Shown in pieces: positions 1-64,000 of a stretch of 64,000 nucleotides of DNA. The notes beneath the pieces were generated by a model. That model did no database searches. It was not told the origin of the DNA and was given only the letters and a program-made list of their open reading frames with translations. The stretch's first letter is position 1; the number at the start of each line of letters is the position of its first letter. The stretch spans positions 69,029 to 133,028 of the forward strand of contig JAONAZ010000002.1 in assembly GCA_028376655.1 (NCBI GenBank). Direction: 5' to 3'. The DNA is from Acidimicrobiia bacterium. GTDB lineage: Bacteria; Actinomycetota; Acidimicrobiia; Actinomarinales; Actinomarinaceae. A program made the position numbers and the translations under genes.

Positions 1-95
1 TCAGCATTCGAAGCTTTTATAACTGTTGATTGAAAAGTCGGAGTCCACGCTTTAGGAATGTTTGCCTCTAATTGATCTTGAACTAATTTTGACAT
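1..95 (-). CDS. 5' end of an unidentified CDS that runs off the window (MSKLVQDQLEANIPKAWTPTFQSTVIKASNA...)
   Basis: ATG at 95-93 on the minus strand opens a stop-free frame to position 1. Only 31 codons are visible and none form a recognisable motif. Confidence 0.3.
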   Translation of the reverse strand, partial: MSKLVQDQLEANIPKAWTPTFQSTVIKASNA

Positions 96-156
96 AAATT
101 CACTGTAACTGAAATAAAATTAATACTCAATTTAATTACTACTAAAATAGATATGT

Positions 157-528
157 ATGATTAACAATTTTCATGGTGTTTGGGCATTAATAAGTATTTG
201 GGTTGCTGGTATTAGTGGCGTAATTTTAATTGGGATTTATATTTCAAGATCTACAAAGTACGAAAAAATTGGTACTTACTTAATTAATCTTTCAATATCA
301 ACAATATTAATTCAAACTGCAGGGGGTTTAATATTATATTCTCAAAAAAATGATCCTGGATCATTCCATCTTTTTTACGGTGTTGTTGTTTTATTTACAC
401 TTACATTTTTATATGTTTACAGAGGTGAAATGAGTAAAAATTATTATTTATATTGGGGACTAGCGCTCTTATTCTTGATGGGTCTTGAAATAAGAGCCGT
501 AATGACACTAGGAAGAATACTAGATTAA
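157..528 (+). CDS. small integral membrane protein (about 4 TM helices), function unknown
   Basis: 123-aa ORF with four hydrophobic stretches. Its stop abuts the ATG of the next gene (528/529), so it looks like the first gene of a tightly packed 5-gene block. Confidence 0.6.
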   Translation: MINNFHGVWALISIWVAGISGVILIGIYISRSTKYEKIGTYLINLSISTILIQTAGGLILYSQKNDPGSFHLFYGVVVLFTLTFLYVYRGEMSKNYYLYWGLALLFLMGLEIRAVMTLGRILD

Positions 529-1239
529 ATGGCATTTCAACTTCTTTCAGATGGTACTACCTTTGCTTATTCAAATATTCAAAATCCTACAGTTTGTTAT
601 CTTCATGGATGGGGGAGAGATAGTAAGGATTTCTCCAAAATTATAGAACTACTTCCTGGAATTGCCGTAGATCTTCCTGGATTTGGAAAAACTCAAAATT
701 TAAATGAAAGTATGAATCCATATCAGTATGCAGTTTATTTGGACAATTTACTCCCAACTGAGATTTCTACTCTTGTTGGACATTCATTTGGTGGGAGAGT
801 AGCTGTTCACCTATCCCTTTTGAGGGAAATTAATAACCTTGTATTAATAGGCGTTCCCCTTATCTCGAATCCAGTAAAAACCAGTCGTATAAATAAATTA
901 AGTACTCTTAAATTTTTAAATAAAATTGGGTTAGTCTCCAATAATTATATTGAATTGCTTAAAAATAAATCTGGATCGATAGACTATAGAAATTCTGAAG
1001 GCGTTATGAGGGATACTTTAGTGAAGGCAGTAAATGATGATTTAGAAAGAAAACTTTCTTTAATCCAATCTAATGTGAACTTAATTTGGGGTGAAGATGA
1101 TAAAGAGGTACCTATATCTATAGGAAAGATAGCTAACAAACTAATTTCTAATTCAAAATTAACTATTATTCCCAATCATGGGCACAATATGTTAAGAAGT
1201 AATCCTGATTCAATTGTTGAGGTACTTAAGAAATTATGA
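529..1239 (+). CDS. alpha/beta-fold hydrolase (esterase/lipase-like)
   Basis: HGWG oxyanion-type motif and nucleophile elbow GHSFGG. A C-terminal HGHN supplies a likely catalytic His. 236 aa. Confidence 0.75.
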   Translation: MAFQLLSDGTTFAYSNIQNPTVCYLHGWGRDSKDFSKIIELLPGIAVDLPGFGKTQNLNESMNPYQYAVYLDNLLPTEISTLVGHSFGGRVAVHLSLLREINNLVLIGVPLISNPVKTSRINKLSTLKFLNKIGLVSNNYIELLKNKSGSIDYRNSEGVMRDTLVKAVNDDLERKLSLIQSNVNLIWGEDDKEVPISIGKIANKLISNSKLTIIPNHGHNMLRSNPDSIVEVLKKL

Positions 1240-2762
1240 ATACACTATATCTAATTGTATTATTTAGCCTAACTGTAGGGTCTTTAGTGAATTCACTTAA
1301 ATGGTCAAGACTTGGACAGAGAGAGCACTACATTGGAGGCTCAGTTACTAGGTTTTATTTCAGATGGGTAAAATCTAAAACGTCCAACTATATGCTATTT
1401 ATTTTATTATTAATCTGTGGAATTATTTCACTGTGGATTGCATATTTTCCATTTATAGTGATAATCCTGACAATTCTTACTCCAATAGGATTGACTTTCT
1501 CATCTAGAACTTCGAAAGTTGTTAAAACGGAGAGACTTTCAAGAGTAAACAATTTTTATTATTTTGTAATTATTTCTATATCTGCTGTTTCACTTGTTGT
1601 TGAATTAGGTTATTTATTGGCTCTGCTGGCCAATATATTCAGCTACTACGTATATGACCAGTGTTTAAAAATATTAGCAAATTATGAGAAATCTTTATCA
1701 CAACATTTTGTAGATAGCGCATCACAGAAACTGAAAGAAATGCAAATTCCGATAGTAGCTATAACTGGGTCGTATTCTAAAACCACAACTAAAAACGTAC
1801 TCAATCAAATATTAAACACAGAAAACAAAATATTTTCAACTAAGGAGAGTTTTAATAATAGGTTGGGAATAGCTAAGGCAATTAATGAAGATCTCAATTC
1901 TTCTGATGAATTGGCAATAGTTGAAATGGGTACATATGGTATTGGAGAAATACGAGAAATGTGTTCATGGGTAAAGCCACATATTTCAGTTATCACTGGA
2001 ATTGCACCTGTACATTTAGAAAGAATGAAAAACTTGGAAAATATCCTTGATGCTAAATCAGAAATAGTTGAACTTGCTGGTTCAGTTGTGATTAATGGTG
2101 ATGATGAGTTATTGCTTAATCAAGCTAGAACCTGGACAACCCAAAAGATAGTTTACGATTGTTCAACAACAAGTAAGCAAGCTGTGGTTTTTGTAGATTA
2201 TAAAGATGGTGTACATCATATCTATGTAAAAGGTAAGATCGTTTCAAAAGTATCTGCATCCGAATTATTGCAACTTTCAATAGCATTATCAACGGGTGTA
2301 TTGCTAGCTCTCGAATTAGATGTACATAATTATTTCTCGGATGTTAAACATCTAGAGAAAACGACACATCGGCAAACGACAATAGAAAGTGATCTCGGAC
2401 ATAAAATTATTGATAACTCTTTCAATTCAAATCCTATGGGTATTGAACACTCATTAAAACTTTTAAACTCCGAAGGGGAAGAGAAATCATCCAAGTATCT
2501 TGTAACACCTGGAATGATTGAACTTGGAAATGATCAATTTTCTCTTAATTATGCTTTTGGCGTAGAGTCAAGCAACTTTATTGATGCAGCCCTAATTGTA
2601 GGTTATACAAATAAAAATTCACTTCTTTTAGCTTTTCAAGAAAATTCAATTCCATCTTTTTGGTTTCCTACTAGAGATGAAGCTGTAAAATATTTGAATA
2701 CTATTATAAAACCAGAAGATGTTGTATTATTTGAAAATGATTTACCTGACCACTATCCATAA
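1236..2762 (+). CDS. murF: MurF-like Mur ligase (UDP-MurNAc-tripeptide--D-Ala-D-Ala ligase family) with an N-terminal polytopic membrane domain replacing the usual domain 1
   Basis: P-loop ITGSYSKTTTK; VEMGTYGIGEI; PHISVITGIAPVHLE; INGDD; C-terminal domain motifs DNSFNSNP and TPGMIELG (MurF-type). Residues 1-150 are 4-5 hydrophobic helices. ATGA overlap with the upstream gene. Confidence 0.65.
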   Translation: MNTLYLIVLFSLTVGSLVNSLKWSRLGQREHYIGGSVTRFYFRWVKSKTSNYMLFILLLICGIISLWIAYFPFIVIILTILTPIGLTFSSRTSKVVKTERLSRVNNFYYFVIISISAVSLVVELGYLLALLANIFSYYVYDQCLKILANYEKSLSQHFVDSASQKLKEMQIPIVAITGSYSKTTTKNVLNQILNTENKIFSTKESFNNRLGIAKAINEDLNSSDELAIVEMGTYGIGEIREMCSWVKPHISVITGIAPVHLERMKNLENILDAKSEIVELAGSVVINGDDELLLNQARTWTTQKIVYDCSTTSKQAVVFVDYKDGVHHIYVKGKIVSKVSASELLQLSIALSTGVLLALELDVHNYFSDVKHLEKTTHRQTTIESDLGHKIIDNSFNSNPMGIEHSLKLLNSEGEEKSSKYLVTPGMIELGNDQFSLNYAFGVESSNFIDAALIVGYTNKNSLLLAFQENSIPSFWFPTRDEAVKYLNTIIKPEDVVLFENDLPDHYP

Positions 2763-2764
2763 TA

Positions 2765-3844
2765 ATGAATTTTAAAATAGCAGTTATTATTGGAGGTCCT
2801 TCTCCTGAACACGATATATCTATTTTGACTGGTCTTCAAAGTGCCAGAGTCTTATCAGTTAAAAACGATGTATCAATTATTTACTGGACGAAGGACAATA
2901 ACTGGTATCTACTTGATTCTGATCTAGAATCTACTGATTTCATAGAAAATTCAATAAACTTTTCTAAAGAATTACATTTATCTTTAGGAAAAGATAATTG
3001 TTTTCTCTACAAAAGAAAAAAAATAGAGTTTGATATTTTTGTTAATTCTTGTCACGGTGGTCCAGGCGAAGATGGAAGCCTTCAAGGACTATTAGAAATA
3101 ATGGATGTTAAATATACTGGTCCAAACCTACAAACTGCCCAACTTTGTATGGATAAATATGCTTTTTATTCACTTATGAAAACAAATAATCTACCTGTTT
3201 TAGATAAATTTAGAATTCAAAAAAATGTTACACCAAACTTTAAGGGTCCTTATGTATTGAAACCACAATTTGGGGGTTCATCTATTGGAGTCGAGCTCGT
3301 AGAAGATTACGAAACAGCTCTTAAAATATCAGAATCATCAGATCTTTATGAAAGGGGTGCACTATTAGAGCAGTATCTTGAAAATGCAGATGATTTATTA
3401 ATTGGTGTAAGAAATTATCCAGAGTTTAATTTTTCAGAAATAGAAAAACCAATCAGAAATTCAAATCTTTTTTCATACGAGGAAAAATATCTTAACAATG
3501 GAGGGCTAGAAGGTTCTAAAAGAGAACTTCCAGCAGTATTATCCGAAAAGATTTGTAACAATATATATTCCTATATAGAAAAAATTAATAAGATCATACC
3601 TTCTCGTGGAATAGTTCGTTATGATTTCTTAAAAATTGAAGACGAAGTTTATATAAATGAAATAAATACTATTCCTGGTAGCCATGCACTTTATCTTTGG
3701 AAGAATTTGAATATTTCTAAGTATGATTTATTACATAATATGGTCCTAGAGGGATTAAACGAAAAGTCTAATCAGTGGAGTATTCAAGGTTCTGATGGTA
3801 TGGCTTTAAGAAGTGCTAAAGATATCAATTCTAAGCTCGGGTAA
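2765..3844 (+). CDS. ddl: D-alanine--D-alanine ligase
   Basis: ATP-grasp fold. Motif CHGGPGEDGSLQGLLE, then LKPQFGGSSIGV and C-terminal YINEINTIPG. 359 aa. Confidence 0.9.
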   Translation: MNFKIAVIIGGPSPEHDISILTGLQSARVLSVKNDVSIIYWTKDNNWYLLDSDLESTDFIENSINFSKELHLSLGKDNCFLYKRKKIEFDIFVNSCHGGPGEDGSLQGLLEIMDVKYTGPNLQTAQLCMDKYAFYSLMKTNNLPVLDKFRIQKNVTPNFKGPYVLKPQFGGSSIGVELVEDYETALKISESSDLYERGALLEQYLENADDLLIGVRNYPEFNFSEIEKPIRNSNLFSYEEKYLNNGGLEGSKRELPAVLSEKICNNIYSYIEKINKIIPSRGIVRYDFLKIEDEVYINEINTIPGSHALYLWKNLNISKYDLLHNMVLEGLNEKSNQWSIQGSDGMALRSAKDINSKLG

Positions 3845-3845
3845 A

Positions 3846-4484
3846 ATGACGGGAATATATTGGGATTGTGACGGCACTCTTATGGATACCGAAAAGGCTT
3901 ATGCGTATGCATGGAAAGATGTTCTAAAAAAAAGAAATCTTAATTTACCCATTGAAAAGTTTGATGATTATGTAGGTATAGATGACAAATTAGTCCACAA
4001 AAAATATTCTGAACAAGTTGACCTTCCCTCATTTAGTGAAACTATGGATGAAATAGCAGCACTAATTATTGAAAACTTTTCAGATCATACAATTTTTAAT
4101 GATGCCTTAGTATGTTTGGAATATTTACAAGATTTAAACTGGAAACAGGCTTGTGTTTCCGCATCACCACAACAAGCATTAGAAGATAAACTTAAAAAAG
4201 CTGATATTTCAGATTATTTTGATTTTGTAGTTGGAGGTGACAAAGTGCGTCCTAGAAATAAACCATTTCCAGATATTTATAATTTAGCAATTAAAGAATT
4301 GAAAACTACAAATAATATTATCGTAGAAGACAGTCCTCCAGGAATTCAAGCTGGTAAAGCATCAAACAATTTTGTTGTTGCTATCGATAGGGGAGTTTTT
4401 ACTGGCAAAGATCTCTCAAATGCAGATCTTATAGTTGATGAACTTACTCCTAAAATCTTTATTGATATAAACAAAAGCCTTTAA
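3846..4484 (+). CDS. HAD-superfamily hydrolase (beta-phosphoglucomutase/phosphatase subfamily IA)
   Basis: Motif I is WDCDGTLMDTE; motif IV region is VEDSPPGIQAG. I prefer the ATG at 3846 (MTGIYWDCDG), 1 nt after the ddl stop, over the ORF-track start at 3813. Confidence 0.8.
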   Translation: MTGIYWDCDGTLMDTEKAYAYAWKDVLKKRNLNLPIEKFDDYVGIDDKLVHKKYSEQVDLPSFSETMDEIAALIIENFSDHTIFNDALVCLEYLQDLNWKQACVSASPQQALEDKLKKADISDYFDFVVGGDKVRPRNKPFPDIYNLAIKELKTTNNIIVEDSPPGIQAGKASNNFVVAIDRGVFTGKDLSNADLIVDELTPKIFIDINKSL

Positions 4485-4537
4485 TTATTGAATATATCCC
4501 ATTTAAATTACAAAACCGACTTAGGCGCAATTTGTGT

Positions 4538-4960
4538 CTAAGTTAGAGTAAGTATCATAATTGGGATTTTCCTGTCTGTCCTCTTCTGATAACTTTCATA
4601 TCCACCATTATTTAAATAATCCATTTTTATCCACCACTCATTACGTTCTTCGTTAAAAATTTCTCTTGAAGTAACTTGATACTTATCAGTTCCAATTGAT
4701 ATTGTAGATATGTGACTTTTTTTTAAATTATAATACCATCCAGGATTTCTCTCACTTCCGCCTCTAGACGCAACCAAACAAATTTCATTACCTTCTTTAA
4801 GGTAAACCAGAACGTTCTTTCTTACTAATTGTGTTTTGGCACCTATTGTCTCAAGTATTAAACATGGTCTACCGTTTAAATTTTTACCAATTCTTCCTTT
4901 TGAATAAATGTATGTATAGTTATGAAAAAACAGAAATAGAAATATAAGTTTTCTTTTCAT
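4538..4960 (-). CDS. deazaflavin (F420)-dependent nitroreductase/Ddn-family protein (PNPOx-like split barrel)
   Basis: LILETIGAKTQLVRKNVLVY...ASRGGSERNPGWYYNLK matches the Ddn-family core (GxxxxPxWYxNL). The ATG at 4960-4958 overlaps the upstream TGA (4959-4957) as ATGA, so I prefer it to the track start at 4987. Confidence 0.7.
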   Translation of the reverse strand: MKRKLIFLFLFFHNYTYIYSKGRIGKNLNGRPCLILETIGAKTQLVRKNVLVYLKEGNEICLVASRGGSERNPGWYYNLKKSHISTISIGTDKYQVTSREIFNEERNEWWIKMDYLNNGGYESYQKRTDRKIPIMILTLT

Positions 4961-6150
4961 ACTGTCAAAGAAATTTTCTTTTTCCATGAGGTATAGCTTT
5001 TGGGATAAAAATCTATTGGTTCAGCAAGCCTGCTAGTAGGAAACTCAACTTCAGGATGATTACTTTTGGTTATATTTTGATACTTTGGCACACAAGCATG
5101 TGTTACTGAATATTTATAGTTTTTTAAGATAATTTTTGGGTCATCGACAAATATTGATAGTTCTTTCTTAGCTGAAAGTTCCCTTAGTGTATCCAGTAAA
5201 AAGATAATCCTTTTTGAAGAAAGTTTTATTTTTTTTAAGAGTATTTCATCAAATATAAAGATTACAGGAAGATTTGGATTAGCTTTCATTGCTGCATCAT
5301 CGTCACCTAATGATTCTCCTGTTAGCCAAACTATTTCTGGTTTGGTTCCAGAATCTATTATTTTTGTTGGGCCGAATTTTTCAATTATATCAAAATTCAT
5401 TAATTGATTAACTGGTTCGAATTTAGATTCATTAGGCCATGTTTGTATCGGACATGTATATTGAAGTTTACAATCTCGACAAAGATTAGGCGCTCTATTC
5501 TTAACTTGAGACTGTGCAAAACCATATAATTTACCAGTTTGTCCACCCATTACCCATTGCCAACCCAGTCTATTTGCAAATCTTGATCCATCGACTAAAT
5601 GTTTAAACATATAATCTTCATAATCAGTCCAATTCTCACCTGCTCTGAAACTATGATGCGATGAATACCACATTCTTGTCTGGTTTACCATATAGCCCGT
5701 ATCAGTTAATTCTTTTTGTATTGTTTGTATACAATTCATTTCAGTTGTATCAATTTCTTTGTTGTTATTCTTCATAGAATAATTAAGCATTTTTTTCATC
5801 TTTTTACCCATGATTGCATACATATGCCTAGAAAATTCTTGCCAAAGTAGTTCATCTCTAAATTTTGTACGATCTTCATGTGGAAAATCAACAACCGCAT
5901 CCCACACTTCATTTAGCCCAAGTAGTCCATGTCTTATGTACGGAGATAGATAAGATGAGCCTCTCTTAGTTTCGGGATATACGTTGTTCCTTTTCTTTGA
6001 GTACCCTTTAATGTTAATATTTCTTAACTTCTCATCGGCTTGAGATTGACCACCTTTAAAAATCGATTCTGTATATTCATCACAAATAAGATGTGAAAAA
6101 TGTTTGTCGATAATTAATTTGTTAGATTCATTGATGATAATTTCAGACAT
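4957..6150 (-). CDS. Fe-S type bacterial cryptochrome/(6-4) photolyase-like protein with apparently permuted domain order
   Basis: FAD-domain motifs occur in N-terminal position: SYLSPYIRHGLLG, ELLWQEFSRH, TGYMVNQTRMWY, RLGWQWVMG. The four-Cys pattern MNC...CRDCKLQYTC matches the FeS-BCP cluster ligands. C-terminal residues 271-397 resemble the photolyase N-terminal alpha/beta domain. Confidence 0.7.
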   Translation of the reverse strand: MSEIIINESNKLIIDKHFSHLICDEYTESIFKGGQSQADEKLRNINIKGYSKKRNNVYPETKRGSSYLSPYIRHGLLGLNEVWDAVVDFPHEDRTKFRDELLWQEFSRHMYAIMGKKMKKMLNYSMKNNNKEIDTTEMNCIQTIQKELTDTGYMVNQTRMWYSSHHSFRAGENWTDYEDYMFKHLVDGSRFANRLGWQWVMGGQTGKLYGFAQSQVKNRAPNLCRDCKLQYTCPIQTWPNESKFEPVNQLMNFDIIEKFGPTKIIDSGTKPEIVWLTGESLGDDDAAMKANPNLPVIFIFDEILLKKIKLSSKRIIFLLDTLRELSAKKELSIFVDDPKIILKNYKYSVTHACVPKYQNITKSNHPEVEFPTSRLAEPIDFYPKSYTSWKKKISLTV

Positions 6151-6159
6151 TAAAGAATA

Positions 6160-6375
6160 TTAGTATCCACCTTGTCCAATTTTCACATTAGAAATAGTTT
6201 GAACATTATCTACATCATTTATTTCAAAATTTATTCTTTGACCCTGTCTTAAGGTTCTAAAAATTGACCCTTTAAGTGAACCGGGTTGTAAGTATACTTC
6301 AGTTTTATCTGTGTCAAGAACCACGATACCATTACCAGAGTTAGGATCATATGATTTAACAACACCCTGAGCCAT
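6160..6375 (-). CDS. degenerate cold-shock-domain-like OB-fold protein
   Basis: 71 aa. The overall spacing fits CspA (GVVKSY..SGNGIVV...EVYLQP...LRQGQRINFEI), but the RNP1/RNP2 aromatic residues are replaced. Abuts rpmB. Confidence 0.45.
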   Translation of the reverse strand: MAQGVVKSYDPNSGNGIVVLDTDKTEVYLQPGSLKGSIFRTLRQGQRINFEINDVDNVQTISNVKIGQGGY

Positions 6376-6564
6376 TTAAACTTTAGTTACTTTTCCAGCT
6401 TTCAAGCAAGATGTACAAACCTTTACTTTTTTTGTATTTGTGCTGTCAGCTACTTTAACTTTTTGGATATTAGCAGACCATTTTTTACTTGATCTCTTGT
6501 GAGAAAAAGATACTTGTTTTCCGAACCAAGGTCCTTTTCCACATACTTCACATTTTTTTGCCAT
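6376..6564 (-). CDS. rpmB: 50S ribosomal protein L28 (Zn-ribbon C+ form)
   Basis: MAKKCEVCGKGPWFGKQVSFSHKRSSKKW...CTSC. Typical L28 with two CxxC pairs. Confidence 0.95.
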   Translation of the reverse strand: MAKKCEVCGKGPWFGKQVSFSHKRSSKKWSANIQKVKVADSTNTKKVKVCTSCLKAGKVTKV

Positions 6565-6647
6565 TATTTTCCTCTGAATTTACATTATAACTATAACTAA
6601 TCTATTGACTATTAGGTACTTTGAATTAAAAAGTTTTTAGCTATTGT

Positions 6648-8750
6648 TTGAATGTGGTTAAAAGGGAAATTTATTATCTAGATAATATTAATGTATCCGA
6701 AATAAAGGGTTTCGGAGAAAAACGTATTAAATCTTTAAATAAAAATGGGATAAAAAGCATAATTGATCTTATAAGATTTTACCCCCGTAAGCACATTGAT
6801 CGATCAAGTATTTTAACAATTGAAGATGTTGGTAATTTGTTTGAAATTAAAGAGATAACCGTTCTAGTAAATATCACAAAAGTATCAGTTTTCACAACTA
6901 GGAGCAGATTAAGAATAGCTACTCTTTCAGTATCTGATAATACGGGAGTTGCAAAGGCTAAATGGTTCGGACCTCAGTATATTGAGACCCGATTTAAAGA
7001 GGGTGACACAGTTGCCATTTCTGGAATCCCAGAAGTGAAGAAAACCGGATCTGTGGAATTTAAAAATGCCACTATAGAAAAATACTTAGATGCAGATGAA
7101 TTGAATGAAACAGGTGCTTTAATACCTATTTATAAAAAAATAGAGGGACTATCTAGCTCTCTTATACGAAAAGGTATCAAACATGCGCTCAAAAGATCAC
7201 CTGAAATCGAAGATTATATGAACATACAGCAAATAACTGAGTACGAGTTACTTGATAGGACAACAAGTTTTAATGATATACACTTTCCAGAGAGTTTAGA
7301 TGAATATTATAGAGCTAAAAAAAGACTTGCATTTGATGAGTTTATTTACTTACAAACAATTTTTAAGAGGAAAAAAAAGTCCAATAAACTTATTGTTGGC
7401 AGCGAAAAAATAGAAACAAACAATAACTTAGTTGATACTTTTACCGCGAACCTTGATTTCGAACTAACCAAGGCACAAAAAAGAACAATAAATGAAATAT
7501 TGAAAGATATGAATAAAAAATCTGCAATGAAAAGATTACTGCAGGGTGATGTTGGTTCCGGAAAAACAATAGTTGCTGCATGTGCTGTTTTTTCAGTTAT
7601 TAATGCTGGGTTTAAAGCGGCTTTGATGGCACCTACAGAAGTTCTTGCTGAACAGCATTACAATTCTTTAAATCCAATCCTAAAGAAATATAATATTAAA
7701 ACTTATCTTTTAACATCTTCAGTAAAAGATAGATCTGAGATTCTTAAACAGATGTCTTCTTCAGATCCAGTATTTTTTATAGGGACTCATGCACTAATCC
7801 AGGAAAATGTTCACTTCAATAATCTAGGTTTAGCCATTATTGATGAACAACAACGTTTTGGTGTAGATCAAAGAAAAAAACTCATTGAATCAAGCAACAT
7901 AATTCCACATCAGATCGTCATGACAGCAACACCTATTCCAAGAACAACAGCATTAGCTGTATATGGTGATTTGGATATTTCAGTAATAGATGAGTTACCT
8001 CCAGGACGTAAAGAAATAGAAAACATTTTACTATCGGGAGATGAATCAGATAACGATGTTGTTATAGATTATTGCAAGGAACATTTAAAAAATAAATCTC
8101 AAATATTTATCGTTTGTCCGTACATAGATGAAAGTGAAAATAAAGATATAAAAGCAGCTGAAAATGTTTATAAACAATATTTAAATCTATTTCCAAATAA
8201 TAAAATTAAACTTCTACACGGCCGCATGAAATCTGAGGAAAAAGAGCTGATTATGTCCGAAATGAATATTGGGCAAATCGACATATTGATATCGACCGTA
8301 GTAATAGAAGTTGGAATAGATATCCCAAATGCAACTTTGATTGTTATAGAAAGTGCAGAAAGATTTGGTTTGAACCAACTACATCAACTGAGGGGGAGAG
8401 TTGGTAGAGGGACTATAAATTCTCAGTGTATTTTTCACATAAGCAATAAGTTAGATTTAGACACTGTAACCGAAGTTGGTAAGCAAAGATTAAAAGCAAT
8501 CATTTCAACAAACGATGGTTTTAAATTATCAGAGCTAGATTTACAAATAAGAGGTGAGGGTAAAGTAACTGGTACTGACCAATCTGGATTATCAGATTTG
8601 AAAATTGCAGATTTAAGATATGATTTCGATATTTTAAACTTGTCAAAAAGATTCTTTAAAAAAGAAATCACACCCGAACTTGAAGAGAAAATATATAATG
8701 AGGCCACTTTGCTATTTCCAAACTTTTTGAAAGTCGAAGATACAACATGA
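6648..8750 (+). CDS. recG: ATP-dependent DNA helicase RecG
   Basis: N-terminal wedge/OB domain, Walker A GDVGSGKT, DEQQRFG box, QLHQLRGRVGRG motif VI. 700 aa. TTG start (GVG at 6654 possible). Confidence 0.95.
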   Translation: MNVVKREIYYLDNINVSEIKGFGEKRIKSLNKNGIKSIIDLIRFYPRKHIDRSSILTIEDVGNLFEIKEITVLVNITKVSVFTTRSRLRIATLSVSDNTGVAKAKWFGPQYIETRFKEGDTVAISGIPEVKKTGSVEFKNATIEKYLDADELNETGALIPIYKKIEGLSSSLIRKGIKHALKRSPEIEDYMNIQQITEYELLDRTTSFNDIHFPESLDEYYRAKKRLAFDEFIYLQTIFKRKKKSNKLIVGSEKIETNNNLVDTFTANLDFELTKAQKRTINEILKDMNKKSAMKRLLQGDVGSGKTIVAACAVFSVINAGFKAALMAPTEVLAEQHYNSLNPILKKYNIKTYLLTSSVKDRSEILKQMSSSDPVFFIGTHALIQENVHFNNLGLAIIDEQQRFGVDQRKKLIESSNIIPHQIVMTATPIPRTTALAVYGDLDISVIDELPPGRKEIENILLSGDESDNDVVIDYCKEHLKNKSQIFIVCPYIDESENKDIKAAENVYKQYLNLFPNNKIKLLHGRMKSEEKELIMSEMNIGQIDILISTVVIEVGIDIPNATLIVIESAERFGLNQLHQLRGRVGRGTINSQCIFHISNKLDLDTVTEVGKQRLKAIISTNDGFKLSELDLQIRGEGKVTGTDQSGLSDLKIADLRYDFDILNLSKRFFKKEITPELEEKIYNEATLLFPNFLKVEDTT

Positions 8751-9283
8751 GAATAATTTCAGGGACTCATAAAGGACAAAATATATTAACTATAAATGAT
8801 TCCAAAACAAGACCAATGATGGGGGTAGCCAGAGAAGGAATTTTTAGCTCATTACAATTCCAGATAGCAGACTCTATAGTTCTTGATCTTTATGCAGGTT
8901 CTGGAAGCATGGGTATTGAAGCATTGAGCAGGGGAGCAAAGTATATAACTTTTGTAGAATCTTCAGATAGTTGTGTAAAAATAATAAACAAAAATCTTAA
9001 AAAATTTGAAAATAATTACAACATTCAAAATATGACAGTCGATAAATATATTTCAAATGCTTCTGATAAATTCAATATAATATTTTATGACCCTCCTTTT
9101 GATTTTGAAGATTCTAAGATATCCTCTGAACTGAGTAGATTAGAAAACCTACTAGAAGAATCAGGGATTATTGTGTGCCACAGACACATTAAATCATCTA
9201 CAGTAATCAATTCGAAAAATTTAGAATTATATAAAGAAAAACTCTATGGACAAAGTAGAATTTTACTTATAAAGAAATTATGA
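8747..9283 (+). CDS. rsmD: 16S rRNA (guanine966-N2)-methyltransferase RsmD
   Basis: LDLYAGSGSMGIEALSRGA SAM-binding motif and DPPF motif. Conserved recG-rsmD-coaD order. Confidence 0.85.
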   Translation: MRIISGTHKGQNILTINDSKTRPMMGVAREGIFSSLQFQIADSIVLDLYAGSGSMGIEALSRGAKYITFVESSDSCVKIINKNLKKFENNYNIQNMTVDKYISNASDKFNIIFYDPPFDFEDSKISSELSRLENLLEESGIIVCHRHIKSSTVINSKNLELYKEKLYGQSRILLIKKL

Positions 9284-9744
9284 AAATACTTATACCAGGC
9301 TCGTTTGATCCACCAACTAATGGTCATATTGATGTTATAAAAAGATGCTCCAAAGTATTTGACGATGTACTTGTAGGTGTAATAGTAAATCCTTCAAAAA
9401 ATTCATTATTCGCAACAGAAACAAGAGAACTCATGCTTACAGAGATATTTACAGATACAAATAATGTTTCAATCAAGACATTTGAAGGTCTACTTGTTGA
9501 CTTCGCAAAGAATAATGAAGTACAGGCTATAGTTAAAGGACTTAGAGCAATGACAGATTTTGACTATGAGTTCCAGATGGCACAAATGAATTCAAATTTA
9601 GCCGATTTTGAAACAATATTTGTACCAGCTTCTCCTGAATATGGATATGTTTCAAGTTCAATGGTTAAAGAAATAAATTCTTACGGTGGAGATGTATCAA
9701 AATTAGTACCTGAGAACGTTTTAAAAAGGATGAATAATGTCTGA
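9280..9744 (+). CDS. coaD: phosphopantetheine adenylyltransferase
   Basis: PGSFDPPTNGHID (T/HxGH nucleotidyltransferase motif); SSSMVKE. 154 aa. Confidence 0.95.
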   Translation: MKILIPGSFDPPTNGHIDVIKRCSKVFDDVLVGVIVNPSKNSLFATETRELMLTEIFTDTNNVSIKTFEGLLVDFAKNNEVQAIVKGLRAMTDFDYEFQMAQMNSNLADFETIFVPASPEYGYVSSSMVKEINSYGGDVSKLVPENVLKRMNNV

Positions 9745-10243
9745 TAAAGAAAGTGCAAATTTTAAAGATATCATAAATGGAGAAATTAAAGTTGAGTATG
9801 TTGACCACCTTGAAACATTAAGAGAGAAACTTAATTCGAGCAATATTCTCAAAAGCAGAACTAGTAACAAAGAACTTATTGCAATAGTTGAGAATCTTAT
9901 CGACATACTGCCAGTTGAGATGAGAACAGCTCGTTGGCTAGTAAGAGAACAAGATACATTTTTAAATGAAGCAAAAGAAGAATCTCAAAATATTATTAAT
10001 AAAGCAAAAAGAGAATCTGAGACTCTAATTTCAAATTCATATGTTTTACAGGAAGCAGTTATTGAGGCTAATACCCTTATTAAGCAAGCTGAGAAAGAAT
10101 CTCAGGCTTATAGGATGAAAATTGAAGATGAAATGGATACTCTCTTTTCAGAACTACAATCAAAACTTGATCAACTCAATTCTTATATATCTAATGAAAA
10201 AAATTCTCTTAGAAAACCAAGAGAAATTATTAACCCTGAATAA
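9737..10243 (+). CDS. conserved coiled-coil protein of unknown function (ATP-synthase-b/DivIVA-like heptad region)
   Basis: 168 aa, Lys/Glu-rich heptad repeats. Overlaps the coaD stop by 8 nt. Sits between coaD and DUF177, where other actinobacteria also carry a coiled-coil protein. Confidence 0.55.
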   Translation: MSDKESANFKDIINGEIKVEYVDHLETLREKLNSSNILKSRTSNKELIAIVENLIDILPVEMRTARWLVREQDTFLNEAKEESQNIINKAKRESETLISNSYVLQEAVIEANTLIKQAEKESQAYRMKIEDEMDTLFSELQSKLDQLNSYISNEKNSLRKPREIINPE

Positions 10244-10245
10244 AT

Positions 10246-10746
10246 ATGCCACAATTAAATACTATTTTTAGTCTAGAGAAAGTCCTTAAAACAAATTCAG
10301 ATCTTAATGTAGAAGAATCGGGTATTTTAAATATAAAATACTCAGGTACTAAATCTTCAACTAAAACAAATGCGGTCCTGAGGGGGTTGATTACACGAGA
10401 AGGAGATTACTTATTAATTGAACTCATCGTAAATTATGTTGCAAGTAGTGAATGTTCTAGATGTTTAAAATCTTCAACTTACGACAGAGAAACTTTTATT
10501 AATGAAAAATTATATATTAAAAATGAGAATGACTATGAAATAAATTTTAAGGATGAAAATATTGATATTTATCCAATTATTTCTGAAAAAATAATTGATA
10601 ATATTTCCTTAGTGACTCTTTGTGACGATAATTGTAATGGTTTATGTGTTGTCTGTGGAAAAGAACAAAATACTAGTGTTTGTAAGCATGAAGAAAAAAA
10701 CTTAAAAGAAAGTCCATTTTCTTCTCTAAGTGAGCTAGATTTGTAA
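10246..10746 (+). CDS. yceD: DUF177/YceD-family protein (large ribosomal RNA subunit accumulation protein)
   Basis: CSRCL ... CDDNCNGLCVVCG motifs. Lies immediately upstream of rpmF, as in most bacteria. Confidence 0.8.
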   Translation: MPQLNTIFSLEKVLKTNSDLNVEESGILNIKYSGTKSSTKTNAVLRGLITREGDYLLIELIVNYVASSECSRCLKSSTYDRETFINEKLYIKNENDYEINFKDENIDIYPIISEKIIDNISLVTLCDDNCNGLCVVCGKEQNTSVCKHEEKNLKESPFSSLSELDL

Positions 10747-10762
10747 GTTGAAAGGATATTAA

Positions 10763-10945
10763 ATGGCCGTACCTAAGAAAAAGATGTCTAAATCAAGAAC
10801 AAGAAGAAGGAAAGCTACACATAAAGTTAGTAAACCTCATTTTATGATAGATCCCGAAACAGGTGTTGCAAAACAATCACATAGAGTAAACCCTGTAGAT
10901 GGAACATATAATGGACGTCAAGTTAAAGAACCTGAAAATAGCTAA
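10763..10945 (+). CDS. rpmF: 50S ribosomal protein L32
   Basis: MAVPKKKMSKSRTRRRKA N-terminus. 60 aa, Cys-less form. Confidence 0.95.
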   Translation: MAVPKKKMSKSRTRRRKATHKVSKPHFMIDPETGVAKQSHRVNPVDGTYNGRQVKEPENS

Positions 10946-10955
10946 TATATAGATT

Positions 10956-11927
10956 ATGAATACTATTGCTGTTGATGCAATGGGCGGTGATTCTGCTCCC
11001 GAAGAGATAGTTAAGGGTGCGATAAAAGCTAAAAATCTCGGTATAGATGTAATCCTTTCTGGTGACAAAAATCTAATAGAACCTTTCTTAAATAATACAA
11101 AGATTCCCATCGTTCATTATCCAGAAGTAATTTCAATGGATGAGAATCCAGCAAGGGCAATAAGGTCCAAAAAAAATTCATCTATTGTTGGAGCTATGCA
11201 GTTAGTTAAAGATAAGAAAGCTTCAGCAGTATTTTCTGCTGGATCAACTGGAGCTAGTTTAGTCGCAGCCATAGCTGTTCTAGGAAAGATAAAAGGTGTA
11301 ATTAGACCAGCAATAGCATCTGTACTTCCCTCAGTAAATCAAGATATTGTTCTACTTGATTCTGGAGCAAGCTTAGATGTTAAACCAAAAGTTTTGCTTC
11401 AATTTGCCGCGATGGGTTCTAAATTTGCAGAGGTGATATTCGACCTACCTTCACCTAGGATAGGTTTACTCAACAATGGAGAAGAAGCAAGTAAAGGTAG
11501 AGATTTAGAAAAAAGTACTTATAAGCTACTCAAATCTTCAAAACTAAATTTTATCGGCAACATAGAGGGTAAAGATTTTGCCAGTGATTCTGCTGATGTA
11601 TTTGTAACAGATGGATTTACTGGAAATATTGTATTAAAAACTATGGAAGGGACTGCTAAATTACAGCAAAGTATGATTAAGAAATCTCTTAAAGGTAATT
11701 TATTCAAACCTCTTCTTCTACCTGTTAATAAAGCACTACAGCCAGTAAGAGATCGTCTTGATCCTGATAAAACAAATGGAGCATACTTACTAGGAGTAAA
11801 TGGGATTGTTACAATTGCTCATGGAGCATCTTCTTCAGAAGCTGTAATGAATTCAATAATTTTCTCAAGTAAAACTGTTGAAAAAGGGTTTATATCTAAA
11901 TTTGCAGAAACAATATCTGAAATATGA
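10956..11927 (+). CDS. plsX: phosphate acyltransferase PlsX
   Basis: IAVDAMGGDSAP, FIGNIEG, TDGFTGNIVLK, GVNGIVTIAHG. 323 aa. Confidence 0.95.
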   Translation: MNTIAVDAMGGDSAPEEIVKGAIKAKNLGIDVILSGDKNLIEPFLNNTKIPIVHYPEVISMDENPARAIRSKKNSSIVGAMQLVKDKKASAVFSAGSTGASLVAAIAVLGKIKGVIRPAIASVLPSVNQDIVLLDSGASLDVKPKVLLQFAAMGSKFAEVIFDLPSPRIGLLNNGEEASKGRDLEKSTYKLLKSSKLNFIGNIEGKDFASDSADVFVTDGFTGNIVLKTMEGTAKLQQSMIKKSLKGNLFKPLLLPVNKALQPVRDRLDPDKTNGAYLLGVNGIVTIAHGASSSEAVMNSIIFSSKTVEKGFISKFAETISEI

Positions 11928-12604
11928 GTCCTGAATCTATATCAGAATTTGAAGAGATCATTGGGTATGTATTTAAAGATAAAAAATATTTAAAAATTTC
12001 TCTTAGCCACAAATCTTTTATTGATGAAAATCCAAGTTATGAATCTAATCAAAGGTACGAGTTTCTTGGAGATACAATTTTAGACTTCGATTTAACTAAC
12101 TATTTATTCACTAAATATCCAAGTTTAGATGAAGGTAGTCTCACGAAAATTAGATCTAGTGCTGTAAATCAATCTGCCCTTGTTGAGTTAGGACATAAAA
12201 TTAAAATCGGAAATTTTCTCTATCTAAGTAATGCAGAAGATGCAACAGGTGGAAGGATGAAAGACTCAATAATTGAAGATGCTGTAGAAGCTCTGATTGC
12301 AGCACTGTATTTTGATGGAGGCCTTGATATTGTAAATAAATTTGTGTCTCAGTTTATATATCCAAATATTAAAGAGTTATCTGAAGATCCTGGGTCTAAA
12401 GATTATAAGACTAGGCTTCAGGAATATTATGCAAAAAAAGGTAGAAAAGTTGTCTATGACGATATTTCCACAGGCCCTGATCACAACAAAGAATTTGTCT
12501 CTGAAGTTTTATTAGATGATGACATTATCGGAATGGGTAGGGGTAAGTCGAAAAAAAGCGCACAACAACATGCAGCAAAGCAAGCTTTGAGTAAAGTTAG
12601 CTAA
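11924..12604 (+). CDS. rnc: ribonuclease III
   Basis: RNase III signature QRYEFLGDTILD, catalytic EDAVEALIAALY, and a C-terminal dsRBD (KSKKSAQQHAAKQAL). Confidence 0.95.
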   Translation: MSPESISEFEEIIGYVFKDKKYLKISLSHKSFIDENPSYESNQRYEFLGDTILDFDLTNYLFTKYPSLDEGSLTKIRSSAVNQSALVELGHKIKIGNFLYLSNAEDATGGRMKDSIIEDAVEALIAALYFDGGLDIVNKFVSQFIYPNIKELSEDPGSKDYKTRLQEYYAKKGRKVVYDDISTGPDHNKEFVSEVLLDDDIIGMGRGKSKKSAQQHAAKQALSKVS

Positions 12605-12617
12605 CGCCAGAAACCAT

Positions 12618-12626
12618 TGTTATAAT
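12618..12626 (+). promoter_or_regulatory. extended -10 promoter element (TGtTATAAT) giving a near-leaderless transcript for the downstream gene
   Basis: TG at 12618-12619 and TATAAT at 12621-12626. The ATG of the next gene lies 9 nt after the hexamer, and no SD sits between them. Confidence 0.4.
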
Positions 12627-12634
12627 TTACAACT

Positions 12635-13564
12635 ATGGATAGCTTTAAAATTATCTTATCGCGTAATGGCATTGATGAATCTTTTCACAATATTGAATTA
12701 GTAGATAATAAATCCAATAAAGGATTTGATTACTTTCCTCGATCAGCTATTAAACCTTTTCAGTTACTACCTCTCGTTGCTGAGATTAAGAAAAGAGAAT
12801 TAGAAATTGATTACTCTGAAATTGCAATCTTTTGTGCATCTCATTCTGGAGAGTTAATTCACACTGATAAAGTAGAGCAAACTGCCAAGAAATATTCACT
12901 GAATTACGAAGATATATTTTGCGAAAGACAAATACCTTTTAATGCTGACTCTTATAAAAATTTAGTAGAAAACAAAAATCCTTTTACAAAATTACATAAC
13001 AACTGTTCAGGAAAGCATATTGGGATGTTACTTTTATGTCAGTTATTAGATTTTGACATAAATGGATATGAAAGTTTGCAACATCCCCTGCAACAAATTA
13101 TAAATAAATTTTATGAAGAATTATTTGAATTAGACAATATTTTTTACGGTGTTGATGGATGTGGTCTTCCTGCGCCCTATTTAAATTCTTTAAATTTTAT
13201 TAATAGTGTATCTAAATTAAATGAATGGGATGCTTATCGAGATTCCTGGATGGATGTTTTTAACTCTTTTATTGCCTTCCCAAAACTTACTGCTGGTACT
13301 GGGAGAGTTGATACAATTCTGATGGAAAAATCTGATCAAGATCTATTAATAAAGGCTGGTGCTGAAGGTTCAATGTTTTTTACAGATCTTACAAACTCAA
13401 CAGTTCTTAAGTGTGTTGATGGCTCTAAAAGAGGAGTTGAGGTTGCTTCAATGTACTATTCGCTATCACAAGGCTTTATTGATGAATCTGTATATGAAGA
13501 GTTTACGTATGGTTTAACTCATAATAATCAAAATACTAAAGTTGCAGATATAAAAATAGTCTAA
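12635..13564 (+). CDS. asparaginase-II family (PF06089-like) protein
   Basis: 309 aa. RSAIKPFQ, ASHSGE, LHNNCSGKH, DGCG.P motifs are characteristic of the Rhizobium-type asparaginase family. Confidence 0.65.
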   Translation: MDSFKIILSRNGIDESFHNIELVDNKSNKGFDYFPRSAIKPFQLLPLVAEIKKRELEIDYSEIAIFCASHSGELIHTDKVEQTAKKYSLNYEDIFCERQIPFNADSYKNLVENKNPFTKLHNNCSGKHIGMLLLCQLLDFDINGYESLQHPLQQIINKFYEELFELDNIFYGVDGCGLPAPYLNSLNFINSVSKLNEWDAYRDSWMDVFNSFIAFPKLTAGTGRVDTILMEKSDQDLLIKAGAEGSMFFTDLTNSTVLKCVDGSKRGVEVASMYYSLSQGFIDESVYEEFTYGLTHNNQNTKVADIKIV

Positions 13565-13617
13565 ATACTCAAGATTTACTTATTCTTTACTATAATTGTA
13601 CTAACAACAGGGTAAGA

Positions 13618-16278
13618 ATGTATTTAAAATCGATAGTCGTGAATGGCTTTAAGTCATTCGCTGAAAAAGTTAGTATTGACCTTTCAAATAAGGTTAATGT
13701 CGTAGTAGGTCCAAACGGATCAGGTAAATCAAATGTAGTTGATGCAATTTCTTGGGTACTGGGTACTCAAAGTCCTGGTGCACTTAGAACAAATAAAATG
13801 GAAGATGTAATTTTTGCAGGTACTGAAAAACTAACAGAAAAAGGTTTTGCAGAAGTATATCTTAATTTCGTCGTCGATCCAGAGAAATTCAATGGGTCTG
13901 AAGAAATCTCGATAGGTAGAAAACTATATAGAGACGGCGCATCAGAATATTTTATGAATGGGTTGAATTGTAGATTACTGGATATCCAAGAATTCTTAAG
14001 CGATTTAGGTATTGGCAAACAGCAACATACAATTATCTCTCAAGGACAAATTGCTGAAATATTAAATTCAAAACCCGAAGATCATAGAATTACAATTGAA
14101 GAAGCAGCAGGTATCCTTCCATTTAAATTAAAAAAAGATAAAGCATTAAGAAGAATTGAATCTGGTGATAAAGAAATCAAAAGAGCAAAAGATGTACTTC
14201 GTGAAATTAATAAACAACTTAAACCTTTGAAATTACAAGCTGAACAGGCCCAAACTCATGAAATGCTAACAGCATCACTTCTTGAAAATAAAACTAATTT
14301 GAATCTTTTGAAATACTCTATATTTTCGGAGAAAGAAAAAAATATTAGTAATGAACTTATCAATATTTCAGAGAAATTAGAAAACATTATAAAATCTTCT
14401 CAAAATGCTAAAGACCTTAAAAATAATCTTATTTCTGAATTAGGTCAAGGTGTGTCTGTTGGTTCACTATTTAAAGATTATTCAAACAAACTTACAACTA
14501 AATCAGAACAAATAAAATCAATTGCACAAATAGCTACTGAGAGATTAGACAATCTTGATAGAGAGACACTGCGTGAAGAGAAAAGGTTAACAGATTTACA
14601 AAACAGGGTACTTTCAAATACTTTAACTATTAATGATCTTTCTAATAAACTAATAACAAAAAAAGATACTCTCACAGATTTAAATAAAAACTTAGAAGAA
14701 CTCAACAAGCAAATTAACGAGAATAATAAAAATCAGTCTGCATCCTTAGAAGTTAATGAAGCAATACTTGAGAAAGATCTTGATTATTTAAAGTCTATTG
14801 TTGGTAAGCTTGAAAATTCACTTTCAGTAAACGAGGAAAACTTTAGTAAATGGGAAAATGATAAAAATACCACAGAAGAAGTTTTAGGAGATTACTCACT
14901 TCAAATCTCAAAAAAAATATTCTTAAAACAATCTTTCACAAAAGTCCGAAAAACAGTCAAAACAATTGTGGATAGGGAACTTGATGCTTCAAAAATAAAC
15001 TTAGAAAATTTAAAAGCAGAATATCAAATAAATCTTGATATTTTAAACTCAAAGATTAATCAGCAAAACTCAATCTCAAATAATTCATCGTATAAAGAAG
15101 AACTCAAAAATCAAGAAGTAATCCTTCGTTCAAAACTTAATTCTTTAGAGGGCGATGTTACATCTCGATCAAATCAACTTGTTTCAGCAGCTGAACAAAT
15201 AAAATTCCTTACCAATGAAAATTCTGAATTACAACTTACTATTGATGAAATACATTATGCCCCTAACATTGACTATAAGGAAGAATTACAAACTATCATT
15301 AGTAAATCATCATTATTAATTGAAACTCTTAATTCCTCAGCCTTATCGATGTTCTCTCAAGCGAATGTTTATGAAGAAAAGCATGGCAATAAAAATACTG
15401 AGATATCTGAATTAGAAAAAAAGATTGAAGCTTACAGCAAGTCCTATTTGTTGATTAACGATAAGAAGAGTGACTTATCAATTAAGAAAGCAGAATATTT
15501 ATCTGAAAAGTCACACCACTATTCAACCCTTGTCAATATGTATGGATTAGAGCCTACAAATTTTGAATTATTTGATCAGTCTAGTTTCAACCAAAATGAA
15601 CTTGAAAATCAAATTTTATCAATCGAAACTAGTCTTGACGACATAGGAGTTGTAAATTATTTAGCTAAAACAGATTATGAACAATTAAATTCCCGTCATA
15701 AAGAAATTACTTCTTCTATCGACGATCTTACAAGTTCCAAAAAAGAACTACTAGTCCATATTAAAGAAATAGAAGATGAAATCGAATTTAGAATTGATTC
15801 ATCATTCAATTCTATATCAGTTCACTTTGGAGAAATTTTTGAACAGTTATTTCCTGGTGGTAAAGGCTCTCTTGAGTTAACCAATAGGGATAATTTATTA
15901 GAAACAGGTATTGAAATTAATGTACAGCCTAAAGGTAAAAAGGTAAAAAAACTTAGCTTACTCTCAGGAGGCGAGAGATCATTAGCTGCTATTGCTTTTC
16001 TATTTGCAATTTTCAAATCATTTCCAAGCCCTTTTTATATCCTTGATGAAGTTGAAGCCGCCTTAGATGATGCCAATCTTCACAGAATGATAAATCTTTT
16101 AAATTATGTAAAAGATGACGCTCAATTTATTATCGTTACACACCAACAACAAACTATGCATGCTGGTGACGTATTGTATGGTGTTACTATGGAACCTGGC
16201 TCAGGCTCACGAATTTTTATAAAAACAAAATCTGAATTTGAAAACCTAATTGCAAATGAAACTAATAAAAATGAGTGA
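13618..16278 (+). CDS. smc: SMC-family chromosome partition ATPase, unusually short (886 aa), hinge not recognisable
   Basis: N-terminal head FKSF...GPNGSGKSNVVDAI. C-terminal head LSLLSGGERSLAAIAFLFAI (signature motif) and FYILDEVEAALD (Walker B). The middle of about 550 aa is uninterrupted coiled-coil-like sequence. Confidence 0.8.
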   Translation: MYLKSIVVNGFKSFAEKVSIDLSNKVNVVVGPNGSGKSNVVDAISWVLGTQSPGALRTNKMEDVIFAGTEKLTEKGFAEVYLNFVVDPEKFNGSEEISIGRKLYRDGASEYFMNGLNCRLLDIQEFLSDLGIGKQQHTIISQGQIAEILNSKPEDHRITIEEAAGILPFKLKKDKALRRIESGDKEIKRAKDVLREINKQLKPLKLQAEQAQTHEMLTASLLENKTNLNLLKYSIFSEKEKNISNELINISEKLENIIKSSQNAKDLKNNLISELGQGVSVGSLFKDYSNKLTTKSEQIKSIAQIATERLDNLDRETLREEKRLTDLQNRVLSNTLTINDLSNKLITKKDTLTDLNKNLEELNKQINENNKNQSASLEVNEAILEKDLDYLKSIVGKLENSLSVNEENFSKWENDKNTTEEVLGDYSLQISKKIFLKQSFTKVRKTVKTIVDRELDASKINLENLKAEYQINLDILNSKINQQNSISNNSSYKEELKNQEVILRSKLNSLEGDVTSRSNQLVSAAEQIKFLTNENSELQLTIDEIHYAPNIDYKEELQTIISKSSLLIETLNSSALSMFSQANVYEEKHGNKNTEISELEKKIEAYSKSYLLINDKKSDLSIKKAEYLSEKSHHYSTLVNMYGLEPTNFELFDQSSFNQNELENQILSIETSLDDIGVVNYLAKTDYEQLNSRHKEITSSIDDLTSSKKELLVHIKEIEDEIEFRIDSSFNSISVHFGEIFEQLFPGGKGSLELTNRDNLLETGIEINVQPKGKKVKKLSLLSGGERSLAAIAFLFAIFKSFPSPFYILDEVEAALDDANLHRMINLLNYVKDDAQFIIVTHQQQTMHAGDVLYGVTMEPGSGSRIFIKTKSEFENLIANETNKNE

Positions 16279-16669
16279 ATTAGACGATAAATTAGCAAAT
16301 TTAGCAGAAGAAACTGCAAAGTCTGCATATGCCCCATATTCAAACTTTAGAGTCGGAGCAGCCCTTATCACAGATAGTGGAAATATTTATACAGGTTGCA
16401 ATATAGAAAATGCTTCATACCCAGCAACTGTTTGCGCTGAAGATGTTGCTGTTTTTAAAGCTATATCTGAAGGTGAAAATAAAATCAATATACTCGCTGT
16501 TGCTTGTATTGATTCGGATGAACAACCAATTTTTCCTTGTGGTGTATCAAGACAAAGAATGTCGGAATTTGGCACAGAAGAAGTTATTGTTGTCCATAAG
16601 GGTAATTATAAAAAGTATAAATTTGAAGATGTACTTCCTTTTGATAATAAAATCAAATTTTCAGATTAA
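16271..16669 (+). CDS. cdd: cytidine deaminase-family protein (variant Zn site)
   Basis: APYSNFRVGAA, TGCNIENASY, CAEDVA (C/HAE motif), PCGVSRQ (normally PCGxCRQ). The ATG at 16271 overlaps the smc stop by 8 nt. Confidence 0.75.
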   Translation: MSELDDKLANLAEETAKSAYAPYSNFRVGAALITDSGNIYTGCNIENASYPATVCAEDVAVFKAISEGENKINILAVACIDSDEQPIFPCGVSRQRMSEFGTEEVIVVHKGNYKKYKFEDVLPFDNKIKFSD

Positions 16670-17589
16670 AGATTCTCTATAAGCTTAGGAATGATATTTA
16701 AAGTATCTCCTACAATACCCAAATCAGCAATTTGAAATATAGGTGCTTCCTCATCTTTATTAATAGCGATAATATATTTTGAATCCTTCATTCCAACTTG
16801 ATGCTGCGTAGCTCCGGAGATTCCACAAGCAATATATACGTCAGGTTTAACTGTTTTACCTGTTTGTCCGACTTGTTGTGAATATGGCATCCAACCTGCA
16901 TCAACAATAGCTCTAGTCCCACCTATGGCAGCATTAAGTTTTAAAGCAAGTTCATTGATGTATTTTAAATTATCGACTTCAACCATACCCCTACCAGCTG
17001 AAATAACTATTTTAGAGTCATCTAATTGAGGACCAGTTTTTTCTTCAACAAAAACGTCATAAACGGAAGTTGTTAATTCGTTACTCTCAATATTTATAGA
17101 TTCATAATTTTCATTTAGTAATATTTCTGCAGGTTCAAATGACTTTGGTCTTATAATTAATAATTTGTAATCAGATGTAACCTTAGTTATATATTCGCTT
17201 TCCCCACCGTCAATTGAATTTGTAGTCATTACATCATCACCAGATAAAGTAAAATTAACCACATTTGATACTGGACTTGAGTTTAAATCAACAGATAAGA
17301 AACCTGTTATATCCCTTCCAATATACGTAGAAGAAGCCAAGATCATATTTATAGAATTTTCTTTTATAATTTTATTTATATTGTCTGCAACAGATGACAA
17401 TGTAAGCTCTTCAGAGTTAATTTTGAGATAAGTCGCGTTAAATGTGTCTCCTCCAATCTTTGGATTATCTTCACTACCAATAACAACTAAATGAAAATCT
17501 AATCCTTCAGATTGAAGTTTTCCTGCAATTTCTAGAGTTCCTTGAGATAAGGTACCCTTACTTGTTTCTCCAATTATTAAAGATTTCAT
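16666..17589 (-). CDS. etfA: electron transfer flavoprotein, alpha subunit
   Basis: C-terminal FAD-binding region GGTRAIVDAGWMPYSQQVGQTGKTVKPDVYIACGISGATQH. 307 aa. Confidence 0.9.
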   Translation of the reverse strand: MKSLIIGETSKGTLSQGTLEIAGKLQSEGLDFHLVVIGSEDNPKIGGDTFNATYLKINSEELTLSSVADNINKIIKENSINMILASSTYIGRDITGFLSVDLNSSPVSNVVNFTLSGDDVMTTNSIDGGESEYITKVTSDYKLLIIRPKSFEPAEILLNENYESINIESNELTTSVYDVFVEEKTGPQLDDSKIVISAGRGMVEVDNLKYINELALKLNAAIGGTRAIVDAGWMPYSQQVGQTGKTVKPDVYIACGISGATQHQVGMKDSKYIIAINKDEEAPIFQIADLGIVGDTLNIIPKLIENL

Positions 17590-18335
17590 ATCGCTTTTAT
17601 TTCTTTTAGTTTCTCAATTATTAAATTAAAAGAGTTACCTTCATCTATATGTTTCTCGCCAGACTTATCACTTGATATTGAATTTATTTCAACGAATTCT
17701 TGATTTTGTATCGCTGTTAATTCAATTGATGAGATAGAAATTACCTCTACGGGTTTAGATTTAGCAGCCATAATATCCTTAAAATTTGGATATCTTGGTT
17801 CAACACCACTTGCTGTTACAGATATTACACACTTGTCTGGCATAGTAACTTTCTCTGATCCAGTTATAGTTTGCCTAGTTAGAATTGTATCGTCATTGAT
17901 TTCTATGCCTTTCACATAAGATATACACGGTAAATTCAAATATCTTGAAACTTGCTGTGGAACAACACCTGAGTATCCATCAGAGGATTCAGTTCCGAAT
18001 ATTATAACATCAGCCTCGGCAGATTTTGCCATACTACTAAGTACATTTGACGTCATTAAAGAATTTGCATTTACTAAAGAGTCATCTTCTATTACAAGTG
18101 CTTTATCTGCACCCATTTGAAGGGCTTGTTGAATACCTTTTTGTGTCCCCAGCTTCCCCATTGATAAAACAATTACTTCAGCATCGAATTTTTCCTTAAG
18201 TTGAAGCGCGACCTCAATACCATATCTGTCTGTATCATCTAATACTTGTTCTTCAGGTCTTGAAATGGCACCACCTTCATAGGACACAGCTATTGCTGGA
18301 TCAGGTATTTGTTTTGCGCAGACTGCGATTTTCAT
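17586..18335 (-). CDS. etfB: electron transfer flavoprotein, beta subunit
   Basis: MKIAVCAKQIPDP N-terminus. 249 aa. 4-nt overlap with etfA. Confidence 0.9.
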   Translation of the reverse strand: MKIAVCAKQIPDPAIAVSYEGGAISRPEEQVLDDTDRYGIEVALQLKEKFDAEVIVLSMGKLGTQKGIQQALQMGADKALVIEDDSLVNANSLMTSNVLSSMAKSAEADVIIFGTESSDGYSGVVPQQVSRYLNLPCISYVKGIEINDDTILTRQTITGSEKVTMPDKCVISVTASGVEPRYPNFKDIMAAKSKPVEVISISSIELTAIQNQEFVEINSISSDKSGEKHIDEGNSFNLIIEKLKEIKAI

Positions 18336-18382
18336 ATTTTTTATTCTAATAATAAAAAACTTTATAGATGAATTATTTACAG

Positions 18383-19552
18383 TTATTTATTTTTTATATC
18401 ATTAAAAAAAGATGTACCATCTTTAAAAATATCAGGGATCTCAAAATAATCACATATTGTAGATGCTATATCTGCAAATGAATTTCTGTCGCCAACATAG
18501 TTACCTTTAATGCCATTTTTGAAAGCAACCAAGGGTACATATTCTCTAGAATGATCGGTTTTTCCATCTGTAGGATCTGTTCCATGATCACCTGTAATAA
18601 TAAGTAAATCATCTTTATCTAAATTTAGAAGAATATTATTTAGCCCCTTGTCTATTATTTTTAATCCTTCATAGTATCCAATTGGATCTTCTCTGTGTCC
18701 ATATACCATATCTAGGTCTACTAGATTAATAAAGTATAAATCGTGTTGTGATTCTTGGATTAGAGATTCAAGCCTTGTTAATCCATCTAAATCCCCTTCA
18801 GTATGTATGGAGTCATCTAAGAATTCTTCTCCGAACAAATCACTAATTTTGCCAACACCAAAGTTTCTATAACCATTAGCTTTTAGATGACTAAGAATAG
18901 TTTCTCCTGGGGGAGAGATACCAAAATCTTTCCTATCATACGTTCTAATGAAACTACCTAACTCACCCTTAAAAGGTCTTGCTATAACCCTTCCAATATT
19001 GAATTTGTTACAAACTTCTCTAGCTATTTCTGAAACTTTGTATAAACCCTCTAAATTAAGAACATCTTCATGAGCAGCGATTTGAAATACTGAATCACCT
19101 GAAGTGTATAAAATTAAAGAACCAGTTTCAAGGTGTTCTCCTCCTAAAGTATTAATTATCTCTGTTCCAGATGCGTGAAAATTGCCAATAAAATGATGTC
19201 CAGATTTACTTTCTACTTCGAAAATTAGTTCATCAGGAAATCCATTTGGAAATACCCCAAAAGCTTTATTTGTGACAAGTCCTGCAATTTCCCAATGTCC
19301 AGTTGTTGAGTCATTACCAAGAGATTTTTCAGCTAGACGACCAACAACATTCTGAAGTACATCCGCATCTAGCCCATTGATATTTGTCATTTTTCCAAAA
19401 CCAAGTTTATTAAATGTCGGAAGATTTAACGGTCCAACTTCTTTAGATACGTTACCAAATGTATTTGCATTAATATCTCCATACTCATCAGCATCAGGTG
19501 CAGCTCCTACACCAAGTGAGTCTATAACGAGTAAAATACATTTTTTAGTCAT
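18383..19552 (-). CDS. deoB: phosphopentomutase
   Basis: LLVIDSLGVGAAPDA, TTGHWE, GDHGTDPT motifs of the alkaline-phosphatase-superfamily DeoB. 389 aa. Confidence 0.9.
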   Translation of the reverse strand: MTKKCILLVIDSLGVGAAPDADEYGDINANTFGNVSKEVGPLNLPTFNKLGFGKMTNINGLDADVLQNVVGRLAEKSLGNDSTTGHWEIAGLVTNKAFGVFPNGFPDELIFEVESKSGHHFIGNFHASGTEIINTLGGEHLETGSLILYTSGDSVFQIAAHEDVLNLEGLYKVSEIAREVCNKFNIGRVIARPFKGELGSFIRTYDRKDFGISPPGETILSHLKANGYRNFGVGKISDLFGEEFLDDSIHTEGDLDGLTRLESLIQESQHDLYFINLVDLDMVYGHREDPIGYYEGLKIIDKGLNNILLNLDKDDLLIITGDHGTDPTDGKTDHSREYVPLVAFKNGIKGNYVGDRNSFADIASTICDYFEIPDIFKDGTSFFNDIKNK

Positions 19553-19557
19553 TGTAT

Positions 19558-20178
19558 TTATATTGTTCCGAAAAGTCGATCTCCCATATCTCCTAATCCA
19601 GGAACTATGTAATAATTTTCATTTAATTTTTCATCAATTGAAGCTGTCAGTAGGGTTATATCTGGATGTTTTTCAGAAATGAATTTAATTCCCTCCGGTG
19701 ATGAAATGACAGTAAGAGCATATATTTTGTTCGGGTTATATTTTTTAACTGTATCAATCGCAAAAGATAAAGACCCACCAGTTGCAAGCATAGGTTCTAA
19801 TATAAAAACATCTTTGTCCTTAACTTCAGGAAGATTTTCATAATAATTTTCAGGTTTAGCAGTTTCTTCATTACGTTGTACTCCTATATATCCAAAGGTC
19901 ATCCCTGGAATTAAATCTTTAGGACCATCAATCAGTCCCAGGCCTGCTCTTAAGACAGAGACCGCAACAGTGTTTGATGATAATTTATAACCTAAAGTTT
20001 CGACCAGGGGAGTTTGAATTTTTTCTTGATCAAGTTCGAGGTTTTTAGTAGCTTCAATAATTAATAAATAAGAAAGTTTAGAAGCAGCCGATCTAAATAT
20101 TTCAAAAGAAGTATTTTTCTCTCTTAATAGAGTTAGATAATGTTTGGCTAATGGGTGCTCCAGTTCAATAATTTTCAT
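19558..20178 (-). CDS. upp: uracil phosphoribosyltransferase
   Basis: VSVLRAGLG and the PRPP loop ILEPMLATGGS. C-terminal YIVPGLGDMGDRLFGT. Confidence 0.9.
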   Translation of the reverse strand: MKIIELEHPLAKHYLTLLREKNTSFEIFRSAASKLSYLLIIEATKNLELDQEKIQTPLVETLGYKLSSNTVAVSVLRAGLGLIDGPKDLIPGMTFGYIGVQRNEETAKPENYYENLPEVKDKDVFILEPMLATGGSLSFAIDTVKKYNPNKIYALTVISSPEGIKFISEKHPDITLLTASIDEKLNENYYIVPGLGDMGDRLFGTI

Positions 20179-20305
20179 TAAAGATAGAATAGTTAAATTT
20201 TATAATGATATCTACCTTTATTATTTTAATGATATATTATTAAATCTGACTGTTTAAGATTCAGTTAAAGTAAGATAGAATTTCGTAATTAATAAGGACA
20301 GAATT

Positions 20306-20704
20306 ATGGCTGTAAAAATTAGATTAGCTCAAAGAGGTAAGAAAAAAACACGTACCTATAGGGTCGTTGTAGCTGATGCGAGATCACCTCGTGATGGTAA
20401 GTTCATCGAAGATCTAGGATTTTATAACCCTCATGATAATCCTTCAACAGTAGACATTAATGTTGAAAAGGCTGTGTCATGGCTTGATAAAGGAGCTCAA
20501 CCATCTGAACGAGCACAAAAACTTCTAGAAATCTCCGGTGCATGGGCACAGTGGAGATCTACTAAAGGTGAAGTTGTTTCAATTCCCAATGCACCTGAAG
20601 CAAAAGTAAAAAGTAGTTCAAAAGCTAACAATAAAAAGATTGAAGCAGAAGCATCAGTCGAAGATGAAAAATCTGAAAATCAAGAAGGAAGTGAAGAAGA
20701 ATAA
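20306..20704 (+). CDS. rpsP: 30S ribosomal protein S16 (with Lys/Glu-rich C-terminal extension)
   Basis: MAVKIRLAQRGKKKTRTYRVVVADARSPRDGKFIE. SD AAGGA lies upstream. Confidence 0.95.
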   Translation: MAVKIRLAQRGKKKTRTYRVVVADARSPRDGKFIEDLGFYNPHDNPSTVDINVEKAVSWLDKGAQPSERAQKLLEISGAWAQWRSTKGEVVSIPNAPEAKVKSSSKANNKKIEAEASVEDEKSENQEGSEEE

Positions 20705-20958
20705 TGTCGGAATCAGGAAATATTGTTAAAAACGTTGTCGAATACATTGTCACTCAGATTGTTGAGAATGAAGATGAAGTAAAAGTAGACGTAGCATCAT
20801 TAACAGATGACAAAGTAGCTATTGAAGTAAGAACATCATCAAATGATATGGGAAGAGTTATTGGTAAAAGAGGTCGAGTTGCTAGAGCAATTAGAACTGT
20901 CGCACAAGCCGCTGCAGATGAAGAAGGCCTTGATTCATCAGTAGAATTTATTGACTAA
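20704..20958 (+). CDS. KH-domain RNA-binding protein (YlqC/UPF0109 family)
   Basis: GRVIGKRGRVARAIR (GxxG KH motif). Conserved position between rpsP and rimM. Confidence 0.85.
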   Translation: MSESGNIVKNVVEYIVTQIVENEDEVKVDVASLTDDKVAIEVRTSSNDMGRVIGKRGRVARAIRTVAQAAADEEGLDSSVEFID

Positions 20959-21427
20959 TAAAACACTATTCTTACTAGGTCAACTCGGAAAACCCCATGC
21001 ACTGAATGGATATTTATATCTTAATCAGGAAATTTATTTTAGAAATTTTGATCTTACAGATTTAAATGTTGTTGTAGATAGTTCAGAATTTAAAATTGAA
21101 AAGTTTAAAACTCATCTTAAAAATCGATATCTCGTTAAATTCCATAAATTAGATTCAATATCATCTATAGAAAAGTTCAGAGGAAAAGATGTTTATGTAT
21201 CCTTAACACAAATAGATAATTTCATTTCAGACAACCTTCCTTGGCCCGGTTTTTTTATTTCCTCAATTTTAAATGAAAAATACCATGTCAAAAACTTTTT
21301 TTATGCTGGTGAATTAATGTTTCTTACTATTTTTGCTACTGAAGAATATACAATTCCATTTAATTCAAACTTTTTTAAATATGAAAATGGTAATTTAGAG
21401 ATTATTAACTTTGATCTATTCCAATAA
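20951..21427 (+). CDS. rimM: 16S rRNA processing protein RimM
   Basis: LGQLGKPHALNGYLYL N-terminus and a PRC-barrel-like C-terminus. TTG start overlapping the KH gene. Synteny supports the call. Confidence 0.8.
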   Translation: MTNKTLFLLGQLGKPHALNGYLYLNQEIYFRNFDLTDLNVVVDSSEFKIEKFKTHLKNRYLVKFHKLDSISSIEKFRGKDVYVSLTQIDNFISDNLPWPGFFISSILNEKYHVKNFFYAGELMFLTIFATEEYTIPFNSNFFKYENGNLEIINFDLFQ

Positions 21428-22120
21428 CCAAGTTATCAAATCGTTACTTATTTCATCATTGAGTAAATTTTCCGGATGCCATTGAATACCTAATGCTTCC
21501 CATGTTGAAGTACTTTCTATTCCCTCTATAAGATTATCATCCGACATAGCATTAACCTTTAATTCATTACCAATAGTATTTATTACTTGATGGTGGATAC
21601 TGTTAACATCAACAGTTAATTTGCTTGTTGCTTTACTTAATACCGTATTCTCAAATATATTTATCTTGTGTACATGTTTATATGCGAAATCATCTAATTG
21701 CATGTGGTCAATATCTGTATTTATATTTGTTTCAATATCCTGATGCAAAGTGCCACCTTTATAAACATTTAATAATTGATGACCCCTGCAGATACCGAGT
21801 GTTTTTATAGAGTTCTTTTCAGCTATTTCAAGAAGATTAAGTTCTGTATTGTCTCGTTCATCTGAAATTCTTTCACTTTTTTCATCTACTTCAGCATTGT
21901 ATCTAATTGGATTTATGTCACCACCACCTGATATTATCAATCTATCAAAATTTGGATTACTAAAATGAATATTTAATGATTGGGGTGGTATGACTATAGC
22001 CTCTGCACCGTGTTTGTTACATAGTTCAATAAAGGCCATATTTAATACTGAACAAGGTATTTCTCCAGGAGCAAGACGAGCATTTTCAATACCTCCGGAA
22101 ATGGCGATTAACTTAGTCAT
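21416..22120 (-). CDS. class-I glutamine amidotransferase-like peptidase C26 (gamma-glutamyl-GABA hydrolase family)
   Basis: GICRGHQLLNV (nucleophile Cys), SIHHQ, QWHPE. 234 aa. Confidence 0.8.
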   Translation of the reverse strand: MTKLIAISGGIENARLAPGEIPCSVLNMAFIELCNKHGAEAIVIPPQSLNIHFSNPNFDRLIISGGGDINPIRYNAEVDEKSERISDERDNTELNLLEIAEKNSIKTLGICRGHQLLNVYKGGTLHQDIETNINTDIDHMQLDDFAYKHVHKINIFENTVLSKATSKLTVDVNSIHHQVINTIGNELKVNAMSDDNLIEGIESTSTWEALGIQWHPENLLNDEISNDLITWLLE

Positions 22121-22526
22121 TTAACATAAAAATTGTTTGAACCTCTACACAGACATTTAGAGGCAGACTTGTTACACCAACTGCTGATCTTGTTGATTTC
22201 TCAGTAAAGAATTCTGATAATTTATCAGTAAAACCATTCAACACACCAGCGTGATCTGTAAAGGTCGGTTCAGAATTTACAAATCCTACTACATTAACCG
22301 GTGTTATTTTTGACAAATCATAATTAACATTTAGTGTTGAAAGAGTTAATTCAGCACATAATTCCGCAGCTTTATAAGCTGCATCGACAGAAACTTCGGA
22401 TGGAACCTTACCCGTAATCTTAATATCTCCATTAATTGGTATGTGTCCAGATGTATATATTAAGTTTCCAGCTTGTTTAATAGTTATATAATTTCCAACA
22501 GCTTGAGGTGGTTCTGGGAACATCAT
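22113..22526 (-). CDS. RidA/YjgF-family reactive-intermediate deaminase
   Basis: PQAVGNYI...LIYTSGHIP, SRSAVGV..LPLNVCVEV. 137 aa. Confidence 0.8.
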   Translation of the reverse strand: MMFPEPPQAVGNYITIKQAGNLIYTSGHIPINGDIKITGKVPSEVSVDAAYKAAELCAELTLSTLNVNYDLSKITPVNVVGFVNSEPTFTDHAGVLNGFTDKLSEFFTEKSTRSAVGVTSLPLNVCVEVQTIFMLND

Positions 22527-23531
22527 CTATTTCTTAGTGCTTAATTTGTTAACTAAATCTACAACTCTGTTTGAGTAACCCCATTCATTGTCGTACCAAC
22601 ATACAACTTTAATATGATTTCCATCTAGTAATTGAGTTGATGAGGCATCGTAAATACTTGAGTGAGGATTTCGTAATATGTCCGTCGAGACTAGTGGTAC
22701 GGAAGAATATTCTAATATTCCTTTTAAATCATTATTTGCTGCAAATTTTACAGCTTCGTTAATTTCTTCAATAGTCACTTGTGTGTTTAATTCAACCACT
22801 AAATCTATAACACTCCCATTCGGTACAGGTACCCTCATAGCCATACCATCAAGCTTTCCCTTTAATTCAGGTAAAACCATTCCTACAGCCTTCGCTGCAC
22901 CCGTAGAAGTTGGGATGATATTTTGTGTAGCACTTCTTCCTCTTCTGAAATCTTTATGAGTAGTTTCTGCAAGTGCTTGATCATTTGTGTAAGCATGAAT
23001 AGTTGTCATTAAACCTGATTTTATACCAAAGTTGTCATTTAGAACTTTTGCAATGGGAGCTAAGCAATTAGTTGTACAGGATGCATTAGAAATTAATTTC
23101 GAGTCATCAGTAATGTCTTCATCATTGACGCCTAGGACTACAGTTGCATCAATTTCATCTTTAGGAGGAACTGTTAAAACCACTCTTTGTGCGCCTGCAT
23201 TGAGGTGCATTTCTAGTGATTTTCTATCAGAAAATATTCCTGTAGACTCAATAACAATATCTATATCCATCTCTTTCCAGGGAAGATCAGCAGGATTAGC
23301 TACCGATACTAATTTTATTTCCCTATCATCAATTTTAAGAATATTTCCATCCAGCTTCACATTGTTGTCTAATACACCCATAACTGAATCGTGTTTTAGT
23401 AGATAAGCAAGGTTTTCGTAATTACCAAGGTCATTTATAGCAATTACATTTAGGTCAGAACTGCTTTCTATTATGATTCTAAGAATTGATCTGCCTATTC
23501 TCCCAAATCCATTTATTGCAATATTACTCAT
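22527..23531 (-). CDS. gap: type I glyceraldehyde-3-phosphate dehydrogenase (catalytically complete)
   Basis: INGFGRIGR, active site SNASCTTNCLAP, TTIHAYTNDQ, TSTGAAKAV, MRVPVP, WYDNEWGYS. Confidence 0.95.
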   Translation of the reverse strand: MSNIAINGFGRIGRSILRIIIESSSDLNVIAINDLGNYENLAYLLKHDSVMGVLDNNVKLDGNILKIDDREIKLVSVANPADLPWKEMDIDIVIESTGIFSDRKSLEMHLNAGAQRVVLTVPPKDEIDATVVLGVNDEDITDDSKLISNASCTTNCLAPIAKVLNDNFGIKSGLMTTIHAYTNDQALAETTHKDFRRGRSATQNIIPTSTGAAKAVGMVLPELKGKLDGMAMRVPVPNGSVIDLVVELNTQVTIEEINEAVKFAANNDLKGILEYSSVPLVSTDILRNPHSSIYDASSTQLLDGNHIKVVCWYDNEWGYSNRVVDLVNKLSTKK

Positions 23532-24537
23532 CTACACTCTTTTCTGAAAGTTTGTTTATTGTATCAATAATGCGAGCGCTATAACCCCAGCCATTGTCGA
23601 ACCAGATTAATAGTTTTATTTTGTTATTATCAATTCCCATGGTTGCTAACCCATCAATAATTCCCGAATGAGAATTACCAACTACATCAGAAGACACTAT
23701 GGGATCAAAGGTAATATCAAGAACTTTATTATATGGTAGGTTTTTTGTAGCTTGGATAATCGAATTATTAATCTCATCAACTGTTGCTTCTTTTGTTATA
23801 TCAATTGTTAAATCTACAGTACTTCCATCAGGAACTGGCACTGTCATTGAAGATGAAGCAATTTTATCCTTCATGAACGGTAGTACGGTTTCAATTACAC
23901 TAGATGATTTTGTAATTCCAGGGATTATATTTTCACCAGCAGCTCTATTTAACCTAAAACCTTCACCAGCTACATCAGCTAATCTATTTGAATTGGAATA
24001 TCCATGAATAGTTGTTAAAAATGCTCTTTTTACTCCGAAATCTTCATTAAGTATCTTTATTAAGGGTGCAACTGCATTCGCAGTATTAGAACCAAGAGAT
24101 ATGATATTGTTTGAAAAATCAACTTTAGAATCATTTGCACCTGGGACGTAGATTTGTATATTACTTCCAACTTGAGGAGTACTAGCTATTAAAACTTTTT
24201 TTGCTCCATTGTTTACATGTTCTTCAACTTCGTTAATGTCTTGCTGTCTACCAGTTGAAATAATTAAAATATCTGTATCCAATTCACTCCAGGAAGATTC
24301 AGAGGCATCTTTCCAACTGTTAAAAATTATATTTTTACCATTAATTTTGAATCCATTATCTGTAACTTCTATATCCGCATCAAGTTTTCCATATATTGTG
24401 TCATATTTAAGCAGATACAAAAGATTTTCTTTATCTGCAATATCAGATATAGATACTATGTTTATCAATTCATTATTCAATGTTTGTCTTAATAGGTCTC
24501 GACCTATTCTTCCAAATCCGAAAATTGAAATATTCAT
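23524..24537 (-). CDS. GAPDH-like paralog lacking the catalytic cysteine (probable pseudoenzyme or neofunctionalised)
   Basis: FGFGRIGRDL, TTIHGYS and WFDNGWGYS are retained. SCTTNC is replaced by SNTANA (AAT codon at 24087-24085), TSTGAAK by GITKSSS, and MRVPVP by MTVPVP. 8-nt overlap with gap. Confidence 0.85.
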   Translation of the reverse strand: MNISIFGFGRIGRDLLRQTLNNELINIVSISDIADKENLLYLLKYDTIYGKLDADIEVTDNGFKINGKNIIFNSWKDASESSWSELDTDILIISTGRQQDINEVEEHVNNGAKKVLIASTPQVGSNIQIYVPGANDSKVDFSNNIISLGSNTANAVAPLIKILNEDFGVKRAFLTTIHGYSNSNRLADVAGEGFRLNRAAGENIIPGITKSSSVIETVLPFMKDKIASSSMTVPVPDGSTVDLTIDITKEATVDEINNSIIQATKNLPYNKVLDITFDPIVSSDVVGNSHSGIIDGLATMGIDNNKIKLLIWFDNGWGYSARIIDTINKLSEKSVDE

Positions 24538-24573
24538 ATTATCCTCTTATATTCAAAACACAATGATAAAGGA

Positions 24574-24601
24574 TTGACTAAGTAAATTGTTCAAATAATA
24601 T
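24574..24601 (+). promoter_or_regulatory. candidate sigma70-type promoter for cofG-cofH-trmD-rplS
   Basis: TTGACT (24574-24579), 16-nt spacer, TAATAT (24596-24601). Lies 30 nt upstream of the cofG GTG. Confidence 0.4.
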
Positions 24602-24631
24602 TAATTATTTGTTAACTCTAAAATATGTATT

Positions 24632-25741
24632 GTGAATAACAAAAAATTTATAAATGAATCATTATTTGGCAGTCGTACAACCCATGACTTGACATCCCAA
24701 GCTTTTGAAATCAAAAAAAACAATTTTGGTAGTAACATAACTTATAGTCCAAAAGTATTTATACCCCTTACAACATTATGTCAAGACTCTTGTGCATATT
24801 GTACATTCGTAAAATCACCCAATGAAGGTGGAACATATTTGAATATGCAAGAAGTTGAATCTATTGCATTAGTAGGCGAAGCTTCAGGTTGCTTTGAAGC
24901 TTTATTTACACTTGGAGATAAACCAGAACTTAAATGGAAATTTGCCCTACAAGAACTGAATAATTTTGGTTATTCCTCTACTCATGAATATCTAACAGCA
25001 AATATGAAAAATATTCATGAAAATTATAATATCTTCCCTCATGCAAATCCCGGGTTAATGACTTCTGATGAAATTAGTGAATATAGGAAATATTCTCCAT
25101 CAGGAGGATTAATGTTAGAAAGCTTTTCTCCACAATTATTAGAACAGGGTAGAGCTCACTACAAGGCAAAAACAAAAAGAATTGAATTAAGAATTGAGAC
25201 GTTAAATCAAGCAGAAATTTTCAGGTATCCCATGACAACAGGATTATTGATTGGCATTACAGAAACAAAGGAAGAATTAATAAATGACATTATCGAATTA
25301 GTAAAAATATGTAAAGCAAATTCATCAATTCAGGAAATAATTTTGCAAAATTTTAGGGCAAAAATGAATACTCTTATGAGAAATAATGCTGAAGTCACAA
25401 ATGACCTATTCTTACGAATTATTGCTACAGTTCGAATACTTCTTCCAAATCATATATCCCTTCAGGTACCCCCGAATCTTTTATCTGATGTCGCTATTTA
25501 CTTAACTAGTGGTATCAATGATTTTGGGGGGATTTCACCAAAAACTATTGATTGGGTTAATCCTGATCATCTGTGGCCAGACATAAAAAACTTAGAAGAG
25601 TCAGTATTAAATACAGGACAATCCTTAAAGAAAAGACTTCCTGTGTATCCAAACTTTATAAATAATGAATGGTTAAGTCCACTAGTTTTTGAAAAAGTTA
25701 GTAATGTAATTGATAGTGATGGATACCCTAGAAATGAATAA
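24632..25741 (+). CDS. cofG: 7,8-didemethyl-8-hydroxy-5-deazariboflavin (FO) synthase subunit CofG
   Basis: Radical SAM CQDSCAYCTF with FIPLT just upstream. 369 aa. Directly followed by cofH. Confidence 0.85.
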   Translation: MNNKKFINESLFGSRTTHDLTSQAFEIKKNNFGSNITYSPKVFIPLTTLCQDSCAYCTFVKSPNEGGTYLNMQEVESIALVGEASGCFEALFTLGDKPELKWKFALQELNNFGYSSTHEYLTANMKNIHENYNIFPHANPGLMTSDEISEYRKYSPSGGLMLESFSPQLLEQGRAHYKAKTKRIELRIETLNQAEIFRYPMTTGLLIGITETKEELINDIIELVKICKANSSIQEIILQNFRAKMNTLMRNNAEVTNDLFLRIIATVRILLPNHISLQVPPNLLSDVAIYLTSGINDFGGISPKTIDWVNPDHLWPDIKNLEESVLNTGQSLKKRLPVYPNFINNEWLSPLVFEKVSNVIDSDGYPRNE

Positions 25742-27587
25742 CATTAAAAATATTTCTTATTTAAGAATTCGCCCTTGTGATAGTGATAATGAAATTTACC
25801 TTAGTTCTAGATTAAAAGAAGGTACTTCATCATTTACAGTAAAGCCAGATTTGCCCATAAATTATGAAACATTATTAATAAATGGATTCCAAACTATATC
25901 TACAGATTTAACGGAAAAGTCTTCTGTATGGTTTGTTACTGACGATGAGATTGATATTACAATAACACATAGTTCTAAACGGTTAATTTATAGATATAAA
26001 AATAATAAAGAGAATGCTTTAGAAGTCATATCAAGATATAAGCCCTCTGTAATTCTTATTGAAAATCTAGAGGATATTGATTTTTTAGCTAATCTCCACG
26101 GAGTTAATAAATTTATTATTTCTATGTATGTTAATTCAATTGAAGATGCCATAGAGGCAGTTGAAAGTGGGGTTGATGATCTTTTCCTGAGAGACTGGAG
26201 TAAAGATCAAATTTTAGAATTACAAACAACAATGGTCTACCCAATTTATGAAAGAACTTTATTATCACCAGCCTTCTCTGTAAATCAGGCTCGAAGTGTA
26301 TTGGATAAATTAGAGTTTACAAACTTTTTACAAACTAGAAATGTACGTGGATACAAAAGAGAACATACTGATTGGTTTCCTGGCAGCGGTAAAGATATAC
26401 CTAATTTATTCAATTTTACATCTGAATCATTATCAGATTACAAAACTCATAATTTTGATAAAATTTTAGATAACTTTTCTAAAACTCAGAATATTTCAGA
26501 GCAAGATCTCTTGGAACTTTTTAAAACGTCTGGAAAATATATCAACCAAGTAGCCGAATTAGCAGGTGAATTAACTAAGAAAATACACGGAAATAGGGTA
26601 ACTTTTGTAAAGAATCGTAATATTAACTATACAAACCAATGTTATTACAAATGTGGATTCTGTGGTTTTTCTAAAGGACCCAGAAGCCTAGATCTCAAAG
26701 AGAAACCTTACATTTTGACACCTGAAGAAGTTGTTCAAAGAACAATTGAAGCACACGATATTGGAGCATCAGAAGTATGTCTTCAAGGTGGAATACACCC
26801 AAGCTATACAGGAGATTTTTATTTGGACTTAGTTAAAAAAATTAAAAACGTTCTGCCTGATATGCATATTCATGGATTTACACCTTTAGAAATATGGCAA
26901 GGTGCAAGTACTGTAAATAAATCAGTTGAAGTTTATCTCACGGAATTAAAAGAAGCGGGGTTAGGAACTTTACCAGGCACAGCAGCCGAAATATTAGACG
27001 ACAGAATAAGAAAATATTTATGCGATGATAAGATAACTTCTTCCCAATGGGCTTATGTAATGGAAATTGCACATTCTATAGGTATTAAGTCAACTGCCAC
27101 AATTATGTTTGGTCATATTGACGACCTAGACTCCTGGGTCAATCATTTTAAATTGATAAAAGACATTCAAATTAAAACCGGAGGTTTTACAGAGGTTGTG
27201 CCATTACCTTTTGTTCATATGGGTTCTCCCATTTTTCTTCAAGGAAAAAGTATGCCGGGTCCTACTTGGGATGAAATAGTATTAATGCATGCATTAGCAA
27301 GGATATACTTTTTTAACACCATAGACAATATCCAAGCAAGTTGGGTAAAACTTGGTCACGACGGAGCTAAAGTGCTTTTAAGGTCAGGAGTTAATGACTT
27401 AGGCGGCACACTTATAAATGAAAATATAAGTCGTGCATCGGGAGCAGATCATGGCCAAGAAACAACTGACACAGAATTTATACATCTAATTAAAAGTGCC
27501 CAAAAAACTCCATACTTAAGAAATACTTTGTATACATCTTTTAAAAATCTTGAAGATGTAAGTGTTGAAAATGTTATCAAAATATAA
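25710..27587 (+). CDS. cofH: FO synthase subunit CofH with an extra N-terminal domain of about 240 aa
   Basis: The C-terminal 380 aa or so has NINYTNQCYYKCGFCGF (radical SAM), CLQGGIHP and GVNDLGGTL. The N-terminal 240 aa has no CxxxCxxC. The start is ambiguous (25710, 25719 or 25734). Confidence 0.85.
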   Translation: MIVMDTLEMNNIKNISYLRIRPCDSDNEIYLSSRLKEGTSSFTVKPDLPINYETLLINGFQTISTDLTEKSSVWFVTDDEIDITITHSSKRLIYRYKNNKENALEVISRYKPSVILIENLEDIDFLANLHGVNKFIISMYVNSIEDAIEAVESGVDDLFLRDWSKDQILELQTTMVYPIYERTLLSPAFSVNQARSVLDKLEFTNFLQTRNVRGYKREHTDWFPGSGKDIPNLFNFTSESLSDYKTHNFDKILDNFSKTQNISEQDLLELFKTSGKYINQVAELAGELTKKIHGNRVTFVKNRNINYTNQCYYKCGFCGFSKGPRSLDLKEKPYILTPEEVVQRTIEAHDIGASEVCLQGGIHPSYTGDFYLDLVKKIKNVLPDMHIHGFTPLEIWQGASTVNKSVEVYLTELKEAGLGTLPGTAAEILDDRIRKYLCDDKITSSQWAYVMEIAHSIGIKSTATIMFGHIDDLDSWVNHFKLIKDIQIKTGGFTEVVPLPFVHMGSPIFLQGKSMPGPTWDEIVLMHALARIYFFNTIDNIQASWVKLGHDGAKVLLRSGVNDLGGTLINENISRASGADHGQETTDTEFIHLIKSAQKTPYLRNTLYTSFKNLEDVSVENVIKI

Positions 27588-28209
27588 TGTAATAACCTTA
27601 TTCCCAAATCTAATCGAAGAGTGGTTAGCTACTGGAATAATTTCGAAGGCCTATAAAAACAATCTCTACGAAATCTCAATTACAAATTTGCGTGATTATG
27701 GATTAGGAGAATATAAACAAGTAGATGATGCTCCCTATGGGGGAGGTCCTGGGATGGTTTTAATGGCTGAACCTTTGGATAATGCCATAACCTCTAATAA
27801 GTCTGACATAAATGTATTTCTTACACCTTCTGGAAATCAATTAGATGAAAGTTTAATATCAGAATTGCATACACATCAGTCGGCAAATTTGATATGCGGA
27901 AGATATGAAGGATTTGATCAGCGAATTATAGATTTACATTCTGATTACCAAATTTCGATTGGAAAAACTGTAGTTTCTGGTGGAGAGATTCCTGCATTAT
28001 TCACACTTGAAGCACTCATAAGAAAAATTCCTGGAGCATTAGGAAATTCTGAATCGTTACTTACAGAATCATTTACAGATGGTAAATATGATCACCCTGT
28101 ATATACGCGTCCTGAAAAATATAAAGAATTATCTGTACCATCTGTGCTACTTTCAGGAAACCATCAAAAAATAATTGACTGGAAAAAGAATAATTTAAAA
28201 GACATATAA
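27571..28209 (+). CDS. trmD: tRNA (guanine37-N1)-methyltransferase TrmD
   Basis: VITLFPN, DDAPYGGGPGMVL, CGRYEGFDQR, SGGEIPA. The ATG at 27571 lies inside the cofH 3' end (17-nt overlap). Confidence 0.9.
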   Translation: MLSKYNVITLFPNLIEEWLATGIISKAYKNNLYEISITNLRDYGLGEYKQVDDAPYGGGPGMVLMAEPLDNAITSNKSDINVFLTPSGNQLDESLISELHTHQSANLICGRYEGFDQRIIDLHSDYQISIGKTVVSGGEIPALFTLEALIRKIPGALGNSESLLTESFTDGKYDHPVYTRPEKYKELSVPSVLLSGNHQKIIDWKKNNLKDI

Positions 28210-28246
28210 TCCAAAATTACTTATATAATCTTCATTTGGAGAAGAT

Positions 28247-28591
28247 ATGAACTTAATTGAAGAAATAGAAAAATCAAAATTAAAAGAAGAGCTACCTTCT
28301 TACAAAGCTGGTGATTCCGTTAAGGTTAATGTTAAGGTATCAGAAGGTAATCGCGAGAGAATCCAAACATTTGAAGGTGTTATCATTGCTACAAATGGTG
28401 TTGCTCTTAATAAAAGCATTACTGTCCGTAAATTGTCTTTTGGTGTTGGAGTTGAAAGAATATTTCCTGTCCACGCTCCTATTGTTGACTCAATTGAAGT
28501 CACAAGAAAAGGTAAAGTACGTAGATCAAAACTTTATTACCTAAGAGATAGAGTTGGAAAATCAGCAAAAATTAAAGAAGATCGTTCTTAA
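28247..28591 (+). CDS. rplS: 50S ribosomal protein L19
   Basis: [26 protein letters not shown]...[23 protein letters not shown] lies upstream. Confidence 0.95.
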
Positions 28592-28655
28592 TATATATTA
28601 TTATTAGTACATTATAAAAATTCTAAAAAACTTAGTAACTTTCATTTTTGCTATT

Positions 28656-29195
28656 TTGATTGCTTCTTTAATTAGATTATTTTTTATTCAAATATATGTA
28701 ATACCATCAGAATCGATGACACCAACTATTCAGATAGAGGATAGAGTTTTAGTCGTAAAAGATGACTTCATTGATATTGAGTACAAGGTGGGAGATATTG
28801 TCGTATTCTACAATCCAAATTATTATTCAGAAATAACATATATTGAAAAATTTTTAGATGCGATAAAAACAAATATCTTTATGCAATCAGATACTGCAGT
28901 TAAAGCTGCATATATTAAAAGAATTGTTGGACTACCAGGGGATGATATTAATATCGACAATTTTGGAAATGTATACAGAAATAATCAATTAGTTATTTTT
29001 GATGGAATTCTAAACGAAACTTTTAGCAGTAAAAACAATTTTATAATCCCTAATAATTCATATTTTGTTATGGGTGATAACAGAAAAAATAGTGAAGATT
29101 CTAGAATATTTGGTTACGTACCGAGAAGCAATATAATCGGGAAAGCTTATTTTAAAGTTTATCCCTTTGATGATATTTCCTCATTCAATGATTGA
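28656..29195 (+). CDS. lepB: signal peptidase I (the true N-terminus probably lies upstream of this TTG)
   Basis: Catalytic IPSESMTPTI, KRIVGLPGD, GDNRKNSEDSR. The TM anchor continues in frame upstream to 28608, with no canonical start codon (see finding). Confidence 0.85.
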   Translation: MIASLIRLFFIQIYVIPSESMTPTIQIEDRVLVVKDDFIDIEYKVGDIVVFYNPNYYSEITYIEKFLDAIKTNIFMQSDTAVKAAYIKRIVGLPGDDINIDNFGNVYRNNQLVIFDGILNETFSSKNNFIIPNNSYFVMGDNRKNSEDSRIFGYVPRSNIIGKAYFKVYPFDDISSFND

Positions 29196-29775
29196 AAATG
29201 AAATCTGGAAAAATAATCCAAATCAGTATGTTATAGGTGCTGACGAGGTTGGAAGGGGTTGTTTTGCTGGGCCAATTGTTGGTTGTGCAGTAAAAATAAA
29301 TTCATTTGATTCGAAACATCTAACTGATGTGAAAGACTCAAAAAAACTAAGTGCAAAGAAAAGAAATTTAATATATCAATACATCACTAATACTGAAATT
29401 ATTTATGCTATTTCCATATGCGACAACACTCAGATTGACAAATTTGGAATACAAAAATCAAATGAAGTCGTACTTACAAACTCTATTAAAAGTGTACAAA
29501 CTGAAAATGAACAGATATTCGTGGATCATTTTAAGATAGATATTCCAGATACAATTTCGCTCACTAGAGGAGAGGAAAAAAGTAAAGCAATTGCACTCGC
29601 AAGTATTATTGCAAAAGTTAGTAGAGATAATTATATGATAAAAATTTCACATATATATCCCGAATATGATTTTGCAAGTAATAAAGGTTATGGAACTTTA
29701 AAACATAGAGAGGCAATCAAAAAATTTGGATTAACAAAACTTCACAGGAGTTCATTTAATTTAATGCCCAAATAA
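29167..29775 (+). CDS. rnhB: ribonuclease HII
   Basis: IGADEVGRGCFAGPIV, VDHFKID, DSKKLS, ASIIAKVSRD. An alternative ATG at 29188 would reduce the overlap with lepB to 8 nt. Confidence 0.9.
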   Translation: MMIFPHSMIENEIWKNNPNQYVIGADEVGRGCFAGPIVGCAVKINSFDSKHLTDVKDSKKLSAKKRNLIYQYITNTEIIYAISICDNTQIDKFGIQKSNEVVLTNSIKSVQTENEQIFVDHFKIDIPDTISLTRGEEKSKAIALASIIAKVSRDNYMIKISHIYPEYDFASNKGYGTLKHREAIKKFGLTKLHRSSFNLMPK

Positions 29776-29900
29776 TAGCAATTACAGCAAGAGCAATACA
29801 GAAGATTATATTGAAATAATCCGTTCTATTAGCTTTATATGGCTTATTTGGATCGAATCCCATAACTACATTCTAAGAGAATTTATATTAAACTTGAATT

Positions 29901-30656
29901 ATGGTTTTAGAATCTACAAATAAAGACAATACATTAATTCTTAAATTTAATGACATAAAAACAAAAAACTCGATATCTGCAAACGATTGGGTTGAGTTCC
30001 GTAAGCACGTTAATAAATTTGATAAAAGCGATCTTAAGTATTTAGTTTTATCACAGGTAAATGAAAATTTTTCTTCAGGAGCACAGCTTGGCGAAAATTT
30101 AAATGCTTTGATGGACGATGTTTCCCTAGCTGCCCAAGCTTTATGGGATTGCAAGAAGCCCGTTATCTCAGTAGTAGATGGCATTTGTGCTGGAGCGGGT
30201 TCTAATATGATCCTGCTTTCTGATTTTATTATTGCAACCCCCCGAGCACGTTTCATTGAAGTTTTCGCTAGAAGAGGGCTCGTTGTCGATTTTGGTGGTT
30301 CTTGGACCCTTCCAAGGATTGTTGGTACTCAAAAAGCAAAAGAATTAATTATGACTGCGGATGAAATTGATGGCCTAACAATGCTTGAATTAAACATGCT
30401 ATATAAATTGGTAAGTCCTGATCAGTTAGAATTAGCAACCACTGAATTAATAAATAAACTGGATAATCTAAGCTTCATATCTATATGTAAAAATAAAGAA
30501 CAAATTAAAAATGGACTTAATAAAACATTTTCAGAATCACTTGAATTAGAGGGTGTAAATCAGAATGAAAGGTTTGTACACTCTGATGCCGCAGAGGGAA
30601 TGATGGCTTTTATAGAAAAAAGAAAACCGAATTATAAAAATACATTAGATGCATAA
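29901..30656 (+). CDS. enoyl-CoA hydratase/isomerase (crotonase) family protein
   Basis: SVVDGICAGAGSNMILLSDFIIATPRARF oxyanion-hole region; C-terminal EGMMAFIEKRKP. Confidence 0.8.
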   Translation: MVLESTNKDNTLILKFNDIKTKNSISANDWVEFRKHVNKFDKSDLKYLVLSQVNENFSSGAQLGENLNALMDDVSLAAQALWDCKKPVISVVDGICAGAGSNMILLSDFIIATPRARFIEVFARRGLVVDFGGSWTLPRIVGTQKAKELIMTADEIDGLTMLELNMLYKLVSPDQLELATTELINKLDNLSFISICKNKEQIKNGLNKTFSESLELEGVNQNERFVHSDAAEGMMAFIEKRKPNYKNTLDA

Positions 30657-30661
30657 AATTA

Positions 30662-30690
30662 TTGAATAAATATTCATCTTTATGTATATT
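30662..30690 (+). promoter_or_regulatory. candidate promoter for the ABC substrate-binding protein gene, with an overlapping palindrome
   Basis: TTGAAT (30662-30667), 17-nt spacer, TATATT (30685-30690). The palindrome TGAATA-AA-TATTCA (30663-30676) overlaps the -35. Confidence 0.4.
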
Positions 30691-30731
30691 TATGCAATAA
30701 TTAAAACTTAAATTAAACGGAGGTTTAGAAA

Positions 30732-31616
30732 TTGAAAAATAAGAAAACACTTATTTTAATATTTGCTCTTGCATTAGTAGCTACAGCTTGTTCTGGTACA
30801 GCTACACCTTGTGATGAAGTAGATATTGCAACTGGTGACAACGGTTTACCAGATCTTGGCGGATGTGAATTTACATTTGCTGTTGAAAATGCATACTTAC
30901 CATTCAACTACATCGACGCTGAAACAGGCGAAGCTGCTGGTTGGGATTATGACGTTTTCAATCATATGGGAGAGTTAATGAACTTTACACCTGTATATGT
31001 TCCTACAGCATGGGATGGAATGATTCAAGCGACAGCTGATGGTCAGTTCATGATTGCTGGTGACGGAATTACTATAACAGCTGAAAGAGATGAAATTGTT
31101 GACTTTTCTCAAGGTTATATCAACTTAGCTCAAAAAGTACTTGTTGCTGCTGATAACGCAATGGTAATGAGTATCGATGATCTTAAAGCTGGGGACTACA
31201 CAGTTGCTGTACAAAAAGGTACAACTAACTATGAGTACGCAGTTGCTGAACTCGGTGAAGATAAAGTTAAAGCTTTTGACACATTTGATTTCGCAATCGC
31301 AGCGGTTATTTCTGGTGATGCCGATGCATCACTTGTCGATGAAACTGCTGGATTAGGTTACATGGGTGCTAATAAAGACAAGGTTAAACTTGTCGGTGGT
31401 GACTTAACTTCAGAGCAACTTGGATTTGCATTTCCTAATGGAAGCCAACTTGTAGATGTAGTCAACCAAGGACTCACAGCAATGATTGAGAGTGGTAAAT
31501 TAGGAGAGATTAATGCTAAATTTTTCTCACCTAGCTTCTCTGTAACTTATGATGATATTGCAGAATGTGATGAAAACATTCCAGCTGAATATCTACCAGA
31601 AGACTGTGAAGTATAA
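30732..31616 (+). CDS. polar amino-acid ABC transporter substrate-binding lipoprotein (family 3 SBP)
   Basis: Lipobox LVATAC after a signal peptide. SD GGAGG 8 nt before the TTG. Family 3 SBP layout (DIAxG..., GFAFP). Strongly acidic and visibly higher GC than its neighbours. Confidence 0.8.
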   Translation: MKNKKTLILIFALALVATACSGTATPCDEVDIATGDNGLPDLGGCEFTFAVENAYLPFNYIDAETGEAAGWDYDVFNHMGELMNFTPVYVPTAWDGMIQATADGQFMIAGDGITITAERDEIVDFSQGYINLAQKVLVAADNAMVMSIDDLKAGDYTVAVQKGTTNYEYAVAELGEDKVKAFDTFDFAIAAVISGDADASLVDETAGLGYMGANKDKVKLVGGDLTSEQLGFAFPNGSQLVDVVNQGLTAMIESGKLGEINAKFFSPSFSVTYDDIAECDENIPAEYLPEDCEV

Positions 31617-31644
31617 CTTTTAAATTAATAATAATTTAAATTGT

Positions 31645-31670
31645 AATAGGCACGGAAATCCGTGCCTATT
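31645..31670 (+). terminator. intercistronic stem-loop / partial Rho-independent terminator after the SBP gene
   Basis: AATAGGCACGG-AAAT-CCGTGCCTATT, an 11-bp perfect stem followed by a U-rich GCTTTATTAT. The permease gene starts 19 nt later. Confidence 0.7.
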
Positions 31671-31688
31671 GCTTTATTATGGTAAAGA

Positions 31689-32444
31689 ATGAAGATTAGA
31701 AACTTATTAAAACCTGAAAACTGGTGGATAATTATTTTATCATCCATCATCATTTGGATGTTTTATATTATCATCACAGACCCTGAGTACAATAAAGCTT
31801 TCTTTTTTATTCTTCCCGGACTTAAACTTACTTTTCTTTCGACTATTGCCTCATTTGTTATTGCTTTATTCTTAGGTTTAGTATCTGGTATTGGTCGTAT
31901 TTCAAATAATAAAATTGCCAGCACTCTTTCAAGAACCTATATTGAATTTATTAGAGGTGTGCCGGTATTAATTCTTATATTTACTATTGCATTCGTTCTT
32001 GTTGCGAATGTCGCTGATGTTTTAAATATTAATAATGGAAAAGTTCCTATGTTAGCACGTGCAATAATCGCTCTCTCCGTTTTTTATGGCGCATATATTG
32101 CAGAAGTCTTTCGAGCAGGTATCGAATCAGTTTCTCGTGGTCAAAGAGAGGGAGGGGCATCCCTTGGCCTTAATGACAAACAAGTTATGAGATTTATTGT
32201 TTTACCACAAGCTTTTAGAAATATGCTGCCTGCATTAGGTAATGATTTTATTTCTATGATGAAAGATTCCTCTTTACTTTCTGTTCTTGCTGTCGAGGAT
32301 TTAACTTACAGAGGTCGACTGTATTCTGGTAGTACATTCAGGTTTGCTGAAACTTATCTTGTGTTAACAGTTTTATACTTATGCATAACTTTGTTCCTTT
32401 CTGCTATCCAAAGACAATTGGAGAAAAGACTTGAGACTAAATAA
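31689..32444 (+). CDS. amino-acid ABC transporter permease (His/Glu/Gln/Arg/opine 3-TM family)
   Basis: [10 protein letters not shown] and the EAA-like loop [23 protein letters not shown]. 251 aa. No ATPase gene follows. Confidence 0.85.
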
Positions 32445-33291
32445 ACTTACTGACCAGAAAAATCTCCTTGGCGAGTATTTAGATATAATCGAAAATCTTA
32501 AAAACTATTCTCAACATACAGTCGTTGCTTATAAAACAGATATCAATCAATTTTTCGAATTTATGAATAATACAGAAACGATCGATATAGAGAAATTTAT
32601 CCAAAATCTAGCAAGAAATAATTATTCAAAAACTACGCTAAATCGTAAAATAGCTTCATTAACAACTTTTTTAAATTGGTGTAGTAGAGAAAAAGGAATA
32701 ACCGTACCAGAAACTTCTAATTTAGCGGTACTCAAAACTGATAAAAAACTACCAAATATTATGACTAGTAATTATATCAATACTTTATTAGACAATATTC
32801 CAGTTTCTTCAACTAAAGAAATAAGAGATAGGGCAATCATTGAAATTCTTTATTCATCAGGATTAAGAGTTTCAGAACTATCTAATCTAAAACTGACTGA
32901 TATCAAAAATAATCAATCAATAAGGGTTTTTGGAAAAGGTAGTAAAACACGTATACTTCCTATTACCAAACAGGCATTTAAATATTACATGTTGTGGCTA
33001 GATAAAAGACAAAATATTTCTACAATAAAATCTGGTAATTTTCTTTTTTTAGGTGTTCAGGGTAATAAAATATCAGATAGGGAAGTTAGAAGAATTGTAA
33101 AATTACGTCTCGGAACATTTCCACATAGTATTAGACATACATTTGCAACACATTTACTCGATGGTGGGGCAGACTTAAGAGTAGTTCAGGAATTATTAGG
33201 ACATACCGACCCAAGTACAACTCAAATTTATACTCACGTATCAAAAAAACAATTAAAAGCAAAGTATAAAAGAACTCATCCTAGAGGTTGA
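32431..33291 (+). CDS. xerC: tyrosine recombinase XerC/XerD family
   Basis: [47 protein letters not shown] (R-H-R-Y catalytic set). Sits upstream of rpsB as in other actinobacteria. Confidence 0.85.
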
Positions 33292-33417
33292 TTAATAATC
33301 ATACGTAGGTATCATTTGTAAAGAAATAGACACCATATTTTTAAAGCTTCCTTGGTGAACGAAAGTTTGGAAGCCGCGAAAGTAATAAATATGGGATGAA
33401 ACAACCAAAGGAGAATT

Positions 33418-34128
33418 ATGAGTACAAACATGAAAGAACTCTTAGAAGCAGGAGTTCATTTTGGTCACCAGACCCAACGTTGGAACCCTAAAATGGATAA
33501 CTTCATTTATGGAGATAAAAGCGGAATACATATCTTAGATTTAAGAATTACATATGAGGCAATTGCTCAAGCAGAAGATTTTGTTCAGAAAATTGTAGCA
33601 AATGGTGGAAAAGTATTATTCGTAGGAACCAAACCACAAGCTCAAAATGTTATTCAGGAACAAGCAGAAGCATCAGGGATGCCTTTTGTTAATCACAGGT
33701 GGTTGGGTGGTATGCTAACAAATTTCAAAACTATTATTAAAAGAGTTATTTATTTAAAAGAATTAATTTCTTTAGAAGATTCTGGTGAAATTAATGCATA
33801 TCCTAAACCAGAAAGACTTAGAATTCGAAGAGAGATTACAAAATTAACACGTTCAATTGGTGGCATAGTTAATTTGAGTAAAATACCAGATGCTATATTT
33901 ATTGTTGATTTAATGAATGAATCAACTGCACTTACCGAAGCCAATAAACTCGGTATACCCGTAATTGGTCTAGCAGATTCCAATGTCGACCCAACGGGCG
34001 TTGATATCGTTATACCTGGCAATGATGATGCAATCAGATCTATCGAAGTAGTTACTTCAGCAATCGCTGAGGCTTGCGCAAAAGGTGCTGGACTTGAAGC
34101 AGTTATTGAAGAAAAAGAATCGAACTAA
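33418..34128 (+). CDS. rpsB: 30S ribosomal protein S2
   Basis: LLEAGVHFGHQTQRWNPKM. SD AAGGAG lies upstream. Confidence 0.95.
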   Translation: MSTNMKELLEAGVHFGHQTQRWNPKMDNFIYGDKSGIHILDLRITYEAIAQAEDFVQKIVANGGKVLFVGTKPQAQNVIQEQAEASGMPFVNHRWLGGMLTNFKTIIKRVIYLKELISLEDSGEINAYPKPERLRIRREITKLTRSIGGIVNLSKIPDAIFIVDLMNESTALTEANKLGIPVIGLADSNVDPTGVDIVIPGNDDAIRSIEVVTSAIAEACAKGAGLEAVIEEKESN

Positions 34129-34736
34129 TGGGTATCTCAGCAACAGATGTAAAAAAACTTAGAGATATGACCGGTGCAGGTATGATGGATGCTAAAAAGG
34201 CCTTAACGGAAACAAATTCTGATATAGATGCTGCAGTAAAGTATTTGAGAGAAAAAGGTTTAGCTGATTCCAAAAAGAGAGCAGATAAGGAAGCGAATCA
34301 AGGAACTATCGGTGACTATATACATTACCAACAAGATCGTGCTGTATCTGGAGTATTAGTTGAACTCGCATGTGAAACTGACTTTGTCGCTAAGTCTGAA
34401 GAATTTAAAGATTCTGCAAAACAAATTGCAATGCATATTGCAGCAATGAAACCTACTTATTTGAACATCGAAGATATACCTGAAGCAAAACTTGCAGAAG
34501 AGAAAGATATCATCATTAAGCAATCAGAGAATGAAGGTAAACCTGCAGAAGTTATTGAAAAAATAGTAGAAGGACGGATTACTTCTTTTTTTAAAGACAA
34601 TGTCTTAAATGAACAAACTTTTTGTAATCCTGAAATATACGAGGGTAAAGTTAGCATTATGATAGACGAGATGTCAGGAAAACTTGGTGAAAAAATTTTT
34701 ATCAAACAGTTTTCTAGGGTAGAAGTAGGTTCATAA
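34128..34736 (+). CDS. tsf: elongation factor Ts (short, about 200-aa form)
   Basis: VKKLRDMTGAGMMDAKKAL (UBA-like N-terminus), ELACETDFVAK. 202 aa. Confidence 0.9.
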   Translation: MGISATDVKKLRDMTGAGMMDAKKALTETNSDIDAAVKYLREKGLADSKKRADKEANQGTIGDYIHYQQDRAVSGVLVELACETDFVAKSEEFKDSAKQIAMHIAAMKPTYLNIEDIPEAKLAEEKDIIIKQSENEGKPAEVIEKIVEGRITSFFKDNVLNEQTFCNPEIYEGKVSIMIDEMSGKLGEKIFIKQFSRVEVGS

Positions 34737-35441
34737 ATGTCTAAGAGAGTCCTTTTAAAACTCTCTGGTGAATCATTCGCTGATAGAGAGTCTAATTTTG
34801 GCATTTCACCGAATATATTAACTAATATTGCTAATCAAATTTCTAAAGCAAATGAAGAAGGTATACAAATTGCTGTAGTTGTCGGTGGTGGAAACTTTTT
34901 TAGAGGAGTACAGGAATCGGCAAAAGATATGGCTCAAGCTAATGCTGACTATATGGGGATGTTAGCAACTGTTATAAATGCAGTAGCTTTAAAAGATGCT
35001 CTAGAGAAAAATGGAACTCAAACACGTGTCCAATCAGCCATAACAATGACAGCTGTGGCTGAACCTTATATACGATTAAAGGCAATAAGACATCTTGAAA
35101 AAGGAAGAATTGTTATTTTTGCTGCTGGTACTGGAAATCCTTATTTTACAACTGATACTGCAGCTTCACTTCGAGCAGCAGAGATCGAAGCTAACGTTGT
35201 TCTTAAGTCAACAAGAGTTGGTGGTGTTTACTCTTCTGATCCAGAAAAAAGTGAGAATGCTGAAATGTTCACAGAAATCTCTTACACAGATGTTATTGAA
35301 AAAAAACTAGGAGTAATGGATTTAACTGCTATCACCTTATGTGAAGAAAATAGAATGCCTATAAGAGTATTTGATGGTACACATTCAAGTAATATTTATG
35401 ATGTATTGACAGGTCGCGATTTAGGAACTTTAATTAATTAA
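34737..35441 (+). CDS. pyrH: UMP kinase
   Basis: [35 protein letters not shown]. Confidence 0.95.
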
Positions 35442-35443
35442 CC

Positions 35444-35995
35444 ATGACACAAGCAATTATTACCGATGTTGAAAATAATATGAAAACCTCTGTTAATCAT
35501 CTTATAGAAGAATTTACAAAGATAAGAACTGGCAGAGCTAATCCATCATTAGTTACAAATATACAGGTTGAATATTATGGTACAAAAACACCTCTGCAAC
35601 AACTTGCATCTATAAGTGTTCCAGACCCTAAATTATTATTAATTCAACCCTTTGATAAAGGATCTTTTGATGATATAGAAAAAGCAATACAAAATTCTGA
35701 TATTGGACTGAATCCAGCTAATGATGGAGAAGTTATAAGAATTCCCATACCCTCGTTATCAGAAGAAAGAAGAAAAGAATTAACTAAGGTTGCTTCTAAG
35801 TTCACTGAAGATTCAAAAATATCCATACGTTCAAATCGAAGATCGGGTTTAGATGAGCTAGACAAAATAAAGGATGAAATCTCAGCTGATGACATAAAGA
35901 GGTTTGAGACTCAGATTCAAGAACTAACTGATAAGTATGTCAAAAAAGTTGATGAATTACTATCAGTTAAACAAAATGAACTTCTCGAAGTATAG
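35444..35995 (+). CDS. frr: ribosome recycling factor
   Basis: IRTGRANPSLV, IRIPIPSLSEERRKEL. 183 aa. Confidence 0.95.
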   Translation: MTQAIITDVENNMKTSVNHLIEEFTKIRTGRANPSLVTNIQVEYYGTKTPLQQLASISVPDPKLLLIQPFDKGSFDDIEKAIQNSDIGLNPANDGEVIRIPIPSLSEERRKELTKVASKFTEDSKISIRSNRRSGLDELDKIKDEISADDIKRFETQIQELTDKYVKKVDELLSVKQNELLEV

Positions 35996-36887
35996 ATTAA
36001 GTTTTTCATCTGAGGATGATGGTACATTTTGGCCAGGTGTAGTAGAGCTTCCTGTAGAAGACATTAAGCAAGAAAAAAATATAGAAAATAAAACCATATT
36101 TAATTCAAATCCAAGACTTTTCACAGCTTTAGGGCTCATAATATTATTATCATTATTTTTTACTAATAAAAGTTCTGCTTTGATACTTTTAATTGTTGCT
36201 GTTTTAATAGCATCTAAGGAATGGTTCGATATGTTTGAATATGGGATAATTATTCCATATCCATTTCTCTTATTTTCTTCAATAGCACCTATGTTGATTG
36301 TTTATTATTATGAACTCTCTCTAATTTATATTTCTTTTTTTATATTACCAATTGGTCTTATCATCTATACAGGCTCATTTATTTCTTACGGAATTTATGA
36401 AAAATTTGGTAGCCTTTTTATTTTTCACACATGGTTTAGCCTTGGAATTACTTCGATCGTATTTATTCTTAAAAGTAATATTCTTTTTTTTACCTACTTC
36501 GCAATCATATCGATATCAATATCTGATACTTTAGCCTATGAGATTGGACGTCGTTACGGCAAACGAAAACTTATAGAACATATATCACCAAACAAGACAA
36601 TCGAAGGCCTAATAGCAGGATTATTATCTGGAACTATTGCTATGTTTACAAATTTAGTAATAAACACCCAAACAACCCCTTTGAATGCACTACTAATAAG
36701 TTTTATTTTTATATGTTTCGGAGTTCTAGGAGATTTATTTGTTTCGAAAATTAAAAGAACTTTGAGTGTAAAAGACTCCAGTTCACTTTTACCAGGTCAT
36801 GGAGGACTCCTTGATCGTGTTGATTCATACTTATTATCATTTCCTGTATTGCTATTGTTTTCTCAGTTTTCTTATTTAATCCCGTAG
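35976..36887 (+). CDS. cdsA: phosphatidate cytidylyltransferase
   Basis: Signature SKIKRTLSVKDSSSLLPGHGGLLDRVDS. Polytopic membrane protein. The start is uncertain (35937, 35952 or 35976, all overlapping the frr 3' end). Confidence 0.85.
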   Translation: MNFSKYRLSFSSEDDGTFWPGVVELPVEDIKQEKNIENKTIFNSNPRLFTALGLIILLSLFFTNKSSALILLIVAVLIASKEWFDMFEYGIIIPYPFLLFSSIAPMLIVYYYELSLIYISFFILPIGLIIYTGSFISYGIYEKFGSLFIFHTWFSLGITSIVFILKSNILFFTYFAIISISISDTLAYEIGRRYGKRKLIEHISPNKTIEGLIAGLLSGTIAMFTNLVINTQTTPLNALLISFIFICFGVLGDLFVSKIKRTLSVKDSSSLLPGHGGLLDRVDSYLLSFPVLLLFSQFSYLIP

Positions 36888-36903
36888 GTGAGATAATAGA
36901 AGT

Positions 36904-38004
36904 ATGAACGGTATTCTTACTCTATTATTTCTAACCTTTTTTGTTGTTCTTCATGAATATGGACATTACATCTCCGCTAGGAGATCAAAAATCGCTGTTT
37001 CTGAATTTTTTGTTGGCTTTGGACCCAAAATATTTTCCTTTAAACGTGGAAATACTGAATATGGTCTTAAAGCTATACCTCTTGGGGGATATGTAAAAAT
37101 TCCAGGTATGGATGAATCTGAAGACACAACTGGTTATGAGTCCACGGAAGTATTTCATAATGCAAAATGGACTACAAAATTTTATATTGCTATATCTGGG
37201 ATTCTTGTTAATTTTTTGACAGCATGGCTAATTCTGTTTGCAATTCTTTCTACTAATGGGGTAAATGTACCAACTCTAGAAATTTCTAACACAGGAACAT
37301 CGGTCGAAGGTAATACTACTTCACCATCTGTTAGCGCTGGACTATTACCTGGTGATAAGATAGTTTCTTTTTCTGAAATTCCTGTAGCTTCCTGGGATGA
37401 ACTTGTAACCATAATTGAAGAAAATCCGGGAAAAGAAGTAACTATTACTTTTTTGAGAAATGGTAATTTATTAGACTCTAAGACAGTATTAGAATCACGA
37501 ACTCTTAATAATCAAAAAGTTGGATACCTAGGTGTTACCCCAACTATAGAGAATGAAAAAATTGGTTTAATATCAGCCTTCAAAAGTACTACTATTCTTG
37601 AAGCTCAGATGACTATTGCTGCTGTCGATGGAATTATAACTTTATTCAGTCCTGAGAATATAAAAACACTACTTGGAACGTATACAGGACAAGAGGTCCC
37701 TGACGAAGTTAGACCTTTAAGTCCCATAGGATTAGCACGAGCAGGTAGCCAAATAGCTGAGGAAAGTTATATAAATCTTTTTAGTTTGTTAGCTTTCGTT
37801 AATATATTTCTTGCAGTATTTAATGCATTACCATTTATCCCATTAGATGGTGGGAGAGTAGTTTTAGCATTAATAGAAGGGGTCACTGGAAAAAAAGTAT
37901 CCGATAAAAAGTTGTATCCCATCGCTGCTTTAGTAGTTGGCATCTTTATATTTTTGGGAATCACTGCTTTTTATCTTGACATAACCCAACCTATACAATT
38001 ATGA
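36904..38004 (+). CDS. rseP: site-2 (M50) zinc metalloprotease RseP/Rip1 family with PDZ domain
   Basis: HEYGHY (HExxH) in TM1; PDZ-like GLLPGDKIVS; LAVFNALPFIPLDGG (NxxPxxxLDG). Confidence 0.9.
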   Translation: MNGILTLLFLTFFVVLHEYGHYISARRSKIAVSEFFVGFGPKIFSFKRGNTEYGLKAIPLGGYVKIPGMDESEDTTGYESTEVFHNAKWTTKFYIAISGILVNFLTAWLILFAILSTNGVNVPTLEISNTGTSVEGNTTSPSVSAGLLPGDKIVSFSEIPVASWDELVTIIEENPGKEVTITFLRNGNLLDSKTVLESRTLNNQKVGYLGVTPTIENEKIGLISAFKSTTILEAQMTIAAVDGIITLFSPENIKTLLGTYTGQEVPDEVRPLSPIGLARAGSQIAEESYINLFSLLAFVNIFLAVFNALPFIPLDGGRVVLALIEGVTGKKVSDKKLYPIAALVVGIFIFLGITAFYLDITQPIQL

Positions 38005-39224
38005 GTTACAAACGAAGAAAAACCCGTCAATTATTACTTGGTAATGTTGGTATCGGGTCAAATTCTGAAGTTTCTGTTCAATCTATGACCACAACTAAAA
38101 CAAGAAATACAGATGAAACGTTGGAACAAATTTACTCACTGGCTTCAAACGGTGCAGACATTGTACGTGTTACGTGCAATGAAGTCGAAGCAGCTGAATC
38201 TCTTGTAAAGATATGTACAAGAAGTCCAGTTCCAATTGTTGCTGATATACACTTTCAGTACAAGTTAGCTTTAGCTGCAATTGAAGCAGGAGTACAGGGG
38301 TTAAGACTCAACCCTGGAAATATTAGAAATGAAGATCAAATTAAACAAGTTGCTAAAGAATGCCTGAATGCAGGCATACCCATAAGAATAGGAGTGAATG
38401 CAGGTTCTCTTGATAAAGATTTATTAGAAAAATATGGCGATGCAACTCCAGAAGCTCTTGTTGAATCTGCTCTAAATGAAGTTAAATATTTAGAAGAAGT
38501 TAATTTTAATGATATAAAAATTTCAGTAAAACATTCAAACGTTCCACTAATGATTGACTCATATAGACTTTTAGCTGAAAAAGTAGATTACCCACTACAT
38601 TTAGGCGTTACAGAAGCTGGGCCTCTTCCAGGTGGTTTGATTAAATCAACAGCTGGTATATCAACACTTTTATCTGAAGGTATTGGAGACACTATAAGGA
38701 TGTCACTTACTACTGATCCTGTTGAAGAAGCTAAGCATGGTCGTCAACTTTTGGAATACCTTGGTTTACGTGAACGTAAGTCATTAGATTTGATAGCATG
38801 CCCCAGTTGCGGTAGGGCTGAAGTCGATGTTATAAAAGTTGCATCAGAGGCACAATCCGCATTGGAAAATGAAGGTCTCGCAATTCAGGTTGCTGTCATG
38901 GGATGTGTTGTAAATGGGCCTGGGGAAGCTAGATCTGCTGATATAGGTATTGCTGCTGGAAAAAAAAGGGGCCACCTCTTTATTAAAGGAGAGGTTGTAA
39001 AAGTCGTTGACGAAAAAGATATGGTATCTGCTCTACTTGAAGAAGGAAGATTACTTGCTGAAGAAGGTATTGAAGCAAGATTAGCTGCTGCTGATAAAAA
39101 TGCAGCTATTTTAGCCCAACAAGATGCTGATGAATTAATGGGAATTCAGGGTGACATAAACAACTTTGAAGAAAGAACTAAGTCTGTAATTGAGATTACT
39201 TCAAATCATGATAAAGCTGAATAA
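38001..39224 (+). CDS. ispG: 4-hydroxy-3-methylbut-2-enyl diphosphate synthase
   Basis: VQSMTTT, RVTC, RLNPGN, Fe-S Cys CPSCGR...GCVVNGPGE. Confidence 0.95.
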   Translation: MSYKRRKTRQLLLGNVGIGSNSEVSVQSMTTTKTRNTDETLEQIYSLASNGADIVRVTCNEVEAAESLVKICTRSPVPIVADIHFQYKLALAAIEAGVQGLRLNPGNIRNEDQIKQVAKECLNAGIPIRIGVNAGSLDKDLLEKYGDATPEALVESALNEVKYLEEVNFNDIKISVKHSNVPLMIDSYRLLAEKVDYPLHLGVTEAGPLPGGLIKSTAGISTLLSEGIGDTIRMSLTTDPVEEAKHGRQLLEYLGLRERKSLDLIACPSCGRAEVDVIKVASEAQSALENEGLAIQVAVMGCVVNGPGEARSADIGIAAGKKRGHLFIKGEVVKVVDEKDMVSALLEEGRLLAEEGIEARLAAADKNAAILAQQDADELMGIQGDINNFEERTKSVIEITSNHDKAE

Positions 39225-39242
39225 ACCATTTAAGATATAAAC

Positions 39243-40670
39243 ATGGTAAAAAAACTAACTCCAATGTCAGAAGATTTTAATCAATGGTATACAGACATTA
39301 TTCAAGAAGCAAAACTTGCCGATTATTCACCAGTAAAAGGAACAATGGTTATAAGACCTTATGGATATGCTCTTTGGGAACACATTCAAGCATATCTTGA
39401 TAAGAGGTTTAAAGAAACAGGTCATCAAAATGCATATTTCCCTCTACTTATTCCAAAATCTTTTATTGAAAAGGAAGCTGATCACGTAGAAGGGTTTTCA
39501 CCAGAACTTGCAACGGTGACACATGCTGGAGGTAAGGAATTAGAAGAACCTTTAATAATTAGACCAACATCAGAGACAATTATTAATCATATGTTTTCAA
39601 AATGGATTAAAAGTCATAGAGATTTACCAATGCTAATTAACCAATGGGCAAATGTTGTTAGATGGGAAATGAGAACTCGTTTGTTCTTAAGAACATCAGA
39701 ATTTTTATGGCAAGAAGGTCACACAGCACACCAAACAAAAGAAGAAGCAACTGAAGAAGCACTTCAGATGCTTGACATTTACGAAGAATTCACACAAAAT
39801 ATCGCCGCTGTAAAGGTAATAAAAGGGACAAAGTCAGAAATAGAAAAATTTGCTGGAGCAAAAGTAACATATTCTATCGAGGCTATGATGCTTGATAGAA
39901 AAGCACTTCAAGCTGGAACCTCACACGAGTTAGGTCAAAATTTTTCTAAAGCTTTTGAAATTCAGTATTCTGATGAGAATAATCAATTAGCTCACCCATA
40001 TCAAACAAGTTGGGGTGTAAGTACTAGATTAATTGGAATGATAATAATGGCTCACGGTGACGATAAGGGGTTGAAACTTCCACCAGCTATTGCTCCCACC
40101 CAATGTGTAGTAATTCCAATTATTCCTAAAAATAGTGACTCGGAACACATACTTACTATTGCTAGGGGAATAAAAGATTTACTACCGGGTATTCGTGTAC
40201 ATATTGATGATAGAACTGAGGTTTCTCCAGGTTTCAAATTTAACGAATGGGAATTAAAAGGTGTTCCAATAAGAATAGAAATTGGTCCTAAGGATATTGA
40301 ACAAAATTCAGTGGTTGTAGCACGAAGAGATGTAGAAGATTCCAAAAAACCTATGGCACTTGACTCCCTTAATGAAGACATACCAGCCCTTTTAGATTTA
40401 ATACAGAGGGATATGCTTAAAGTTACTGAAGAGTTTCTAGAGATCAATACACATCATGTAGAAGATATGGATGAATTAATAAAAAAACTTAATGATACTG
40501 AAGGGTTTGTGTCCTGTTATTGGTCAGAAGATAAAGAAGATGAGCTCAAAATTAAAGAACTTACAAAAGCAACTATTCGTTGCTATCCATTGGAGAATAC
40601 TAACCAGGAAATATCTGTTAACAAACCAAATATTGAAGGTAAATTTGTAATATTTTCAAAATCATATTAA
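39243..40670 (+). CDS. proS: prolyl-tRNA synthetase, archaeal/eukaryote-like type (no INS editing domain, C-terminal Tyr)
   Basis: 475 aa. DFNQWYTDIIQEAKLADYSPVKGTMVIRPYG, IRPTSET, FLWQEGHTAH. Ends in ...SKSY. Confidence 0.9.
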   Translation: MVKKLTPMSEDFNQWYTDIIQEAKLADYSPVKGTMVIRPYGYALWEHIQAYLDKRFKETGHQNAYFPLLIPKSFIEKEADHVEGFSPELATVTHAGGKELEEPLIIRPTSETIINHMFSKWIKSHRDLPMLINQWANVVRWEMRTRLFLRTSEFLWQEGHTAHQTKEEATEEALQMLDIYEEFTQNIAAVKVIKGTKSEIEKFAGAKVTYSIEAMMLDRKALQAGTSHELGQNFSKAFEIQYSDENNQLAHPYQTSWGVSTRLIGMIIMAHGDDKGLKLPPAIAPTQCVVIPIIPKNSDSEHILTIARGIKDLLPGIRVHIDDRTEVSPGFKFNEWELKGVPIRIEIGPKDIEQNSVVVARRDVEDSKKPMALDSLNEDIPALLDLIQRDMLKVTEEFLEINTHHVEDMDELIKKLNDTEGFVSCYWSEDKEDELKIKELTKATIRCYPLENTNQEISVNKPNIEGKFVIFSKSY

Positions 40671-40732
40671 AAAAATTCTTTCTCTTTATTTCACAATTTG
40701 TTAAAATGAAGTAGACAATTTAGCTACATTTG

Positions 40733-40757
40733 GTGGGTGTCATAACCCACTTTTTTT
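40733..40757 (+). terminator. Rho-independent terminator after proS
   Basis: GTGGGT-GTCATA-ACCCAC followed by TTTTTTT (40751-40757). Confidence 0.65.
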
Positions 40758-40771
40758 ATGAAGGAGGTAAG

Positions 40772-41251
40772 ATGGAGTACACTGAATTCGACATCGAAAA
40801 CTCCGTAATTAATTTTTTATCTGAAGAGAATATGGAACTTTATGATATGAAGATTGTTAATTTTCCAAGTATCGATAAAATCGAGATTTTTGTTTTTTCT
40901 GAAGAATTTATTGATTACAAAATAATAGAGCGATTAAATTATCAACTTCAACGACTCCTAGAGGACTACAACTTGTTTAAAGGTGATTATGAACTTATTA
41001 TTTCTACACCCGGAATAGAACGTGTTTTAAAAACAGAGAGACATTTTAAATTGGCTATTGGGGAGAGTATAAAGTTAAAAGTTTTCTCATCCATAAACGA
41101 CATCTATACATTTGAGGGAGAACTTATTGATATAAATTCAACTCAAATAGTTGTTGTTGATGAGGATTCCACTAAAGAAATAACAATAGATTTAGAAAAT
41201 ATTAAAAAAGCAAAAATACAGTACAAAAAATTTAAACAGAAAGTTAAATAA
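40772..41251 (+). CDS. rimP: ribosome maturation factor RimP
   Basis: SD GAAGGAGG 5-8 nt before the ATG at 40772, which I prefer to the track GTG at 40730 because that start would include the terminator. Lies upstream of nusA. Confidence 0.8.
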   Translation: MEYTEFDIENSVINFLSEENMELYDMKIVNFPSIDKIEIFVFSEEFIDYKIIERLNYQLQRLLEDYNLFKGDYELIISTPGIERVLKTERHFKLAIGESIKLKVFSSINDIYTFEGELIDINSTQIVVVDEDSTKEITIDLENIKKAKIQYKKFKQKVK

Positions 41252-41263
41252 CAGAGGTAAATT

Positions 41264-42292
41264 ATGAAATTAGGTAGCGACATAAAGCAAGCAATTGAAT
41301 CATTAGCACTCGATAAGGGTGTCACTGTTGACAGCATGTATGAAGCTTTAGTCTCAGCATTTAGATCAGCTTATATGAGAATTGAGGGTGCTGCAGAAGA
41401 AGCTAGAGTTACTTTGGATCCTGATAGTGGAGATGTTACTGTTTATGCACAAGAATTAGATAATGAAGGAAATGTTCTCAAGGAGTGGGAAGCTGATATT
41501 AACGATAATGACTTTGGCAGAATTGCAGCACAATCTTTTAAACAAATGATGACAACTAAAGTGAGAGATGCAAAAAGAGCCACAGTACTTGAAGCTTATA
41601 TAGGCAGAGAAGGTGAATTAATAACTGGAATAGTTACCCAATTTGATTCACGTTTCAATCAAACAATAATTGATCTTCAGGACGCAGAGGCAGTAATTCC
41701 ATCCAGTGAAAGGATTCCCTTTGAGAGGCTTGAAAGGGGAAATAGAATTAAAGCATTAATCACTGAGGTCCGTGAAGATGCGAAGGGTATACCAATAATT
41801 ATAAGTAGGAACAGGCCAGAATTCATACAAAGAATGTTAGAACTAGAAGTACCTGAGTTGAATGATGGAACTATTGAACTTCGAGCTATTGCAAGAGAAG
41901 CTGGAAGTAGAACTAAAATTGCTGTATTTTCCAATGATCCCAATGTAGACCCTAAGGGTGCATGTGTTGGTTCGAGAGGATCAAGAGTTAGACAGATTGT
42001 TAATGAACTAAAAGGTGAAAAACTAGATGTAGTCGAGTGGAGAGAAGATAAAGTTCGATTTATAATCGAAGCACTTGGACCAGCAGATATAGAACTTGTT
42101 GAAATTGATGAGCATACAAAGAGTGCAAAAGTAACTGTAAAAGATAATCAACTTTCTTTAGCGATAGGTAAAGAGGGACAAAATGCACGTCTAGCAGCTA
42201 AGTTAACAGGATACAAAATAGATATACAAGGCCTTGGAGATTCTCCAAAAGTTGAAGAGGTACAGGAAGAAACTAAACAAGAGGAAGAATAA
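41264..42292 (+). CDS. nusA: transcription termination/antitermination factor NusA
   Basis: S1 and two KH domains (GACVGSRGSRV, LAIGKEGQNARLAAKLTG). 342 aa. Confidence 0.95.
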   Translation: MKLGSDIKQAIESLALDKGVTVDSMYEALVSAFRSAYMRIEGAAEEARVTLDPDSGDVTVYAQELDNEGNVLKEWEADINDNDFGRIAAQSFKQMMTTKVRDAKRATVLEAYIGREGELITGIVTQFDSRFNQTIIDLQDAEAVIPSSERIPFERLERGNRIKALITEVREDAKGIPIIISRNRPEFIQRMLELEVPELNDGTIELRAIAREAGSRTKIAVFSNDPNVDPKGACVGSRGSRVRQIVNELKGEKLDVVEWREDKVRFIIEALGPADIELVEIDEHTKSAKVTVKDNQLSLAIGKEGQNARLAAKLTGYKIDIQGLGDSPKVEEVQEETKQEEE

Positions 42293-44337
42293 TGGCAAAA
42301 AAACGTATACATCAAATTGCTAAGGAATTAGATGTTGCATCAGCAGATATAGTCTTTCTCTCAAATGAACTTGGTATAGAGGTGAAGACTGCTTCTTCTG
42401 GTCTAACACCTGATGAAGAAGAATTAGTTGTTTTAGCATTTAAAGAAAAAAATATGAGTAATGAAAGTACTCAAAATGACGAAGTAAGTACAACTGTAGT
42501 ATCCACAAATGAACCAGAAGTATCGACAACAGAAGATGATGAAGATATTTCTAAAGAGACAATTTTAGAAGAGAAAGAAATAGATATTGTTGAAGTCATA
42601 ACAGGATCTACACCAGAGGAACTTTCTGACGTTATAAATATAGAAGCTACTCAGATAGTTGGAGATTTAATGTCACTTGGTATTATGCAATCTATGACTT
42701 CTGAATTATCAGATGAAGAAATCGAAAAATTATTAGAAAAATATGATTTACTCCCAGAATTTATAGACAGAGTTGTAATAAAAAGATCTGAAATAATAGA
42801 GCTTCAAGAATTTGAGGACGATGAAGAAAACTTATCAACAAGGTCCCCAATTATTACTGTCATGGGACATGTAGACCATGGAAAGACAAGTTTATTAGAT
42901 TATATACGAAACGAGAAAGTTGCTGATGGCGAAGCTGGTGGTATTACTCAACATGTTGGGGCATATAAAGTTGATTCTGGTGAATTAGGTATTACTTTTA
43001 TTGACACACCTGGTCATGAAGCCTTTACACAAATGAGAGCTAGAGGGGCTAATGTGACCGATATAGTTGTTCTTGTTGTAGCAGCTGATGATGGCATAAT
43101 GCCACAAACAATTGAAGCTATTAACCATTCAAAAGCAGCTGGTGTACCAATTGTTGTAGCTGTAAATAAATGTGATCTACCAGATGCTAATCCTGCACTA
43201 GTTAAAGCAGATTTAACTAAATATGAAATAATAGCTGAAGATCTTGGTGGAGATACTCCTGTTGTAGAAGTTTCTGCTTTAAAAGGTGATGGAGTAGATG
43301 ATTTACTAGAGACACTATCTCTTGTTGCTGAGATTGAAGAATTAAAATCAAATCCTAATACGAATGCCTCAGGTTATATCATCGAATCAAGGATGGAAGT
43401 TGGTAGGGGTAATGTTGCTACAGTAGTAGTCACTAGAGGTACTCTTAAACAAGGTGATTTTCTTTATGCCGGTGGAGCATTTTGCAGAGTCAAATCAATG
43501 TTCGACCACACCAACAAAGTTTTAAATAATGTTATTCCTGGTTCCCCAGTTGACATTATTGGCTGGGATGAATCTCCTAATTCAGGTGACCAGTTTGTTG
43601 CAGTTAAAAACCAAAAAGAAGCAAAATCAAAAGCAGATCAAAATAAAACAGTTTTAAAAGATTTTGATAGTTCATCATACACTGTCCAATCAAGAGTTTC
43701 TGAAATGATGAAACTACTCCAAGAAGGTGAGCTAAATACAATTAATGTAATTTTGAAAGCTGATACAAATGGCTCTGTTGAAGCTATTAAAGATGGATTA
43801 CTTAAACTATCATCAGACGAAGTACAGATACAAATTGTTCATGCTGCTGTTGGAGGGATCGTTCTATCAGACGTTGATTTAGCTGGAGCAACCAGTTCAC
43901 TAATCGTAGGTTTCAATGTAAGACCAGATAGCCAAGCTAGAAATATGGCACAGAGTAAAGGTATTGATGTAAGGACATACCAGATAATTTACGAATTATT
44001 AGATGACATCACCGAAGCACTTCAAGGAGAAATGACTATTAAGACTGAAGAAGCCGTTATAGGAATGGTAGAAGTTAGAACAACATTCAGAGCACCTAAA
44101 GTTGGTGTTGTTGCTGGTTCAGTTGTAACTGAGGGACGTGTTGAGATTGATAGCAAGGCAAGATTACTAAGAAATGGAGTTGTTGTTTATGAAGGTACTG
44201 TTACATCTTTAAGAAGATTTAAAGATAATGTTGAAAGAGTACTTGAAGGGCTTGAATGTGGAATTGGTTTGACAGATTATAAAGACATTAAAGAAGGTGA
44301 TGTCATCGAAATTCTTGGTGAAGTCGAAATAAAATAA
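42292..44337 (+). CDS. infB: translation initiation factor IF-2
   Basis: GHVDHGKTSLLD, DTPGHEAF, NKCD G-domain motifs. 681 aa. Confidence 0.95.
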   Translation: MAKKRIHQIAKELDVASADIVFLSNELGIEVKTASSGLTPDEEELVVLAFKEKNMSNESTQNDEVSTTVVSTNEPEVSTTEDDEDISKETILEEKEIDIVEVITGSTPEELSDVINIEATQIVGDLMSLGIMQSMTSELSDEEIEKLLEKYDLLPEFIDRVVIKRSEIIELQEFEDDEENLSTRSPIITVMGHVDHGKTSLLDYIRNEKVADGEAGGITQHVGAYKVDSGELGITFIDTPGHEAFTQMRARGANVTDIVVLVVAADDGIMPQTIEAINHSKAAGVPIVVAVNKCDLPDANPALVKADLTKYEIIAEDLGGDTPVVEVSALKGDGVDDLLETLSLVAEIEELKSNPNTNASGYIIESRMEVGRGNVATVVVTRGTLKQGDFLYAGGAFCRVKSMFDHTNKVLNNVIPGSPVDIIGWDESPNSGDQFVAVKNQKEAKSKADQNKTVLKDFDSSSYTVQSRVSEMMKLLQEGELNTINVILKADTNGSVEAIKDGLLKLSSDEVQIQIVHAAVGGIVLSDVDLAGATSSLIVGFNVRPDSQARNMAQSKGIDVRTYQIIYELLDDITEALQGEMTIKTEEAVIGMVEVRTTFRAPKVGVVAGSVVTEGRVEIDSKARLLRNGVVVYEGTVTSLRRFKDNVERVLEGLECGIGLTDYKDIKEGDVIEILGEVEIK

Positions 44338-44339
44338 TT

Positions 44340-44687
44340 ATGAAAAAACAAACACGTGGTGGAAGAATTAATAGAATTAATCCATTAATTCATAAAATAA
44401 TTGCGTCTGAATTACTCCGAAACTCTAATCCGACGCTAAACAAAGCAACTGTTACACATGTCTCAACTTCACCTGATTTAAAAAGATGTACTATATACGT
44501 TTCATCACTGGAGAACGTTAGAGGTACTTTATCTAAGTCTTTAGAAAAAAATCGTATGAAGATTCAAAAGGAGTTGGGAAAACAATTAACTACTAAATTC
44601 ATACCACGCATCCAATTTGAAATTGATACTAGTTTTGAAAATACCGATAAAGTTAATGAGTTAATATATAAAATTCATGAAAAATAA
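44340..44687 (+). CDS. rbfA: ribosome-binding factor A
   Basis: 115 aa, KH-like. Conserved position after infB. Confidence 0.85.
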   Translation: MKKQTRGGRINRINPLIHKIIASELLRNSNPTLNKATVTHVSTSPDLKRCTIYVSSLENVRGTLSKSLEKNRMKIQKELGKQLTTKFIPRIQFEIDTSFENTDKVNELIYKIHEK

Positions 44688-45621
44688 ATTTAAAGATTAT
44701 TTCTTAAACACACCAATACTAATAACTGGACATATAAACCCAGATGGAGATGCTATTGGTTCTGCTTTAGCTTTAAAAATATTATTAGACTCAATGAATA
44801 TAGAAGCAACAGTTTCTTTTGATATAACTGGTGAGTTACCAAGTAATTTAAACCATCTTCCTTACCACCTTATCTCTAATCCTGACAAGGAGTTATACAA
44901 TACAGTATTTGTATTCGATTGTGGAAACTCGTCTAGACTTGGCAATCTTGAATCATTGGTACTAAAATCTAAAAATATTGTTGTAGTTGATCATCATATT
45001 GATCCAACATTTGGAGACCTACAAATTATTGATCCTACTGCTGCAAGCACAACCCAAGTTTTATACAGACTGTTTAAAGAGGAAGATCTATCTATATCCA
45101 AAGATATTGCAGATTGTTTAATGACAGGTCTAATAACTGATACTGGTAGATTTCAATACTCAAATACAAACTCAGAGGTATTTTCAATAGCTTCTGATTT
45201 AATGTCTAAAGGTGCATCATTAAGTCAAATAAGTGAAAATATTTATGGTTCTGTTGAACTAAATGCGCTTAAATTACAAAGCAAAGTTATTGATAGATTA
45301 GAGCTAGATAGTGAGTTGAAGTTCATTTATTCAGTTGTTTATGAAGATGACTATAAAAAATTTAAGACAACACCTTCAGAGACCGACTTTTTAATAGATA
45401 CTGTTAGATTAGCTAAAGAATCTGAAATAGCTTTATTATTAAAAGAACAATCAGATAGTTCATTCAAAGGTAGCCTTCGATCAAGAACCTCATTGGATGT
45501 CCAAAAATTAGCCTCATCATTCAATGGTGGGGGACACAAAGCTGCTAGTGGTTTTTCAACAACATTAAAATTAGATGAAATAATCAACAAAATCAAACAT
45601 GAAATCAGAAAACAGATCTAA
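44677..45621 (+). CDS. nrnA: DHH/DHHA1 phosphoesterase (NrnA-type oligoribonuclease/pAp phosphatase)
   Basis: GHINPDGDAIGS, VVDHH, TDTGRF, GGGHKAASG. Confidence 0.85.
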   Translation: MKNKFKDYFLNTPILITGHINPDGDAIGSALALKILLDSMNIEATVSFDITGELPSNLNHLPYHLISNPDKELYNTVFVFDCGNSSRLGNLESLVLKSKNIVVVDHHIDPTFGDLQIIDPTAASTTQVLYRLFKEEDLSISKDIADCLMTGLITDTGRFQYSNTNSEVFSIASDLMSKGASLSQISENIYGSVELNALKLQSKVIDRLELDSELKFIYSVVYEDDYKKFKTTPSETDFLIDTVRLAKESEIALLLKEQSDSSFKGSLRSRTSLDVQKLASSFNGGGHKAASGFSTTLKLDEIINKIKHEIRKQI

Positions 45622-46480
45622 TTTTTATTTAATTAATAAACCAAAAACTTGGACTTCTCAGGATTTATGTTCTAAATTTAAATATTTATATAAATTTAAT
45701 AAAGTGGGACATGCAGGTACGTTAGACCCTAACGCAGAGGGATTAATGCTTGTTGCAACTGACAAATATACTAAATTATTTAACTACTCAGAAGAGACTA
45801 ATAAAACTTATAAAGTTTCTGCTTTATTTGGTTACTCCTCAGACTCACTTGATACAGATACAGACGTAGTAAAAAACGATGCTATAGATTTAACAGATAA
45901 AATAAATGAACTTGATATCAGCTTAAATACATTTTTAGGAACTTCAATGCAAACACCTCCTATATACTCTGCCGTAAAAATTGATGGCAAACGGCTTTAT
46001 AAATACGCTCGACAAGGTGAAGATATAGACATACCTGCAAGAGAAATTACAGTAGATAGTTTTGAATTATTGAAAACTAGTGGAAATGAAGCAGATTTTT
46101 TAATCACTGTAAGTAAAGGAACCTATATAAGGTCTTTGATACGAGATTTAGCTTTAAAATTAGGCACAACAGCAGTTGTCAGTGAAATCTTACGTACGAA
46201 GATTGGAAAACTTAGTATTGATTATCCAGAATATATTAATGACATAAATAAACTTGATAAAAATAGCTTGCCAGAAAGTCTCCATTGGAGCAAAGTATTA
46301 AATATGCCTATTCTAGAAATAGATAATGAACTTTGTTCTGATGTTGAACATGGGGAGTTAATTAGTAATAATCTTTTTAAAAATAATGAAATTACAATTT
46401 TAGAAAATAACAATAATATTGCAGCACTGTATACACCGTTTAATGAAAAATATTTTAAACCAGAGAAAGTTCTTTTATGA
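45599..46480 (+). CDS. truB: tRNA pseudouridine(55) synthase
   Basis: KVGHAGTLDP (catalytic Asp), PPIYSAVKIDGKRLY. Confidence 0.9.
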   Translation: MKSENRSNFYLINKPKTWTSQDLCSKFKYLYKFNKVGHAGTLDPNAEGLMLVATDKYTKLFNYSEETNKTYKVSALFGYSSDSLDTDTDVVKNDAIDLTDKINELDISLNTFLGTSMQTPPIYSAVKIDGKRLYKYARQGEDIDIPAREITVDSFELLKTSGNEADFLITVSKGTYIRSLIRDLALKLGTTAVVSEILRTKIGKLSIDYPEYINDINKLDKNSLPESLHWSKVLNMPILEIDNELCSDVEHGELISNNLFKNNEITILENNNNIAALYTPFNEKYFKPEKVLL

Positions 46481-47376
46481 ATATATATGAAAATTTTCAA
46501 GTTAAAGATGTTATAGATTCTGCACCCATAACTTCATCTATTGGAGCTTTTGACGGAATACATTTAGGACACAGAGCTCTTTTTACAAAAGCAATGCAGG
46601 TTTCCAATAAATCTTTTCAAATAGTTACATTCAATAAAATACCCAAAGTATTTTTTAATAAAAACTTTTTACCATTATTGGACATCCAGGAGAGAATTTC
46701 AATTTTTAGAGAAACTACAGCAAGTAATCTTATTTTTTTAGACTTTGAGTCAGTCAACGACATGACACCATTACAATTTTGTAATTTTTTAAAAGAAAAT
46801 CTAAAAACAAACAAATTAGTAATTGGAAAAGATTTTAAGTTTGGAAAAGAAAGAAAGGGTGATATAAAAACATTACTGGACTTTTTTGGACCAGAAAATA
46901 TTTTTTTATTAGAAGATTATCTAATCGAATCACAAAAAGTTTCTACTACTAAAATTAGAGATTTGTATGCAAATGGTAATATTCAAGCTGCACAAAAGTT
47001 ATTAGGAAGAAAAATTACCTTTTCAGGTAAAGTAATTAAGGGTAAGCAGCTTGGCTCATCCATAGGCATTCCAACTGCAAATATAAAACTTCCCTACGAA
47101 ACACAGCTTCCAAAATATGGAGTATATGCAGTAAATGTTCATGTCAATGGTATTCAATATTTGGGATGTTTAAATATTGGTATAAATCCAACCGTAGATA
47201 GTGATAATGTGACCAAAATTGAAATTCATATATTACACTTTGATAAAAATATATACGATCATGAGTTAACATTCGAACTACTTGATTTTATTAGAGGTGA
47301 GCAAGAATTTGATTCTGTAGAGAATTTAAAATCGCAAATTTTAAAAGATATCTCTAAAATAAAGAAAAACTTTTAA
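46477..47376 (+). CDS. ribF: bifunctional riboflavin kinase/FMN adenylyltransferase
   Basis: IGAFDGIHLGH, GKDFKFG, GIPTANI, C-terminal kinase domain ending LDFIRGEQEFDS. Confidence 0.9.
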   Translation: MNIYENFQVKDVIDSAPITSSIGAFDGIHLGHRALFTKAMQVSNKSFQIVTFNKIPKVFFNKNFLPLLDIQERISIFRETTASNLIFLDFESVNDMTPLQFCNFLKENLKTNKLVIGKDFKFGKERKGDIKTLLDFFGPENIFLLEDYLIESQKVSTTKIRDLYANGNIQAAQKLLGRKITFSGKVIKGKQLGSSIGIPTANIKLPYETQLPKYGVYAVNVHVNGIQYLGCLNIGINPTVDSDNVTKIEIHILHFDKNIYDHELTFELLDFIRGEQEFDSVENLKSQILKDISKIKKNF

Positions 47377-47415
47377 CTATCACTTTAGATCAAGCTGGTA
47401 CTATTATTATCTCGA

Positions 47416-47673
47416 ATGAATACTAAAGAAAACATTATTAAAGAATATGGTAAATCTGAGACCGATACAGGCTCAACAGAAGTACAAGTTGCTTTATTAA
47501 GTGAGAGAATTAGTCATCTGACTGATCACTTAAAAGAACATAATAAAGATCATCACACTCGAAGAGGATTACTTATGCTTGTAGGAAAGAGAAAAAGACT
47601 ATTACAATATCTCGAAAATCAAGATGTCACTAGATACCGATCTTTAATTGAAAAACTAGGTATTAGAAGATAA
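47416..47673 (+). CDS. rpsO: 30S ribosomal protein S15
   Basis: [36 protein letters not shown]. Confidence 0.95.
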
Positions 47674-47684
47674 ATAAACAATAA

Positions 47685-47760
47685 AACAACAGACAATGAG
47701 TTGTTAATTGGGAGCTTTTAAAGAAGGCTGACAATTAATAACCTCTGTCTAGAAAAGAGG
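47685..47760 (+). promoter_or_regulatory. structured rpsO-pnp intergenic leader (alternative hairpins, SD-sequestering stem)
   Basis: AACAAC (47685-90) pairs with GTTGTT (47700-05). Alternatively, GTTGTTAATTG (47700-10) pairs with CAATTAATAAC (47732-42). CCTCT (47742-46) pairs with the SD AGAGG (47756-60). Confidence 0.45.
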
Positions 47761-47764
47761 ATAT

Positions 47765-50083
47765 ATGTCCGTAACTAATGTCACTTGTGAAATAGGTGGT
47801 AAAGAAATTAAATTCGAAACTGGGAAATTAGCATTACAAGCTTCTGGAGCAGTAGTCGTAACTTCAGGCGAAACTAATGTACTTGTAACAACTGTAGCTA
47901 ATAAAACAGTACGTGAGGGGATTGACTTTTTCCCTTTAACTGTGGATGTTGAAGAAAGAATGTACGCTGCAGGTAAGATTCCCGGTGGTTTTTTCAGAAG
48001 AGAAGGTAGAGCAACAGAAAACGCTATCTTAGCTTGTAGGTTGATTGATAGACCCTTAAGGCCATCTTTTGCTGATAATTTTAGATGTGAAACACAAATC
48101 ATAGCTACTGTTTTAAGCGTAGATAATGAACATGAATATGATATATTAGCACTAAATGCTGCATCCTTAGGATTGCAATTAGCTGGAGTTCCTTTAGAAG
48201 CTCCTGTAGGTGCTGTGAGAATGTCACTAATTCATGATAAATGGGTTGTACAAGCAACAAGTTCGGAACAAGAAGATTCTGTATTTGATATGGTTGTAGC
48301 TGGTAAATTAAATGATAATAATGAAGTTGATATCGTAATGGTTGAAGCAGGAGCTACAAGTGATTCTTTTGAAAAGATAGATGCTGGTAGTATTGCACCC
48401 TCAGAAAACATTGTTGCTGATGGTATAGACAAATCCAAAGAATATATCTCAGTTTTAATAAGTGCTCAAAAAGAACTTGTTAGTAAAAATGAAGTACCAG
48501 TTGTAGATTGGCCAGTAGTTGAAGACTATACAAAAGAATTAAAAGATAGCCTTGATACTGCTTATAAAACCAAAGTTGAAGATGTAATGAAGATTACTGA
48601 TAGAACTGAAAGAAGTGAAAAGCAAGCAGAACTCCAAGATCAAGCCCTTGAAGAATTTACAAATGAGGAAGCTAATAATGTTAAACCAATAAAACTAGCA
48701 TTTAAATCATTAGTAAAATCAGTCGTTAGAGACAGAGTTATTGCTGGCGGGCCTAGACTTGATGGTCGAACACCTACAGATATAAGAAATATATCAGCAG
48801 AAATTAATCTTTTGCCTATGGTTCATGGATCGTCTTTATTCCTAAGAGGTGAAACCCAAGTTCTTAACGTAACAACATTAGGTATGTCTCGACTTGAGCA
48901 AATGCTTGATACAGTTGATACAGTAACATCAAAAAGATATATGCATCATTATAATTTCCCACCTTATTCAACAGGTGAAGCTTATATGAAGTTTGGACCA
49001 AAAAGGAGAGAAATCGGTCATGGAGCATTGGCAGAAAAAGCAATGATTCCTGTTATTCCTGAAAAGGTTGATTTTCCATACACAATTAGAGTTGTTAGTG
49101 AAGCAATTTCTTCAAATGGTTCCACTTCACAAGCTTCAGTTTGTGCTTCCAGCCTATCATTAATGGCTGCAGGGGTTCCAATTAGGGAACATGTTGCAGG
49201 AATAGCTATGGGTCTTATTTCCAAAGATACTAACTATGTGACATTAACCGATATATTGGGTGCAGAAGATGCACTTGGTGATATGGACTTTAAAGTTGCA
49301 GGTACAAGGGGAGTTATTACAGCTTTACAGCTAGATATGAAAATAGAAGGTTTACCTTCAGATGTACTCAGAAAAGCACTTAATCAAGCTATGGACGCGC
49401 GTCATCATATTTTAGATGTCATGGAAGATGCTATTTCTGAACCAGCTGAAAAATTATCGGGCAACGCTCCTAGGTTAGAAACTGTTGACCTTCCAAAAGA
49501 TAAAATTGGAGAAGTAATTGGACCAAAAGGTAAGAATATCAGAAAAATTGAAGAAGAGACCGGCGTCAGCGTTGAAATTGATGATGATGGTATCTTAACT
49601 CTGGGTTCTACTGAAGAAGAAGGTCTTCAAGCTGCAAAAGAAATGGTCATGTTAATTATTGATCCTCCAGAGGTCAAAGTAGATACAGATTATGATGGTG
49701 AAGTTGTAAGCATTGCAACTTATGGAGCATTTATTAATATCCTACCAGGAAGAGATGGACTACTTCATATTTCCAAATTCCATTCTAAAAAGAGAGTATC
49801 TAATCCTGAGAATATTTTATCTGCAGGCGATAAAATCAAGGTACATGTGGACTCTATTGAAAATGGTAAAGTAAGCCTATCTTTATTAGAAGATCTTGAA
49901 ATACCAGAAGAATCAATCGATAAAGGTGGTTCTAGAAAAGACTCTAAAAGACCAGACAATCGTCGAAATGATCGTCCAAATAATCGAAACAGAAGTGATA
50001 AACCTAGGGATGAAAAACCTACTAATGATTCACCTCAGAGGAAAAGAGTTTCTTTCGAAGACGACTTCGAAAAAGGGATTTAA
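47765..50083 (+). CDS. pnp: polyribonucleotide nucleotidyltransferase (PNPase) with Arg/Asn-rich C-terminal tail
   Basis: Two RNase PH domains (FFRREGR, GDMDFKVAGT), KH (GPKGKNIRKI) and S1. 772 aa. Confidence 0.95.
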   Translation: MSVTNVTCEIGGKEIKFETGKLALQASGAVVVTSGETNVLVTTVANKTVREGIDFFPLTVDVEERMYAAGKIPGGFFRREGRATENAILACRLIDRPLRPSFADNFRCETQIIATVLSVDNEHEYDILALNAASLGLQLAGVPLEAPVGAVRMSLIHDKWVVQATSSEQEDSVFDMVVAGKLNDNNEVDIVMVEAGATSDSFEKIDAGSIAPSENIVADGIDKSKEYISVLISAQKELVSKNEVPVVDWPVVEDYTKELKDSLDTAYKTKVEDVMKITDRTERSEKQAELQDQALEEFTNEEANNVKPIKLAFKSLVKSVVRDRVIAGGPRLDGRTPTDIRNISAEINLLPMVHGSSLFLRGETQVLNVTTLGMSRLEQMLDTVDTVTSKRYMHHYNFPPYSTGEAYMKFGPKRREIGHGALAEKAMIPVIPEKVDFPYTIRVVSEAISSNGSTSQASVCASSLSLMAAGVPIREHVAGIAMGLISKDTNYVTLTDILGAEDALGDMDFKVAGTRGVITALQLDMKIEGLPSDVLRKALNQAMDARHHILDVMEDAISEPAEKLSGNAPRLETVDLPKDKIGEVIGPKGKNIRKIEEETGVSVEIDDDGILTLGSTEEEGLQAAKEMVMLIIDPPEVKVDTDYDGEVVSIATYGAFINILPGRDGLLHISKFHSKKRVSNPENILSAGDKIKVHVDSIENGKVSLSLLEDLEIPEESIDKGGSRKDSKRPDNRRNDRPNNRNRSDKPRDEKPTNDSPQRKRVSFEDDFEKGI

Positions 50084-50599
50084 TTACTTTCTATTTGAAG
50101 TTAAGTTAATAGGACTAGTCGACTCAGTGGTAACATAAGCATCTGGATTTATTGAAGAAACAATATTCAAAACTTGTTTTGCTTTTTTTCTAGGTGCTAC
50201 ACACCACGCTATACTAACTTCACCTTGCATACCTTCACCAGTAATAATTGTTACACCGAATCCTTCTGAACGAAGTTTTTCAGCTACTTTTCTACTATCT
50301 TCATCTTTTGGTGAAAATATTCTGATTACTACATCGCCTATTGCAATTGTTGATTCTATGTAAGATCCTATAATAGTTCCAGAGGCAAATCCAAGTGCAT
50401 AACCTACTACTAGAAAAGGGTCATCTAAGTCTCTAATAACTTGTGATATTGCTACTACCCAAATAGCTGATTCAATAAACCCTAGTGCTGCCCCAAAAGT
50501 TGGTTTTCCTTTATTTACATAAAGTGTTCTTAGTGTGCCTAATGTCTGATCTAGTAGACGAAGTAAAAATATGTAAGCAACAGCTAAAAATACATCCAT
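50084..50599 (-). CDS. UPF0316/DUF2179-family membrane protein
   Basis: N-terminal 3 TM with LLRLLDQTLGTLRT, plus a C-terminal DUF2179-like soluble domain. Its stop abuts the pnp stop. Confidence 0.7.
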   Translation of the reverse strand: MDVFLAVAYIFLLRLLDQTLGTLRTLYVNKGKPTFGAALGFIESAIWVVAISQVIRDLDDPFLVVGYALGFASGTIIGSYIESTIAIGDVVIRIFSPKDEDSRKVAEKLRSEGFGVTIITGEGMQGEVSIAWCVAPRKKAKQVLNIVSSINPDAYVTTESTSPINLTSNRK

Positions 50600-50603
50600 A
50601 AGG

Positions 50604-51335
50604 CTATTGTATTGCTTCTACCATTTCATCGTATACTTTTTTCATTTTCTTATGCGTGTCCGAAACTAGTTGTTCAATATTTTCTTTATTATATTTTGAG
50701 ATGTCTATCGGCTCTAATGTTTTTATCATTGCCTTCCCACTTTGCATAAACTTACTACCTCTTGGCCATATATCTCCAGTCCCTGCAATGACTACTGGGA
50801 GAATTGGAATATTATTGTCAAAAGCAATATGAAAAGCACCACTTTTAAATTTCTTAAAATCATCTTTAGGTACACGAGTTCCTTGTGGGTATACCATTAG
50901 TGACCACCCTTTTTCAAATATTATTTTTGCCTGCTTGTTTATTGAGACCCTATCATTAGGATTATTTCTATCTACTTTTATGAAGTTAAATGCCTTTGCG
51001 GCGGTTCCAAAAAAAGGTAGTTTGTAAACTTCTTTTTTAGCCATGAATACCCATTTAATTTTTAAATATTTGAATTCCATCATTGGATCAAGGTTTGAAA
51101 GATGATTTGAGATTACTACATAGGGTTGATTAGTTTTGTAATCTGTTGTTTTTATGATTTCTAACTTTGCTCTTGCTGCCCACATCCAAGGAATACACCA
51201 GGATTTAGCAATATAATATTTTACTTTTGTATATTTTGCAAAAATACCAATAAACCAGATACTGTAAGCAACTGGAATTGTATAAACTGCCATCAATAAC
51301 ATGTTTGTCCAACTTAATAGTTTATTTTTGAGCAT
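50604..51335 (-). CDS. plsC: 1-acyl-sn-glycerol-3-phosphate acyltransferase family protein
   Basis: HX4D block SNHLSNLDP; YPQGTR block; PILPVV. I prefer the ATG at 51335 to the GTG at 51416, which would overlap the divergent gene by 66 nt. The start remains uncertain. Confidence 0.75.
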   Translation of the reverse strand: MLKNKLLSWTNMLLMAVYTIPVAYSIWFIGIFAKYTKVKYYIAKSWCIPWMWAARAKLEIIKTTDYKTNQPYVVISNHLSNLDPMMEFKYLKIKWVFMAKKEVYKLPFFGTAAKAFNFIKVDRNNPNDRVSINKQAKIIFEKGWSLMVYPQGTRVPKDDFKKFKSGAFHIAFDNNIPILPVVIAGTGDIWPRGSKFMQSGKAMIKTLEPIDISKYNKENIEQLVSDTHKKMKKVYDEMVEAIQ

Positions 51336-51350
51336 GTATCTAATACTATA

Positions 51351-51887
51351 TTGAATATCAATAGAAAAGAAACCGTGTTCAAGAAAAATATAATAAGACG
51401 TAACCTTCTTAATCACAATTTCCGCAATGTAGAACTTTCTGATGATATTTCAAATATATTTTATGAGTTAGTAAATGGCAAGATAATCTGTACATACATT
51501 CCCATTTCTTCGGAAATTAATGTACTACCAGCATTATCAAGCAGTATATTTTTAAATACAACCTTTGTTGATGGTGAAAATTTACAAATTTGTACATATT
51601 CTGAACCCTTTATTGAAAATAAATTTGGAGTGTTGCAACCAAAAATCCTGACACCAAACTTTGATACAGAAGTGTTTATTGTCCCCGGAGTCGGATTTAC
51701 AAAATTTGGAGATAGATTGGGTCGTGGTGGCGGTTATTATGATGCTTTACTTAAAGAAAACTCAGAGGCTTTAAAAATCGGGATTTGTCATGATTTTCAG
51801 TTAGTCGACGAATTACCAATTGAAGAACATGACATTGCTATGGATTATGTTTTCACTGATAAAAATTATTACAAATCATCAATATAG
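51351..51887 (+). CDS. 5-formyltetrahydrofolate cyclo-ligase
   Basis: VPGVGFTKFGDRLGRGGGYYD and EEHDIAMDYV motifs. 178 aa. TTG start. Confidence 0.8.
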   Translation: MNINRKETVFKKNIIRRNLLNHNFRNVELSDDISNIFYELVNGKIICTYIPISSEINVLPALSSSIFLNTTFVDGENLQICTYSEPFIENKFGVLQPKILTPNFDTEVFIVPGVGFTKFGDRLGRGGGYYDALLKENSEALKIGICHDFQLVDELPIEEHDIAMDYVFTDKNYYKSSI

Positions 51888-51899
51888 TATTCTTATTAC

Positions 51900-52940
51900 A
51901 TGGATTTAAGCATAAACGTTGGATATTTTGGTCCTCATATTTCAGATGATCATGACCTAATCAAGAAATTAGATGAAATGGATTTTGCCTGTATATGGAC
52001 AGCAGAGGCTTACGGATATGATGCTGTTACTCCTCTATCCTATTTTTCAGCAATTACTAAAAATATAAATATTGGTTCAGGAATTATGCAGATTCCGGGT
52101 AGAACTCCTGCAATGACCGCAATGACCGCAATAACTCTTGATAAGCTTTCAAATGGTAGATTTAGACTTGGACTTGGAGTATCTGGACCCCAAGTTGTAG
52201 AGGGTTGGCATGGACAGCCTTACTCAAAACCATTATCTAGAACAAGAGAATATATAGAAATAATAAGAAAGATATTTCAGAGGGAGAATAAGGTAGTTTT
52301 TGATGGTGACTTTTATAACCTTCCTTATAATGGTCCCGATTCTTTGAATCTTGGTAAACCACTAAAACTTATTGAGCAACCTTTAAGAAGCAATATACCT
52401 ATTTACCTTGCAGCTATTGGACCAAAAAATATTGAGTTATCTGCTGAAGTTGCTGATGGTTGGTTACCATTCATGTACTCACCAACTAAGGGGGACATAG
52501 TTTTTAAAGAATATCTTAAAAAAGGATTTGAAAAATCCGGAAACCCCAATAAGGAAAAAGAATTTAATATTGTTGCAACTGTATTTGCAAGATTATGTGA
52601 AGAACATGAGGTTGAAGATTTCTTAAGACCAGCCAGAACAAGTTATACTTTATATGTTGGAGGTATGGGTGCTAAAGACAAAAATTTCTATTTTAATCTT
52701 ATGTGCGAGTACGGTTATGAGAAAGTTGCTACTGAAATCCAGAATTTATTTCTAAGTGGAAGAAAACAAGAAGCAGAGGAATTATTTCCTGAAGATTTAC
52801 TTAGAGATTTAACCCTTGTCGGCACAAAAAAAGATATTCAAGAAAAACTAAATCATTGGAAAGACTCTAAGGTAACAGAGCTATCTTTGTCATTACCAAT
52901 TGATATTCCAACATTAGAACTTATAAAAGAATTAAATTGA
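51900..52940 (+). CDS. luciferase-like monooxygenase (LLM) family, F420-dependent oxidoreductase class
   Basis: 346 aa TIM-barrel LLM pattern (FACIWTAEAYGYDA, SNGRFRLGLGVSG, LVGT..DIQEKL). The F420 class is inferred from actinobacterial context and the cofGH genes in the window. Confidence 0.7.
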   Translation: MDLSINVGYFGPHISDDHDLIKKLDEMDFACIWTAEAYGYDAVTPLSYFSAITKNINIGSGIMQIPGRTPAMTAMTAITLDKLSNGRFRLGLGVSGPQVVEGWHGQPYSKPLSRTREYIEIIRKIFQRENKVVFDGDFYNLPYNGPDSLNLGKPLKLIEQPLRSNIPIYLAAIGPKNIELSAEVADGWLPFMYSPTKGDIVFKEYLKKGFEKSGNPNKEKEFNIVATVFARLCEEHEVEDFLRPARTSYTLYVGGMGAKDKNFYFNLMCEYGYEKVATEIQNLFLSGRKQEAEELFPEDLLRDLTLVGTKKDIQEKLNHWKDSKVTELSLSLPIDIPTLELIKELN

Positions 52941-54280
52941 AGATTTTACTGCTTTCTTTTTATGATCTTGGGAAACAGCCAAAGATAATTTCGGAACTTC
53001 ATCAAAAACTTAGTAATGGTACAAACCAAATTGATATTGTCGATTATTCTATTGAAGAGAAATCTCTTGTATTAACTGACTACGATGCACTTGGTGTATA
53101 CGCTTCAATGCATACAGCTTCCGTACTAGCAGAAGAGTTCTTGCGTGGTAAACGCTTGCCAGATAAATTATTTGTTTTTGGACTTTATGCAAAAGTTTTC
53201 TCAGAAATCTATAGTAATTTTAATATAATTCAAAATTTTGAAAGTGAAGATTTAGAATCATTATTAAAAGTGAAACTAAATAGTGAATATTCTTTCAAAC
53301 ACTCAGTGCCAGATAGGACAGTGCTTCCCCCTATTACTGATTATTCTCATATTGTTGATGGTTCAAATAATTTAATAGCAGGATCAGTTGAAACAACATA
53401 TGGTTGCAAACATGAGTGCACCCATTGTCCTGTACCTATAGAATTTAAAGGCATGTTTAAAACATTTGGAACAGAAAAAATTGTCCAAGACGTATCCAAC
53501 CAAGTTGAAGCTGGTGCAAAGCATATTTCATTTAATGATCCAGACTTTTTCAATGGTCCAAAACATGCTTTAAAAATTTTAGAATTACTTAATAGTAAAC
53601 ATCCGAAAATAACCTATGACTCTACTATCAAAGTTGAACATATACTAAAATATCCACAATATTTTCAGGAGCTTAAAGACCTAAACATGCTTTTTGTTAT
53701 CTCAGCATTTGAAACAACTAATGATCAAGTCCTTACTATTCTTAAAAAAAATCATACGGCTGATGATTTAAAAAGTGCTGTCGAATTGTCACTAGAAAAT
53801 AGTATAGACATAAGGCCCACTTGGATGCCATTTAGTCCTTGGACTGAAATCAAAGACTTAATAAATATTATTAATCTCATAGAAAATTACAAACTTAGAG
53901 AAACGGTTGCTCCAATACAGCTAACAATAAAACTACTGATACCAAAAAACTCCCTGATATTATCAAGCAAGGAAATGAATCCATATGTTGGAGATTTTGA
54001 TCCTACGTCTTTTTCTTATCAATGGAATTATCACAATCCAGAAATTGACACATTACAAAAACAACTATTTAAATATGTTCTAGATAATGAATCTATTGAT
54101 GAATATGAACAATATTTAGGATTGGTAGATATTGTTGAATCCCACACAGGTGTATCACTTATTAAAGATGCTGAATATATTAAAAGATCTGTACCCAAAC
54201 TTTCAGAAACCTGGTTTTGCTGTTCTGAACCAAATAAAATACAACTCGATAGAATAAAATCAAACAAGGCATTGATATGA
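52937..54280 (+). CDS. radical SAM enzyme with Rossmann/B12-binding-like N-domain and vicinal-Cys CCSEP tail (CUAEP/CCAEP-tail family-like)
   Basis: CKHECTHCPV (CxxxCxxC). Tail WFCCSEPN (TGC TGT at 54218-54223). No SPASM Cys. ATGA-type overlaps with both neighbours. Confidence 0.7.
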   Translation: MKILLLSFYDLGKQPKIISELHQKLSNGTNQIDIVDYSIEEKSLVLTDYDALGVYASMHTASVLAEEFLRGKRLPDKLFVFGLYAKVFSEIYSNFNIIQNFESEDLESLLKVKLNSEYSFKHSVPDRTVLPPITDYSHIVDGSNNLIAGSVETTYGCKHECTHCPVPIEFKGMFKTFGTEKIVQDVSNQVEAGAKHISFNDPDFFNGPKHALKILELLNSKHPKITYDSTIKVEHILKYPQYFQELKDLNMLFVISAFETTNDQVLTILKKNHTADDLKSAVELSLENSIDIRPTWMPFSPWTEIKDLINIINLIENYKLRETVAPIQLTIKLLIPKNSLILSSKEMNPYVGDFDPTSFSYQWNYHNPEIDTLQKQLFKYVLDNESIDEYEQYLGLVDIVESHTGVSLIKDAEYIKRSVPKLSETWFCCSEPNKIQLDRIKSNKALI

Positions 54281-54783
54281 CAAATATTTCAAATGAAGAA
54301 TTGAATGTAGCAACATGGAAAATTCCAAGTCCTTTAGGAATAATAGGTTCTGGTGCGGATGTTGAATATAACGGAATGACTGCTAGTTGGATTACTCAAA
54401 TAAACATGAACCCACTGCTTATAGCTGTAGGTATTGACAATAAGAGCGTAACTCATAAATTAATGTCAGATAGTGAGTATTTTACGATTAATTTATTTTC
54501 TGAAAAGTACACAAAGGTATTTGTTAAATTTTCAAAACCTGCAGTGTACACAGAGGGCTTTTTAAACAAGGAACCCATAACTCTCACTGAAAACAATGTT
54601 CCAATATTTGATAATGCTCTTGTGTGGTTTGAACTTAGAAAAAAGAATGTACACGATTACGGGACACACACTCTCTATATTGGTGAAGTTGTAGATTGTA
54701 AAACAATGGAAACTGATGAACGTATTGCCTATATGGGGGATACAAGGATGAAATATGGAGGTGTGCCTAGAGGTGGGCACTAG
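54277..54783 (+). CDS. flavin reductase-domain protein (FMN-binding split barrel)
   Basis: GMTASWITQINMNPLLIAVGI, HTLYIGEVV. 168 aa. Confidence 0.75.
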   Translation: MTNISNEELNVATWKIPSPLGIIGSGADVEYNGMTASWITQINMNPLLIAVGIDNKSVTHKLMSDSEYFTINLFSEKYTKVFVKFSKPAVYTEGFLNKEPITLTENNVPIFDNALVWFELRKKNVHDYGTHTLYIGEVVDCKTMETDERIAYMGDTRMKYGGVPRGGH

Positions 54784-54805
54784 ATATAATGTCTAATCTC
54801 TATTT

Positions 54806-55495
54806 ATGAAAAAATATTTATTTTTTATAATTTCTAATTTTTTACTTTTTTTTATATTTCCCATAATTCGGCTATTAAGTAAAAAGTTTTATGAAAAAAG
54901 AATTCTTCCTCATCTTATAAATATGACATGTAGTTCCAAACCTATACAAATCCAAAAGAAGAAAATAATACCAAATGCGTATGGCAAGGTCCTTGAAATT
55001 GGTTTTGGATCTGGTGTAAATCTTAAGTTATATAATGATGAAAATGTTGAAAAAATCTACGGTATAGATCCTTCTCAGGAATTACATGTTCTTGCTTATG
55101 AAAATGCAAAATCTGTAAATATACCAATAGATTTACAGATAGGCAGTGCTGAAGAATTACCATTTGAAGATAATAGGTTTGATACTGTTGTTAGTACTTA
55201 CTCTCTATGTTCGATACCCAATCCGGAAATTGCTCTTGATGAAATTTCTCGGGTGCTAAAGTCTTCTGGTAAATTTTACTTTGCAGAACATGGCTTATCA
55301 TCTGACACTAGAGTTGCTAACTTTCAGAATTTCATTGAGTTCTTTTATCCTAAAATATCAGGAGGATGTCATGTAAACAGAGATATCCTTAAGTTAATCA
55401 ATAACAGTGAATTGGAATTAAAAGTTAGTCAAAGTATGTATCTACCTGGTACTCAGAAATTTCTTGGTTTTAACAGTTGGGGGACTGCTGGTTAA
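54806..55495 (+). CDS. class I SAM-dependent methyltransferase with N-terminal membrane anchor
   Basis: TM helix at residues 4-24; motif I VLEIGFGSGVN; post-I IDPS; FDTVVSTYSLC. 229 aa. Confidence 0.75.
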   Translation: MKKYLFFIISNFLLFFIFPIIRLLSKKFYEKRILPHLINMTCSSKPIQIQKKKIIPNAYGKVLEIGFGSGVNLKLYNDENVEKIYGIDPSQELHVLAYENAKSVNIPIDLQIGSAEELPFEDNRFDTVVSTYSLCSIPNPEIALDEISRVLKSSGKFYFAEHGLSSDTRVANFQNFIEFFYPKISGGCHVNRDILKLINNSELELKVSQSMYLPGTQKFLGFNSWGTAG

Positions 55496-56388
55496 TCAAT
55501 AACGCTTAATATGGCTTCAACACACTCTTGAGGTTTATCCTCTTGCAGAAAGTGTCCAGCATCTTTGATTACAACATGATTCATTCCATCTGCTCCAGGT
55601 ATGTGTTTGATAAATGAATTTTCTACACCTTTGAAGATATGATCTTTATCACTAAAAGCACACAAGAAAGGTTTTCCCCATTTTTTTAATTCTTTCCAAG
55701 CTTCTACGTTATGGGCGTAACTTGGATTATTAATACTATCTGGTACCAGTAATGGAAATTGTCTTGCAGCTTCCTTGAACGAATCATCCGGAAATGGTGC
55801 ATTATATGCATCTATAGTTAATTGATCTAATTCACTTACGCTTCCACCTTTAACTATTCCTCCAATATGAAAATTCTCCACAGTCTGAGAATAATTTCGC
55901 CAAGATTCAAAGGCTTCTCCAAGGGGTCTTTCACCAGTTGGTAATCCAGTATTAGAAACAACTACACTACTAAATCTTTCTTGATTCTTTACAACTAACC
56001 TTAAGCCAATCAGCCCACCCCAGTCTTGACCAAAAAGAGTTACGTGACTTAAATCTAGGTTATTCAACCAAGTGTTCATCCAATCAACATATTTTTCATA
56101 AGTGTATCCATTACGTTCAGAAAGCTTATCTGACTTCCCGAAACCAGGTAAATCTGGAACAACTACTCGCAAACCGTTGGCTACTAATGGATCTACAAAT
56201 TTTCGATATAAATATCCCCAGGTAGGTTCACCGTGAAGTAGTAAAACTGTTTTGGCATTTTCTGATCCTTCATCAATATAATGAATATTTAATTCCCCAT
56301 ATTCAGTATTTATGGGTTCGAATTTTGGTTCATACTTCCAATCAACTATCTCTGTAAAATCGGTATCTTTATTTCTAAGTATTTTCAT
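55492..56388 (-). CDS. haloalkane dehalogenase (HLD-I, DhlA-like alpha/beta hydrolase)
   Basis: LLLHGEPTWGYLYRKF, nucleophile elbow GQDWGG (Asp), C-terminal DAGHFLQED. 298 aa. Confidence 0.75.
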   Translation of the reverse strand: MKILRNKDTDFTEIVDWKYEPKFEPINTEYGELNIHYIDEGSENAKTVLLLHGEPTWGYLYRKFVDPLVANGLRVVVPDLPGFGKSDKLSERNGYTYEKYVDWMNTWLNNLDLSHVTLFGQDWGGLIGLRLVVKNQERFSSVVVSNTGLPTGERPLGEAFESWRNYSQTVENFHIGGIVKGGSVSELDQLTIDAYNAPFPDDSFKEAARQFPLLVPDSINNPSYAHNVEAWKELKKWGKPFLCAFSDKDHIFKGVENSFIKHIPGADGMNHVVIKDAGHFLQEDKPQECVEAILSVID

Positions 56389-56397
56389 ATTGCTATC

Positions 56398-56913
56398 TTA
56401 CAGGTTGTGGATAACGTTTGTAACAACACCCCAGATATATGCTTCACTATCATCATTAATAACAATTGGGTCAAAAGAATCATTCTCAGGCTTCAATAAG
56501 ATATTCTTTCCTTTTTTAACATATCTCTTAACAGTAAGCTCACCATCAACAACGGCAATGACTACTTTTCCATTTTCTGCTTTTAAACTCCTATCAACAA
56601 CAAGTATGTCTTTTGGAAAAATACCTGCATTGATCATAGACTCTCCAGACGCCCTAACGAGAAATGTGGATGCAGGATGTTTTACAAGATACTGATTGAG
56701 ATCTACTTTGTCTTCCAGGTAGTCATCTGCAGGAGAGGGGAATCCAGCCGAGACGCTATTTGTATATAAAGGTATTTCATAGAGACCTTTGTTTACAATT
56801 TCCGAGACATAGTCAACTTTGCTTAAAGGTATCCTCATGGCAGTAGTTTTTTCTCCATACTTGCCAAGACCCTTAGGCCTTCCAGCTCCTTTTCTCGCAC
56901 CACCTCTAGGCAT
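56398..56913 (-). CDS. umuD: UmuD-like S24 self-cleaving peptidase with extended basic N-terminal arm
   Basis: SVSA/GFPSPADDY cleavage region, ASGESM (Ser nucleophile), VDGELTVKRY (Lys). No winged-HTH. I prefer the ATG at 56913 (MPRGGARKGAGRPKG) to the TTG at 56955. Confidence 0.75.
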   Translation of the reverse strand: MPRGGARKGAGRPKGLGKYGEKTTAMRIPLSKVDYVSEIVNKGLYEIPLYTNSVSAGFPSPADDYLEDKVDLNQYLVKHPASTFLVRASGESMINAGIFPKDILVVDRSLKAENGKVVIAVVDGELTVKRYVKKGKNILLKPENDSFDPIVINDDSEAYIWGVVTNVIHNL

Positions 56914-56935
56914 AAAATGTCTTTCTTTTTCTTTA

Positions 56936-56953
56936 GAATAGTGTACAGTATTC
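56936..56953. promoter_or_regulatory. near-perfect 18-bp palindrome (candidate operator) between divergent umuD-like and umuC
   Basis: GAATA-G-TGTACA-G-TATTC, 16 of 18 positions self-complementary. Ends 2 nt before the umuC SD (AAGGAG, 56955-60). Confidence 0.5.
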
Positions 56954-56967
56954 AAAGGAGTAAGTGA

Positions 56968-58233
56968 ATGAACAATAAAATTTTTGCCTTAGTTGACTGT
57001 AACAACTTTTACGCTTCCTGTGAGCGTGTCTTCAATCCTAAATTAGAAGGAAAGCCCATTGTGGTACTTTCTAATAATGATGGATGTATTATTGCGAGAT
57101 CAAACGAGGCAAAAGCTTTAGGTATCCCGATGGGAGCTCCATTTTTCAAATACGAGCAGCTTATCAATAGAAACAACGTTCATGTATTTTCATCAAACTA
57201 CACCTTTTATGGAGACATGTCTGCACGAGTAATGACCTCATTAAAATCATTAGTTAATGAAATAGAGATTTACTCTATTGATGAAGCATTCTTAGATATA
57301 AGTAGCTTTGCTTATTGTGATCTTGAAGACACAGCAAAAGAAATTAAAAATCTAATCAAACAATGGACAGGAATACCGGTTTCCATAGGGATAGGATCTT
57401 CAAAAACACTAGCAAAAATTGCAAACAGGCAGGCAAAAAAAAATACATTAGAAAATGTATTTGATATAAGAGATTTAGAAGTTAGAGAAAATATATTAAC
57501 AGAGCTTCCAATAGAAGAAATATGGGGAATCTCAACAAGGTGGGGCAGGAGGTTGAGAAAAATTGGTATTGAGACGGCACAGGACCTAGCAGAGGCAAAC
57601 CCAAGACATGTGAGAAAGACAATAAGCATTGTAGGGGAGAGAATCCATTATGAGTTGAATGGTTTATCCTGCATAGGAATAGAAGAAGTCAAAAATAAAA
57701 AAAGTATCATCTCATCAAAATCATTTGGAAAAAAAGTTTATCAAGTGCAAGAGCTAGAAGAAGCAGTGTCAAACTATACAGCACGGGCATGCGAAAAATT
57801 AAGACAACAAAATTCAAGGGCACAAGGATTGTATGTATTTTTAAGAACAAGTCCACACACAGAAAAGGATAAACAGTACAGCAATGGTATGAGTGTTCAT
57901 TTCTCTATTCCAACAAGCAATACTTCAAAAATAATAAAAGAAGCAAAAAAGCTTACAAATAAATTATTTCTACCAGGATACGAATACCAGAAAATTGGAG
58001 TGATGCTTTTGAACATTTCAGATGCAAAAAATGAACAAGGTAGTTTTCTAGATAATGAAAACTATAGCAAATCAGACACAATTATGAAATCTCTAGACAC
58101 AGTGAACAAACAGTTTGGATCAGGTTCATTGACGCTTGGGGCACAAGGTATACAAAAGAATTGGAGAATGAGAGCAGACAGAAAGTCTGGAGCCTATACG
58201 ACAAATCTTAAAGACTTACCGATTGTTAAGTAA
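56968..58233 (+). CDS. umuC: Y-family translesion DNA polymerase, UmuC (Pol V catalytic subunit) type
   Basis: FALVDCNNFYASCERVF, VVLSNNDGCIIARS, SIDEAFLD, SKTLAKIAN. 421 aa. Confidence 0.9.
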   Translation: MNNKIFALVDCNNFYASCERVFNPKLEGKPIVVLSNNDGCIIARSNEAKALGIPMGAPFFKYEQLINRNNVHVFSSNYTFYGDMSARVMTSLKSLVNEIEIYSIDEAFLDISSFAYCDLEDTAKEIKNLIKQWTGIPVSIGIGSSKTLAKIANRQAKKNTLENVFDIRDLEVRENILTELPIEEIWGISTRWGRRLRKIGIETAQDLAEANPRHVRKTISIVGERIHYELNGLSCIGIEEVKNKKSIISSKSFGKKVYQVQELEEAVSNYTARACEKLRQQNSRAQGLYVFLRTSPHTEKDKQYSNGMSVHFSIPTSNTSKIIKEAKKLTNKLFLPGYEYQKIGVMLLNISDAKNEQGSFLDNENYSKSDTIMKSLDTVNKQFGSGSLTLGAQGIQKNWRMRADRKSGAYTTNLKDLPIVK

Positions 58234-58239
58234 TTAAAA

Positions 58240-58268
58240 AAAGAGGGGTGACTTGACTACCCCTCTTT
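58240..58268. terminator. bidirectional Rho-independent terminator shared by umuC (+) and the MFS gene (-)
   Basis: AAAAAAA-GAGGGGT-GACTTGACT-ACCCCTC-TTTT. A GC-rich stem flanked by an A7 run (T7 on the minus strand) and T4. Confidence 0.7.
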
Positions 58269-58352
58269 TAAAGCTTAAAAATTCTGTCCGGAATTTAAAA
58301 GCTACAAGAACAGTTTAGGTGTTAAATGAGGATTGAGACAGTAAAATTTTTT

Positions 58353-59582
58353 TTATGAGTCTAATTTTTTCCAGATATTTCTTGTAGATAAATACCAAAT
58401 AAATCCAAATATAAATCCTAAAACAGGGAAAAGCTTAAATACAAATAATACACCATAGAGTGTTGCTAGGTAGCCAATCATAAGTGTTGAAATTGTATTC
58501 ATAAAAAAATAGAGAGAATAGTCTATCCCAGCAATTCTTCCACGTAGATTATCTGGGGTTAAAACTTGTAAACCGTAAGTTGAAAATGCCCACTGTGAAC
58601 CTCCACCAGAGTGTCCTAATATTAATAGAAATACTGTTAGATAAACCGAGGCTGATGAAGAAATAAAGAAATAAAACAATCCCCACGCCATGATAGTTAT
58701 TCCAATTGTATTCAGTAACTTTCCATCGGTGCTTCCAAAAAAATAACGAATTATAATTGGTCCTATTAAAGCACCAATCCCTCTTGCTCCAAACATAAGT
58801 CCTGTTCCGTAATCACCGGTTTTATAAATTTCATATGAGAGAACTGTAAAAAGAGATAATAATCCGCTTGCTGAAATACTAAAAGTAGCTTTAGTTATTA
58901 CTAAAGAAAGAATCTCTTTCCTTGAAAGCACATATTTTAATCCATCAACAAAATTTATACTAGTTTCATCTGATTCTGATTCCTTCTGTTCACTCAGGTC
59001 TTTTTTAATTGAAAATACTATGAATGCAGAAATTACAAATGTTAGGAAATCTATTGTAAATAATGTATCCCTACTAACAACAGTTGTTAAATATCCACCA
59101 ATACCTGCTCCAAGTCCTGCCATTATTCCCCAGCTAGAAAAGAAAATTACATTTGCTTCTGCAAGAAAATCCTTTTCAACAACGTTTGGAAGTGCTGCAT
59201 CTGATGTTGGCATATACGCTGCACTAACAACTGAGAGCATTCCAAAAGAAAATAAAATAAATACTACATTTTCGGTATTTACAGCATAGAGAATTAGTAA
59301 AACTACTAGACCTGATAAAAACTCAGAAATTCCGATTATTTTTTTTCTATCGTATTTATCTGCTAAATATCCACCAAAGCTGCCCAGAAAAAATAAAGGA
59401 GCACTCTGTACGACAAGAACAAGTGAGGTAATTAATGGATTGTTAGTTAGTTCATAAATGATTCCAAGTAATGGTACTGTAAGTAACCAGTCTCCACCTA
59501 GTGTTATTAATCTCGCAGCAAATAGTTTTTGAAAATCTTTATTTTTTGTAATTATCTGAATATAGTTATCGAGATTTTTCAT
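58353..59582 (-). CDS. MFS transporter (12 TM, EntS/MFS_3-like)
   Basis: 409 aa, about 12 hydrophobic helices. GGYLADKYDRKK loop 2-3 motif. Confidence 0.8.
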   Translation of the reverse strand: MKNLDNYIQIITKNKDFQKLFAARLITLGGDWLLTVPLLGIIYELTNNPLITSLVLVVQSAPLFFLGSFGGYLADKYDRKKIIGISEFLSGLVVLLILYAVNTENVVFILFSFGMLSVVSAAYMPTSDAALPNVVEKDFLAEANVIFFSSWGIMAGLGAGIGGYLTTVVSRDTLFTIDFLTFVISAFIVFSIKKDLSEQKESESDETSINFVDGLKYVLSRKEILSLVITKATFSISASGLLSLFTVLSYEIYKTGDYGTGLMFGARGIGALIGPIIIRYFFGSTDGKLLNTIGITIMAWGLFYFFISSSASVYLTVFLLILGHSGGGSQWAFSTYGLQVLTPDNLRGRIAGIDYSLYFFMNTISTLMIGYLATLYGVLFVFKLFPVLGFIFGFIWYLSTRNIWKKLDS

Positions 59583-59634
59583 AAGTCATACAACTGTAAC
59601 GGGATTAGAAAATAACTACTATAATTGAAAAATA

Positions 59635-60342
59635 ATGAAAACAGTTTTAGTCACAGGTGGAACAAGGGGAATAGGACTTGCAACAGCATTAAGATTCTCA
59701 GAAAATAATTGGAATGTATATATTACATCAAGAAAAGAAGAAAATCTTGCAGAAGTATTAGGCGAACACTCCCACTTAAAAGGATTTGTAGCAAATGCTG
59801 ACAGCGAAGAAGCTGCTATAGAAACATGTGATGCGATAGTTAAAGAAACAAACTCAATTGATGTTCTAATCAACAACGCTGGAACAAATCCGTCAGGTGG
59901 ATATTTGATGGATGTGGATATCTCCAGAATTCAAAAAACATGGGATGTAAATCTTCTTGGACCGTTACTTTGGGCTAGAGCAGCTGTAAAGGCTGGCTTA
60001 AAGGAATCAATATTAAATGTTGCATCTGTTGGGGGTATAAAGCCAGCATCTTATATGGGTGCATACAATATTTCAAAAGCAGGCCTAATTTACATGACAA
60101 AACAATTAGCTAAAGAATTAGCACCAAACATAAGAGTTAATGGAATTGCTCCTGCTGTTGTGAAAACAAAATTATCGAAGATGCTGTGGGAAAATGATGA
60201 ACAAGCTACTGCCGATCTACATGCTTTAAAAAAATTAGGTACACCTGAAGATATCTCTAATTTGATATATTTTTTATCAAACGAGGAAGCTTCTTGGATA
60301 ACCGGTGAAGTAGTTACTATTGACGGTGGATATTTACTTTAA
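59635..60342 (+). CDS. short-chain dehydrogenase/reductase (FabG-like)
   Basis: TGGTRGIGLA, NNAG, YNISKAG (YxxxK). 235 aa. Confidence 0.85.
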   Translation: MKTVLVTGGTRGIGLATALRFSENNWNVYITSRKEENLAEVLGEHSHLKGFVANADSEEAAIETCDAIVKETNSIDVLINNAGTNPSGGYLMDVDISRIQKTWDVNLLGPLLWARAAVKAGLKESILNVASVGGIKPASYMGAYNISKAGLIYMTKQLAKELAPNIRVNGIAPAVVKTKLSKMLWENDEQATADLHALKKLGTPEDISNLIYFLSNEEASWITGEVVTIDGGYLL

Positions 60343-60344
60343 CC

Positions 60345-61292
60345 TTAATTTAAGAAGTATATAGCTAATTGATTGTATAAAGGTATTCCAATAATCACAT
60401 TAAATGGAAATGTTACACCAAGGCTCAAACCAAGATATATTGCTGGATTAGCATTTGGAATCGCATCTTTTACTACCGCTGGGACGGCAATATAACTTGC
60501 ACTTGCAGTCAAAACCATAAGAAGAGTTGCATTGCCAACACTTAAACCAAAGTATGATGAAAAAATTAATGCAATTAATGATCCAGTTACGGGTGTTATC
60601 AATGCAAAAGATATAAGCTGACTGCCTTTACCTGAAAGCTCGCTCATTCTTTTCGAGACACTTAAACCCATAATGAAAAGAAATACAATTAAAACTATAT
60701 CAAAAATATTCTTTGTAAATAAATTTAATAATTCTAAATTATTAAATTTGAAGTTATAAGCAAATATCAAAGATGATAAAAGAACTATATTGGGTATTTC
60801 TAAAAAAGCAGTTTTTAAAGTCTGAATTTTACTTTTTGATTGCTGTGAACCATTTTGTGTAACCAAATATAAAGCCATGAATATGGCTGGAAACTCCATT
60901 ACAACTAGAACAGCAGACATATAGTTCTCGTAATTTTGAGAACTTGCAAGTAGGTAAGTGTTTGCAGTAACAAATGTGACTGCACTTACAGAGCCATAAG
61001 TTCCCGATAGCGCCGCAGCATCATCAGCGTTTAATATTCTTTTTAAATAAAGGTACGAAGTGATCGGTACCAATAATGCAAAAAATACACCGAGGGAAAG
61101 GACGTTTATCACATCGTTAATAAATCCAGTTTGTTGAAGACTGTACCCACCCTTTAAGCCTAAGCCTAATAGAAGGTAGTACCCAAGATATTTAGAGATG
61201 AATGTAGGTGGTGTAATACTTTTGAAGATACTTCCAAGAAGTATTCCACAAACAAAGATAATCAGAGCAGGATTTAATAAAGCAGTAATCAT
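60345..61292 (-). CDS. Sbt_1/DUF897-type sodium-dependent (bicarbonate) transporter-family permease
   Basis: N-terminus LLNPALIIFVCGILLGS...YLLLGLGLKGG resembles the PF05982 family. About 10 TM, 315 aa. Confidence 0.55.
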   Translation of the reverse strand: MITALLNPALIIFVCGILLGSIFKSITPPTFISKYLGYYLLLGLGLKGGYSLQQTGFINDVINVLSLGVFFALLVPITSYLYLKRILNADDAAALSGTYGSVSAVTFVTANTYLLASSQNYENYMSAVLVVMEFPAIFMALYLVTQNGSQQSKSKIQTLKTAFLEIPNIVLLSSLIFAYNFKFNNLELLNLFTKNIFDIVLIVFLFIMGLSVSKRMSELSGKGSQLISFALITPVTGSLIALIFSSYFGLSVGNATLLMVLTASASYIAVPAVVKDAIPNANPAIYLGLSLGVTFPFNVIIGIPLYNQLAIYFLN

Positions 61293-61346
61293 TAATAAGA
61301 AATGATAGTGTTCAATTTGATGTTTTATCTAATAATTATAAATATG

Positions 61347-62108
61347 TTAAGAAATCTTATTAACTATATCTTTAACTCTTTTAAGTTCTACCGGATTATC
61401 TAAAACCCCATCCACTTTAAAATCAGTCCCAATGATTCCAATATCTGAAACTTTAGAGAATTCTTCAATATTATTAATAGTCAAACCAGAACCAATAGCT
61501 AATTTACCATCTGGTACAACATTTCTTATTTTTCTAAGGTCTGATATATCAGTTTCCTCTCCAGTACCATCACCACTTACTATTACAACGTCAGCCCCTG
61601 CTCTCTCCACAAGTTCCTTTGCATGATTTTCAATTTTTGAACCATATGGTGGTGTAGCGTGTTTAACAAAAACATCAGCAAAGACTTCAATATTTTTGCT
61701 TAAAGTACTTCTTAACTGAGATATCTCATAAGCTTTGCCCTCAATTATTCCCTGATCTGTATACATGATATTGTTTAAAACGTTGATTCGGACAAAATCT
61801 GCATTTGTTGCTTCAGCAATAGCAAGTGCACTAAATCCATCATTTCTTAAAACATTTATTCCAATTTTTAAGTGTTCATCAATGTTAAGTTTTGAAACTA
61901 CAGTCGTGAAACTAACTAAAGATCTTTTCGAAAGGTTATCTTTAACAAAAGGTGCATCTCCAAAGTTTTCTATGATTAGCCCCTGCACTCCACCTTTTGT
62001 AAGTGCTTCAATATCATTTTGAGCTAGATGAATTATTTCATCTAATGGAAGATTATTTGAGGTTGAGCCAGGGAGACCTTTTAGGTGAATTACTCCAAAT
62101 ATTTTCAT
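61347..62108 (-). CDS. BtpA/SgcQ-family TIM-barrel protein
   Basis: MKIFGVIHLKGLPGS N-terminus, IIENFGDAPF, RINVL. 253 aa. Confidence 0.7.
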   Translation of the reverse strand: MKIFGVIHLKGLPGSTSNNLPLDEIIHLAQNDIEALTKGGVQGLIIENFGDAPFVKDNLSKRSLVSFTTVVSKLNIDEHLKIGINVLRNDGFSALAIAEATNADFVRINVLNNIMYTDQGIIEGKAYEISQLRSTLSKNIEVFADVFVKHATPPYGSKIENHAKELVERAGADVVIVSGDGTGEETDISDLRKIRNVVPDGKLAIGSGLTINNIEEFSKVSDIGIIGTDFKVDGVLDNPVELKRVKDIVNKIS

Positions 62109-62110
62109 TA

Positions 62111-62848
62111 TTAAATCTTAACGTGATTTGTTTTTATTAATTTTTTTGCAAAGTCACCTTCAACAGTAAGGGTTGGTTTAAATCCTTTACCAGTTCTTCC
62201 AGTTACAACTCTGCACCAATCTCCGGCGTTACCTTTAATTGTGTTTTCAGCTTTTTCATCGCCAAATTGCCATGCTTTATATTCTGGCCCAATTAATTCA
62301 ACTCTTATATTTTCAAATTTTAACTTATTTAATTTTGCTGTTCTTTCTGTATTTAAGAAACCATAAAGAGCAATGTGCTCAATTCTTACAGTGTCTTCGT
62401 AATCTTTTTTCATACAAGCATATATATCTAAACCATGAGACCAGGTTTCTGATAACTTCGTAGTTGCAAATGTGAGATAGTCAATTTCATTGTTCCACCA
62501 TTTGATTTTCCGTCCTTGTGTAGCATCTGCTAATGTTTCAACCACTTTAGCCCTTGAAAGCCTCCACCATTCAATTACATCTTGAGGACGCATATCCTTT
62601 CCATTTGCAAGGGCATTCTTTTCAAATTTAGCAAGTCCTGAAGGTCCTCTATATTTATTAAAATCTGTACCTTTTTTCTTTAATGCATTAAAAGCTAAAT
62701 CTTCTAGAGCAGCTAGGTAACTTACGTGTTCAGTTATTGTCCAATTTTTAAAATTTGTTTTTGTATTCCAATTTCTCACTGGAATACTCTGTAGGTACTG
62801 ATCCAAAAGTTGTTGTTCTGCTACAAGGCTACTAAGAATTTCTTTCAC
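62111..62848 (-). CDS. DinB/MDMPI-like (mycothiol-dependent maleylpyruvate isomerase N-domain, TIGR03084-like) metal-binding protein
   Basis: N-terminal four-helix DinB pattern (WTITEHVSYLA...), 245 aa, an actinobacteria-typical family. Assigned from memory of the family pattern. Confidence 0.5.
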   Translation of the reverse strand: MKEILSSLVAEQQLLDQYLQSIPVRNWNTKTNFKNWTITEHVSYLAALEDLAFNALKKKGTDFNKYRGPSGLAKFEKNALANGKDMRPQDVIEWWRLSRAKVVETLADATQGRKIKWWNNEIDYLTFATTKLSETWSHGLDIYACMKKDYEDTVRIEHIALYGFLNTERTAKLNKLKFENIRVELIGPEYKAWQFGDEKAENTIKGNAGDWCRVVTGRTGKGFKPTLTVEGDFAKKLIKTNHVKI

Positions 62849-62939
62849 ATGTTAATTCTAATTGTGAATTGAGAAAACCCAAAGGGGATGTTCAATAAAA
62901 CTTCTTTATTTATAACTTAATCTGACGTAGAATCTAGTC

Positions 62940-63140
62940 ATGAAAAAGATTATAAAATTAGCAACATTTGTAATTGTAGTTAAAGCGCTGCTTGACTTAT
63001 TCAATGAAAATACAACAGTTAAAAATCAAATTGATAGGTTAAAAGAGGAAATTACAAAACTAGAGACTGATGATTTAGAAAGTAAAATAAAAGACTTTTT
63101 TAAAAAATATGATCCAAAAAAATATAATGATGACATCTAA
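62940..63140 (+). CDS. small membrane-anchored coiled-coil protein, unknown function
   Basis: 66 aa with an N-terminal TM and a charged helix. TAGAAT (-10) at 62928-62933 sits 6 nt before the ATG, so the transcript may be leaderless. Confidence 0.4.
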   Translation: MKKIIKLATFVIVVKALLDLFNENTTVKNQIDRLKEEITKLETDDLESKIKDFFKKYDPKKYNDDI

Positions 63141-63295
63141 TTCATACGGATTCTAATATCTGGCGTATATTCGGTAAAAGTTTTTATTATTGGCCTAAAT
63201 GGTTAGTAAAATTTATTACTTTTCTACATGCTAAGAGTATTAAATTTAACCACTCTACAATCGGTAAACGCATAATTGGAAGTGATATTTTACTC

Positions 63296-63607
63296 TTGGA
63301 AACTAAGGGCGTTGTCTCAGGTAAGACTAGGAAAACTCCTTTGACTTATGCTAAAACAAACGGGGGGTATGTTGTTGCAGCTTCATATGGGGGTAGGGAT
63401 GTTGCTCCTCATTGGTTTAATAATCTTAAAGTAAATGATAATTATATTACAGTTGAAAATAGTCGTTTTAAGGTTAATCACCAACTTATTTCATCCGAAC
63501 ATCGTGAAACTTATTGGAATTTATTATTAAATGTCTACAAAACGTTTGAAGATTATATTCAGAAGACTAACAGAGAGATTCCTCTTGTAGAATTTACTAA
63601 AGCTTAG
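63296..63607 (+). CDS. Ddn-family deazaflavin-dependent nitroreductase-like protein (N-terminus extends upstream without a canonical start)
   Basis: LLLETKGVVSGKTRKTPLTY...ASYGGRDVAPHWFNNLK core. The frame is open back to 63134 and encodes a family-like N-terminus (see finding). Confidence 0.65.
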   Translation: METKGVVSGKTRKTPLTYAKTNGGYVVAASYGGRDVAPHWFNNLKVNDNYITVENSRFKVNHQLISSEHRETYWNLLLNVYKTFEDYIQKTNREIPLVEFTKA

Positions 63608-64000
63608 GCTTTAAGTTCGGTCCATTTCTAACAACTGTATTCCACAAAGTGTTGTAATGATCTATATCTTCTGCGTTGACATGGGGGATTACCATATTAT
63701 TCCATGTTGCCAATAACGGATCAGAAGATTCTTTGTAGAGATCTAATCCAACAGGAATTCTTTCAACAATCGTTCTTAAGCTCATAGGAGTTTCAATATT
63801 TATACTTATGTCATCGGACACAAATGAATTGTTAATCTCAATAGCTAATTTAATAATAAGGTCTACAAATTCATTTTGTAACTGTGGATATTTCTTACTG
63901 AATATCGATTCTAACTGTTCCTTATTTGGAAATGGCTTATCCCAAATAACCCATCTGTCTGCGAATGCTTTATTGAGTGTTTGTGTACCTGCATAATCCC
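63597..64000 (-). CDS. 3' part of a CDS running off the window; possibly the C-terminal region of an AAA+ (MoxR/CbbQ/CobS-like) ATPase
   Basis: The frame is open from 63998 down to the stop at 63597 (the track GTG at 63821 is internal). ...DYAGTQTLNKAFADRWVIWDKPFP resembles the sensor-2 region (GT..LN.A..DRF) of AAA_5-type ATPases. Confidence 0.4.
   Translation of the reverse strand, partial: DYAGTQTLNKAFADRWVIWDKPFPNKEQLESIFSKKYPQLQNEFVDLIIKLAIEINNSFVSDDISINIETPMSLRTIVERIPVGLDLYKESSDPLLATWNNMVIPHVNAEDIDHYNTLWNTVVRNGPNLKPKL

Follow-up and report, generated by a model that had tools for sequence, protein, structure and literature searches.

A probable NewPHL/SPL-class photolyase of marine Actinomarinales in which the FAD domain precedes an antenna-type alpha/beta domain

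General features

A gene on the minus strand encodes a 397-aa protein which very probably belongs to the NewPHL/SPL class of photolyases, in the actinobacterial Fe-S-bearing subgroup "Ac". The assignment was made from the architecture, the motifs, the residue spacing relative to published numbering and the continuity of HMMER matches across the family. Judged at the sequence level, the protein is a domain-level circular permutation of a photolyase, with the FAD domain first and the alpha/beta domain second. The initial annotation had implied that this order was novel, but the class is known: NewPHL (Emmerich et al. 2020) was described with an "inverted topology" and with repair of CPDs only in ssDNA, and this order has been in the literature on the NewPHL and short photolyase-like (SPL; Xu et al. 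2021) class since 2020/2021 (PMC7736829; PMC8476157). The gene thus mainly extends an established class of reversed-topology photolyases. In both founding papers the C-terminal domain (Z-domain) was treated as a fold unknown or as a mere C-terminal extension (PMC7736829; PMC8476157), and what is new here is the quantitative evidence that it is a permuted antenna-type domain.

The following features were located in the window, i.e. the whole stretch of 64,000 nucleotides that was analysed.

4957-6150, minus strand: complete gene of the probable NewPHL/SPL-class photolyase, 397 aa plus the stop codon at 4957-4959 (ORF list)
5431-6150, minus strand: N-terminal all-helical FAD-binding/catalytic domain, residues 1-240, with homology matches at about 29-203
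5341-5430, minus strand: inter-domain linker, residues 241-270, a short strand and a short helix in the AlphaFold2 model
5035-5340, minus strand: C-terminal Z-domain, residues 271-372, five-stranded beta-alpha-beta (AlphaFold2, Foldseek, Pfam, hhalign)
4960-5034, minus strand: C-terminal tail, residues 373-397, with conserved P378, S385 and W389 and a terminal helix
5554-5853, minus strand: CPD-type substrate-contact and FAD-contact residues with the Trp dyad (alignment A1, 1TEZ alignment, residue list of PMC8476157)
5731-5733, minus strand: Cys140 codon, first predicted Fe-S ligand, invariant in 70 sequences and equivalent to RfSPL Cys155
5452-5481, minus strand: Cys224-x2-Cys227-x5-Cys233, then Pro234, the other three predicted Fe-S ligands, invariant in 70 sequences

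The ORF starts with ATG and contains no interruption. All motifs quoted in the initial annotation were found in it at the positions given there: GGQSQADEKL (residues 33-42), SYLSPYIRHGLLG (66-78), ELLWQEFSRH (100-109), MNC (138-140), TGYMVNQTRMWY (151-162), RLGWQWVMG (194-202), CRDCKLQYTCP (224-234, i.e. C224-x2-C227-x5-C233-P234), PEIVWLTGESLGDDDAAMKA (271-290), PVIFIFDE (295-302) and SSKRIIFLLDTLRELS (311-326); the nt range given there for residues 271-397, 5340-4960, was also correct. An intact copy of the ORF, in the same gene context, was found in each of 24 independent Actinomarinales genomes or SAGs; this rules out a pseudogene or an assembly rearrangement, and the single uninterrupted frame claimed before is upheld. 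The AlphaFold2 model of the full-length protein has a mean pLDDT of 94.2 and a pTM of 0.92.

Catalytic domain and active site

The N-terminal domain was matched by Pfam FAD_binding_7 (residues 98-202, E=2.2e-7) and NCBIfam photolyase_8HDF (residues 32-200). Among PDB sequences, class I enzymes were closest to it (1TEZ/1OWL, E about 7e-11), and in Foldseek the domain matched photolyases over about 230-270 columns. The FAD-domain homology begins at about residue 29-34, corresponding to position 200-226 or so of canonical enzymes. No alpha/beta domain precedes it, and AlphaFold2 models residues 10 to 225 as helical.

Residues E100, W103, N156, R159, M160, W174, D187, A192, N193, G196, W197 and W199 are all carried by the stretch 5554-5853 (minus strand). 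Those expected to contact the CPD (E100, W103, N156, M160 and W199) and the FAD (R159, D187, A192, N193 and G196) are invariant or at least 90% conserved in alignment A1 and the family representatives, and they align with the SeCPDI residues in the 1TEZ alignment. The counterparts in EcCPDI are E274, W277, N341, M345 and W384 for the substrate, and R344, D372, A377, N378 and G381 for FAD (PMC8476157). By these residues the active site is of the CPD type.

The dyad residues W197 and W174, likewise invariant or nearly so in alignment A1, correspond to SeCPDI W390 and W367 (1TEZ alignment). No Trp was found in the query segment aligned with the distal Trp of the canonical triad in the same alignment; the distal Trp is also missing from SPLs, which have a Trp dyad instead (PMC8476157; PMC7736829).

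Assignment to the canonical class I/III CPD photolyases was rejected. TIGR03556 scored 53 bits against a cut-off of 884.6 and NF007955 scored 38.5 against 506 (NCBIfam), and both matches span only profile positions of about 200-390, that is, the FAD part. The class I enzymes of S. elongatus (1TEZ/1OWL) and E. coli (1DNP) have the same substrate and FAD contacts and a homologous alpha/beta domain. The 397-aa protein differs from them by its swapped domain order and four predicted Fe-S cysteines, and it lacks both the inter-domain linker of about 70 aa with the phosphate-binding loop and the distal triad Trp.

Four cysteines and a predicted Fe-S site

The four-cysteine pattern pointed out in the initial annotation (C140, C224, C227 and C233) was invariant in the 70 aligned sequences, and its spacing 140/224/227/233 is identical to 155/239/242/248 in the published numbering of RfSPL, an Fe-S-containing protein of subgroup Ac from Rhodococcus fascians. 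RfSPL was found to contain FAD and an Fe-S cluster, the latter sub-stoichiometric, and the SPL subgroups Ac and C have four conserved cysteines able to ligate such a cluster (PMC8476157).

RfSPL comes from another member of the phylum and is close in size (406 versus 397 aa), and in it too an N-terminal FAD domain is followed by some 150 aa of C-terminal extension (PMC8476157). Its N171, R174, M175, W189, D202, A207, N208, G211, W212 and W214 are equal to the numbers of the 397-aa protein plus 15; the equivalents of E100 and W103 are offset by 12, compared with the constant 15 of the other contact residues. Unlike RfSPL, the 397-aa protein is from a streamlined marine Actinomarinales genome of 31% GC, where its gene lies in a lineage-specific rpmB-csp-NewPHL-DDN unit.

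DsNewPHL (Dinoroseobacter shibae) and MmNewPHL (Methylobacterium mesophilicum) show the same succession of a catalytic domain and a Z-domain of about 150 aa, and both repair CPDs only in ssDNA (PMC7736829). DsNewPHL N151-W169-W192-W194 correspond to N156-W174-W197-W199 with the spacing N-18-W-23-W-x-W, and the CPD-type site and the Trp dyad are common to them. In contrast, these two proteins of the alphaproteobacterial subgroup A have neither the four cysteines nor an Fe-S cluster (PMC8476157). Family representatives free of the cysteines are distant from the 397-aa protein (E about 1e-16 to 1e-20), and the HMMER continuity spans both cysteine-containing and cysteine-free representatives.

Four cysteines in a comparable arrangement at the end of the catalytic domain are also present in the FeS-BCP enzymes (A. 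fabrum PhrB 4DJA, V. cholerae 7YKN and C. sphaeroides CryB), whose catalytic domain is a good structural match (Foldseek, TMq 0.45-0.46). In AfPhrB the cysteines are C350/C438/C441/C454 (PMC8476157), and the spacing to the last one differs, being C-x2-C-x12-C in AfPhrB and C-x2-C-x5-C here. FeS-BCP enzymes have features of their own, namely canonical domain order, the PF04244 signature, a DMRL antenna and (6-4) specificity.

C-terminal Z-domain

Residues 271-397 are conserved, with pLDDT of 91-98 in the full-length model and 87.4 when modelled alone, and the order of strands and helices in the Z-domain agrees between these two AlphaFold2 models. GP at 260-261 of the linker is invariant in the 70-sequence alignment, as are P378, S385 and W389 of the tail (alignment A1), where a helix was modelled at 386-392. 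Emmerich et al. described a well-ordered Z-domain of about 125-150 aa with a conserved Trp and a "GFF" motif (PMC7736829). Here conservation extends to W275 and W389 and is complete at R314-x-x-F317 and F298/F300, and no literal GFF motif was found in this subgroup.

With Foldseek, the top match of the Z-domain was the class II CPD photolyase 5zcw_B (E=2.5e-3, probability 1.0, TMq 0.52), and below the photolyases came the HUP folds USP and PPAT. With Pfam, PF00875 matched the 397-aa protein itself weakly (residues 286-328, E=0.26) and was found in only four of 70 full-length homologues (best E=0.032). Diverse representatives and a consensus were needed because the individual actinobacterial sequences are too diverged for PF00875. 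It then ranked first among Pfam families in 8 of 10 Z-domain sequences, with scores of up to 29.7 bits, and for the Z-domain consensus it exceeded Pfam Usp (E=0.018) by four orders of magnitude. One natural family member (P0239) contains FAD_binding_7 at 100-221 followed by DNA_photolyase at 307-433; the latter, with 28.2 bits, is above the Pfam gathering score and is colinear over profile positions 19-157 of 164.

At the family level, hhalign of the Z-domain against 111 canonical N-domains gave P=4.8e-10 (local) and 5.4e-11 (global), while the reversed and shuffled controls gave P=0.23-0.96. The local match was colinear over 116 columns and reached from beta1 to beta5. This significance stems from the family-wide profile and is weak for the single protein and for the narrow actinobacterial subgroup, the Z-domain of which gave P=2e-4. 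When only the E. coli N-domain sequence served as template, the narrow actinobacterial alignment showed no signal (hhalign, P=0.45), because a single-sequence template is too weak. A search of the Z-domain HMM against PDB sequences retrieved photolyase/cryptochrome N-domains in the correct register, at E=0.5-0.9 and below spurious antibody matches, which is suggestive and not significant alone. The hhalign, Pfam and Foldseek results together establish the homology of the Z-domain with the alpha/beta domain found at the N-terminus of canonical photolyases.

Among PDB releases up to April 2026, no entry matched beyond the catalytic domain and there was no experimental structure for the class. 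A family member of 590 aa (P0258), which has an N-terminal extension of 148 aa in addition to the Z-domain, was considered as an alpha/beta-FAD-alpha/beta duplication intermediate and rejected, as the extension had no Pfam match.

Domain order and alternative interpretations

The reversed domain order is real, because each of the two domains has its homologue in canonical photolyases and they stand in swapped sequence within one conserved ORF; Pfam, hhalign and Foldseek agree on it. The central claim of the initial annotation was thus confirmed, and its orthologs with the same order were found, the single ORF being kept across the homologues including 24 Actinomarinales loci. The domain mapping foreseen in it was borne out, with FAD_binding_7 in the N-terminal half and PF00875 at residues 286-328, the latter weak here and above the gathering score in P0239; PF04244 was absent. 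The possibility named there, that the C-terminal part is an unrelated tail, is contradicted by the family-level hhalign result. A related proposal is that the Z-domain was an independently recruited Rossmann-like (HUP-class) domain, so that a "minimal" ancestral photolyase acquired an unrelated cap and no permutation took place. Emmerich et al. could not model the Z-domain and predicted an order of secondary structure at odds with a Rossmann fold (PMC7736829), Xu et al. described the SPLs as lacking an alpha/beta domain (PMC8476157), and the USP and PPAT folds and the Usp match of the consensus point in the same direction. Nevertheless, the preference for PF00875 over Usp, the colinear match of P0239 above the curated cut-off, the hhalign significance against its controls and the photolyases at the top of the Foldseek list make this proposal very unlikely, and Emmerich et al. 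themselves remark, in the legend of Fig. 5, on a "striking similarity ... to the antenna-binding domain" (PMC7736829). Since the Z-domain is homologous to the antenna-type domain, the argument for a pre-antenna "minimal ancestor" is weakened.

The permuted protein was initially labelled as an FeS-BCP/PhrB/CryB-type (6-4) photolyase or cryptochrome. Its four cysteines resemble those of AfPhrB, and Foldseek slightly favours FeS-BCP over class I in columns and TM (4dja, TMq 0.45 over 253 columns; 7ykn, 0.46). Against this label, PF04244 (DPRP) had no match even at E<=10, FeS-BCP chains were absent from the PDB sequence matches at E<=10 where class I enzymes reached E of about 1e-10, and N156-x-x-R159-M160 with E100, W103 and W199 is the CPD type of EcCPDI. 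RfSPL, with the same four cysteines, repairs CPDs and does not act on 6-4 photoproducts, the 325-nm absorption of which stays unchanged (PMC8476157). The label was consequently dropped as extremely improbable. A light or redox sensor resembling a bacterial cryptochrome-like regulator, which uses the Fe-S cluster and the C-terminal domain for signalling and not for repair, was also considered. A canonical photolyase is already encoded elsewhere in Actinomarinales genomes, and a cryptochrome-like role for the C-terminal extensions was raised by Xu et al. (PMC8476157). Related clusters keep the four cysteines and the Z-domain without the catalytic residues; therefore the scaffold is usable for non-repair roles. 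But the 397-aa protein and all 70 aligned relatives keep every residue of CPD binding and catalysis, all three characterised family members repair CPDs (PMC7736829; PMC8476157), and one member (P0217) is fused to a uracil-DNA-glycosylase domain, pointing to DNA repair. We consider a sensor unlikely and prefer a CPD photolyase of the NewPHL/SPL class.

Proposed mechanism

For such a photolyase, homology to characterised enzymes suggests that FAD would be bound by the N-terminal helical domain, with a salt bridge R159-D187 and with N193 beside N5. Photoreduction of FAD may proceed along a chain of two tryptophans, W197 and W174. Light-excited FADH- would then donate an electron to the cyclobutane pyrimidine dimer, held in a putative pocket of E100, W103, N156, M160 and W199, and the dimer would be split. 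As in the characterised members, single-stranded DNA is expected to be the preferred substrate. A [4Fe-4S] or [3Fe-4S] cluster is predicted to be held by C140, C224, C227 and C233 at the end of the catalytic domain. Residues 271-372 are the true homologue of the alpha/beta "antenna" domain, which is N-terminal in all other photolyases, and this Z-domain may pack on the catalytic domain and seal the FAD pocket, as suggested by covariation and HDX for DsNewPHL (PMC7736829).

Gene neighbourhood

Three neighbouring genes lie on the same strand.

4538-4987, minus strand: F420H2-dependent quinone reductase (DDN) family gene, downstream (Pfam PF04075, E=5e-34)
6160-6375, minus strand: cold-shock-domain-like gene, upstream (CSD E=5.8e-6, 26.5 bits, just under the cut-off of 27)
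6376-6564, minus strand: rpmB (L28), upstream (Pfam Ribosomal_L28, E=2e-17)

The DDN-family gene overlaps the 3' end of the photolyase gene by 31 nt and is probably co-transcribed with it, and the cold-shock-domain-like gene ends 9 nt ahead of the photolyase start codon. The compact unit of rpmB, csp-like gene, NewPHL and DDN-family reductase is kept in 24 Actinomarinales loci. Outside Actinomarinales no conserved partner was found, as no neighbour cluster was common to more than 9 of 56 loci; the neighbour clusters there were mostly spurious high-GC ORFs. The promoter and terminator scan was no better than chance and revealed no internal minus-strand terminator; at this chance level, one plausible -35/-10 was seen upstream of rpmB. 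Within the 64-kb window there was no second photolyase gene and no tRNA or Rfam feature.

A broader reading joins these observations: NewPHL/SPL proteins might be circular permutants of a two-domain Fe-S photolyase and not antenna-less "minimal" ancestors, the Actinomarinales Z-domain might still bind a deazaflavin (8-HDF/FO), and the DDN reductase and cold-shock protein might be functional partners. Such an antenna would have been missed so far because all characterised members were expressed in E. coli, which is without FO. We regard this combination as unlikely. As put in the same reading, Actinomarinales are F420/FO producers and the cold-shock protein binds single-stranded nucleic acid. 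The homology of the Z-domain makes an antenna-binding role worth testing.

Conservation and distribution

At a threshold of E<=1e-3, 2383 homologues were found, and the identity of full-length matches goes down to about 41%; the closest named one was from Candidatus Actinomarina sp., the lineage to which the window itself belongs, and the non-Actinomarinales actinobacterial homologues retrieved showed about 41-45% identity with the 397-aa protein. In the 70-sequence alignment A1, invariant positions were numerous in both domains and included all four cysteines, and the conservation of the ORF and its motifs far exceeds chance.

The genome scan revealed that the gene is widespread in Actinomycetota, to which the best 80 matches among species genomes belonged almost without exception. 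R. fascians SPL was sought with a Mycobacterium homologue, and Rhodococcus was absent from the 80 loci returned by that scan. In Candidatus Actinomarinales, which are abundant in the sea and have streamlined genomes, the gene belongs to the conserved core, and because of this the enzyme can be argued to be worth keeping under surface-ocean UV. The Fe-S-bearing actinobacterial subgroup counted 7 members in Xu et al., and relatives of the 397-aa protein are now found in at least 593 species genomes.

Photolyase gene and its homologues

The gene is located in a window with G+C content of about 31%:
4957-6150, minus strand, photolyase ORF of 397 codons with an ATG start

Among about 5.8 billion proteins searched, 2383 homologues were detected at E<=1e-3; the identity of full-length matches ranged from 99% to about 41%, and the closest named homologue belonged to Candidatus Actinomarina sp. 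A Candidatus Actinomarina homologue with 73% identity is labelled "hypothetical protein" in GenBank. Scanning of species-representative genomes revealed at least 593 loci encoding relatives, of which the best 25 all belonged to Actinomarinales/OCS155 and the rest nearly all to other Actinomycetota. The actinobacterial subgroup, for which seven members were reported (PMC8476157), is much larger than that. The ORF is no chance frame.

Cysteines were found at residues 23, 140, 224, 227, 233 and 353, and C140, C224, C227 and C233 were invariant in an alignment of 70 homologues, as were many further positions in the N-terminal and C-terminal halves alike. The motifs listed in the initial annotation were each located at their residue numbers, with residues 271-397 at nt 5340-4960.

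FAD/catalytic domain

Pfam placed FAD_binding_7 at residues 98-202 (E=2.2e-7). Residues 27-202, approximately, matched NCBIfam models of class I (8-HDF type), E. coli-type photolyase and Cry-DASH at profile positions of about 200-397, with scores far under the family cut-offs (e.g. 53 bits vs 884.6). The AlphaFold2 model built on the 70-sequence alignment was very confident (mean pLDDT 94.2, pTM 0.92). In Foldseek, residues 1 to 230-270 aligned with photolyase catalytic domains of all classes (E down to 1.6e-6), and TM-scores were slightly higher for FeS-BCPs (4DJA 0.45, 7YKN 0.46) than for class I enzymes.

The following residues were invariant or nearly so and aligned with their SeCPDI counterparts:
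E100, W103, N156, M160, W199: substrate contact
R159, D187, A192, N193, G196: FAD contact
W197, W174: electron-transfer dyad

In the SeCPDI alignment, the canonical triad's distal Trp had no tryptophan counterpart here. The residues lining the pocket are those of the CPD type.

C-terminal alpha/beta domain

In the AlphaFold2 model, residues 273-370 were ordered as beta1, alpha, beta2, alpha-alpha, beta3, alpha, beta4, alpha, beta5, and the identical order was obtained when the C-terminal domain (Z-domain) was modelled alone (pLDDT 87.4); by these models the region is a predicted Rossmann-like alpha/beta domain. Top PDB matches of the isolated Z-domain in Foldseek were the Methanosarcina mazei class II CPD photolyase (5zcw_B, E=2.5e-3, probability 1.0, TMq 0.52, 142 columns), followed by universal stress proteins and phosphopantetheine adenylyltransferases, which share the HUP fold class with the photolyase antenna domain.

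The sequence signal was weak at first and became significant when the family diversity was brought in. PF00875 matched residues 286-328 weakly (E=0.26), in agreement with the domain mapping that the initial annotation had predicted, and was found in 4 of the 70 homologues; the Z-domain profile met photolyase/cryptochrome N-domains among PDB sequences in correct register at sub-significant scores. The consensus of 48 Z-domains, taken from representatives of 50%-identity clusters, reached E=2e-6 against PF00875 (28.3 bits, cut-off 26.6), and PF00875 was the best Pfam match for eight of ten Z-domain sequences. In P0239, a natural member, Pfam gave FAD_binding_7 at 100-221 and then DNA_photolyase at 307-433 (profile positions 19-157 of 164, 28.2 bits); therefore the reversed order is visible to Pfam itself.

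When the profile of the 48 Z-domains was aligned with a profile of 111 canonical N-terminal domains, the result was 96.6% probability in local mode (P=4.8e-10, 116 colinear columns) and 97.3% in global mode (P=5.4e-11, 126 columns), while reversed and column-shuffled control templates gave P=0.23-0.96. The narrow subgroup of the window protein itself gave P=2e-4; single HMMER alignments that extend from the catalytic domain into the Z-domain, e.g. P0239 with query 23-351, link this subgroup to the diverse set. In conclusion, the C-terminal domain is truly homologous to the alpha/beta domain of photolyases, and the protein is circularly permuted at the level of domains, as the initial annotation had proposed. 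The two domains may pack as in canonical photolyases; the evidence bearing on this consists of published covariation and HDX data (PMC7736829) and the high pTM.

Affiliation to the NewPHL/SPL class

The reversed architecture is already known: the NewPHL subfamily was defined by Emmerich et al. in 2020 (PMC7736829) and the same class independently described as SPL (short photolyase-like) by Xu et al. in 2021 (PMC8476157), so the topology is not novel as had been supposed. Four conserved cysteines occur in the cyanobacterial (C) and actinobacterial (Ac) SPL subgroups, and both FAD and an Fe-S cluster were demonstrated in RfSPL (R. fascians, 406 aa; PMC8476157). RfSPL Cys155/239/242/248 correspond to 140/224/227/233 here with a constant offset of 15, which upholds the proposed four-cysteine Fe-S motif; N171, Q172, R174, M175, W189, D202, A207, N208, G211, W212, W214 and Q230 are likewise found at their number minus 15. 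The DsNewPHL spacing N151-W169-W192-W194 equals N156-W174-W197-W199. With this architecture and residue spacing, the protein is therefore assigned as a new, uncharacterised member of the class. On UV-irradiated oligo(dT)16, RfSPL repaired CPDs and not 6-4 photoproducts (PMC8476157); this, the CPD-type pocket and the absence of FeS-BCP chains from the PDB sequence matches, even at E<=10, argue against the initial "(6-4)/FeS-BCP" label. Thus the reversed order and the Fe-S motif stand, and the (6-4) assignment and the novelty do not.

The C-terminal domain is left unresolved in both founding papers. Emmerich et al. gave it a "yet unknown fold" with secondary-structure order "not matching" the Rossmann fold, called it strikingly similar to the antenna-binding domain in a figure legend, and admitted an "early domain swapping event" in the discussion (PMC7736829). 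Xu et al. regarded SPLs as without the alpha/beta domain and took this as an argument for ancestry (PMC8476157). The homology of the Z-domain weakens such a "minimal ancestor" reading. Our literature search found no paper naming the Z-domain a permuted alpha/beta domain, and PDB sequence search and Foldseek found no solved structure of the class.

To the architecture, conservation, homology of both domains and conserved genomic context demonstrated here, a mechanism may be added, with every step drawn from homologues. The N-terminal helical domain would bind FAD, which would be photoreduced through W197 and W174; light-excited FADH- would pass an electron to the CPD, flipped into the pocket formed by E100, W103, N156, M160 and W199, probably with single-stranded DNA as preferred substrate. 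C140/C224/C227/C233 would hold the predicted Fe-S cluster, and the permuted alpha/beta domain would cap the FAD pocket.

Genomic context

Neighbouring genes, closely packed on the minus strand, were as follows:
6376-6564, minus strand, rpmB, abutting the next gene
6160-6375, minus strand, cold-shock-domain-like gene, 71 aa (CSD 26.5 bits, just below the Pfam cut-off of 27)
4538-4987, minus strand, gene for an F420H2-dependent quinone reductase of the DDN family (PF04075, E=5e-34)

The cold-shock-like gene, flanked by rpmB and the photolyase gene, keeps this position across Actinomarinales and ends 9 nt ahead of the photolyase start; that a single-strand nucleic-acid binder adjoins a member of a photolyase class specific for ssDNA could be either meaningful or accidental. 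The start of the DDN-family gene overlaps the photolyase 3' end by 31 nt, and this overlap or adjacency is kept in 24 Actinomarinales loci. recG is divergent upstream of the unit, and a HAD hydrolase gene and ddl are convergent downstream. The whole arrangement is kept in 24 Actinomarinales loci, where the photolyase is only 55-73% identical, and locus comparison showed no such conservation among other Actinomycetota. In the region 2765-4484 (plus strand), the predicted HAD start (GTG, 3813) lies 32 nt within the end of ddl (2765-3844), another case of very tight packing in a streamlined genome. No tRNA gene or Rfam match was detected in the 64-kb window.

Many photolyases use FO, from which F420 is made, as their 8-HDF antenna. 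To our knowledge, all characterised NewPHL/SPL proteins were produced in E. coli, which is without FO. Actinomarinales make F420, and their canonical photolyase adjoins the rhodopsin gene (López-Pérez et al. 2020). No second photolyase was found within the 64-kb window; the canonical one elsewhere in Actinomarinales agrees with reports that NewPHL/SPL proteins co-occur with canonical photolyases.

Variants in the family

Nine 50%-identity cluster representatives (P0127, P0128, P0133, P0135, P0138, P0140, P0145, P0151 and P0154) kept the four cysteines and Z-domain motifs and lost most equivalents of the CPD pocket (E100, W103, N156, M160, W199); these could be paralogues of the Fe-S subgroup that act like sensors and not in repair. 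Two natural fusions were found, P0217 (690 aa) with a domain of the uracil-DNA-glycosylase superfamily at its C-terminus (PF03167, E=9e-17) and P0193 (493 aa) with DUF2256 (E=8e-10). Five loci (L038, L088, L096, L150 and L153) with NewPHL genes came from environmental MAGs titled 'Bifidobacterium breve isolate ...'; their NewPHL genes share 59-79% identity with a homologue from a Mycobacterium sp. MAG, and the organism labels look wrong.

Follow-up and report, generated by a model that had tools for sequence, protein, structure and literature searches.

The window analyzed here, a 64,000 nt stretch of DNA from an Acidimicrobiia bacterium of the marine Actinomarina, contains two genes with a GAPDH fold in tandem, and the first of the two displays an asparagine in place of the catalytic cysteine. 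Few enzymes have been studied as thoroughly as GAPDH, and the bacterial form is regarded as a homotetramer. The question raised by this locus is why a paralog without the catalytic cysteine is kept directly in front of a normal gap gene. The upstream gene is termed gapX and its product GapX.

The gapX-gap locus and the GapX sequence

The open reading frame listing shows four tightly packed genes on the minus strand, transcribed in the order gapX, gap, rid and C26 (Table 1). The tandem GAPDH genes had been reported in an earlier note on this DNA, which is correct at all coordinates checked. This includes the 8-nt overlap of gapX with gap and the continuation of the operon without spacing, i.e. 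the gap stop abuts the rid start, and rid and C26 overlap by 8 nt. C26 in turn overlaps the convergent rimM gene by 12 nt. A Shine-Dalgarno-like sequence, AAGAGGA, is found 5 nt upstream of the gapX ATG. Of 56 same-strand neighbours in the window, 34 are separated by no more than 3 nt. Genes are usually packed closely in this genome and adjacency is therefore a weak sign of shared function. A promoter and terminator scan gave counts equal to the shuffled expectation in this AT-rich DNA and is uninformative.

Table 1. Features of the gapX-gap locus (window coordinates).
Feature	Position	Strand	Basis
gapX, GAPDH-fold paralog, 337 aa	23524..24537	-	open reading frame, Pfam, structure alignments, codons
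gap, canonical type I GAPDH, 334 aa	22527..23531	-	SCTTNC, His176, Arg195, TSTGAAK, Arg231
rid, Rid-family (YjgF/L-PSP) protein, 137 aa	22113..22526	-	Pfam; conserved Arg in TRSAVG
C26, Peptidase_C26/class-I glutamine-amidotransferase-like gamma-glutamyl hydrolase, 234 aa	21416..22120	-	Pfam, Cys/His/Glu
AAT codon, Asn at the catalytic Cys149 position	24085..24087	-	codon and alignment
gapX stop (TAA)/gap start (ATG) overlap, 8 nt, ATGAGTAA	23524..23531	-	translational-coupling junction
Intergenic region, 94 nt, common to gapX and a divergent radical-SAM (CofG-like) gene	24538..24631	-	

GapX displays both conserved GAPDH domains in Pfam (Gp_dh_N, 86.2 bits; Gp_dh_C, 133.8 bits), as does Gap. 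It aligns over its full length with the B. stearothermophilus GAPDH (1gd1/1nq5; 38% identity, E-value of about 1e-75 to 1e-74), and because of this full-length identity to solved GAPDHs the fold is settled. The identity to the neighbouring Gap is 39%. With the TIGR01534 model (cut-off 367.2 bits) GapX scores 284.2 bits, which is below the cut-off, and Gap scores 433.5 bits, which is above it. Gap also carries every canonical residue listed in Table 1, in agreement with its earlier description.

The active-site substitutions read from the letters in the earlier note are real. The alignments of GapX to the B. stearothermophilus structures and to Gap have no gaps near the active site. Among 80 orthologs there is none in which shifting the alignment would put a Cys at residue 149, and a misalignment is rejected as the explanation. 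SNTANA is opposite SCTTNC, and this places Asn at the position of Cys149 (AAT, 24087–24085) and Ala at that of Cys153 (24075–24073). Thr is at the Arg231 position (codon 23844–23842) and GITKSSS stands in for TSTGAAK. In addition, Leu is found at the Arg195 position (codon 23952–23950) and Gly at that of Glu314 (codon 23592–23590). His176 is retained within TTIHGYS (codon 24006–24004), as had been claimed. Of the Pi site, Ser148, Thr150 and Thr208 are retained; in the window, Lys-Ser-Ser-Ser takes the place of Gly209-Ala-Ala-Lys, and the equivalent loop reads K/N-S-S/P-x across Acidimicrobiia GapX sequences. The NAD-site residues (GxGxxG, Arg10, Asp32, Thr96 and Asn313) are all conserved at the sequence level, and Arg194, Arg197 and NIIP are also present. 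The most conserved stretch of GapX is the end of the S-loop. The S-loop is the core of the GAPDH tetramer in established structures.

GapX resembles type I GAPDH (GapA, EC 1.2.1.12, 1GD1) in its domains, NAD site, His176, Ser148/Thr150/Thr208 and S-loop motifs. However it lacks Cys149, Arg195 (in Acidimicrobiia), Arg231 (in the whole family), Gly209-Ala-Ala-Lys and Glu314, falls below the TIGR01534 cut-off, forms its own clade and is always paired with a true GapA. Judged by these residues, GapX is predicted to be catalytically dead, at least in Acidimicrobiia. The erythrose-4-phosphate dehydrogenase of E. coli (Epd/GapB) is a comparable bacterial paralog of GAPDH: its phosphate site is remodelled, as in GapX, and its function has changed, as is predicted for GapX. 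However Epd keeps Cys149 and is an active enzyme, and GapX scores 203 bits with TIGR01532, where the cut-off is 530.

Distribution and conservation of the GapX family

The earlier note described tandem paralogs in a highly streamlined genome, the upstream one of which has lost its Cys. An origin of gapX by local duplication in such a genome does not hold. GapX is an old GAPDH paralog that forms a clade separate from the local Gap sequences in the tree, and it is found in many phyla, mostly in large GC-rich genomes. The gapX-gap pair is present in hundreds of genomes, with carriers in Acidimicrobiia, Acidobacteriota, Marinimicrobia, Desulfobacterales, Planctomycetota, Eisenbacteria and others. 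The first three scans gave 165 unique GapX-Gap pairs. A later scan showed at least 106 tandem loci among the 119 loci listed, and these may overlap the 165 pairs, as there was no de-duplication between the sets. Among the matches listed from two DNA-pattern scans there are no cultured isolates; all are MAGs, SAGs or Candidatus bins. The single match with a RefSeq accession (L308, Candidatus Nitrotoga sp. M5) has no GAPDH-like open reading frame and was rejected as a chance match.

GapX genes are named "type I glyceraldehyde-3-phosphate dehydrogenase" in public databases, and gap copy numbers are consequently inflated in metabolic reconstructions. Full-text literature searches turned up no paper on a GAPDH paralog that lacks the Cys and is coupled to gap.

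gapX is always upstream of gap, as the first gene of the gap transcription unit. At every locus where the sequence continues, a canonical gap follows the X-type gene on the same strand; one solitary X-type gene (L233) is the exception. The distance from the gapX stop to the gap start is −8, −4, −1, 0 or +1 to +3 nt in 116 of 121 tandem loci (about 96%), or in 118 of 121 if junctions of +9 and +26 nt are also counted. This coupling is seen in GC-poor and GC-rich genomes alike. Beyond Actinomarinales, no neighbour other than gap is conserved in the flanks examined, and Pfam shows unrelated genes, with neither pgk nor tpiA, in the flanks of two of the loci (L061 and L111).

Asn149 is found in all 84 Acidimicrobiia sequences surveyed for the variant and is invariant in this class down to 41% identity. 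Among the 165 pairs, residue 149 is N in 88, C in 28, S in 25, F in 9, A in 5, P in 4, I in 3, V in 2 and L in one. Fitch parsimony on a neighbour-joining tree places Cys at the root and shows that residue 149 changed at least 25 times. None of the 165 has Arg at residue 231, and 159 have Asn, Thr or Asp there. The family-wide hallmark is the loss of Arg231 rather than that of Cys149, which some lineages (the 28 members above) retain. Arg195 is kept in 28 of the 37 non-Acidimicrobiia members of the site table. Ser148, Thr150, His176 and Thr208 are conserved family-wide; all 52 Actinomarinales sequences have His176, as do nearly all other members. Some lineages have Cys149, His176 and Arg195 together, and their GapX could be an active enzyme. 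Catalysis does not appear to be the trait that is selected in GapX, as Arg231 is always replaced and residue 149 is variable.

Of 80 species-level orthologs, 79 have an intact gapX frame, and the sole frameshifted one (L051) is from a single-cell assembly. A dN/dS comparison, which the earlier note had proposed, shows purifying selection on GapX. The medians, taken from 129 shared species pairs, are 0.095 for GapX, 0.053 for Gap, 0.101 for Rid and 0.131 for C26. At 48 GapX positions conservation is at least 93% across phyla. gapX is co-transcribed with gap: contigs from marine metatranscriptomes cover gapX, and single contigs cross the gapX/gap junction in three runs. Contig depth is zero at positions 24566–24706 in all four metatranscriptomes. 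A gapX that is merely decaying after gap was duplicated in tandem, i.e. a pseudogene, would account for the lost catalytic residues and for the frameshift in one ortholog. However the intact frames, the low dN/dS, the 48 conserved positions, the transcription and the separate clade rule it out.

Possible roles of GapX

The recurrence of the same gene pair across many phyla suggests a non-catalytic partner subunit of GAPDH. Linkage and translational coupling to a canonical gap in many phyla give strong indirect support to the hetero-oligomer partner suggested in the earlier note, and the purifying selection, the co-transcription and the retained NAD-site and S-loop motifs agree with it. The chances appear about even that GapX is a subunit without catalytic function that binds NAD(H), is co-translated with Gap and assembles with it. 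GapX would still bind NAD(H), and would be made with the housekeeping Gap from the same mRNA in roughly equal amounts. The two would co-assemble into a mixed tetramer with GapX as a structural or regulatory subunit, which may affect the activity, stability or regulation of Gap.

There are known systems with similar properties. The chloroplast GapA/GapB A2B2 enzyme (PDB 2pkq, 7q53) has two paralogs in one hetero-tetramer, which is the architecture proposed here for GapX and Gap. However both plant subunits are catalytic, are about 80% identical and are regulated via a C-terminal extension, whereas GapX appears dead, is 39% identical to Gap, and its assembly with Gap is a proposal from sequence. 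In the prozymes of trypanosomatid deoxyhypusine synthase and AdoMetDC, selection maintains a dead paralog, which joins the active one in a heteromer and modulates it (PMC3663545). GapX is likewise a paralog minus catalytic residues under purifying selection. The folds and organisms are unrelated, however, and the prozymes have biochemical proof and an impaired catalytic partner, while Gap looks fully competent.

Several observations count against a subunit role. Tight gene coupling is common also between non-interacting enzymes, and the partner Gap is fully canonical by sequence, with no sign of needing a helper. The retained oligomer motifs would fit a GapX homotetramer equally well. In addition, the pocket is still under selection, as indicated by the family-wide Ser148, Thr150, His176 and Thr208 and the invariant Asn149 of Acidimicrobiia, and an inert scaffold would not need it. 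GapX may instead be a free-standing enzyme with a new activity, which we consider unlikely. Such an enzyme would employ NAD(H), His176 and the Ser148/Thr150/Thr208 pocket, in which residue 149 is Asn in Acidimicrobiia and Cys in certain other lineages. Its substrate would lack the C3-phosphate contacts, and it would act beside Gap in central metabolism, unbound. The family-wide conservation of the NAD site and of these pocket residues agrees with this, as do the Asn149 of Acidimicrobiia, the Cys149 and Arg195 of other members, and a Pi loop that is remodelled and not deleted. Some clades of the GAPDH-like superfamily without the Cys are still active according to a review (PMC12041015). However residue 149 is chemically unrelated among close relatives, and its many changes are hard to fit to one chemistry. 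gap is the only co-conserved pathway gene, and the start/stop coupling to it is left unexplained.

A non-enzymatic sensor or regulator outside the Gap tetramer, e.g. an NAD(H)- or phosphate-ligand-responsive control of gap expression or of some other target, is quite improbable. Its constant place as first gene in the transcription unit is comparable to that of the repressor CggR upstream of gapA in Bacillus, the nucleotide-binding fold and pocket are retained, and GAPDH proteins moonlight in nucleic-acid binding. However the coupling implies that GapX is synthesised in approximately equimolar amounts with an enzyme of very high abundance, and regulators are not usually made at such levels; Pfam displays no added DNA- or RNA-binding domain in GapX, and the oligomer-core motifs are its most conserved parts.

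The named lineage groups that carry this apparently dead, co-translated paralog number at least ten, and some of the ocean's most abundant heterotrophs are among them. The conserved GapX points to a further level of regulation, or of subunit make-up, in a key reaction of glycolysis/gluconeogenesis. In a more specific form, which is doubtful, GapX may be an unrecognised, phylum-spanning regulatory subunit, whose NAD(H)/phosphate pocket senses redox or metabolites and, in a hard-wired mixed tetramer, controls how active the housekeeping GAPDH is or how sensitive it is to oxidation, or else a neo-enzyme that makes use of the GAPDH active site without a thiol. If either were true, the central glycolytic step would depart from the textbook homotetramer. 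Actinomarina and Marinimicrobia, which are very abundant ocean bacteria, and Acidobacteriota in soil would all be affected. The GapX/Gap hypothesis is directly testable with two synthetic genes.

The Rid and C26 neighbours

One RNA contig covers C26, rid and gap. The earlier note considered these genes an unusual functional grouping, a view that needs correction: the Rid/C26 linkage is conserved only within Actinomarinales, and closely packed genes are common in the window. The rid product had been called a RidA deaminase. It is a member of the Rid family (Pfam Ribonuc_L-PSP, 43.9 bits, cut-off 27.3) with the conserved Arg, but not an archetypal RidA, as its TIGR00004 score is 42.4 bits and the cut-off is 106.25. 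The closest structures are 3d01, PA0814 and ACIAD3089, and the Arg of TRSAVG aligns with that of ARAAVG in 3d01 and PA0814.

The assignment of the last gene to the C26 peptidases is well founded (PF07722, 168 bits), and its Cys-His-Glu triad is intact, with Cys in ICRG and the other two residues in WHPE. All three residues align with those of Lin1909 and the 7d4r protein; the match to PuuD (6vtv) is weaker.

The GapX protein and its gene block

The Gp_dh_N and Gp_dh_C domains are present in both GapX and Gap (Pfam), and the two proteins display 39% identity. Against the curated type I GAPDH model (cut-off 367.2 bits), Gap passes at 433.5 bits and GapX, the upstream paralog, is below at 284.2. 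GapX was aligned with the solved B. stearothermophilus GAPDH and with Gap, and the active-site region is gap-free in both alignments. GapX of the window has Asn at the Cys149 position (AAT codon, 24087–24085), Ala at Cys153, Leu at Arg195, Thr at Arg231 and Gly at Glu314; GITKSSS is found in place of TSTGAAK, and His176 is retained. Judged by these residues, this protein cannot be a GAPDH, because the thiol nucleophile and both substrate-phosphate arginines are missing. The earlier note had reported the changes at 149, 153 and 231, the GITKSSS segment, the retained His176 and an 8-nt overlap of the two genes. The two alignments and the ORF coordinates bear these out, and its description of the window genes is correct in all details checked.

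The overlap of gapX and gap is ATGAGTAA. The Gap and Rid ORFs abut, there is an 8-nt overlap between Rid and C26, and a Shine-Dalgarno-like AAGAGGA is located 5′ of the gapX start. The window has a GC content of about 32% and is 95.6% coding, with 34 of 56 same-strand neighbouring ORFs no more than 3 nt apart. Tight packing is thus the rule in this genome and adjacency alone says little. Close homologs carry the name Candidatus Actinomarina, and the fetched loci are from Actinomarinales MAGs and SAGs.

Coordinates of the four-gene block, its borders and selected family members
Feature	Coordinates	Strand	Remark
GapX, 337 aa	window 24537-23524	minus	ORF scan of window
Gap, 334 aa	window 23531-22527	minus	ORF scan of window
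Rid-like protein, 137 aa	window 22526-22113	minus	ORF scan of window
Peptidase_C26 protein, 234 aa	window 22120-21416	minus	ORF scan of window
rimM	window 20951-21427	plus	left border of insert splitting rpsP...rplS cluster
CofH-like ORF, 625 aa	window 25710-27587		Radical_SAM and CofH_C domains confined to residues 305-610
trmD	window 27562-28209		right border of insert splitting rpsP...rplS cluster
gapX of single-cell genome AG-917-O09	L051 6001-6991		frameshifted near residue 250; same contig as L256
X-type gene	L233 2957-3937	minus	no canonical gap in its 8-kb locus
X-type gene	L102 1667-2791		Lys176 (TVVKAMSN) and Asn149
X-type gene	L123 3498-4544		Lys176 (TVVKAMSN) and Asn149
X-type gene	L132 3045-4106		Lys176 (TVVKAMSN) and Asn149

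The GapX family and its linkage to gap

A search of 1.84 billion proteins gave about twenty GAPDH-like proteins without Cys149 among the best 150 representatives. Most of these cluster with GapX in a neighbour-joining tree and are separate from canonical GAPDHs, among which is the Gap clade of Acidimicrobiia. In the fetched loci an X-type (GapX-family) gene is directly 5′ of canonical gap on the same strand in Thermoanaerobaculia, Holophagales, Desulfobacterales and Bdellovibrionales, and the same order is found in Eisenbacteria, Planctomycetota, Marinimicrobia and Lentisphaeria. Two DNA-pattern scans with the family signature W-[FY]-D-N-G-W-G matched at least 119 and at least 120 stretches of DNA and add Krumholzibacteriia, Fibrobacteraceae, Myxococcota and Gammaproteobacteria bins among the matches listed. 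There are at least 165 unique GapX-Gap pairs, and at least 106 further tandem loci that are not de-duplicated against them.

Between the gapX stop and the start of gap the spacing is −4 nt in 48 loci, −8 in 26, 0 in 19, −1 in 13 and +1 to +3 in 10, together 116 of the 121 loci; at two others it is +9 and +26 nt. This close spacing is seen also in GC-rich, non-compact genomes. X-type ORFs that are not followed by gap all border on the end of the contig or locus, or on a truncated gap, with the exception of locus L233, the only such case among the matches listed. The L233 sequence retains Cys149 (SNGSCTAHC) with Asn231 and Gly314, and may represent a solitary, possibly still catalytic member. 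Outside Actinomarinales no conserved neighbours besides gap were found at the two loci with annotated flanks (L061 and L111).

No NCBIfam model claims the family, and public databases call its members “type I GAPDH”, “GAPDH NAD-binding domain-containing protein” or “hypothetical”. No description of a Cys-less GAPDH paralog coupled to gap was found in full-text literature searches; the carriers are all uncultured among the matches listed by the scans, which may account for this silence. We rate GapX as a branch of the GAPDH family, either pseudoenzymatic or neo-functional, whose genomic partner is fixed.

Conservation, integrity and transcription of gapX

Residues were compared in 115 pairs and a weighted profile was made from 165. 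GapX retains the NAD site (glycine-rich loop, Arg10, Asp32, Thr96, Asn313), Ser148, Thr150, His176, Thr179 (Thr or Ser), Thr208, Arg194 and Arg197. Also retained are VPV, the PxVSxD motif and NIIP at the S-loop end, where conservation in the profile is highest. Arg231 is lost in all 165 (Asn 100, Thr 53, Asp 6, other 6), Gly replaces Glu314 in 161 of 165, and there is nearly always a bulky or polar residue at Gly209 and a hydrophobic one at Asn6. Outside Acidimicrobiia, 28 of 37 members still have Arg195; within Acidimicrobiia none does. Selection across the family is, by this pattern, on the nucleotide-binding domain, tetramer-core motifs and a partial pocket, with the nucleophile exempt.

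Residue 149, at which the earlier note had proposed to survey the Asn variant, is variable: it is N in 88 of the 165 pairs, C in 28, S in 25, F in 9, A in 5, P in 4, I in 3, V in 2 and L in 1. One Asn149 clade holds all 84 Acidimicrobiia sequences, and Asn arose anew in a few Acidobacteriota. Parsimony on a Gap-rooted neighbour-joining tree places Cys at the root with at least 25 changes, an approximate count as the tree is distance-based and unbootstrapped. Close relatives with different residues at this position nonetheless make the repeated loss of Cys149 clear. An Acidimicrobiia subclade (L102, L123, L132 and P0214) displays Lys for His176 together with Asn149, therefore both members of the catalytic dyad are gone. 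A further clade, mainly Candidatus Multivorans (Acidobacteriota; L169, L171, L175, L188, L190, L214, L227, L245, L255), has Phe149, so that a bulky hydrophobic side chain occupies what was once the active site; residue 231 is Asp in L169 and L245, the two members in which it was read.

Decay of gapX, which frameshifts or stops in relatives would have indicated, is excluded. The intact frame noticed in the window is found in 79 of 80 species-level genomes, and G-S-N-T occupies the catalytic position in 80 of 80 orthologs, including 26 non-Actinomarinales Acidimicrobiia just 41%–45% identical to GapX of the window. Where dS is unsaturated (129 shared species pairs), the median dN/dS of GapX is 0.095, compared with 0.053 (Gap), 0.101 (Rid) and 0.131 (C26); the purifying selection for which the earlier note had proposed this test is present. 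The sole disrupted ortholog, in the single-cell assembly at L051, reflects either sequencing error or real decay.

Contigs of marine metatranscriptome assemblies cover gapX, in three runs the junction of gapX and gap is bridged by single contigs, and depth falls to zero directly upstream of gapX in four of four; these contigs are without strand information and some DNA carry-over is possible. In one run (X4) the depth rises sharply to about 190 where gap encodes the conserved SCTTNC (window 22874–23014), with loose ends on both sides, probably cross-mapped gap transcripts of other, more abundant organisms.

Proposed role of GapX and its neighbours

A non-catalytic or new role had been suggested for the upstream paralog. 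The reading favoured here, to which about half of our confidence goes, is that GapX would be a non-catalytic, NAD(H)-binding subunit, co-translated with Gap and assembling with it. This is the most economical reading because of the pattern of residue selection, the obligate linkage to gap and the start/stop coupling. Plant A2B2 GAPDH is a conceptual precedent for a mixed GapX-Gap assembly, and trypanosomatid prozymes (PMC3663545) for a non-catalytic partner subunit. The same conserved motifs would be expected for a GapX homotetramer, and the conserved His176, Ser148, Thr150 and Thr208 with the invariant Acidimicrobiia Asn argue that something is still bound in the pocket. A free-standing neo-enzyme is less likely than the Gap-partner subunit, and a free-standing sensor or regulator is less likely still.

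The Rid protein has the conserved Arg of its family, and its nearest structures are 3d01, PA0814 and ACIAD3089, but it is below the RidA equivalog cut-off, thus the previous RidA deaminase label holds only at the family level. C26 is indeed amidotransferase-like, with an intact Cys-His-Glu triad and resemblance to Lin1909, the 7d4r amidotransferase-like protein and, more weakly, PuuD. Both are under purifying selection. Their grouping with gap is real in Actinomarinales, where they are 3′ of gap in 51 of 54 loci, the other three being on contigs that stop before this point; the loci of other Acidimicrobiia all lack this arrangement, and neither gene was seen at L061 and L111. The adjacency is nevertheless weak evidence for a shared pathway, because the genome is so compact and the adjacency is lineage-specific. 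One metatranscriptome contig spans C26, rid and gap, and the three are probably co-transcribed.

The C26-rid-gap-gapX block is inverted. On one side of it is rpsP-khpA-rimM, and on the other are two radical-SAM genes of the CofG/CofH (F420 FO-synthase) type and then trmD-rplS. The cluster from rpsP to rplS, usually contiguous, is split in the window (20306–28591), and the block and the radical-SAM pair make up the insert. The first ~300 residues of the CofH-like ORF match no Pfam family at E ≤ 1e-5. The 3′ ends of the convergent rimM (+) and C26 (−) share 12 nt (21416–21427).

Follow-up and report, generated by a model that had tools for sequence, protein, structure and literature searches.

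A tail-bearing radical SAM relative of ArsL in a mosaic gene neighbourhood of Actinomarinales

Four adjacent genes of a Candidatus Actinomarina locus encode an LLM-class oxidoreductase, a radical SAM protein, a flavin reductase and a methyltransferase. The original prediction was that they form a self-contained pathway, an idea to be dropped if the four genes were not co-conserved in relatives. We find that they are present or absent independently of one another in related Actinomarinales, so they are not a fixed pathway. The radical SAM protein is the only unusual gene of the four. We argue that the best explanation of the whole is a variable spot for accessory genes together with an ArsL-like mechanism for the radical SAM protein, and we consider this fairly probable.

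Gene anatomy and family placement

The window is the whole 64-kb stretch of DNA that was analysed, and it comes from Candidatus Actinomarina (32% GC). The co-directional genes, two 4-nt overlaps and 22-nt gap described originally are all present in the sequence (Table 1). The first overlap reads TTGA (52937-52940) and the second ATGA (54277-54280), and the gap is at 54784-54805. The stop of a co-directional cyclo-ligase gene lies only 12 nt upstream of the LLM gene, so the four-gene unit is not delimited by spacing alone. At the other end the methyltransferase stop lies in a 4-nt overlap with a convergent hydrolase gene. The TTG start of the radical SAM protein is supported by homologs that share this first residue, in one case encoded by ATG.

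Table 1. Features of the gene cluster and its flanks, in window coordinates
Feature	Position	Strand	Remarks
5-formyltetrahydrofolate cyclo-ligase	51351..51887	+	TIGR02727 (97 bits, cutoff 85)
LLM-class oxidoreductase (LLM)	51900..52940	+	346 aa; Rv3520c-type, predicted F420-dependent; TIGR03559 (412 bits, cutoff 335), PF00296
Radical SAM protein (rSAM)	52937..54280	+	447 aa, TTG start; divergent C[C/U][A/S]EP-tail family protein
rSAM N-terminal Rossmann-like (B12-binding-like) domain	52937..53300	+	about aa 1-120; DxHxxG absent
CKHECTHC, CxxxCxxC motif for the radical SAM [4Fe-4S] cluster	53405..53428	+	aa 157-164
rSAM conserved C-terminal tail, PKLSETWFCCSEPNKIQL	54194..54247	+	aa 420-437
Flavin reductase-like protein (FlavRed)	54277..54783	+	168 aa; PF01613
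Class I SAM methyltransferase (MTase)	54806..55495	+	229 aa; N-terminal hydrophobic anchor; PF08241
Alpha/beta hydrolase, haloalkane dehalogenase type	55492..56388	-	298 aa; NF002043 (391 bits, cutoff 265)

The profile matches agree with the original naming of the first and third genes as an F420-type LLM oxidoreductase and a flavin reductase. F420 is made by Actinomarinales (PMC7771536). The fourth gene was called a membrane-anchored methyltransferase, and this is consistent with its match to Methyltransf_11 and with a single hydrophobic N-terminal segment predicted from hydropathy (about residues 4-25). Its NCBIfam matches (PmtA at 58 bits, UbiE and ArsM-type) are weak and all far below their cutoffs.

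The radical SAM protein has only five cysteines (157, 161, 164, 428 and 429), so a SPASM or twitch cysteine set is not possible. C157, C161 and C164 are invariant in a 40-sequence alignment (A1). Nothing points to cobalamin binding by the Rossmann-like N-domain: DxHxxG is absent from the protein and PF02310 does not match it. According to a review (PMC12931638), the Rossmann-like domains of ArsL homologs and of AprD4 are not cobalamin-binding. The AlphaFold2 model has a pLDDT of 94.3. Its best solved-structure match in Foldseek is AprD4 (6fd2, TM-score 0.65, 12% identity), followed by OxsB, MgmA and TsrM. The single CxxxCxxC motif, the lack of further cluster cysteines and the B12-binding-like domain without DxHxxG are thus as first described, and the structural matches have the same architecture. 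The absence of a precursor peptide was also taken to argue against a RiPP, and it is consistent with a non-RiPP role.

The original guess was the CUAEP/CCAEP-tail family. Profile matches, the extended tail motif and tree placement all favour it. The best NCBIfam match is NF040546, and it covers nearly the full profile (positions 1-467 of 468, E 4e-112). At 375 bits it misses the curated cutoff of 500, and the NCBI pipeline would therefore withhold the family name. Other tail-bearing members from several clades also score below this cutoff (395-453 bits). The second-best match is NF040542 (ArsL), at 204 bits against a cutoff of 450. In BLASTP the protein is 27% identical to an RCCLKC-tail protein over 407 aa that include the N-domain (E 5e-45). 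A neighbour-joining tree without bootstrap support places it inside the tail-bearing clade when ArsL-type proteins are the outgroup. Judged by sequence, it belongs as a divergent protein to the C[C/U][A/S]EP-tail family, the sister family of ArsL. We found no published function for the CUAEP/CCAEP-tail family in the literature, where it is termed uncharacterised.

The tail and the proposed mechanism

The vicinal cysteine pair of WFCCSEPN was correctly noted at the start and is encoded by TGC TGT at 54218-54223. The tail is preceded by an additional helical hairpin, about 35 residues long. C428 is invariant in A1, and conservation is 90% or higher at E424 and W426. All 85 loci examined contain the extended motif P.L[ST]E.W[FY]C[CU][AS]EP..Q, which is far beyond chance. 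Outside Actinomarinales the pair is CC in 59 of 80 loci and C-TGA in the other 21, where the frame continues past the TGA. The expected in-frame TGA therefore exists in the family. It is at the second cysteine (C-U-A-E-P), however, and not at the first where selenocysteine had been predicted. A hairpin after the UGA is confined to CU loci (Mann-Whitney p = 3e-7), with compensatory changes in 5 of its 6 stem pairs. Cys-Sec replaces Cys-Cys in roughly a quarter of orthologs.

The usual partner of the family is a LAL-type (L-amino-acid-ligase) ATP-grasp gene (PF13535 + PF18603). Of the 66 loci with enough flank, 38 have it as the immediate same-strand neighbour, counted with heuristic gene calls at high-GC loci, and in P0220 it is fused to the radical SAM protein. 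This implies that the product is probably an amino acid. There is no LAL ATP-grasp gene in the window. In a small clade (five clusters at 90% identity) the CCAEP tail is followed by a C-terminal MerB-like domain, a lead towards carbon-metal (organometallic) chemistry. No ars, mer or selD genes were found among the flanks of 80 loci or beside the window gene, so arsenic has no contextual support as the acceptor. The more frequent flanking genes of the 80 loci are NifU (12), YggX (6), aconitase (5), peroxiredoxin (2) and thioredoxin (2), and IscA-type genes are found too. The NifU-like, YggX, aconitase and IscA-type genes could instead indicate Fe-S or redox biology.

We argue that the radical SAM protein most likely acts like ArsL and would transfer a SAM-derived alkyl group to a soft atom held by its Cys-Cys tail. 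SAM would be reductively cleaved by the [4Fe-4S] cluster on CKHECTHC. Through its Cys428-Cys429 pair the flexible tail would bind a soft atom (a metalloid, a metal or a chalcogen) and deliver it to the active site, where it would be alkylated. If the analogy with ArsL is right, the group would be 3-amino-3-carboxypropyl, MTA would be released and the product would be amino-acid-like. In most other bacteria the adjacent or fused ATP-grasp would then ligate this product, a step with no ligase at the Actinomarina locus. The tail cysteines of ArsL bind As(III) and are required for product formation, not for SAM cleavage. A variant of ArsL with a two-cysteine tail is active on methylarsenite, and Haft and Gwadz linked CU motifs to heavy-metal contact. 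The acceptor atom, the part played by the tail and the mode of SAM cleavage are inferred, and no sequence feature is known to discriminate C-gamma-S from C5'-S cleavage. The homology to ArsL is only moderate, which counts against an ArsL-type mechanism, as do the two tail cysteines in place of three and the additional hairpin before the tail.

It is worth weighing a scenario where the protein is a canonical 5'-deoxyadenosyl-radical enzyme. The Cys-Cys or Cys-Sec tail would then be a redox shuttle that supplies reducing equivalents or a hydrogen atom, with no metalloid site and no 3-amino-3-carboxypropyl transfer. The GCUG tail of thioredoxin reductase is such a shuttle, and selenocysteine in place of cysteine is typical of redox-active sites. 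AprD4, the best structural match, is a diol dehydratase that works through a 5'-dA radical, and it has the same kind of Rossmann-like N-domain without cobalamin. The Fe-S and oxidative-stress genes enriched in the flanks and the lack of arsenic or mercury resistance genes nearby fit this scenario as well. However, the closest characterised relative in sequence is ArsL and not AprD4, whose model scores only 15.5 bits, and the tail of ArsL binds substrate rather than acting in redox. The MerB-like fusions indicate carbon-metal chemistry, and a LAL ligase partner suits an amino-acid product. We consider a redox tail possible but doubtful.

Gene content across Actinomarinales

Every Actinomarinales locus examined has a cyclo-ligase gene upstream of the LLM gene, which is itself at the same spot in all of them, with or without the radical SAM gene. 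The LLM gene is thus part of a conserved syntenic backbone. What follows it varies (Table 2).

Table 2. Genes downstream of the LLM gene at the syntenic spot
Locus	Genes after LLM	Absent
Window	rSAM-FlavRed-MTase-(hydrolase)	
L003-5	rSAM-FlavRed-(hydrolase)	MTase
L001-2	rSAM-FlavRed-AhpC-arylsulfotransferase-(SBF)-MTase-(hydrolase)	
L086/87	FlavRed-MTase	rSAM
L092	FlavRed-AhpC-MTase-(hydrolase)	rSAM
L093/94	rSAM only	FlavRed, MTase

The flavin reductase is an accessory gene, since it occurs without the radical SAM gene in L086 and L092 and is missing from L093 and L094, which have it. The methyltransferase is also accessory, being absent in some relatives and displaced in others (3 kb away in L001). 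The alpha/beta hydrolase is another variable gene: the window, L001, L003-5 and L092 have it, and L086/87 and L093/94 lack it. Among 80 species outside Actinomarinales, none has the LLM, FlavRed or this MTase gene adjoining a radical SAM homolog; there are two weak LLM matches 4-7 kb away. We propose that the spot just downstream of the conserved LLM gene is a small variable site in streamlined Candidatus Actinomarinales genomes. The radical SAM, flavin reductase, methyltransferase and hydrolase genes would be gained and lost singly there, as would a peroxiredoxin, an arylsulfotransferase and a transporter in some relatives. The four genes of the window would be one accessory combination and not a dedicated pathway.

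A narrower scenario keeps two of the genes together. In Actinomarinales the F420-dependent LLM oxidoreductase, not an ATP-grasp, would process the radical SAM product or supply its substrate, and the flavin reductase and methyltransferase would be optional. The 4-nt overlap of the LLM stop with the radical SAM start recurs in all four rSAM-bearing lineages (window, L003-5, L001-2 and L093/94; 58-79% radical SAM identity), even where the other accessory genes are gone. The missing ATP-grasp and the production of F420 by Actinomarinales are also in its favour. However, loci that lack the radical SAM gene (L086/87 and L092) still have an intact LLM gene, at 69-70% identity, which is therefore independent of the radical SAM gene. 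No radical SAM gene lies near the LLM homologs (50% identity) of other lineages, and radical SAM homologs outside Actinomarinales have no adjacent LLM gene. Insertion right after a backbone gene, in a genome where overlaps are widespread, would explain the adjacency without shared function. We consider a functional pair unlikely.

A single redox, radical and methylation pathway of all four genes acting on a small lipophilic molecule is highly improbable: the co-directional packing, the lack of a terminator-like site within 50500-57000 and the LLM-rSAM-FlavRed order, kept with both overlaps in relatives with 79% and 60% identical radical SAM proteins, favour it, but the mosaic of presence and absence in Actinomarinales and the missing partners in the 80 other species already contradict it. 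Tight packing is the norm for this genome and is not distinctive. Crude gene calls for the window give 56 co-directional neighbour pairs. The gap is zero or negative in 29 of them and at most 25 nt in 42, and 9 pairs have an overlap of exactly 4 nt. Unrelated neighbours (PNPase, PlsC, MTHFS) are equally syntenic, so conserved order within Actinomarinales carries little weight.

Comparison with known systems

Two-component LLM monooxygenases with PF01613 reductases (SsuD/SsuE-type, HpaC-type reductases) resemble this locus in that an LLM-fold protein and a PF01613 protein are encoded together, and the two are adjacent in L086 and L092. However, the window LLM falls in the Rv3520c subfamily, predicted to be F420-dependent, and not in an FMNH2-dependent monooxygenase family, and the reductase is missing beside LLM homologs outside Actinomarinales and in L093/94. 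The adjacent methyltransferase is not an ArsM; that candidate was rejected at 41 bits against the NF008823 cutoff of 263.

AprD4, OxsB and TsrM-type enzymes share an N-terminal Rossmann or B12-binding-like domain with the radical SAM protein and are the best structural matches to its model. They are only 10-15% identical to it and have no Cys-Cys tail, and it lacks a cobalamin-binding motif. NF040546 proteins align over the full length and have the extended tail motif, a single CxxxCxxC and the Rossmann-like N-domain in common with it. They differ in reading CCAEPT where the window tail reads CCSEPN, and in their usual LAL ATP-grasp neighbour, while the window gene sits behind an LLM oxidoreductase.

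ArsL forms arsenic-carbon bonds. The tail of ArsL has three cysteines, and that of the window protein has two (or Cys-Sec) in a different motif, outside any ars context (no ArsM, ArsQ or ArsR). The whole architecture is nevertheless common to both: the N-domain is Rossmann-like, the radical SAM core has CxxxCxxC, and the C-terminal tail is rich in cysteine.

A variable spot in Actinomarinales genomes

The original prediction was a self-contained pathway encoded by four packed genes: an LLM oxidoreductase (LLM), a 447-aa radical SAM protein (rSAM), a flavin reductase (FlavRed) and a membrane-anchored methyltransferase (MTase). The four co-directional ORFs are present, with 4-nt overlaps (TTGA and ATGA) at two junctions and a final gap of 22 nt. 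The families named for the three partners are upheld by family scans and by the one hydrophobic segment of MTase. The TTG start of rSAM gives the same first residue as in its homologs, one of which has ATG there. The grouping into a pathway does not survive.

Spacing is ruled out as a sign of one unit, since short spacings, with 4-nt overlaps or gaps of up to 25 nt, are usual in the window. By crude gene calls, the gap between co-directional neighbours is 0 or less in 29 of 56 pairs and 25 nt or less in 42/56, and 9 pairs overlap by exactly 4 nt. The gene for 5-formyl-THF cyclo-ligase stops 12 nt before LLM, so spacing would not pick out these four genes. The names carried by near-identical proteins, taken with the 32% G+C content of the window, point to Candidatus Actinomarina as its source. 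A scan of 50500-57000 gave promoter-like matches at shuffle expectation, and a terminator scan of the same region gave no terminator-like sites.

Features of the locus and two example ORFs of relatives (window coordinates unless a locus is named)
Feature	Position	Strand	Basis or remark
Polynucleotide phosphorylase (PNPase)	47765-50083	+	
PlsC-like acyltransferase ORF	50604-51416		GTG start
Overlap of cyclo-ligase and PlsC-like ORF starts	51351-51416		cyclo-ligase longest ORF, TTG start
LLM oxidoreductase, Rv3520c type	51900-52940	+	TIGR03559, 412 bits vs cutoff 335
rSAM, 447 aa, TTG start	52937-54280	+	NF040546 best model
Tail Cys codons, TGC TGT	54218-54223		WFCCSEPN
PF01613 flavin reductase	54277-54783	+	family scan
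Class I methyltransferase, one N-terminal hydrophobic segment	54806-55495	+	family scan, hydropathy
Haloalkane dehalogenase-type alpha/beta hydrolase	55492-56388	-	NF002043, 391 bits vs cutoff 265
S24 peptidase (LexA/UmuD-like, 185 aa)	56398-56955	-	
Y-family DNA polymerase	56968-58233	+	
LAL ATP-grasp ORF beside rSAM, example	L007:6679-7965		
MerB-like fusion, example	L095:4792-6921		

Conservation also argues against the pathway. The Actinomarinales keep a backbone of RibF-S15-PNPase-(DUF5698)-(PlsC)-MTHFS-LLM ... (S24 peptidase)-Y-family polymerase, and all genes between LLM and the S24 peptidase vary from locus to locus. This mosaic means that LLM, FlavRed and MTase each occur without rSAM, and that rSAM occurs without FlavRed and MTase. 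When LLM, FlavRed, MTase and the hydrolase were searched by tblastn against the 80 best rSAM loci from other species, no adjacent homolog was found; there are only two weak LLM matches, 4-7 kb from rSAM. Neither a flavin reductase nor rSAM lies near the LLM homologs of 50% identity. The genes come and go separately within the Actinomarinales and the partners are not adjacent in the 80 loci elsewhere. The four-gene neighbourhood is therefore not co-conserved, a result that the original prediction itself took to count against it. Since the four-gene pathway is not real, there is no new pathway to be claimed from the window locus.

Gene sets between LLM and the S24 peptidase in the window and at the same syntenic spot of other Actinomarinales
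Locus	Genes
Window	rSAM-FlavRed-MTase-(hydrolase)
L003-5 (rSAM 79% identical)	rSAM-FlavRed-(hydrolase)
L001-2 (rSAM 60% identical)	rSAM-FlavRed-peroxiredoxin-arylsulfotransferase-(SBF transporter)-MTase-(hydrolase)
L086/87	FlavRed-MTase; rSAM absent, no space for a remnant
L092	FlavRed-peroxiredoxin-MTase-(hydrolase); rSAM absent
L093/94	rSAM alone

A looser link between LLM and rSAM may exist in the Actinomarinales. rSAM lies directly 3' of the LLM gene in every rSAM-bearing locus examined in the order, but LLM is independent of rSAM, which speaks against an obligate link. LLM is a backbone gene and plausibly F420-dependent because Actinomarinales synthesise F420 (PMC7771536). It scores above the cutoff of the predicted F420-dependent model TIGR03559, and only 20-26 bits against FMN-type LLM models. 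LLM and FlavRed may form a pair, because they are adjacent in L086 and L092. The reductase is absent from L093/94, where it is dispensable, and from beside more distant LLM homologs.

MTase matches PmtA, UbiE and ArsM-type models weakly and below their thresholds. Where the convergent hydrolase is also present MTase travels with it, not with rSAM (L001, L092). That hydrolase overlaps the MTase stop codon by 4 nt in the window and is variably present at this spot in the Actinomarinales. MTase cannot be taken for ArsM by analogy with an ArsL/ArsM pair, as it scores 41 bits against a 263-bit arsenite methyltransferase cutoff and is not conserved beside rSAM.

Compared with L001, L003, L086, L092 and L093, the region from 51900 to about 56400 acts like a small, flexible hotspot within genomes that are otherwise syntenic and streamlined. 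Among its cargo are peroxiredoxin, arylsulfotransferase, SBF-family transporter and DUF1214/DUF1254 genes. At its edge, the S24 peptidase and the Y-family polymerase form a divergent pair that is kept in all Actinomarinales loci examined; the polymerase has IMS, IMS_C and DUF4113 domains in relatives. On the other side, the PlsC-like ORF and the cyclo-ligase ORF are divergent and overlap at their starts. In homologs the calls are shorter, at 169-191 aa for the cyclo-ligase and 186-244 aa for PlsC, so the true start of each gene is probably internal. Past the S1 domain of the polynucleotide phosphorylase there is a C-terminal tail of about 55 residues with many Arg, Asp, Asn and Lys.

Placement of the radical SAM protein

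Interest attaches to the rSAM family and not to the window locus. The original guess was the CUAEP/CCAEP-tail radical SAM (seleno)protein family, NF040546. This model is the best match (375.3 bits, E 4e-112, profile positions 1-467 of 468), and the tail motif and the tree agree with it, but the score falls under the curated cutoff of 500. The low score is not peculiar to the window protein. Close Actinomarina homologs score 365-373 and other tail-bearing clades 395-453, with core members at 565-620. The second-best model is NF040542 (ArsL, RCCLKC-tail), at 204.3 bits over residues 122-379 only, with its cutoff of 450 not reached. A true RCCLKC-tail protein scores 345 on NF040546 and 656 on NF040542. 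A neighbour-joining tree without bootstrap, using four RCCLKC-tail proteins as an outgroup, places the Actinomarina clade within the tail family as sister to two Acidimicrobiales-like MAGs (L006/L007). rSAM adds a divergent member to a family that is catalogued but uncharacterised, and we found no characterisation or assigned function for that family in the literature.

The family is large. Relatives are encoded in at least 584 of the 600 pattern-matched stretches listed from a collection of species-representative genomes. The 80 loci from outside the Actinomarinales are the best 80 of these relatives, and their MAGs carry the labels of many different phyla. Actinomarina are among the most streamlined and abundant marine actinobacteria, and the presence of rSAM in them suggests a function useful in the oxic surface ocean.

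Aligned with an ArsL-type protein, rSAM shows 27% identity over 407 residues, N-domain included (E 5e-45). The AlphaFold2 model is confident (pLDDT 94.3, pTM 0.92; tail 82-90). Its best Foldseek matches among solved structures are AprD4, OxsB, MgmA and TsrM, at the level of architecture only; all have a Rossmann-type N-domain followed by the radical SAM core. A search for solved structures by the rSAM sequence gave nothing close, and no ArsL structure was found.

Several sequence features read by eye in the original prediction hold. The cluster motif CKHECTHC is at residues 157-164, and the five Cys of the whole protein leave no SPASM or twitch cysteines. A search for auxiliary-cluster cysteines and for a precursor peptide gene found neither; the genes of the unit leave no intergenic space other than the 22 nt before MTase. 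There is no DxHxxG and no PF02310 match, so no cobalamin-binding signature was found, and the best structural match, AprD4, is cobalamin-free. A 2026 review notes that AprD4 and ArsL homologs have Rossmann-like domains that do not bind cobalamin (PMC12931638).

The Cys-Cys or Cys-Sec tail

The vicinal Cys pair of the tail is present as originally described. The window tail, PKLSETWFCCSEPNKIQL, fits P.L[ST]E.W[FY]C[CU][AS]EP..Q, a motif found in 85/85 loci. Ser replaces Ala, as it does in the window, in a further 12 loci from outside the Actinomarinales, mostly labelled Acidimicrobiia or relatives.

Selenocysteine had been proposed at the first Cys of the pair, with a TGA and a SECIS-like element to be sought there in orthologs. 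In orthologs the TGA is at the second Cys instead, and a SECIS-like hairpin follows it. Many database proteins stop exactly at ...W[FY]C. Of the 80 best non-Actinomarinales loci, 21 carry an in-frame TGA as the codon of the second tail residue (L022, L028, L029, L035, L039, L041, L045, L049, L056, L057, L060, L062, L069, L071, L072, L074, L076, L077, L079, L082 and L083), at about position 9300-9400 in full-length loci. The second residue is the selenocysteine site because the TGA follows ...W[FY]C and the AEPT..Q frame runs on past it. The window gene itself encodes Cys-Cys, with TGT at the second position.

In a comparison with shuffled sequence, the 60 nt from the second tail codon show excess stability in TGA loci (median z -0.85) and none in Cys loci (+0.35; Mann-Whitney p = 3e-7). 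In the TGA loci alone, a 6-bp hairpin with an AGUU-type loop begins 16 nt after the UGA start, and 5 of its 6 pairs have compensatory changes. This hairpin looks like a bacterial SECIS element.

About a quarter of this large family (21 of the 80 best loci) are selenoproteins, in a family that is related to ArsL and has no assigned function. The covarying hairpin is one of three leads that make the family chemistry testable. The others are a ligase partner and a clade fused to a MerB-like domain.

Partners of the family and the proposed chemistry

The dominant neighbour of rSAM elsewhere is a protein of about 420 aa. By ORF clustering it is directly adjacent on the same strand in 41/80 of the best loci, and in 38 of the 66 that have at least 1.5 kb of flank on both sides. 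It is an ATP-grasp protein of the L-amino-acid-ligase (LAL) type (PF13535 + PF18603), whose weak best NCBIfam matches include BacD and DdaF. In one database protein of 850 aa, P0220, the ligase and rSAM are naturally fused. We found no description of the pairing in the literature. An Acidimicrobiia subgroup has instead a divergent alpha/beta hydrolase, AceE, an ABC transporter and PlsB. The alpha/beta hydrolase is beside rSAM in 13 loci of this type and belongs to a different subfamily from the window hydrolase; the two are not taken as orthologs, their likeness (26% identity) being at superfamily level only. The 64-kb window has no LAL ATP-grasp, DUF169 or ABC partner.

A Pfam census covered the first non-ligase ORF on each side of rSAM in the 80 best loci (150 flanking ORFs). 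It counted NifU-like 12, alpha/beta hydrolase 8, YggX 6, ABC ATPase 6, aconitase 5, DUF169 4, DUF971 3 and IscA-type 2. No ars, mer, selD, LLM or flavin reductase family appeared in these flanks. Beside the ATP-grasp/rSAM pair, genes linked to Fe-S clusters turn up repeatedly across L006-L082; the MAGs concerned are labelled Actinomycetota (Acidimicrobiia and relatives) and Chloroflexota. These genes may be there for cluster maturation or for a part in redox chemistry.

One small clade carries a MerB-like (alkylmercury lyase) domain after the CCAEP tail. It comprises five 90%-identity clusters (P0162, P0390, P0391, P0392 and P0393), and the domain keeps the C-x-x-D and FCS catalytic signatures (Cys/Asp/Cys). 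The fusion in L095 is in a natural-product-like cluster, among P450, AMP-binding, PhyH and sulfotransferase genes. In L096 a relative with no fusion adjoins a MerR-family regulator. The 80 loci and the 64-kb window contain no MerB-like domain.

ArsL is the only characterised relative of rSAM. It uses its [4Fe-4S] cluster to break the C-gamma-S bond of SAM reductively, giving MTA and a 3-amino-3-carboxypropyl species that becomes bonded to As(III). Arsenic is held by cysteines at the C-terminus, which are required for product formation, not for SAM cleavage. TsrM aside, ArsL is the sole radical SAM enzyme of canonical motif and fold reported to work without the 5'-deoxyadenosyl radical. Haft and Gwadz place NF040546 among the rare CU-motif proteins, and argue that CU motifs contact heavy-metal atoms. 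From the ArsL architecture, the amino-acid ligase partner and the MerB-like fusion, we infer by analogy that rSAM would most likely cleave SAM at its [4Fe-4S] cluster. A soft atom presented by Cys428-Cys429 would then be alkylated, probably with the aminocarboxypropyl group.

Our proposal for the whole family is a tentative one, and we hold it to be possible rather than probable. Under it, C[C/U][A/S]EP-tail proteins would form another family of non-canonical radical SAM enzymes of the ArsL type, the second and by far the more widespread. They would transfer the 3-amino-3-carboxypropyl group of SAM to As, Se, S or Hg, the soft atom being carried by the vicinal Cys-Cys or Cys-Sec tail. LAL-type ATP-grasp ligases would build the new heteroatom amino acid into a dipeptide. 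The Actinomarinales, abundant at the ocean surface, would carry out the same chemistry with no ligase, possibly alongside the upstream F420-type LLM enzyme. A serious rival is a canonical enzyme that makes the 5'-deoxyadenosyl radical and has a redox-active tail. It agrees with the presence of Fe-S and redox genes in the flanks. The ArsL literature we found reports no sequence determinant of the SAM cleavage mode. Arsenic as the specific acceptor is not adopted, since there is no ars context.

The comparison with ArsL has two sides. rSAM shares the whole architecture of ArsL. Unlike ArsL, which is found in ars operons with ArsM (and ArsQ), the window protein is flanked by no ars genes. It also differs from the three-Cys RCCLKC tail of ArsL in having two Cys outside the cluster motif, in WFCCSEP; a two-cysteine tail variant of ArsL is active on methylarsenite.
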